Positions 1-24,197 of a DNA stretch of 24,197 bases are shown one piece after another. The DNA is from a virus. Taxonomy: Duplodnaviria; Caudoviricetes. Each line of letters opens with the position of its first letter. Positions within the stretch are counted from its first letter, which is position 1. Made by a program: the position numbers and the translations under genes. The stretch covers positions 1 through 24,197 of the IMG/VR virus record IMGVR_UViG_3300044645_000477; one strand, written 5' to 3'. The notes under the pieces were generated by a model. That model was not told the origin of the DNA. It was given only the letters and a program-made list of their open reading frames with translations, and made no database searches.

Positions 1-123
1 ATGTTGCTCGTGCTTGTCGCAGCAGCAGGCAAAGAATTAATAGACGAAATACGCTACGGAGGATTTGACTACAAGGACTTGATTGCAACACTATTCGGTG
101 GATTATTTATTTACTTACTATGA
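1..123 (+). CDS. small membrane protein, probably 5'-truncated (..AAGKELIDEIRYGGFDYKDLIATLFGG..)
   Basis: Open frame 1 to TGA at 121-123; two hydrophobic stretches; stop overlaps the next ATG (ATGA at 120-123). Confidence 0.65.
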   Translation: MLLVLVAAAGKELIDEIRYGGFDYKDLIATLFGGLFIYLL

Positions 124-500
124 CATTTTCAAAATACGAGTTTGCTGACTGGGCAACAGCCAAAAAAGCAATAGAAAAGACTACCACCTCACTGGATGGC
201 ATCACCGAGACCACGTGGAATACGGAGCTTGTAGTGGCCGTAGTTGAGTTGGGACATATCTGTACCCAATGGGAAACAAACGAGCAAGGAGAGCGCATCT
301 GCGTAAGCGAGAACCCTAACTATGCCGTTGACATCTTATGGCAAAACGAACCGCTTGCCGCCTATGCTGATTCGGTGGTTTGGCCTGCGCCTTGTGGCAT
401 CCATATTTTTGCAGGATGGGAGGAAGTTTACGCCCAAGAATACTGCGCTGCCAACCCAGATGCCGCCTATTGCCAACCCCCTGCCCCGATTGAGGAATGA
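120..500 (+). CDS. hypothetical phage protein (possibly tail-fibre associated)
   Basis: 126-aa ORF with ATGA overlaps at both ends; acidic; lies just before the lysis genes. Confidence 0.75.
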   Translation: MTFSKYEFADWATAKKAIEKTTTSLDGITETTWNTELVVAVVELGHICTQWETNEQGERICVSENPNYAVDILWQNEPLAAYADSVVWPAPCGIHIFAGWEEVYAQEYCAANPDAAYCQPPAPIEE

Positions 501-658
501 AACACGATAGTACAAGCGCAGTAGCAACAAGCTGGTCTTTGGCCGTTGGTGGACTTACGATTGCCGAGGTACACCAGATTGCAGGAATGGTCGTAATGCT
601 AACCTCCTTCGTTTACACCTTGTGGCGTTGGAGTCGGGATATTAAGAATGATAGATAG
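497..658 (+). CDS. small membrane protein, putative holin/antiholin (53 aa, not in ORF track)
   Basis: Translated by hand: MKHDSTSAVATSWSLAVGGLTIAEVHQIAGMVVMLTSFVYTLWRWSRDIKNDR. Hydrophobic helix with a charged tail; ATGA coupling to the upstream gene. Confidence 0.7.
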   Translation: MKHDSTSAVATSWSLAVGGLTIAEVHQIAGMVVMLTSFVYTLWRWSRDIKNDR

Positions 659-890
659 AATTTTTAGAAACCCAAAGACAACCGTAATAGGGCTTATCTT
701 AATTTCGTTCGGGGGAATACTCGTTTGGTACGAGAAAGCGTCTCTAACGGAGTTTAGTGCGTTCCTGATGGGTGGATTTGCATTAATGATGAGCAGAGAT
801 GGCGAAGGAGCAACAGACAAAAAAAATAACCAAGGCAAAACCAAAACTCGGAAGACACACCAAAAGCCCGAACAAAGGGGTGACGAGTAA
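648..890 (+). CDS. putative holin (2 TM helices, basic C-terminal tail)
   Basis: NPKTTVIG followed by two hydrophobic segments and a charged C-terminus; upstream of the endolysin. Confidence 0.7.
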   Translation: MIDRIFRNPKTTVIGLILISFGGILVWYEKASLTEFSAFLMGGFALMMSRDGEGATDKKNNQGKTKTRKTHQKPEQRGDE

Positions 891-915
891 GAAGTACCGA
901 GGGCAGGGAAGATAA
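799..915 (+). CDS. small basic protein ending KKYRGQGR (38 aa, not in ORF track)
   Basis: Translated by hand: MAKEQQTKKITKAKPKLGRHTKSPNKGVTSKKYRGQGR. I recognise the C-terminal YRGQG motif from small phage proteins; overlaps the holin tail in another frame. Confidence 0.7.
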   Translation: MAKEQQTKKITKAKPKLGRHTKSPNKGVTSKKYRGQGR

Positions 916-1009
916 GGTACCATATAGGGGATAACTTGCTACCAAAAAGTGCGATATAAGACACGTTAACTCGGAACCAGTTAGAGTTACTGCATAAAAT
1001 TTATCAAAA

Positions 1010-1441
1010 ATGAAGCTATCTGAAAATTTCAGTTTGAGCGAGTTTACCGAGACCTCAACGGGTTTACCGAACAAGCCAAGCCAAGAAGCGATAACCAATT
1101 TGAAATACTTGGTACAATACGTCCTTCAACCAGCAAGAGACAAGTTCGGACCTATTGAAGTCACCAGCGGCTATCGCTCGCCTGCGGTTAATGCAGCAGT
1201 TGGGGGCGTAGGAGCAACAAGCGACCACCTATTCGGACGAGCAGCAGACATTCAGTGCGAGGATATGGCTTCTGTATTTGCCTACATACGCAAGCAGACG
1301 CATTTTAAGCAGCTCATCTGGGAGTTTGGTACAGATAGCCAGCCAGCGTGGATTCACGTAAGCTACGACGTTAACAACAACAAAGGAGAAGTATTAAAAG
1401 CAATTAAGAAAAATGGGAAAACCAAATATATCCAATTTTGA
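1010..1441 (+). CDS. endolysin, peptidase M15 family (Zn peptidase)
   Basis: LSENFSLSEF N-terminus, SGYRS, SDHLFGRAAD (H-x6-D) and WIHVS zinc-ligand motifs. Confidence 0.92.
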   Translation: MKLSENFSLSEFTETSTGLPNKPSQEAITNLKYLVQYVLQPARDKFGPIEVTSGYRSPAVNAAVGGVGATSDHLFGRAADIQCEDMASVFAYIRKQTHFKQLIWEFGTDSQPAWIHVSYDVNNNKGEVLKAIKKNGKTKYIQF

Positions 1442-1526
1442 AAGCTGGCTTAATGAACTCGAAGACGTACCCACACCCCCTGCTTGCTCTATTGATAATC
1501 CTGATTGTGAGTCTTGTTCTGGGTAG
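1413..1526 (+). CDS. acidic Cys-rich microprotein (37 aa) overprinted on the endolysin end and spanin signal peptide
   Basis: Translated by hand: MGKPNISNFESWLNELEDVPTPPACSIDNPDCESCSG; C-x6-C-x2-C motif; A-rich sequence before the ATG. Confidence 0.6.
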   Translation: MGKPNISNFESWLNELEDVPTPPACSIDNPDCESCSG

Positions 1527-1863
1527 TTGTTCCGCCGAATGGCATTTGCGTCAAGCCGTAAAGAAAGGAGCAAACGTCTGGCAAACGAAGTTTGATACCA
1601 CTATTGTAACCAAAGAGCGAAACCTTTGGGATACACTCACGCTAAAAGATATTGATACGGTAGTTGTCCAAAAGGATAATATACGCCTAAAAATTGTTAG
1701 GAACTTTGATACGGTGCGTGTTAAAGCAACGTGCCTACCTGACACCGTACAAGTGACTAAATACATAAAGACCTCCGTGACGGCTCCTAAAAGCCGCAAT
1801 TACGAAAAGTACCTGATGCTGTTTGCAGTTGGTATGATGATAATAGTGTTATTAAGGCGATAG
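1438..1863 (+). CDS. putative unimolecular spanin (lipoprotein); start may be ATG 1453
   Basis: Hydrophobic signal peptide with lipobox VLGS-C (Cys codon 1528), beta-rich DT(I/V) middle region, C-terminal TM helix ending RR; directly after the endolysin. Confidence 0.72.
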   Translation: MKAGLMNSKTYPHPLLALLIILIVSLVLGSCSAEWHLRQAVKKGANVWQTKFDTTIVTKERNLWDTLTLKDIDTVVVQKDNIRLKIVRNFDTVRVKATCLPDTVQVTKYIKTSVTAPKSRNYEKYLMLFAVGMMIIVLLRR

Positions 1864-1886
1864 AGGTACTTTATATGCGTTCTAAT

Positions 1887-1937
1887 ACACTTTCTACCAA
1901 AAGTGGTACATTGATATGCTTTGACATATAAAAGTGT
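1887..1937. other. predicted three-way-junction secondary structure
   Basis: ACACTTT(1887-93)/AAAGTGT(1931-37) closes two hairpins: TACCA-aaag-TGGTA (1895-1908) and ATATG-ctttga-CATAT (1914-1929). Confidence 0.45.
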
Positions 1938-1970
1938 CTTAAATCAAAGATTTTCTTTTATTTTTAATTT

Positions 1971-2097
1971 TAGTCAAGTTTTAACTTTACTTACTAGTTA
2001 AGTTAGTTATTAGTTAAGTAAGTTAACTAACTAGTAAGTTAACTAACTAGTTGTAAAAAATAAGCATTAGGAGCATACCTCCGACAAGTGTTAATAA
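1971..2097. repeat. AT-rich TAA/TAG-word repeat region, candidate replication origin
   Basis: Perfect tandem 16-mer TAAGTTAACTAACTAG x2 (2019-2050), palindromes AGTTAACT and ACTAGT, and related TAGTTAAGT words upstream. Non-coding boundary between lysis and early genes. The repeat is seen directly; origin function is inferred. Confidence 0.6.
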
Positions 2098-2140
2098 CTT
2101 TTTTGTTTTCAACACTGCAACAACCTAAACAATCCTGCGT

Positions 2141-2148
2141 TAGGTTTG
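2141..2148 (+). promoter_or_regulatory. Bacteroidota-type -7 promoter element, probably giving a leaderless transcript
   Basis: TAGGTTTG matches TAnnTTTG and lies 4 nt before ATG 2153; no clear -33 TTG. Confidence 0.5.
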
Positions 2149-2152
2149 CAAT

Positions 2153-2341
2153 ATGGGAACAGATAGAAACACCAAGCGAATGAAATACTTTGCTATCGAG
2201 GAGGGTCGTTTGAAGAACGACTACACCAACGCCTTCTTGAATCATTTTGGATTTTGCGACTACAACCTATCTATTGACGAAGCAAGAGACATACGCAAAT
2301 ACAACACCTTCGAGCAAGGCGTAAAGCACTTTGACAAATGA
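2153..2341 (+). CDS. hypothetical protein
   Basis: 62-aa ORF after the promoter; ATGA overlap with the next gene. Confidence 0.65.
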   Translation: MGTDRNTKRMKYFAIEEGRLKNDYTNAFLNHFGFCDYNLSIDEARDIRKYNTFEQGVKHFDK

Positions 2342-2613
2342 GCGCACCTAAATACTACATAGGCAAGTACAAGGGCATCGAAGCGATGGACGTGGTACTG
2401 GACTTCCAAGAGGATAATTACAACCTCGGAGTTGCAATCGCCTATTTGCTCCGTGCGGGCAAGAAGCAAGACAACCCGATAGAGCAAGATATTGAGAAAG
2501 CAATAATCCACTTACAACGTGAACTTAAACACCGAAATGCCATACTACAACAATCCACAAGTAAAGAGCCAGATAGATTTGATACTGGCGGACATTGCGA
2601 ATCTTTTCGCTAA
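2338..2613 (+). CDS. DUF3310 (SaV-like) protein
   Basis: PKYY..GIEAMDVV..YNLGVAIAYLLRAGKK..DIEKAI pattern. Confidence 0.8.
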   Translation: MSAPKYYIGKYKGIEAMDVVLDFQEDNYNLGVAIAYLLRAGKKQDNPIEQDIEKAIIHLQRELKHRNAILQQSTSKEPDRFDTGGHCESFR

Positions 2614-2722
2614 TTGTAATGACAAAACAAGAAGCCAAGCCAAAGAGCAAGAGAAAGTCCTGCTCGGACGCATCCACCAGCTCGACCCCGCCTTTGCGGC
2701 TCGCTGCGGATACAAGGATTGA
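2537..2722 (+). CDS. hypothetical protein
   Basis: ATG 2537 (MPYYNNPQVKSQID..); helical, protein-like sequence overlapping both neighbours. Confidence 0.6.
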   Translation: MPYYNNPQVKSQIDLILADIANLFANCNDKTRSQAKEQEKVLLGRIHQLDPAFAARCGYKD

Positions 2723-3068
2723 GGTTACGCTTGGCAAGGTTCCTTCGCTAAACCAGTTCTACTCGTCAAAGCATTGGATTGTACGCAAGAAGGCCAAGGA
2801 TAAGTTTGTTGCCGAGGTTCTTGCTCAATTAGCAAAATACGATAAATTCAAATTTAGTTCACTTATAGTAAACTTGGAACATAACTACGGCTACGATAAC
2901 GACAACTGTATTATGGCTATTAAGTTCGCCTTGGATGGTTTGCGTAAGCACGGAGGCGTACAGGACGACACGGCTCGGTTTGTTACAAAAGTTTCCATAT
3001 TTAGAAACTCCGAAATAGAAAAGAATACTGGCAAAGTAATTTTTTTTGGTGAATGTTTGTGGTATTGA
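2694..3068 (+). CDS. RusA-like Holliday junction resolvase (start uncertain: 2595, 2619 or 2694)
   Basis: PSLN N-terminal motif, D-x-DN (YDNDN), K..LDGL and a terminal DD typical of the RusA family. Confidence 0.75.
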   Translation: MRLAADTRIEVTLGKVPSLNQFYSSKHWIVRKKAKDKFVAEVLAQLAKYDKFKFSSLIVNLEHNYGYDNDNCIMAIKFALDGLRKHGGVQDDTARFVTKVSIFRNSEIEKNTGKVIFFGECLWY

Positions 3069-3085
3069 TTTTTTACATATCTTTG
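3056..3085 (+). promoter_or_regulatory. Bacteroidota sigma-A type promoter
   Basis: TTTG (3056-59), 18-nt spacer containing GTATTGA, then TATCTTTG (3078-85). Confidence 0.75.
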
Positions 3086-3110
3086 AACCATTAACCAACA
3101 CACTCACTTT

Positions 3111-3272
3111 ATGGAATACACCTTCCGAACGAATTGGTCTCAAGATGGGGCCGCACAAATGGTGGAATTTCTGCAACACCGCATCGAGGCACTTGCCTCA
3201 CGCAACGAGTTCCTCGAAGCAGAAAACGAAGTATTAAAACGAACCTTAATTAACGAATTGCAAAATGGCTAA
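3111..3272 (+). CDS. small coiled-coil protein (53 aa, not in ORF track)
   Basis: Translated by hand: MEYTFRTNWSQDGAAQMVEFLQHRIEALASRNEFLEAENEVLKRTLINELQNG; first ATG after the promoter; overlaps the next start. Confidence 0.75.
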   Translation: MEYTFRTNWSQDGAAQMVEFLQHRIEALASRNEFLEAENEVLKRTLINELQNG

Positions 3273-3708
3273 AATCACCAGCATCACCCCAACAGGACAG
3301 TGGAACGAGTTTTTCAAGTTTGAAGTACGCTTCGACGATGGCGACTTCGGAACGACTTTCGCAAAGTCCACAACTCCCCCTTACGCAGTAGGTGACGACG
3401 TTACCTACACCAAGAACGAGAAGGGAACCATCAAGATTCAAAAAGCAGGATTCCAAAACAACTACACCGCTCCGTTTGCAAAGAGCGCAGCGGGTAACGA
3501 CGACCGTGGTAAGTCCATTATTCGTCAAGTAGCTTTGAAGTCTGCGGTTGAAATGTCTGCTGCCTACGTTTCACAAGGAGCAACGATTCCAGTAGATAAG
3601 ATTTTTGAGCTTGCCGATAAGTTTAACGCTTGGATGCTCAACGAGCAGAAGGGCGCAAGCCACGAGGAACACTTCGCTCCACGTGTAGAAGAAAGCAGTC
3701 CTTTTTAG
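3265..3708 (+). CDS. putative single-stranded DNA-binding protein
   Basis: OB-fold-like beta N-terminus, IIRQVALKSA helix, acidic tail ending SPF; upstream of the helicase. Confidence 0.65.
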   Translation: MAKITSITPTGQWNEFFKFEVRFDDGDFGTTFAKSTTPPYAVGDDVTYTKNEKGTIKIQKAGFQNNYTAPFAKSAAGNDDRGKSIIRQVALKSAVEMSAAYVSQGATIPVDKIFELADKFNAWMLNEQKGASHEEHFAPRVEESSPF

Positions 3709-3732
3709 TGTGTGTGTTTTTTAGGACTGCTG

Positions 3733-3758
3733 GCCCCTCTTCGGAGGGGCTTTTTTTT
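3733..3758 (+). terminator. intrinsic terminator
   Basis: GCCCCTC-ttcg-GAGGGGC followed by T8. Confidence 0.92.
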
Positions 3759-3772
3759 GCTTTGAGTTTTTT

Positions 3773-3796
3773 GTATTGATATTTTGTTTACTTTTG
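3773..3796 (+). promoter_or_regulatory. Bacteroidota-type promoter for the helicase operon
   Basis: GTATTGA (3773-79), 9 nt, then TACTTTTG (3789-96), just after a terminator; -33 spacing is non-canonical. Confidence 0.65.
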
Positions 3797-3810
3797 ACCA
3801 AACACACAGA

Positions 3811-4752
3811 ATGAGACACCCAGACATCCTAACCAACGAAGCGGTACTGCCGTTTCTGGAACGAGCAAGGGCGGGCAAGTATTTCGATACTGGCAAGCTC
3901 GGCAATCCCAAGATAGACGAATACCTACGTTTCAAAGACGGGGAGTTTATCGTTGTAACTGGCCACGCCAACGTGGGTAAGACGCATACGCTTATTTACC
4001 TTATGCTTATGCAATCCCAGAACTACGAGAAGAAGTGGTTGGTCTATTCAGCAGAAAACGAGGTACACTCACTCAAAAGAAAAATGATTGAGTTTCTTGC
4101 TTGCGCCCCGATTCAACAGATACCAGAACACGTAATGTATCGCCACCTTGATTTTGTGAACGAATACTTTACTTTCATTGACGGAAACAAGTTGTACGAT
4201 GCCTTTGGCCTGTTGCGGGTTATGGAGGAAATCAAAGAGGAGTGGGATTATACTGGCGCACTTATTGACCCGTACAACTCACTATCTACCGACCAAAAGA
4301 AACTTGGGAAGACAGGAATGCACGAATACCACTACGAGGTGGCCTCGGCTATTCGGGTGTTCGCCCACAAGAACAACGTAACAACAGTCGTAAACACACA
4401 CCCAGTAACCGAAGCAATGCGTAGAACCTTTCCGCAGGGCCATCAATACGCAGGGCTTCCAATGCCCCCAATGACTTCGGACATCGAAGGAGGCGGCAAG
4501 TGGGGCAACCGTGCCGACTGTGTACTGGTGGTTCACCGAATGGCCCAACACCCGACCGACTGGTTATTTACCGAGCTACACGTGAGAAAAACAAAGGAAA
4601 TGGAAACAGGCGGACGACCTACTCCGCTGGGTGACCCAATCCGAATGGAATCTATCCGAGGAAATGTTGGATTTAAGATAGACGGATATAACTTGCTGGA
4701 CGCTCCGACACCTGTACAAATTACCTTAAATGACACCGATGCACCATTCTGA
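3811..4752 (+). CDS. SF4 (DnaB/T7 gp4-like) replicative helicase
   Basis: Walker A GHANVGKT, catalytic SAE, Walker B LIDPYN, HP motif, DIEGG..W.NRAD; ATG 3811 follows the promoter. Confidence 0.88.
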   Translation: MRHPDILTNEAVLPFLERARAGKYFDTGKLGNPKIDEYLRFKDGEFIVVTGHANVGKTHTLIYLMLMQSQNYEKKWLVYSAENEVHSLKRKMIEFLACAPIQQIPEHVMYRHLDFVNEYFTFIDGNKLYDAFGLLRVMEEIKEEWDYTGALIDPYNSLSTDQKKLGKTGMHEYHYEVASAIRVFAHKNNVTTVVNTHPVTEAMRRTFPQGHQYAGLPMPPMTSDIEGGGKWGNRADCVLVVHRMAQHPTDWLFTELHVRKTKEMETGGRPTPLGDPIRMESIRGNVGFKIDGYNLLDAPTPVQITLNDTDAPF

Positions 4753-5050
4753 AGACGCTTGGGAAATTCACGTTAGGGACAAGATTCTCCGTGTGAATGA
4801 CGCTATCTTGTGGATTAATCAAGTAGCGGTAGATAACCCGAAAGAGACGGTAATTGTTGACCACCTTCTTTCCTTATGGAAGGCAACGCAAATGCTCGAG
4901 GATATGGTTGACCTTAAAAGGACGTTAGACGTAAAGGTACTCGAAGCCCGCTTGGACAACTCTAAATTGCGCTACGACCTAAACCAGTCGCTTGTACAAC
5001 TTGACCAAGCAAAAGCCGAAATCTTAAAACTTCAAGAGCAGCTTATATGA
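4730..5050 (+). CDS. hypothetical coiled-coil protein
   Basis: 106-aa ORF with a heptad-like C-terminus; coupled to neighbours. Confidence 0.7.
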   Translation: MTPMHHSEDAWEIHVRDKILRVNDAILWINQVAVDNPKETVIVDHLLSLWKATQMLEDMVDLKRTLDVKVLEARLDNSKLRYDLNQSLVQLDQAKAEILKLQEQLI

Positions 5051-5268
5051 GAAACGATTTTATCCCCCTGCCGTTTGACATTGACGAAATCTTTGAAATA
5101 GACCAGAAGCGTTTTGTTGTCCTTGACTACCGCAGAGCAAGCAACTGGAAGGACTGGGGAGCGTGGATGCTTATACAAGACGAACAAGGCAAGACCTACA
5201 ACGTGCCACTCCTTCACGTACTAACGCAACGCCAGATGGGCAAGGCACAATACCGAGGCAAAAGGTGA
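5047..5268 (+). CDS. hypothetical protein
   Basis: 73-aa ORF with ATGA and GTGA overlaps. Confidence 0.7.
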   Translation: MRNDFIPLPFDIDEIFEIDQKRFVVLDYRRASNWKDWGAWMLIQDEQGKTYNVPLLHVLTQRQMGKAQYRGKR

Positions 5269-5654
5269 ACTACAAAACATTCTGCGACTACATTCAGTAC
5301 AAAGACGATGGAAGCCGTAAGGCAAGAAACGTAGTAGTTCGCTCGGCGTATTGCAAGGCGTTCCGACCTATGTACACCTTAACGGAGCTTGGGTTCCAAT
5401 TAGGCAAAGACCACTCGACCGTAATTCACTACGAGAAGTTGCAATACAGGCGCAACGCTTTTTATGAATCGGCATTGAAGTCGGCCTTGCATATTCGAGG
5501 TGAATTGCCAAAGCAAGAAACGCCCGAAGAAAAAACGGTAACCAATGTGCTTAATTATGATTATTTGGTTAAAGAGAATGCAGAATTGAAGCAACAGATA
5601 ACGTATCTAAAAGCCAAGCTGCAACAAATAAACCAGATAACAAATGAATTTTAA
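5265..5654 (+). CDS. DnaA domain IV-like helix-turn-helix protein with coiled-coil tail
   Basis: SRKARNVVVR..TLTELGFQLGKDHSTVIHY resembles the DnaA C-terminal signature (IG..F.RDHTTV.H); GTG 5265 overlaps the upstream stop. Confidence 0.78.
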   Translation: MNYKTFCDYIQYKDDGSRKARNVVVRSAYCKAFRPMYTLTELGFQLGKDHSTVIHYEKLQYRRNAFYESALKSALHIRGELPKQETPEEKTVTNVLNYDYLVKENAELKQQITYLKAKLQQINQITNEF

Positions 5655-5799
5655 TATCGGATTCTACCCAATTTACGGAGTTTTACTTGGCTTCAACTGG
5701 TCTAAAGTAGAACTGGACGACATCGAAGTTCATCAGATACAGATACCCTTACTTATCTTTATCCTCGAAATCGAATGGGAGAACTACTTGAACGATTAG
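5644..5799 (+). CDS. hypothetical protein (51 aa, not in ORF track)
   Basis: Translated by hand: MNFNIGFYPIYGVLLGFNWSKVELDDIEVHQIQIPLLIFILEIEWENYLND; fills the gap between two genes exactly. Confidence 0.7.
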   Translation: MNFNIGFYPIYGVLLGFNWSKVELDDIEVHQIQIPLLIFILEIEWENYLND

Positions 5800-6302
5800 C
5801 AGAACGCCACGCCGACTGGATTCGGATGGCTAAAAGTTTTGGTGCGGACTATGATACCGCCCAAGACCTCGTTCAAGATATGTACATAAGATTGTACACG
5901 TATGTAAAGGACTTTGAGAAGATTCGATATGGAGAAGAACCCAACACGTTTTTCGTTTATATTACACTTCGGAATCTTTACTTGCGCCAGCAGCAACAGG
6001 CGGCTAAATTCGTATCTATTGAAGAGTTCGACGATATAGACGAAATGCACGACCTCGATTCTGACTTGGCCTTTACGGAATTAGCCGAAGCAGTAAAGGT
6101 CGAGATAGCAAAATGGGACTGGTACGATAACAAGCTGTTTGTTCTGTATCACGATTCTAACGTATCAATGCGCAAGTTGTCTAACGACACCAAAATAAGT
6201 TTACGTTCAATTTATCATACTTTGAAAAATGGCAGAGAACGAATTAAAAGCAACTGCGAAGCCGAGTACCAAACGTGGTCGAAAGCCAAAAGGTCTCGGT
6301 GA
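5775..6302 (+). CDS. RNA polymerase sigma factor, ECF/sigma-70-like
   Basis: Region-2-like AQDLVQDMYIRL..FVYITLRNLYL and region-4-like HTH SMRKLSNDTKISLRSIYHTL. Confidence 0.82.
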   Translation: MGELLERLAERHADWIRMAKSFGADYDTAQDLVQDMYIRLYTYVKDFEKIRYGEEPNTFFVYITLRNLYLRQQQQAAKFVSIEEFDDIDEMHDLDSDLAFTELAEAVKVEIAKWDWYDNKLFVLYHDSNVSMRKLSNDTKISLRSIYHTLKNGRERIKSNCEAEYQTWSKAKRSR

Positions 6303-6657
6303 CCGCATCGAGCAGTTTACGGAGGCAGCTGGCATTAAGGCGGTAGTTGATTGGTTTAGCGATGCTACTGGCGTGGACTGCGGATGCGAAGCCCGCAAGG
6401 AGAAGCTCAACAGATTATTCCCAAGCAAGAATCCTAAATGCTTGGAGCAGAAGGAATACGAATGGCTTACCGAGTTCTATGCACGGTACAAGTCCTCAAT
6501 GAGTTCACAAGACCAGAAGCAAATCGCAAAGATTCACGCCCGCATTTTTAACCACGCCTACCATATTCCCTGCGGTTGCAATCCTAAACTTTGGAAGCAA
6601 TGGATTGAGGAATTGCGTAGCGTACATTCCGAGTATGACGGAACGGCAGCTGTTTGA
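6229..6657 (+). CDS. conserved-looking phage protein with CGC motifs (possible metal binding)
   Basis: KGLGDRIE..GIK..DCGCEARKEKLN and PCGC motifs. Confidence 0.75.
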   Translation: MAENELKATAKPSTKRGRKPKGLGDRIEQFTEAAGIKAVVDWFSDATGVDCGCEARKEKLNRLFPSKNPKCLEQKEYEWLTEFYARYKSSMSSQDQKQIAKIHARIFNHAYHIPCGCNPKLWKQWIEELRSVHSEYDGTAAV

Positions 6658-7033
6658 GTTCCTAAAAGAACGATTCCTGCCTGACTTGGAAATGAGCGAG
6701 GAGCCAATGTCGCACTGGGATTGCTACTCTGCCCAATGGGCTTTTGACATTGAGTTAAAATGCAGGCGCAGTCATTACGACACCTTGCTTATTGAGAAAA
6801 TGAAGTACGACAACTTGCTTGCTCGTTCGGCAAAATTCGAGACCAACCCTATTTATATTAACTCTACCCCTGTTGGTATTTATGTTTTCCGATTGGCTGA
6901 CTTGCAAATAAACTGGGAGACAAAACGAATGCCAGCAACAACCGACTTCGCAAAAACGCACAAGGTTGACAAGGTGGTAGGATTCTTAAACGTAAACCAA
7001 GCAAAACAAATCTATGCCTTTACCAACCCCTAA
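6635..7033 (+). CDS. PD-(D/E)XK nuclease-like protein
   Basis: N-terminal E helix, WD..IELKCR motif. Confidence 0.65.
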   Translation: MTERQLFEFLKERFLPDLEMSEEPMSHWDCYSAQWAFDIELKCRRSHYDTLLIEKMKYDNLLARSAKFETNPIYINSTPVGIYVFRLADLQINWETKRMPATTDFAKTHKVDKVVGFLNVNQAKQIYAFTNP

Positions 7034-7154
7034 ATCAAAAGAAGACCAGAAGGAGTTTATCAATCGTTGCGTCACAGACGATACAATGATAAAAGAATAC
7101 CCACGGCAAGACCAGCGATTAGCGGTATGCTACACGCAATGGAAAAATAAATAG
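7014..7154 (+). CDS. small phage protein (46 aa, not in ORF track)
   Basis: Translated by hand: MPLPTPKSKEDQKEFINRCVTDDTMIKEYPRQDQRLAVCYTQWKNK; ends at the terminator. Confidence 0.8.
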   Translation: MPLPTPKSKEDQKEFINRCVTDDTMIKEYPRQDQRLAVCYTQWKNK

Positions 7155-7175
7155 TCCTTCGGGGCTATTTTTTTT
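7151..7175 (+). terminator. intrinsic terminator
   Basis: ATAGTCC-ttcg-GGGCTAT followed by a T run. Confidence 0.88.
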
Positions 7176-7184
7176 GTCTCAATG

Positions 7185-7213
7185 TTGTATGTATTAAAAA
7201 TTTTATATCTTTG
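7185..7213 (+). promoter_or_regulatory. Bacteroidota sigma-A type promoter
   Basis: TTG (7185-87), 18-nt spacer containing GTATTAA, then TATCTTTG (7206-13). Confidence 0.78.
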
Positions 7214-7236
7214 GTGAACAATTAAACACACACACA

Positions 7237-7365
7237 ATGAAAAACAAACTGATTGACCTATTCCAAGACGTGACCGTTTGGCTCGCTTGGTACCTGATTG
7301 TAAGCACTGCGTTGCTTGCTATTTTTATTGTTCCATCCTACATTGCACAGGTGCTATGCAAGTGA
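7237..7365 (+). CDS. small single-pass membrane protein (42 aa, not in ORF track)
   Basis: Translated by hand: MKNKLIDLFQDVTVWLAWYLIVSTALLAIFIVPSYIAQVLCK; first ATG after the promoter. Confidence 0.72.
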   Translation: MKNKLIDLFQDVTVWLAWYLIVSTALLAIFIVPSYIAQVLCK

Positions 7366-7628
7366 CCTATACCGACCTTATGTACGAGGCCGAGAACCAA
7401 GGTCTTGCACCCGAAGACATCGCAGGCGACTACTTCGAGGTATTTGCCGCTTGGGCGGGATTCAAAACCGTACAAGATATGTTTAGCTGGCGTTTAGATG
7501 TTGTCGATGCTTACGGCATTGGTGACGTTGACCAGCACCCATATCAACCAGCAATGGTAGAGGGCTTTAACTGGGAGCCGTTGTACGAGCGAGCAATGGA
7601 GCAGGACTTTAACTACTTACACTTTTAA
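7356..7628 (+). CDS. acidic hypothetical protein
   Basis: ATG 7356 (MQVTYTDLMYE..) overlaps the upstream stop. Confidence 0.72.
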   Translation: MQVTYTDLMYEAENQGLAPEDIAGDYFEVFAAWAGFKTVQDMFSWRLDVVDAYGIGDVDQHPYQPAMVEGFNWEPLYERAMEQDFNYLHF

Positions 7629-7630
7629 TT

Positions 7631-8056
7631 ATGACCGAGCTTGAAATGCGTTTATACGAGGAATGTATAAAGAAAATGCCAAGCATTCTTTCGGAACTTA
7701 AAAGCAAAAAATACAATGGACGTGTTGCGGTTCCTATTTATGTAGACGGCTGTATTGATACGCTTGTATTTGACGCAGACAAAATGGAGCCGCTTTACCT
7801 TGAATACCGTTACGGCCTTGGTGAGGCGGAAGATGGATTTGGCTCGTCCGCTTACTTCGATGATTTTGAACTTCGTAAAATTGAAATTAAAATGACACTG
7901 ACCGACCTATTTGTAAAGATTGCATCCGAACACGGAGCAAGAATCGACCAAAAAGATATTGACTTCTTAAAGCGACTTGAAGAATCCGACAAGGAAATAA
8001 ACTTCCAGCGTGGATTTAACGAGGCGTTGCAACTGGCATTAAACGCTAAACAATGA
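7631..8056 (+). CDS. hypothetical protein (possible internal start at 7892)
   Basis: 141-aa ORF; ATGA overlap with the exonuclease gene. Confidence 0.7.
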   Translation: MTELEMRLYEECIKKMPSILSELKSKKYNGRVAVPIYVDGCIDTLVFDADKMEPLYLEYRYGLGEAEDGFGSSAYFDDFELRKIEIKMTLTDLFVKIASEHGARIDQKDIDFLKRLEESDKEINFQRGFNEALQLALNAKQ

Positions 8057-8832
8057 AGATAATTGAACTATTAGACGGAAGCACTTGGGATAAGGCAACC
8101 GTCAAGGAGAAGATGATGGACGACTCCTTCTACTATGGATACCTTTCCAGGGCCGCTCTTTCGTCCTCGGCTTGTAAACTCTTGCTCCAATCGCCAAAGA
8201 CGTACCACTACGTTACCAAGTACGGCCAAGACGAATCGGATGCCTTCTCGGTGGGCCGATTGGTTCACTTGATGGCCTTGGAACCGCACCGAGTCGAGGA
8301 GTACGATATTATTGACGTACAGAGCAAGAATACGAATATATGGAAGGAGGCCAAAGCAAGAGGCGGCCAAATAATTACAAAGAAGGAATACAACGAAGCA
8401 AGACGCATCGCAGATGCCCTGCTACGCAACGAATCCGTCCTCGGCTATATTCAAGGTTGCCAATTTGAGGTTCCTGCTATTGGAACGATAGAGGGCGTAC
8501 CTTTTCGAGCAAAAGCCGACATATTAGGAGACAACTTTATTGCAGACCTAAAAACCACTACCGACTTACGTGCGTTTCCTTATTCAGCAAAGAAGTACGG
8601 TTACGACTTGCAGGCGTATATCTACACTCGGCTATTTGGAGTTCCGATTGACAAGTTTATATTTATTGCCATCGACAAGGCGAGTTTAGACGTGGGCATT
8701 TACACAGTTAGCCCTGCGTTTATTGAAGAAGGCGAGAAGAAGTTGCAAGAGGCGATTTCCATATACAAGGAGTTCTTTATGGGAGTGGACGAGCCAGAGT
8801 TAGACAACTACACAATCGTTGGGCAATTATGA
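8053..8832 (+). CDS. RecE/exonuclease VIII-like PD-(D/E)XK exonuclease (DUF3799-type)
   Basis: LSSS..K.LLQSP, GRLVH..ALEP, RAKAD, DLKTT, YGYDLQA.IY motifs. Confidence 0.88.
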   Translation: MKIIELLDGSTWDKATVKEKMMDDSFYYGYLSRAALSSSACKLLLQSPKTYHYVTKYGQDESDAFSVGRLVHLMALEPHRVEEYDIIDVQSKNTNIWKEAKARGGQIITKKEYNEARRIADALLRNESVLGYIQGCQFEVPAIGTIEGVPFRAKADILGDNFIADLKTTTDLRAFPYSAKKYGYDLQAYIYTRLFGVPIDKFIFIAIDKASLDVGIYTVSPAFIEEGEKKLQEAISIYKEFFMGVDEPELDNYTIVGQL

Positions 8833-8984
8833 CCGATATAACTAAATGCACAGGTAGGGGATGCGACCTTCGGGAGACCTGCTACCGCTTCACGGCTACC
8901 GCTGGTATGCTACAATCCTACTTTATGACCTCACCAATTAAAAAGGGTGAATGCGAAATGTATTGGGACACCAACGAGAAATGA
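8829..8984 (+). CDS. small 4-Cys protein (51 aa, not in ORF track)
   Basis: Translated by hand: MTDITKCTGRGCDLRETCYRFTATAGMLQSYFMTSPIKKGECEMYWDTNEK; ATGA overlaps at both ends. Confidence 0.82.
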   Translation: MTDITKCTGRGCDLRETCYRFTATAGMLQSYFMTSPIKKGECEMYWDTNEK

Positions 8985-9130
8985 AAACACCAATCCAAGA
9001 GCTAATCGCTTGCTACAAGACGTTAGACGAAATCACGGCTATAATTGAATCGGAGAATAGCGGGTTATCGCCAGAGCAGCGATTGAGCGAGATTGAAACC
9101 ACAATTAAAAACCTATTTCAAAACGTTTAA
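8981..9130 (+). CDS. hypothetical protein (49 aa, not in ORF track)
   Basis: Translated by hand: MKTPIQELIACYKTLDEITAIIESENSGLSPEQRLSEIETTIKNLFQNV. Confidence 0.7.
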   Translation: MKTPIQELIACYKTLDEITAIIESENSGLSPEQRLSEIETTIKNLFQNV

Positions 9131-9142
9131 CACTAACGAGAA

Positions 9143-9328
9143 ATGAGCGATAACAAAAGCAACGGGATAGGATTCGGAGGAGTTCTTACCGTATTATTTG
9201 TGGGATTGAAATTGACTGGGTACATTGATTGGTCTTGGTGGTGGGTGACTTCACCGATAACCATTCCTATTGCGCTTGGTCTTGCGATTGTTTTTATTGG
9301 GTTAATAATCAAAATGGTTCAAGAATGA
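9143..9328 (+). CDS. small two-TM membrane protein
   Basis: GIGFGGVLTVLFVGLKLTGYIDWSWWWV.SP motif with two hydrophobic helices. Confidence 0.82.
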   Translation: MSDNKSNGIGFGGVLTVLFVGLKLTGYIDWSWWWVTSPITIPIALGLAIVFIGLIIKMVQE

Positions 9329-9546
9329 AAGCAACAATCGAATATAACTTGCCAGAAGACCAGATAGAGTTCGACTTGGCAACATCCGCTTCTAAAATGC
9401 ACTCGGCACTTTGGGATTTAGACCAATGGCTGCGTAGTAAAACCAAGTATGCACCAGATGGAACCTCGGAAGGCGAATTGAAGGCATACTATGCCTGCCG
9501 TGATCAACTGCGGGAGTTAATGAATGACAACAATATAAACTTATGA
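9325..9546 (+). CDS. hypothetical phage protein
   Basis: MKATIEYNLPED.. with ATGA overlaps at both ends. Confidence 0.8.
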   Translation: MKATIEYNLPEDQIEFDLATSASKMHSALWDLDQWLRSKTKYAPDGTSEGELKAYYACRDQLRELMNDNNINL

Positions 9547-9683
9547 GCTGCGCTAATTACACTTATGTAGAAGACGAGGAGGAGAAACGCCTCCGCATTA
9601 TTATCAGAAACGGAAATTCAGGCGAACACTATGAAGAAGCACACGAAGATTTACTTCAAAGCAATGGGGATAAACCCAGTTGA
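9543..9683 (+). CDS. hypothetical protein (46 aa, not in ORF track)
   Basis: MSCANYTYVEDEEEKRLRIIIRNGNSGEHYEEAHEDLLQSNGDKPS; ATGA coupling upstream; overlaps the HNH start. Confidence 0.55.
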   Translation: MSCANYTYVEDEEEKRLRIIIRNGNSGEHYEEAHEDLLQSNGDKPS

Positions 9684-9885
9684 GTTCGTAAGCTGCGAAG
9701 TGTGCGGCCGAAGGGCCGTGGACATTCACCATATCGAGCCAAGGGGTATGGGTGGTAGCAAGACACGAGACGTAATCGAGAACCTAATGGCTCTATGCCG
9801 TGAATGCCACCACGAAGCCGACTTTGGTGTTGAGTTATCCAAGGACTTCTTGAAGGCCGTACATTTGAAAAAAATACCTCAATGA
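9631..9885 (+). CDS. HNH endonuclease
   Basis: CEVC..DIHHI..ENLMALCRECH. Confidence 0.92.
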   Translation: MKKHTKIYFKAMGINPVEFVSCEVCGRRAVDIHHIEPRGMGGSKTRDVIENLMALCRECHHEADFGVELSKDFLKAVHLKKIPQ

Positions 9886-10418
9886 TTCATATCGTTACCC
9901 CTTGCTCACGACCAGAGAACCTCGAACACTTGCGGGAGTCTATTCCTGCTGGTTGCACTTGGACGGTCTTTATGGACTACTCCACCAAAAAGAAAGAAGT
10001 ACCGAAAGGGGTTAAAGTGGTGCGGTCTAACCTCGGCGGGGCCTTTGGCAACCCGCTTCGCAATATGGCACTTGACTACCTGCAAGCGTCCGCAAGCGAT
10101 AACGACTACATTTACATATTGGACGACGATAACATAATTCACCCGAACTGGTTTGAGGCCGTCAAGGATAGCACCGAGGACTTTGTAAACTGGGCGCAAT
10201 GCTTCCGCAATGGAGACCCACGCCTTCACGCTACCGAATCGCCCAGAGTGGGAACAATCGACACCGCCTCCTATATGGCTCGCCTTGGGTTTATCGGCAA
10301 AGCAAGATTCGAGTACAGATACGAAGCCGATGGGTTGTTTGCCCAAGAGCTAATGACAAGAAACCCAAAGATTAAGACGCACCAAGAGTATCTTTGTTAC
10401 TACAACTATTTAAGATGA
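9882..10418 (+). CDS. glycosyltransferase, GT-A/GT2-like
   Basis: IHIVTPCSR N-terminus, RNMALD, YILDDDN (DxD), ADG motif. Confidence 0.82.
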   Translation: MIHIVTPCSRPENLEHLRESIPAGCTWTVFMDYSTKKKEVPKGVKVVRSNLGGAFGNPLRNMALDYLQASASDNDYIYILDDDNIIHPNWFEAVKDSTEDFVNWAQCFRNGDPRLHATESPRVGTIDTASYMARLGFIGKARFEYRYEADGLFAQELMTRNPKIKTHQEYLCYYNYLR

Positions 10419-11380
10419 GGCCAAGCGTACTTTGTATCGGTGACGAAAATTCTGGAGTGGTGTACCACCGCATATACAAGCCCCTAACTCTACTCAAAGA
10501 GAAGGGGCTTATTGATTTTCAAATAATCAATTACAAGCAGGAGGTACAGCCCGATAACTGGGAAGGAATTACTCACGTTATATTTTCCAGAGCCGTACCG
10601 TTTTCTGGCGAATCGTTCGCCAACTTCTTCGCTATTTGTAAGCAGTCAGGAAAGAAGGTAATTATTGATAACGACGACTGGTGGCACTTGGCGTTAGACC
10701 ACCCCTCCAAAGTTACCTACGACAAAGCAGGACTTGAACACCGAATACGCAACTCTATGTATTTTGCGGACGAGGTGTGGACAACGCAGAAGTATTTAGC
10801 CGATAAAATCAAGAAGCTCAATAAAAACGTAGTTATCATTCCCAACGGCCTAGACCCCGCCGACCCGCAATGGCAAATAACACGGGAGCCGTCCGACGAA
10901 ATGCGTTTTGGTTACGTTGCGGGCATAAGCCACCTGCCTGACCTTACGCAAAACAATATAGACCTCTCAACAGTTGAATCCTACGTTGCCGATATTGGTG
11001 GCTACGTTGAAGCCAGTCGAGCAAGATACAAGCTCCAAACAATGCCGCCGAATGAATACGGAGCAATGTACCAAGCGTTTGACGTTGCGCTGGCTCCACT
11101 TATCCCAAGTGAGTTTAATCGCTGCAAATCGAATCTAAAAATGGTTGAGGCTGGATTTGCTGGTTGTGCGTTAATTATTAGTGACGTAGCACCCTATGCC
11201 CAACACCTAACCGACAAGAATTGTATTAAGGTTGCCCATAAAGGCGACTGGAACAAAGCGATTAAAGAATTAACAATAGACAAAGCGTTTGATATTGCAA
11301 TGCAGCTGCACGAGGATATGACAACCAACTTCAATATACACGACTTTAACGACATTCGTTTAGAACGCCTGCTGAAATGA
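10415..11380 (+). CDS. glycosyltransferase, GT-B-like
   Basis: GVVYHRI..P, IIDNDD, VIIPNG, DVALAPL..FNRCKSNLKMVEAG..IISDV.PY. Confidence 0.85.
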   Translation: MRPSVLCIGDENSGVVYHRIYKPLTLLKEKGLIDFQIINYKQEVQPDNWEGITHVIFSRAVPFSGESFANFFAICKQSGKKVIIDNDDWWHLALDHPSKVTYDKAGLEHRIRNSMYFADEVWTTQKYLADKIKKLNKNVVIIPNGLDPADPQWQITREPSDEMRFGYVAGISHLPDLTQNNIDLSTVESYVADIGGYVEASRARYKLQTMPPNEYGAMYQAFDVALAPLIPSEFNRCKSNLKMVEAGFAGCALIISDVAPYAQHLTDKNCIKVAHKGDWNKAIKELTIDKAFDIAMQLHEDMTTNFNIHDFNDIRLERLLK

Positions 11381-11904
11381 AACACTACCAAGATATAGAC
11401 GGCTGGTTTAACCACGAGGCAGCATACGACTACCTAATATCCCAAATGCCAGAAGGGGGTACATTCGTAGAGCTTGGTGCTTGGCTCGGCAAGTCCTCGG
11501 CCTACCTATGCGACAAAGCAACAGACAAGCAAATAACAATCATTGACACTTGGAAGGGTTCACCAAACGAACTCACCACAACACATAAGCTGGCAACAGA
11601 GGTAGACATCTATCAAATGTTCAAGGCCAATATGGGAGAACGCAAATACAAATCCATTAAGGCCACTTCTAAAACTGCTTCCAAGAAGTTTGCAGACGAA
11701 TCTTTGGACGTTGTGTTTATCGACCTAACGCATACCTACGAAGCCGTAAAGGAGGATATTGCTCTATGGCTACCCAGGGTAAAAAAAGGCGGATATTTAG
11801 CAGGAGACGACTACCACCAAAACTGGCAGGGAGTAATTAAAGCAGTGGACGAGTTGCTACCAAGCCGTACCTTGATTGACGACTGCTGGTTGTATTGTAA
11901 ATAA
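11377..11904 (+). CDS. class I SAM-dependent methyltransferase (Methyltransf_24-like)
   Basis: VELGAWLGKS, IDTW, DVVFID..HTYE, KKGGYLAGDDY. Confidence 0.88.
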   Translation: MKHYQDIDGWFNHEAAYDYLISQMPEGGTFVELGAWLGKSSAYLCDKATDKQITIIDTWKGSPNELTTTHKLATEVDIYQMFKANMGERKYKSIKATSKTASKKFADESLDVVFIDLTHTYEAVKEDIALWLPRVKKGGYLAGDDYHQNWQGVIKAVDELLPSRTLIDDCWLYCK

Positions 11905-11915
11905 AATAAAAAGGA

Positions 11916-13043
11916 ATGCAAATAGTACCAATTACCCAAGTGGTTCCCAATACGAGCAACCCACGAATTATTAAAGACGATAAATTCAAAAAGCTCGTAA
12001 AGTCAATCAAGGAGTTCCCTGAGATGCTAAACCTGCGTCCTATTGTTGTGGATGCGGATATGGTGGTGCTGGGTGGGAATATGCGATTAAAGGCGTGCCA
12101 AGCCGCAGGGCTTACCGAGGTTCCGATTATTGTTGCCGACCAACTAACGCCAGAGCAACAGGCGGAGTTCATAATCAAGGACAACGTTGGCTTCGGTGAA
12201 TGGGACTGGGATATTCTGGCAAACGAATGGGATGCCGAGTTATTGCAGGACTGGGGTCTCGAATTGCCATTTGACAATACACCCGTACTCGAAGCAGAGG
12301 AAGATGATTACGAAGCACCATCCGAAATAAAAACAGACATCGTACTTGGTGACTTAATAGAGATAGGCCAACACCGACTGCTATGCGGGGATTCTACCGA
12401 TAGCGATGCAGTCGCAAGGCTTATGGACGGGGAGAGGGCGGATATGGTATTTACCGACCCGCCTTATGGGGTTGACGTTGTTGGCAGTGGTGGGACAATA
12501 GGCGGTAACACTAAAAATGCAAAAGCAGGAAACTACTCAAAAGTTATTGGTGACGATAAGCCTTATGACCCAAGTCATATATTTTTGTTTGACTGCTTTA
12601 TATTTATATGGGGAGCTAATTACTTTTTGGATAAACTTCCATCAAGAGGACAGTGGGTTGTTTGGGACAAGAACAGACCTGAAGGAACTACGTTTAGCGA
12701 TTGTGAGTTGGCTTGGACTAATGGAGATGGGATAGCGATTAAAAAATACAAATGCACTTGGGATGGCTTTCATCGAGAGGGAGAAAGTGAAAAGAGAGTT
12801 CACCCCACACAGAAGCCAATAAAATTATGCAGCGATATATTAAACAACTTATCTAAGTTGAATCAAATTATTGTTGACCTATTTCTCGGCAGCGGCTCTA
12901 CGATGGTAGCAGCACACCAACTGAACCGCAAGTGCTATGGTATGGAACTTGACCCGAAGTATTGCCAGGTTATTATTGACCGAATGCACAAGCTCGACCC
13001 CTCACTTGAAATTAAAATAAACGGAAAGCCTTATGACAAGTAG
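11916..13043 (+). CDS. ParB-like N-terminal domain fused to an amino (N6-A/N4-C) DNA methyltransferase
   Basis: NPR..RPIVVD..GGNMRLKA ParB-like domain; then LLCGDS, TDPPY, HPTQKP, DLFLGSGST, GMELDPKYC (catalytic motif before the SAM-binding motif, beta order). Confidence 0.92.
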   Translation: MQIVPITQVVPNTSNPRIIKDDKFKKLVKSIKEFPEMLNLRPIVVDADMVVLGGNMRLKACQAAGLTEVPIIVADQLTPEQQAEFIIKDNVGFGEWDWDILANEWDAELLQDWGLELPFDNTPVLEAEEDDYEAPSEIKTDIVLGDLIEIGQHRLLCGDSTDSDAVARLMDGERADMVFTDPPYGVDVVGSGGTIGGNTKNAKAGNYSKVIGDDKPYDPSHIFLFDCFIFIWGANYFLDKLPSRGQWVVWDKNRPEGTTFSDCELAWTNGDGIAIKKYKCTWDGFHREGESEKRVHPTQKPIKLCSDILNNLSKLNQIIVDLFLGSGSTMVAAHQLNRKCYGMELDPKYCQVIIDRMHKLDPSLEIKINGKPYDK

Positions 13044-13380
13044 TGACATCCATAAAAAGGCAATGCTCGATGCGTTGGAGAAATCTTTAGGGGTTGTGAC
13101 CTCCGCTTGCAAGAGCGTTGACATCGCAAGGGAAACCCACTACCGTTGGATGCGTGAAGACCCAGAATACAAAGCAGCAGTCGATTCAATCGCAGACGTG
13201 GCTATTGACTTTGCAGAAAGCCAGTTGCATAAACAAATCAAAGAGGGTAACTCCACCGCAACCATTTTCTTTCTTAAGACCAAGGGCAAGAAGCGTGGTT
13301 ACATTGAGCGTCAGGAAATTGATGCCGTAGGCGGTAAGTTATTCCAAATAGAGGTGCTTGGAGAAGATACGAACGAATAA
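13033..13380 (+). CDS. putative terminase small subunit
   Basis: HTH (ACKSVDIARETHYRW), ATIFFLKTKGKKRGYIER; immediately upstream of TerL. Confidence 0.8.
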   Translation: MTSSDIHKKAMLDALEKSLGVVTSACKSVDIARETHYRWMREDPEYKAAVDSIADVAIDFAESQLHKQIKEGNSTATIFFLKTKGKKRGYIERQEIDAVGGKLFQIEVLGEDTNE

Positions 13381-14515
13381 GGTATTTAACCACCTGCAAC
13401 GCAGCGACAAGAAGATTGTTGTTGAGCAAGGCGGTACACGGAGTGGGAAAACTTACAATATCCTACTCTGGATTATTTTTGAATATACCTATCGAAATAC
13501 AGGCAAGACCATCACCATTTGCCGTAAGTCGTTTCCTTCGCTTCGGGCTTCGGTTATGCGTGACTTTCTCGACATCCTACGTGCCTACGAATTGTACAAC
13601 GAGGAATACCATAACAAGTCCAGCAACGAATACCACCTAAACGGAAACCTTGTTGAGTTTATTTCACTTGACCAGCCCCAGAAGATACGTGGCCGCAAAC
13701 GGAACCTTCTTTACATCAATGAGGGTAACGAGTTGTTTTACGAGGACTGGCAGCAGTTGGTATTCCGTACCGATGGGCGTATTATTATTGACTACAACCC
13801 CTCCGACTCGTTTCACTGGATTTACGACCGAGTTATACCCCGTGAGGACTGCGACTTTTACCAAACAACGTACAGGGACAACCCGTTTCTCGACAAGTCG
13901 ATTGTTGACGAAATCGAACGCCTACGAGACACAGACGAGGACTACTGGCGCATCTATGGCTTGGGTGAGCGTGGAATGTCAAGAGCGACCATCTTTCAGT
14001 TCGGGCAGGCCGAAATACCAACAGAAGCAAAACTTATCAGTTATGGACTTGACTTCGGTTACACCAACGACCCAACCGCACTCGTGGCCGTTTACCAGTT
14101 GGAAAACAACTTATACCTTGACGAACTCATTTACCGAACTGGACTCACAAACCGAGACATTCACGCCCATTTTCAGTCATTCAGTTTAGACCGAAGGGAC
14201 GAGGTCTTTGCCGATAGCGCAGAGCCAAAGTCTATTGACGAGCTGCACCGCTTCGGGTGGAACGTAAAACCAACTGTAAAGGGAGCCGACTCGGTAAACG
14301 CAGGAATTGATATTCTAAAACGGCATAAGCTATTCGTAACGCCACGGAGCAGCAACCTAATCAAAGAACTCCAGAATTACAAGTGGGTTGAAGACAAGAA
14401 CGGAAACCTGCTTAATAAGCCGATAGACGCATTCAACCACGGAATCGACGCTGCACGTTATGCGGTAGCAAATAAGCTCTCTAAACCAAACTACGGTCGC
14501 TATAACGTCCGTTGA
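13358..14515 (+). CDS. terL: terminase large subunit (PBSX/XtmB-like)
   Basis: Walker A QGGTRSGKT, Walker B LYINE, DYNP coupling motif, nuclease GLDFG..NDP, NHGIDAARY. Confidence 0.95.
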   Translation: MEKIRTNKVFNHLQRSDKKIVVEQGGTRSGKTYNILLWIIFEYTYRNTGKTITICRKSFPSLRASVMRDFLDILRAYELYNEEYHNKSSNEYHLNGNLVEFISLDQPQKIRGRKRNLLYINEGNELFYEDWQQLVFRTDGRIIIDYNPSDSFHWIYDRVIPREDCDFYQTTYRDNPFLDKSIVDEIERLRDTDEDYWRIYGLGERGMSRATIFQFGQAEIPTEAKLISYGLDFGYTNDPTALVAVYQLENNLYLDELIYRTGLTNRDIHAHFQSFSLDRRDEVFADSAEPKSIDELHRFGWNVKPTVKGADSVNAGIDILKRHKLFVTPRSSNLIKELQNYKWVEDKNGNLLNKPIDAFNHGIDAARYAVANKLSKPNYGRYNVR

Positions 14516-14526
14516 GTTATTTACCT

Positions 14527-15192
14527 ATGGAACTGAAATTAGTAGTACCTACGTCACTTGACGAAATTACGTTGGAGCAATACCAACGCTTTGCCCGTAT
14601 TGAAGGGGACGAAGAGTTCCGCCAAAAGAAGATGCTTGAAATCTTTTGCCAAGTTCCTTTTTCCGACTTGCCAAAGGTTCGCCTTGTGGACGCTAACAAC
14701 GTCCTAACCGTATTGAGCAAGACCCTAAACCAAAAGCCAGACCTTACCAAGTTCTTCGAGTTGAAAGGAACGAAGTACGGATTCATTCCTGCCCTTAACG
14801 ATATTTCGCTTGGTGAGTTTGTTGACCTTGACAACTATATGAAGGACTGGGCTACGATGCACCGAGCTATGGCGGTATTGTACCGACCCGTCACCAAGGA
14901 GAAAGGCGAACGCTACGACATCGAGGACTACACGCCAGACGAAGGCAGGGAGGAACTGTTTAAGCAGATGCCCGTATCGGTTGCCTTGGGTGCGATGGTT
15001 TTTTTTTATCGTTTAGGGAACGTATTAGCGCAACATACACTAAACTCTTTGGCGAAGGAAGCGAAGACATCTACACAAGAGAAGCACAGTTTGGACAGCG
15101 ATGGGGATGGTATTCCAGCATCTATGCTTTGGCTAACGGAGACGTCACAAAGTTTGAAGCAGTCACTCGACTACCTATTCATCAATGCTTGA
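14527..15192 (+). CDS. putative tail assembly chaperone-like protein, 0-frame product
   Basis: 221-aa ORF heading the tail gene block; contains a T9 slippery run at 14999-15007. Confidence 0.65.
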   Translation: MELKLVVPTSLDEITLEQYQRFARIEGDEEFRQKKMLEIFCQVPFSDLPKVRLVDANNVLTVLSKTLNQKPDLTKFFELKGTKYGFIPALNDISLGEFVDLDNYMKDWATMHRAMAVLYRPVTKEKGERYDIEDYTPDEGREELFKQMPVSVALGAMVFFYRLGNVLAQHTLNSLAKEAKTSTQEKHSLDSDGDGIPASMLWLTETSQSLKQSLDYLFINA

Positions 15193-15251
15193 CCTACCTA
15201 ACCTTTGAGAAGGAGAAGAACGAAATCGAAATGCAAAAATTAAAGTTATGA
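15000..15251 (+). CDS. -1 frame extension of the 14527 gene (probable programmed frameshift product)
   Basis: Open -1 frame from the T9 run: FFLSFRERISATYTKLFGEGSEDIYTREAQFGQRWGWYSSIYALANGDVTKFEAVTRLPIHQCLTYLTFEKEKNEIEMQKLKL. No ATG until the last codons; the stop forms an ATGA overlap with the next gene. Confidence 0.72.
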   Translation, partial: FFLSFRERISATYTKLFGEGSEDIYTREAQFGQRWGWYSSIYALANGDVTKFEAVTRLPIHQCLTYLTFEKEKNEIEMQKLKL

Positions 15252-15715
15252 GAAGTTTCTACCAAGCCACCGAGAAAATAAACGACTACCTGACCAGTCA
15301 CCCGCTGGTAAAGGTGGTTACGTTTGGCGATATATTCGACGTTGACCTAAACAAGCAGACCATCTTTCCGCTGGCACATATTATGGTGAACCAAGCCACG
15401 TTCTCCGACCACGTAATTCGTTTTAATGTATCGGTTCTTGCTATGGACATCGTGGACGAAACGAAGCAAGATTTGAGAAACCAAAACGAGCCATTCTTCG
15501 GGGTAGATAACCAGCAGGATATTTTGAACACGACCCTTGCAATCTTGAACGGACTTCAGTCGCAGTTACGCAGGGGCACGCTGTACACGGACAAATACGA
15601 AATCGAAGGAGACGTAAGTTGCGAGCCATTCACGGAAAGGTTTGAGAACTTGCTAACGGGTTGGAACCTGACCTTCGACTTGATTGTACCAAACACCGAA
15701 ATTAGTATTTGCTAA
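15248..15715 (+). CDS. putative tail terminator/completion protein
   Basis: 155 aa, FPLAHI motif, alternating beta strands ending GWNLTFDL; position in the tail block. Confidence 0.6.
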   Translation: MRSFYQATEKINDYLTSHPLVKVVTFGDIFDVDLNKQTIFPLAHIMVNQATFSDHVIRFNVSVLAMDIVDETKQDLRNQNEPFFGVDNQQDILNTTLAILNGLQSQLRRGTLYTDKYEIEGDVSCEPFTERFENLLTGWNLTFDLIVPNTEISIC

Positions 15716-16221
15716 TGGCAAGGCAGGAGTTGGTCGAGGCGGTTCTTAATAAATTCGCAAAGCGTGTAATTCAACAGGCGAGGCAAAATCTTACCAAGAA
15801 GAAAAAGAACGCATCCAAGGAACTTTACAACTCGTTGGACTACGACCTATCCGTAGGCCCTAATTCGTTCTCCCTGACCTTTGAAATGGAGGACTACGGG
15901 GAGTTTCAAGACAAGGGCGTAAGCGGTGTCAAGCGTAAGTACAACACGCCGTACAAATACACCAACAAGATGCCACCACCCAAGGCATTCGCTCAATGGG
16001 TAGTCCGAAAGGGGCTTCAAGGCATCCGAGACAAGCAGGGGCGTTTTATCCCACGGAAGTCGCTGCAATACTTGATAGCAAGAAGCGTGTACAACAACGG
16101 TATAAAGCCGAGTTACTTTTTTAGCAACCCCTTCAAGGTGAACTTTAATAAACTACCAAAGGAATTAATCGAAGCGTTTGGCCTTGGCCCAGACGACTTC
16201 CAAGCATTTACACGTAAATAA
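15715..16221 (+). CDS. putative neck/tail completion protein (HK97 gp10-like)
   Basis: Basic protein with LYNSL, YGEFQDKG and GIKPSYFF motifs. Confidence 0.65.
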   Translation: MARQELVEAVLNKFAKRVIQQARQNLTKKKKNASKELYNSLDYDLSVGPNSFSLTFEMEDYGEFQDKGVSGVKRKYNTPYKYTNKMPPPKAFAQWVVRKGLQGIRDKQGRFIPRKSLQYLIARSVYNNGIKPSYFFSNPFKVNFNKLPKELIEAFGLGPDDFQAFTRK

Positions 16222-17471
16222 TGGGACTTCCAATAGCCACCTTCCCCGCCTCGTTACAATTAACAAGGTCGCCTATCTTCATAACGCTAACCAAGGGGAG
16301 TGCCGTTAACGACGGCCTCGTTGACGCTACGCTTGTTCTGCGTGTGTTTACTGGCAGCAGCGCATCAAGCCCAACAGCTGACTACACCCTATTCAAGACG
16401 AGCATCGACGATGCGCCTATTACGTTTGAAATTAGCGACCTTATCCGTGAGGAAATTGCTTCGGTATTGAAGAACGGAGCAATTAGCGACTGGGAAACAG
16501 CAACAACCGAAGTAGTTTGGTGCAAGTTTACTCTTTCGTCTAACTACGTGAATGCAGGCACGCCTGCGTCTGGTGTAATCCAAAGCAACCAGTCCTTCTT
16601 ATGCTCCGATGGGTGGCTACCATTTACGCAGCAGTCGGGTGGTATTGTTGCTGGCGCTGGTCTATTGACCAACCGCACGATGCAAGTTTACAGCGGCTAT
16701 GAGCAGTCGCTTCCCGCTTTGTACGACACCAACACCGACCTTAATGGAGTTCTGTACAATGTAAACGGAACGGACTATTTTTACGTGCTATCTGACGAGC
16801 TGGGCTTTGCAAACACAAGCACGGAATCCACGCAAAAGGTAATCTACATTCCCGCAGGCCCCGCAAGCATAGATTCGTTTTTGGGGGTTGTACCAACCGA
16901 GGACTACACTATTTCGCTTATTAGCGATAGCGCAGCAGTCAACTACAAAGCACGGGTCGAAGCCGATGGGGGAACGTGCGAAGGATTCGCCTGCCTACGT
17001 GCGGCACTTGCCGAATTGGGTTACGAGGAAAATGCTACCGACTACAATTACGAGTTGGTTTGCGAGCCGAAGTACACGCCAGTACGTCTTACGTTTATTA
17101 ACCGCTTTGGCGTTAGCGACTTTGTTACTTTCTTTAAGGTCTCAACAAGAAGCGGAGCCGTAACACGTGAAAGCTATATGCCGCAGTTGAACCAGCCATT
17201 CAACGTTTCGCAACAAGTTCAGTATCGTAACTTTGACGTAAACAGCCGTGAAACGATTGTGCTAAATACGGGCTGGGTGGACGAGAACTACGACGACGTT
17301 ATCCGTGAAATCCTTATGAGTGAAAAATGCTCCATCAATTACGAAGGAGTAGAGTTTACCGTTAACCCGCAAGATACTGGAATACAATACCTTAAAGAGG
17401 TTAACGACCGAAACATTAATTACACCTTGACGTTTGATATTGCTTGGGATATTAGAAACAATGCACGATGA
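16221..17471 (+). CDS. virion tail structural protein (distal tail-like)
   Basis: 416 aa, beta-rich; C-terminal FINRFG..F and LNTGWV..LMSE pattern. Confidence 0.7.
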   Translation: MGLPIATFPASLQLTRSPIFITLTKGSAVNDGLVDATLVLRVFTGSSASSPTADYTLFKTSIDDAPITFEISDLIREEIASVLKNGAISDWETATTEVVWCKFTLSSNYVNAGTPASGVIQSNQSFLCSDGWLPFTQQSGGIVAGAGLLTNRTMQVYSGYEQSLPALYDTNTDLNGVLYNVNGTDYFYVLSDELGFANTSTESTQKVIYIPAGPASIDSFLGVVPTEDYTISLISDSAAVNYKARVEADGGTCEGFACLRAALAELGYEENATDYNYELVCEPKYTPVRLTFINRFGVSDFVTFFKVSTRSGAVTRESYMPQLNQPFNVSQQVQYRNFDVNSRETIVLNTGWVDENYDDVIREILMSEKCSINYEGVEFTVNPQDTGIQYLKEVNDRNINYTLTFDIAWDIRNNAR

Positions 17472-19507
17472 GGAACAAGGTTACAATTTTTGTAGGCGAG
17501 CAAGAGCTTGACGTATTCCAAGACGAGGATATTACGATTAACCTATCGGTTCAAAACATACAAGACATAAGCAAGGTCTTTACTGACTTTACGCAGGGGT
17601 TTAGCGTTCCCGCTTCGCCACGTAACAACGCCATCTTTGAGCATTACTACCGCACGGATATTGTGGGTGGTGCTGACTACCGATTAAGAGCCGATGGACG
17701 CATTGAAATCAACGGGTTGGTATTTCGGTATGGCTCTATTGAATTGGAGGGCGTACAAATGCGTAAGAACGCTCCTTACGCTTATGATATTACGTTTTAT
17801 GGATTGCTGGTTAACCTAACCGACATTTTCGGGGAGGACTACTTGTACGACCTTGAAGGGTTGTCGGATTACAACCACGACTACGACCAGCGACAGGTTT
17901 ACAATGGACTTGTAGGCACGTTGCTTGACCCAGTGCGTTATCCGCTTATTTCAGCGAAGGACGTTTGGTTTTACGATTCAAACAATGGAAACCACGACCC
18001 GAATAACATTCACTTTCACAACGAAAACGAAACGCACGGCATTCAGTATTATGACCTAAAGCCAGCGATAACCATTGAGGCAATTATTGAGGCCATTGAA
18101 ACAAAATACGGCATTACAATAAACCTTACCGGCGTTGAGAACTTTGAAAACCTGTATATGTGGTGTCACCGCCACGCTGGGTATATGTACAAGGATATTC
18201 CAACCGCAATGCGGTGGACGCAGGTTATAGCTCCCTCCCCGTACTCCGTAATTACTACCGACTGGTGGAATTATTCTACAAGCACGTTTACACCGCAGGG
18301 AATTACTGGCTCTGGGAATGTTTACGATATGCTTATTTCGATAGACGTTGGTGCTTATGCAAACGAATATACGATTGGTGTTTTTATTGACGGAGTCCTT
18401 TATGCACAGCAGGCACAAACCGGCTCTGCTGTTTTTGTTTTTTCGGAAATTCCAGTAACCAACAATTCAAATGTTTATTTTGCGTTTAAACAATCCACCA
18501 ACGAAACCAGTAGTTGTACAGTTGACGAAGTAGCGATAGAATTATCCTTTTCGCCCAACACGCAATACGTTTCAGCATACAATTCCGGCGCACAAGCGGC
18601 TATTGGCGTTGTCGATATTCCTTCTTTGATGCCAGAGCAAAAGGTTACTGACTTTTTGGCTTCGCTTTGCAAAATGTTCAACTTGGTAATTATTCCAACG
18701 AGCGACACGGAGTTTGACCTTTTGCCTCTTGACGAATGGTATGGTGATGGCACGGACGTTGACCTATCGCAATACTTTGACATAACAGAAAGCCAAGTAG
18801 AACGCCCACAACTGTACAAGCAAATCAATTTCAAGTATAACGAAACAGGGGCAATTACAGGCGAAGAATACCGCCTTACTAACGACGTGGGTTATGGCGA
18901 CCTTCGCTCCAACTTCGTTTTTGACACGGACGATGAGCTTGCGGTAGAGCCGCAGTTCGACCAGATGCTCTTTACTCGGCTTACCGACCAAGATACGAAC
19001 GTATTAACAAACGTATTGGCGGGCTATGCAATAACACGAGAACTAGAAACCTATTTAGGGCAGCCGTTTTTGTTTTATATGACACCTGGATTTGACCTTA
19101 TTACAGCTCCAGGTACTGCGGTAATTGGATTTGTAGATGAATCGGAAACAATCGTCCCAGGCGATAGCTGCGTTGCTATTGATGTGTTAAATTTTGCAAG
19201 CAGTTCAAGCGGCTATTCCAACGGAGCAAACGTAACGAGTACGAACTTCGGAGCAGACCTTGACCCGTACTTTCTGCAGTCGGTTAATAAGTCACTTTAC
19301 AATGAATACTGGAGCGACTACATTACGGACTTGTACAACCCCAGCCGTAGATTAGTGCGGGTTCCTGCGATTTTGCCACTTGGCAAGATTCTAAACTTCG
19401 ACCTAAAAAATAAGTTAACCTGGAACGGGCAGAGGTGGTTGGTTAACAACGTAAGTATAAACCTAACGACAGGACGAGCCGAGTTTGAGTTATTAAACAA
19501 TGTATGA
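17468..19507 (+). CDS. tail tip/baseplate hub protein
   Basis: 679 aa; LDVFQDE..QDISK.FTDFTQ.FSVPAS..NN.IF.H N-terminus, LCKMFNL, C-terminal INLTTGRAEFELLN. Confidence 0.75.
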   Translation: MRNKVTIFVGEQELDVFQDEDITINLSVQNIQDISKVFTDFTQGFSVPASPRNNAIFEHYYRTDIVGGADYRLRADGRIEINGLVFRYGSIELEGVQMRKNAPYAYDITFYGLLVNLTDIFGEDYLYDLEGLSDYNHDYDQRQVYNGLVGTLLDPVRYPLISAKDVWFYDSNNGNHDPNNIHFHNENETHGIQYYDLKPAITIEAIIEAIETKYGITINLTGVENFENLYMWCHRHAGYMYKDIPTAMRWTQVIAPSPYSVITTDWWNYSTSTFTPQGITGSGNVYDMLISIDVGAYANEYTIGVFIDGVLYAQQAQTGSAVFVFSEIPVTNNSNVYFAFKQSTNETSSCTVDEVAIELSFSPNTQYVSAYNSGAQAAIGVVDIPSLMPEQKVTDFLASLCKMFNLVIIPTSDTEFDLLPLDEWYGDGTDVDLSQYFDITESQVERPQLYKQINFKYNETGAITGEEYRLTNDVGYGDLRSNFVFDTDDELAVEPQFDQMLFTRLTDQDTNVLTNVLAGYAITRELETYLGQPFLFYMTPGFDLITAPGTAVIGFVDESETIVPGDSCVAIDVLNFASSSSGYSNGANVTSTNFGADLDPYFLQSVNKSLYNEYWSDYITDLYNPSRRLVRVPAILPLGKILNFDLKNKLTWNGQRWLVNNVSINLTTGRAEFELLNNV

Positions 19508-19659
19508 GGGATAGCTATTTAGGTTACTTGGTAGAGGTGCTTAACAACGAACCACTACTGGGCGTATCGCACGAAGTGGAAATTGCAAAAGGCACTTACA
19601 AGCTCACGGAAGACAAAATAGAGGAAAAACTGAAGATATGGCGGTTGTCGAAACTGTAA
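19504..19659 (+). CDS. hypothetical protein (51 aa, not in ORF track)
   Basis: Translated by hand: MRDSYLGYLVEVLNNEPLLGVSHEVEIAKGTYKLTEDKIEEKLKIWRLSKL; fills the gap with an ATGA overlap. Confidence 0.75.
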   Translation: MRDSYLGYLVEVLNNEPLLGVSHEVEIAKGTYKLTEDKIEEKLKIWRLSKL

Positions 19660-21206
19660 AGATTGAGGGCGATGGTTCTGGCTTGGAGGATAGCATTAAA
19701 GGGCTAAACAAAGAGGCGGGCAAACTCCGAGACACCATCGAGGAAGTAGGCAAGACCACTAAAACCGCCTTCGATAAAACCGAGAAATCCGTTGAGGGTG
19801 TTCAAAGGGAAGTTGAGAAGACCAACAGCTCTTTCAAGGAATTAGCCAATAGCGCAAAGAGTATCGCCCTTGTTTCGGTTGCCCTTGATACGGCTACGGA
19901 GGCATTTGCTGCCAACCAAGCCGTAGTCGATATTTTCAACACCGCCCTCGGAGCGGTTCAATTAACCGTCTCCAGAATCATTGATAGTTTCACCAAAGGC
20001 ACGGCATTAAACTTGGGTACAGTTATTTCGGACGCTTCCGAGGTTGTGCAACTTGAAAAAGAAGCAGCAAGAGCAGCGGCCCAACGAACAGCGGTACAAT
20101 TAGAATACCAGTTGCTAGCCGAGCAGGCAAGGCAGGTTCGTGACGACGAGCAAAAGAGCATTGAGGATAGAATAGAGGCCAATTCACTAGTTAGCGACAT
20201 CCTAACCGAACAACTTGCAAAAGAGAAGGAATTGGTACAGGCATCTGTTGCTGCGGCAGAAGCGCAGTTTTCCAAGTTACCAAGCATTGAGAACGAGGTT
20301 GCCTTGATTCAAGCACGAACCGAATTGATAGATATTGAGGAGCGAGTTGCTGGCCAGCGATCGGAGTTCCTTATGAATCAAATGTCGCTAAACAGAGAGC
20401 AGCAGACGTACAACGAATTGCTCTTGAAGAATGGCGAAATAATCGAAGGTGAGCAATCCGTAATTATTCAATTTAGCGAGAATCGCAGAACGGCACTCGA
20501 AGACGAATATGCTGCCCAAACAAAAATTCTCGATATTGAAATTCAGATTGCCAAAGCTCGTCTTGATTCGGCCAAAGAAGGAACCGTTGCCCAGCAAGAG
20601 GCATACGATGCGTATTTACAATTAACAAGGGATAAGGGAGTATTAGACGCAGAGTACGCAAGGAATAGCAAGGAACTCGACAAGGAGGTTGCCTCTGCTC
20701 GCTTCCAAATGGCAAAGGATGGTTTGTCGGCCATTAGTCAACTATCTGCTGCGTTTGCTGGTGAGGACGAGGCCTCTAAAAAGAAGCAGTTTGAGTTCCA
20801 AAAAAAGCTATCCCTTGCTTCTGCGGTCGTTAGTGGTATTGAAGCCGTGCAGAACGCATACAAGACCGCACAAGCGTCTCCGTACACTATTGCCTTTCCT
20901 GCGTATCCATTTGTACAAGCGGGCCTTGCGGCAGCGTTTAGCGGAGCGCAAATTGCAGCAATCGCACGAAGCCAATTTGAATCGCCAGAAACAGGCAGTA
21001 CCGACTACGGAGGTGGCTCGTCTGCCGCCCCTTCAGCATCAAGCGCACCGCAGTTTAACGTTGTAGGACGTAGCGGTATAAACCAGTTAGCAGAATCGGT
21101 GAATGCAGTAAACAATCGCCCCGTCCGTGCCTACGTGGTAGCGGGTGAGGTTACTTCACAACAGAACTTAAATAGACGCAGAGCAAGAACAGCAACATTC
21201 GGATAA
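19638..21206 (+). CDS. putative tape measure protein
   Basis: 522 aa, Ala/Glu/Gln-rich extended helix with hydrophobic Ala-rich segments; in the tail block. Confidence 0.72.
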   Translation: MAVVETVKIEGDGSGLEDSIKGLNKEAGKLRDTIEEVGKTTKTAFDKTEKSVEGVQREVEKTNSSFKELANSAKSIALVSVALDTATEAFAANQAVVDIFNTALGAVQLTVSRIIDSFTKGTALNLGTVISDASEVVQLEKEAARAAAQRTAVQLEYQLLAEQARQVRDDEQKSIEDRIEANSLVSDILTEQLAKEKELVQASVAAAEAQFSKLPSIENEVALIQARTELIDIEERVAGQRSEFLMNQMSLNREQQTYNELLLKNGEIIEGEQSVIIQFSENRRTALEDEYAAQTKILDIEIQIAKARLDSAKEGTVAQQEAYDAYLQLTRDKGVLDAEYARNSKELDKEVASARFQMAKDGLSAISQLSAAFAGEDEASKKKQFEFQKKLSLASAVVSGIEAVQNAYKTAQASPYTIAFPAYPFVQAGLAAAFSGAQIAAIARSQFESPETGSTDYGGGSSAAPSASSAPQFNVVGRSGINQLAESVNAVNNRPVRAYVVAGEVTSQQNLNRRRARTATFG

Positions 21207-22138
21207 TGAAAGTAATTGAATTAGTTTTAGAGGACACGGAAGGGCTTAATGGTATCAATGCCATAAGCATCGTTGAGCATCCCGCTATTGAGGAGAACTT
21301 TATTACCCTGTCAAAGGAACACGAAGTACAGTTCGCCAAACAAGACGAGGAAAAGCGAATCCTTATGGGCGCAGCTTTAATTCCCAACAAGACCATCTAC
21401 CGCAACCAAGGAGGGGAAGAGTTTTACGTTTACTTCTCAAAGGAGACGGTACGCAAGGCATCCGAACTATTCCTTATGCGTGGCTACCAAGGCAACACAA
21501 CGCTCGAACACGCAGCGGAGCTTAATGGCTTGTCGGTTGTTGAATCGTGGATTATTGAAGACCCCAAAAAGGACAAGACGGCTATCTACGGAATGGAGTT
21601 GCCCGAAGGGACTTGGATGGTTTCTATGAAAGTCAATAACGAAGACGTTTGGGAGAACTACGTTAAAACAGGCCGTGTAAAGGGCTTCTCAATAGAGGGC
21701 TACTTTGTTGACAAGTTGCAAATGGAATCCCACTTGGAACGCATCGAGGAAGAAGAAGCCGAGTTCCTGCTTTCTAATATTATTGCCAAAATCAAAAAGG
21801 ACGGCCGCCTAAAAAGCAAGAAGCGAATCGAAATGGAATCGTACAGCGACTACCCAGAGGCAGTTCGCAATAACGCAAAGCGTGGTATCGAGCTAAACGA
21901 GAAAGGCGGTAACAAATGCGCTACGCAAGTCGGCAAGATACGAGCGCAGCAACTCGCAGACGGAAAGCCAATAAGCGTAGAAACAATTAGCCGTATGTAC
22001 TCGTACCTATCAAGAGCCGAAACATACTATGACGAAGGAGATACCGAAGCGTGCGGTACTATTAGCTACTTGCTATGGGGCGGGCTTGCCGCAAAGCGTT
22101 GGTCTGAATCTAAATTAAAAGAACTCGGTAAATTATGA
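21206..22138 (+). CDS. putative prohead protease (XkdF-like) with an extra C-terminal domain
   Basis: AISIVEHPAIE, MGAALIPNK.IYR, TLEH, VESW, GTW, KGFSIEG (catalytic His/Ser-like motifs); upstream of scaffold and capsid. Confidence 0.8.
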   Translation: MKVIELVLEDTEGLNGINAISIVEHPAIEENFITLSKEHEVQFAKQDEEKRILMGAALIPNKTIYRNQGGEEFYVYFSKETVRKASELFLMRGYQGNTTLEHAAELNGLSVVESWIIEDPKKDKTAIYGMELPEGTWMVSMKVNNEDVWENYVKTGRVKGFSIEGYFVDKLQMESHLERIEEEEAEFLLSNIIAKIKKDGRLKSKKRIEMESYSDYPEAVRNNAKRGIELNEKGGNKCATQVGKIRAQQLADGKPISVETISRMYSYLSRAETYYDEGDTEACGTISYLLWGGLAAKRWSESKLKELGKL

Positions 22139-22278
22139 AAGAGACACCATCCCGCACTTCACCCAAGAACGGCAAGCGTGGCTGCCTATGCAAAAACAAC
22201 ACCTATTCCTCCAAATGCTGCGATGGTTCACTCCGAGCGCAGGGAGTAGGCCCAGTGAACAAAGCCCCGAATTTGTAA
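22135..22278 (+). CDS. small Cys-rich protein (47 aa, not in ORF track)
   Basis: Translated by hand: MKETPSRTSPKNGKRGCLCKNNTYSSKCCDGSLRAQGVGPVNKAPNL. Confidence 0.78.
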   Translation: MKETPSRTSPKNGKRGCLCKNNTYSSKCCDGSLRAQGVGPVNKAPNL

Positions 22279-22308
22279 CAATCCAATAACCATTTAATTA
22301 GTTGAATT

Positions 22309-22854
22309 ATGAAGGCAAGTGAAATTTTCACCAAGTTCTTTGCGGAGCTATCCGCAGTAGAAGAAGAAGTTAAGTTGGCGCAAGCCAAACTTGACAACGG
22401 CACTGTCCTTGAAGCCGAAGCATTTGAAGCAGGCCAACCCATCTTTATCGTTAGCGAAGAAGACCGCATCGCCGTTCCAGTAGGTGAATACCTGATGGAA
22501 GACGGACGTGTTTTGGTCGTTACCGAAGAAGGCGTTGTTGGCGAAATCAAAGAAGCAGCAGCCGAAGAGGAAACACCAGAGGTAGAAGTAGAGGTAGAAG
22601 CCGCTATGGAGCCGTCTGTTGAAGACAAAATCAAAGAGGTGGTTATGCCCCTCATTGAGGAAATGAAGGCGGAGTTGTCCGCTATGCGTGAGGAAATGGG
22701 TTCTTACAAGAAGAAGCAAGAAATGTCTTCTGACGTACCAGCCGCTTCCCCTATTAAACATAACCCCGAAGGAAAGACCAAGGAAGTTGTAAACCTGTCG
22801 CAGAACGCAACAGAGTCAGCCCTTGACCGTGTCCTTGCACGACTTAACAAATAA
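22309..22854 (+). CDS. putative capsid scaffolding protein
   Basis: Very acidic 181-aa protein with coiled coil and IKHNPE motif, directly before the capsid gene. Confidence 0.7.
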   Translation: MKASEIFTKFFAELSAVEEEVKLAQAKLDNGTVLEAEAFEAGQPIFIVSEEDRIAVPVGEYLMEDGRVLVVTEEGVVGEIKEAAAEEETPEVEVEVEAAMEPSVEDKIKEVVMPLIEEMKAELSAMREEMGSYKKKQEMSSDVPAASPIKHNPEGKTKEVVNLSQNATESALDRVLARLNK

Positions 22855-22867
22855 ACCAAAATAACAA

Positions 22868-23794
22868 ATGCCTACTAACACTTCTATCACCACTACGTAT
22901 GCTGGCGAGTTCGCTGGTAAATACGTTGCTGCCGCTCTGTTGAGCGCACCTACCTTGGACAAAGGCCTTATCGAGGTTATGCCCAACGTATTGTACAAAT
23001 CCGTTATCCAAAAGGTTAACACGGACGACATTTTGAAGGACGCTACTTGCGACTTCGACCCTACTTCTACCGTTACCTTGACCGAGCGTGTTTTGACCTT
23101 GGAAGAGTTCCAAGTTAACTTGCAAATGTGCAAAAAGGACTTCGAGCAAACTTGGCAAGCCGTTGAGATGGGCTATTCTGCATTCAAGAATATCCCCGCC
23201 TCCTTTACCGACTTCTTGATTGCTTACGCTGCCGAGCGTGTTTCCGCTCGTATCGAGCAAAACATCTGGGCTGGTGTTAATGCATCTTCTGGCCAGTTCG
23301 CAGGTTTCCAAACTTTGTTTGCCGCTGATTCTGACGTTATCGACGTAACTGGTACTACCGTTACCGCTTCTAACGTTATCGCCGAATTGGGCAAGGTAGT
23401 TGACGCTATCCCCGCTGCTTTGTACGGCAAGCCAGACGTTTACTTGTACGTTTCTCAAAACGTAGCCAAGGCCTATGTACGTGCTTTGGGTGGATTCGGA
23501 GCTTCTGGTCTGGGTGCAAATGGTGTGAACAACCAAGGTACTATGTGGTACGGCTCCGAGCCTTTGTTCTTCGACGGAATCCCCGTTGTATTGGCAGAAG
23601 GTTTGTCTTCTAACCGCATCGTTGCTGCTCAAAAGAGCAACTTGTTTTTCGGCTGCGGGCTGTTGTCGGACAAAAACGAGGTGCGCTTGATTGATATGTC
23701 GGACATTGACGGAAGTCAAAATTTCCGCTTGGTTATGCGTATGAGCGCAGGCATCCAGTACGGTATCGGTTCCGACATCGTTTACTACGCCTAA
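22868..23794 (+). CDS. major capsid protein
   Basis: 308 aa, TTYAGEFAGKY N-terminus, strong codon bias, follows protease and scaffold, followed by a terminator. Confidence 0.85.
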   Translation: MPTNTSITTTYAGEFAGKYVAAALLSAPTLDKGLIEVMPNVLYKSVIQKVNTDDILKDATCDFDPTSTVTLTERVLTLEEFQVNLQMCKKDFEQTWQAVEMGYSAFKNIPASFTDFLIAYAAERVSARIEQNIWAGVNASSGQFAGFQTLFAADSDVIDVTGTTVTASNVIAELGKVVDAIPAALYGKPDVYLYVSQNVAKAYVRALGGFGASGLGANGVNNQGTMWYGSEPLFFDGIPVVLAEGLSSNRIVAAQKSNLFFGCGLLSDKNEVRLIDMSDIDGSQNFRLVMRMSAGIQYGIGSDIVYYA

Positions 23795-23811
23795 TCGTTT
23801 CTAAATTCCTT

Positions 23812-23854
23812 GAAGGGGGTGGTGGTGTAATAACGCCCCACCCCTTTCTTTTTT
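23812..23854 (+). terminator. intrinsic terminator after the capsid gene
   Basis: GAAGGGGGTGG / CCACCCCTTTC stem with an inner GGTGT-aata-ACGCC hairpin, followed by a T run. Confidence 0.8.
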
Positions 23855-23876
23855 AACTTACTTAAATAAAAACAAA

Positions 23877-24197
23877 ATGGCTTGTGCTTTATCCCTTGGC
23901 CGTATCGAACCCTGCAAGGACGTTGTAGGTGGTTTGAATGCGGTTTACTTTTTGAACTACGCAAACCTTACGGTAACATACGATGCTACCAATACGGATG
24001 CTATCGACGTTCTCGGAAGCGGATTGACCGCTTACAAATACGACTTGAAAGGAACTTCCTCTTTCGAGCAGGCAATCACTTCAAGCCGTGACAACGGAAC
24101 CACGTTTTTTGACCAGACCTTGAATTTGACCTTGCACAAGTTGAGCAAGCAGTCACACAAGGAAATTAAGTTGATGGCCTATGGTCGTCCGATTGTA
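23877..24197 (+). CDS. putative major tail (tube) protein, 3'-truncated
   Basis: MACALSLGRIEPCKDVVGGLNAVYF..SSRDNGTTFFDQTLNLTL..; frame is open to the window end. Confidence 0.75.
   Translation, partial: MACALSLGRIEPCKDVVGGLNAVYFLNYANLTVTYDATNTDAIDVLGSGLTAYKYDLKGTSSFEQAITSSRDNGTTFFDQTLNLTLHKLSKQSHKEIKLMAYGRPIV

Follow-up and report, generated by a model that had tools for sequence, protein, structure and literature searches.

The 3′ end of an ssb-like message in a tailed phage is complementary to the translation starts of three early operons, its own included. The complementary segments lie at start codons, and in three sequence types of related phages the 3′ end and its targets have changed in concert. 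The antisense seed is held in the loop of a predicted hairpin that spans the ssb stop codon, and this hairpin with its leader complementarity is a real, selected feature. Read from the sequences, the 3′ end of the message would accumulate and its loop would pair with the starts of its own operon, of the helicase and of the exonuclease operon, thereby blocking the loading of 30S subunits. We place the probability of this reading at about 0.7.

Phage Setting and the ssb-Like Gene

The window is the whole stretch of DNA analyzed, 24,197 nucleotides of an IMG/VR virus record (IMGVR_UViG_3300044645_000477). It represents most of a tailed-phage genome (the longest related contigs measure 28–31 kb), with every assigned gene on the plus strand, and encodes an endolysin, a RusA-like resolvase, a DnaB-like helicase, an exonuclease VIII-like nuclease, a methylase, a terminase and a protease. 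The promoter boxes follow the TAnnTTTG consensus of Bacteroidota (PMC7366714; PMC6847099), and the closest helicases of cultured phages are those of Maribacter and Cellulophaga phages, at 26–36% identity; together these point to a host in this phylum. A 30.6-kb contig of lineage C (L300) that resembles a binned phage was left out of the host assignment. Within the helicase operon, a 175-aa ORF (5775–6302) has a weak match to sigma-70 region 2 (E 2.9e-5) and is a possible phage sigma factor. A gene-free AT-rich tract at 1940–2100, about 1.7 kb 5′ of the ssb stop, repeats TTAG and TAAC words (agttaagttagttattagttaagtaagttaactaactag); tracts of this kind also occur in lineages B and F, described below, and are candidate replication origins.

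The gene that ends in the hairpin appears to be SSB-like, as judged from a protein model and from its C-terminus. The model (mean pLDDT 72) has a beta domain at residues 1–63 that gives Z 5–6.2 and an rmsd of about 3 against PriB, SSB and RPA, a middling score (the best values are Z 6.2 for PriB and 6.1 for SSB). An acidic C-terminal tail ending in PF is the SSB tail consensus; the tail of this protein is acidic and ends in PF, and the gene adjoins that of the replicative helicase. Among 42 homologues P146 is invariant and F147 nearly so, while distant relatives end in tails of the DLPF or DDLPF type. The gene has no Pfam match and no Foldseek match in the PDB at E ≤ 0.001, and a database search found no ssb-like gene in any cultured phage. 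Its start is overlapped by the stop of the 53-aa ORF at the head of the operon, and the two are probably translationally coupled.

A Predicted Hairpin Over the Stop Codon and Its Putative Targets

The features that make up the proposed circuit are collected in Table 1, in which the transcription starts rest on a spacing of 4–5 nt between box and start (PMC6847099).

Table 1. Promoters, genes, targets and RNA elements of the ssb, helicase and exonuclease operons (window positions; folds and transcription starts are predicted).
Feature	Position	Strand	Details
Promoter P1, Bacteroidota −7 box TATCTTTG	3078..3085	+	inferred transcription start about 3090–3091
Target 1, leader of first ssb-operon gene, AACACACTCACT	3097..3108	+	11/12, 2 nt before ATG 3111
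53-aa ORF, first gene of ssb operon	3111..3272	+	no significant family
SSB-like gene, 147 aa	3265..3708	+	OB-fold-like domain 1–63, C-terminal ...PF tail
Presenting hairpin	3694..3731	+	9-bp stem, 20-nt loop, directly before terminator
5′ arm of hairpin, AGCAGUCCU	3694..3702	+	codons for last ssb residues
Loop of hairpin	3703..3722	+	20 nt, holds stop codon and GU run
Antisense seed in loop, AGTGTGTGTGTTTT (as RNA AGUGUGUGUGUUUU)	3707..3720	+	predicted unpaired probability 0.93
3′ arm of hairpin, AGGACUGCU	3723..3731	+	pairs with AGCAGUCCU
Intrinsic terminator	3732..3758	+	8-bp stem, UUCG loop, U tract
Promoter P2, −7 box TACTTTTG	3789..3796	+	inferred transcription start about 3801–3802
Target 2, helicase leader, AAACACACA	3800..3808	+	9/9, 2 nt before ATG 3811
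DnaB-like helicase	3811..4752	+	phrog_18375, E 1.8e-38
Terminator closing helicase operon	7149..7170	+	
Promoter P3, −7 box TATCTTTG	7206..7213	+	
Target 3, leader of first exonuclease-operon gene (7237–7365), AAACACACACAC	7224..7235	+	12/12, 1 nt before ATG 7237
Exonuclease VIII-like PD-(D/E)XK nuclease, P3 operon	8053..8832	+	

The seed lies at the 3′ end of the ssb mRNA and shares the intrinsic terminator of the operon, a feature of 3′-UTR-derived autoregulatory sRNAs. Positions 3685–3762 fold at −34.4 kcal/mol (z −5.2; none of 200 shuffles was equally stable), a figure that includes the terminator. The original prediction had named a GU repeat near the ssb stop and its complements in three leaders, and all four sequences are present at the positions in Table 1 with the match counts claimed for them. 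It described the repeat as a UTR element; the place is right, but the first two letters are the AG of the stop codon TAG (3706–3708). The seed had likewise been taken for single-stranded, and it is mostly unpaired in the predicted fold, held in a hairpin loop and not as a free single strand. The presenting hairpin, the coding character of its 5′ arm and the complementary internal starts of lineage C had been overlooked.

A TAnnTTTG box (3078, 3789, 7206), itself preceded by a T-rich tract, stands before each target leader, and the leaders are predicted to be nearly unstructured. Counted on both strands, AAACACACA occurs four times against 0.39 expected, and none of 100 shuffles reached four; AACACACACACT with one mismatch occurs three times against 0.23 expected, again a count seen in none of 100 shuffles. 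The fourth AAACACACA is found at 4392–4400, inside the helicase coding sequence (V-N-T-H) and not at a start codon, and is kept in lineage A. Ranking of targets across the genome was a check suggested with the original prediction; within the window it gave a divided answer. With the opening costs of both RNAs counted, targets 3, 1 and 2 rank first, second and third of 46 start regions (−17.2, −13.6 and −10.6 kcal/mol; the next has −9.8 and the median is −5.1), whereas by plain duplex energy, a naive and noisy ranking, target 3 is first of 8,024 windows and targets 1 and 2 fall outside the top 8. The seed shares its strand with the targets, from which it is separated by 90 nt to 3.5 kb, and P3 lies past two terminators. 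The duplexes are short and A/U-rich; the first 1–2 bases of target 2 may fall 5′ of the inferred P2 start, and the helicase duplex of the window would be only 7–8 bp on a P2 transcript.

Concerted Change of Loop and Leaders

The comparison covered 270 redundant loci with an ssb match and a stop codon, the window included, which were sorted by the letters after the stop into lineages A (41), B (67) and C (142) and 20 others. Leaders were chosen by promoter box and position, not by complementarity. The loops of the three lineages (UAGUGUGUGUGUUU in A, UUUUAGGUGUUUCA in B and UUCUGAUUGGUUU in C) are entirely different sequences. Lineage A leaders have AC runs in all three positions (own operon, helicase and exonuclease operon); in lineage B, P1 and P3 share AACACCUAAAAC and the helicase has AUGAAACACC; and lineage C has AAAACCAAUCAG at all three operons. 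Mean duplex energies are −12.4 to −18.8 kcal/mol with the tail of the own lineage and −4.2 to −12.3 kcal/mol with that of another, and of the 110 distinct leaders, 107 find their best partner in the tail of their own lineage. The three misses are an inserted-gene leader in A, an A helicase leader that ties with B, and L062. Relatives had been put forward as a check on the original prediction, and they bear it out: each of the three loop sequences has its matching leaders, the operons concerned are the same three, and this covariation supports pairing of the ssb mRNA tail with its own leader and with those of the helicase and exonuclease operons. Because the loci are highly redundant, the independent events number about two seed switches and several stem changes.

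Exceptions are few. At L062 (4110–4900) a promoter, leader and first ORF of lineage A are joined to an ssb gene and tail of lineage B, with a mismatched P1 target; this locus may be a recombinant or an assembly chimera. In three loci of the L033 type the promoter-proximal leader is non-complementary. The target after the terminator is present in 41/41 A, 66/66 B and 136/137 C loci with enough sequence, and L238 has the hairpin and lacks the downstream target. This target persists where another gene replaces the helicase (L008, L015, L018, L074) and where about 150 nt with a tRNA-like element are inserted (L038, L048, L063, L067). Where a gene has been inserted in first place in the P1, P2 or P3 operon (L008, L015, L018, L074, L005), it retains a complementary leader, and in some such loci so does the displaced gene, which suggests insertion at the leader repeat.

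The lineage B loop is read in two overlapping registers, one by AAACACCUAAAAC at P1 and P3, the other by AUGAAACACC at the helicase start; it is the union of both target types, whose common core is only 7 nt. The B helicase start lies 4 nt after the −7 box and, given the 4–5 nt spacing from box to transcription start (PMC6847099), its message is probably leaderless. An ssb start encoding MPK is found in 67/67 lineage B loci and pairs with two G-U wobbles, which is weak evidence since this start is also common in the hairpin-less lineage F. Inner variants of the targets are too few to reveal a wobble bias.

In lineage C a perfect complement of at least 8 nt is found at the first gene of P1 (68/68), at the promoter-less start of ssb itself (71/71), at the helicase (62/66) and at the exonuclease start (24/43); the exonuclease's own start is complementary in 0/11 lineage A copies. 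Only 7 of 90 ORF families in C have a complement in half their copies, all of them in the early region. The same level is reached by 5/61 families in A and 3/67 in B; A runs account for some of these, and the start picker overlooked the helicase start of B. In 49 of 52 contexts the complement at the C helicase begins 3–5 nt past the −7 box, with variable bases before it. Longer leaders in C keep an upstream A run (48/48 at ssb), a point that is not decisive because such a run is also a generic Flavobacterium signal. A start-proximity test with 9-mers was used only to locate internal sites; its control is poor, as non-cognate tails also match plus-strand start regions (74/127 B, 76/154 C). An in-frame target word, ACCAAUC, lies inside ssb 80–40 nt before the stop in 18 of the 142 lineage C loci and could pair with the loop in cis.

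Lineage E (seven loci) carries the C seed in a wholly different stem (GAGGUGCC/GGCACCU), with 3–6 complementary start regions per locus. No fourth seed was found by a pattern scan for a terminator with a PF-stop; among the matches listed, at least 110, 104 belong to A, B or C and six are unrelated.

Could the complementarity be an accident of composition, in which low-complexity A/C-rich leaders are favored for translation and the GU run is an unrelated microsatellite? A/C-rich leaders do occur in outgroups without the hairpin, and ACA motifs enhance translation in Salmonella (PMC3879156), but the loop is not a microsatellite in B, C or E and still tracks the leaders in each lineage. Moreover, C-type start motifs number 4.3–4.8 per 10 kb in C and E against 0–0.4 elsewhere. 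Already contradicted by the covariation, chance is scarcely credible.

Concerted change could also be expected of a double-stranded DNA operator that follows the specificity of a phage regulator, with a copy at each of three early promoters and a further, inverted copy where ssb ends. Operators are known to change in concert between immunity groups, most of the A and B sites adjoin promoters, and the weak sigma-70 region 2 match noted above is a further point in its favor. However, the motif is also present at promoter-less internal starts, and the B targets share the 7-nt core only while the loop unites both of them. The inverted copy always stands in the loop of a hairpin, the two arms of which change in step. 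Among the 41 ORFs scanned with Pfam, none matches an integrase or repressor family (about 5 kb of genome lies beyond the window). An operator is highly improbable, and pairing between RNAs is the preferred reading.

Folding of the 3′ End and the Question of Strand

Folded one sequence at a time, 66 of 66 distinct tails are predicted to form the hairpin, with seed unpaired probabilities of 0.93, 0.66 and 0.75 in lineages A, B and C. RNAalifold, applied to 48 C tails and to 16 A and B tails, returned the terminator only and missed the first hairpin, the stems being out of register; per-sequence folds and an arm-swap energy test were used in its place. In this test the own arms average −14.3, against −5.2 to −9.9 for the arms of other lineages, and within C the own arms beat 10,000 of 10,000 permutations.

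The evidence for strand is modest, since G-U pairs in the arms are few (23/580) and the plus strand, which folds better in 48 of 63 tails, does so by only about 1 kcal/mol in A–C; the minus strand is better in the other 15. It is here that a minus-strand decoy has to be weighed. An antisense RNA, or single-stranded DNA at the fork, would show the leader motif in its loop and titrate a leader-binding protein, e.g., the OB-fold protein itself. SSB proteins can regulate themselves by binding mRNA, as T4 gp32 does, and the gene has a product with an OB-fold-like domain. Such a decoy would fit the near-equal folding of the minus strand, yet most tails prefer the plus strand, the terminator after the element is a plus-strand one, no minus-strand −7 box points into the element, and a protein site would not need the two registers of lineage B. 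We regard a decoy as very unlikely and continue with the plus-strand RNA.

No conserved internal promoter for a separate sRNA was found, the best −7 box being present in 6/41, 9/67 and 11/142 loci of A, B and C. Four RNA runs (X1–X4) contain 5–10% of the sequence words and yielded only short contigs at low depth, which gave no indication of RNA ends, strand or level. A tRNA-like element lies between hairpin and terminator in 13 of the 67 lineage B loci (L038, L048, L063, L067, L285). That of L048 (10476–10596) matches Rfam RF00005 at 44.2 bits, with no call by ARAGORN. Processing of the inserted element could define where the ssb message ends.

Outgroups and History

A quick helicase tree of 48 rows places A, B, C and E on one branch (SH-aLRT 99), with A and B as sisters (83); support for the inner nodes is weak (82, 83). 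Outside this branch are lineages D, F and O, which have no hairpin, and among 35 outgroup loci no recurring tail-to-leader complement was found. Most simply, the hairpin would have been gained once, with the C/E seed, and the seed then replaced twice. The original prediction had counted leaders kept without the tail, and without covariation, as evidence against itself. Hairpin-less outgroups show that pattern in part, with a single A/C-rich leader: lineage F has AACACAC(T/A) before the P1-equivalent start in 17/27 loci, and L109, L112 and L114 have AACCAAT leaders at promoter-proximal starts. Within the hairpin lineages the leaders covary with the tail, and the outgroup leaders make it probable that the leaders came first. 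In Flavobacterium johnsoniae adenines at −3, −6, −12 and −13 matter for initiation (PMC6847099). The leaders were probably unstructured initiation signals at first, to which the antisense hairpin was added later, binding their evolution to its own.

Two further arrangements were seen in outgroups. In lineage F (L310–L336) a C run (AAAACCCCC), present in several of the ssb leaders, is complementary to the 3′ strand of the terminator (GGGGUUUU); L331 and L332 combine AAAAUCCCC with GGGGAUUUU, and L333 and others do not fit. In L123–L126 the ssb-like stop is followed by a long hairpin of 15 bp, U-rich in its interior, and then by a gene that has an AAGGAG site; no recurring complement to this hairpin was found at start sites.

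Relation to Known Antisense Systems

The closest parallels are OppZ and CarZ of Vibrio cholerae, which derive from the 3′ end of an operon message and, by pairing with the transcript they come from, inhibit translation and give negative feedback (PMC7398697), as would the phage element, which likewise has conserved complementarity to the initiation region of its own operon. OppZ and CarZ are RNase E products that were studied with Hfq and act on their own operon (PMC7398697), whereas the phage seed sits in a hairpin loop over a stop codon and is directed at two further operons. Bacteroides species are described as having no obvious Hfq or ProQ (PMC7366714). In the icaR mRNA of Staphylococcus aureus a 3′-UTR motif is also complementary to the initiation region of the same mRNA, but this is an anti-Shine-Dalgarno motif with one target (PMC3868564), while the phage system has no Shine-Dalgarno sequence, a lineage-specific seed and 3–7 targets. 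Antisense autoregulation from a 3′ end is thus already known from OppZ/CarZ and icaR; the phage element stands out by an unusually clear natural compensation.

In CopA of R1 and RNA I of ColE1, which control plasmid copy number, a hairpin loop sets specificity. The phage element resembles them in that the loop sequence would set specificity and a replication gene is among the putative targets. CopA and RNA I covary with their single target automatically because they are encoded opposite it, while the phage seed and targets are separate and needed separate mutations. A cis-encoded antisense RNA of the CopA, RNA I or OOP type was rejected, as seed and targets are on the same strand in separate places.

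The C4 RNAs of phages P1 and P7 differ by compensatory changes. C4 is a phage RNA made from a larger transcript, with variable loops that pair with phage mRNAs; it folds into three stem-loops, is processed by RNase P and maintains lysogeny (PMC5320573), whereas the present element has one presenting hairpin and is directed at replication and early operons. Membership of the C4 antisense RNA family was rejected on the single presenting hairpin and the lack of an Rfam match; cmscan of the window and four loci at gathering thresholds gave no family for the element, the only match being the tRNA-like one in L048. GcvB offers a likeness of another kind, a G/U-rich seed that silences an A/C-rich enhancer 5′ of the start codons of several mRNAs, but it is a stand-alone host sRNA with a conserved seed (PMC3879156), while the phage seed is part of an mRNA tail and has been replaced twice. 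No description of the element was found in the literature searched, which included part of a 2025 review of phage sRNAs (PMC12197685) and lay mostly outside subscription papers. None of the three seeds occurs in six of the supplement files of PMC10690425, and the unnamed candidates of that study may still include the hairpin.

Proposed Mechanism

Firing of P1 would yield an ssb message whose stable, doubly structured 3′ end accumulates, which would introduce a delay. Its loop would then pair as RNA with the starts of the first genes of the three early operons, and the duplex would cover positions −1 to −14, where adenines drive Flavobacterium initiation, or the AUG itself, causing repression. 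This action would be in trans, given targets as far as 3.5–4.5 kb downstream. The ssb gene of the window would be reached through its coupling to ORF 3111–3272, and that of lineage C would be hit directly. The outcome would be negative feedback and a delayed shut-off of early genes, with the ssb transcript or a fragment of it as a self-limiting switch. Ribosomes that terminate on the ssb message would open the hairpin, since its loop includes the stop codon and its 5′ arm belongs to the coding sequence; untranslated or cleaved molecules may therefore be more active, which is speculative.

The same pairing could have a different outcome. It might alter mRNA stability, act on transcription (cleavage, premature termination, 5′-end protection), stimulate translation, or work mainly in cis, either by 5′–3′ pairing in the ssb message or by read-through into the helicase leader. 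The sign of regulation cannot be read from a comparison of sequences, and the complement at P2 starts at the inferred transcription start. There is precedent in that OppZ also triggers Rho-dependent termination (PMC7398697) and pairing in icaR makes an RNase III substrate (PMC3868564). Effects tied to 5′ ends are countered by the complementary internal ssb and exonuclease starts of lineage C, which are far from any 5′ end, and stimulation by leaders that, being nearly unstructured by prediction, present no inhibitory fold to open. Against action in cis, P3 is past two terminators, and under read-through the bases 5′ of the P2 start could pair and yet vary. These other outcomes are unlikely, and repression of initiation in trans is preferred.

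Implications for Phage Gene Control

A wider role is possible, although we put it forward tentatively. The ssb message would act on several targets as a riboregulator that needs no chaperone, setting the time at which the early phase ends and limiting replication. Its seed would be a lineage code, by which each phage group silences the early messages of its own kin only. The two seed replacements would then mark escape from RNA-based superinfection exclusion between co-infecting phages, and each would have required a new match between the seed and at least three separate targets.

The three natural, orthogonal sets of seed and leaders could serve as compact translation switches for Bacteroidota. 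They amount to a natural compensatory-mutation experiment for a trans-acting RNA, in which one seed and at least three distant targets were replaced together twice, and such concerted replacement is rarely visible for bacterial sRNAs. In a phylum without Shine-Dalgarno initiation and with no obvious Hfq, the finding points to a small phage without an evident repressor that would shut off its early and replication genes by RNA alone.
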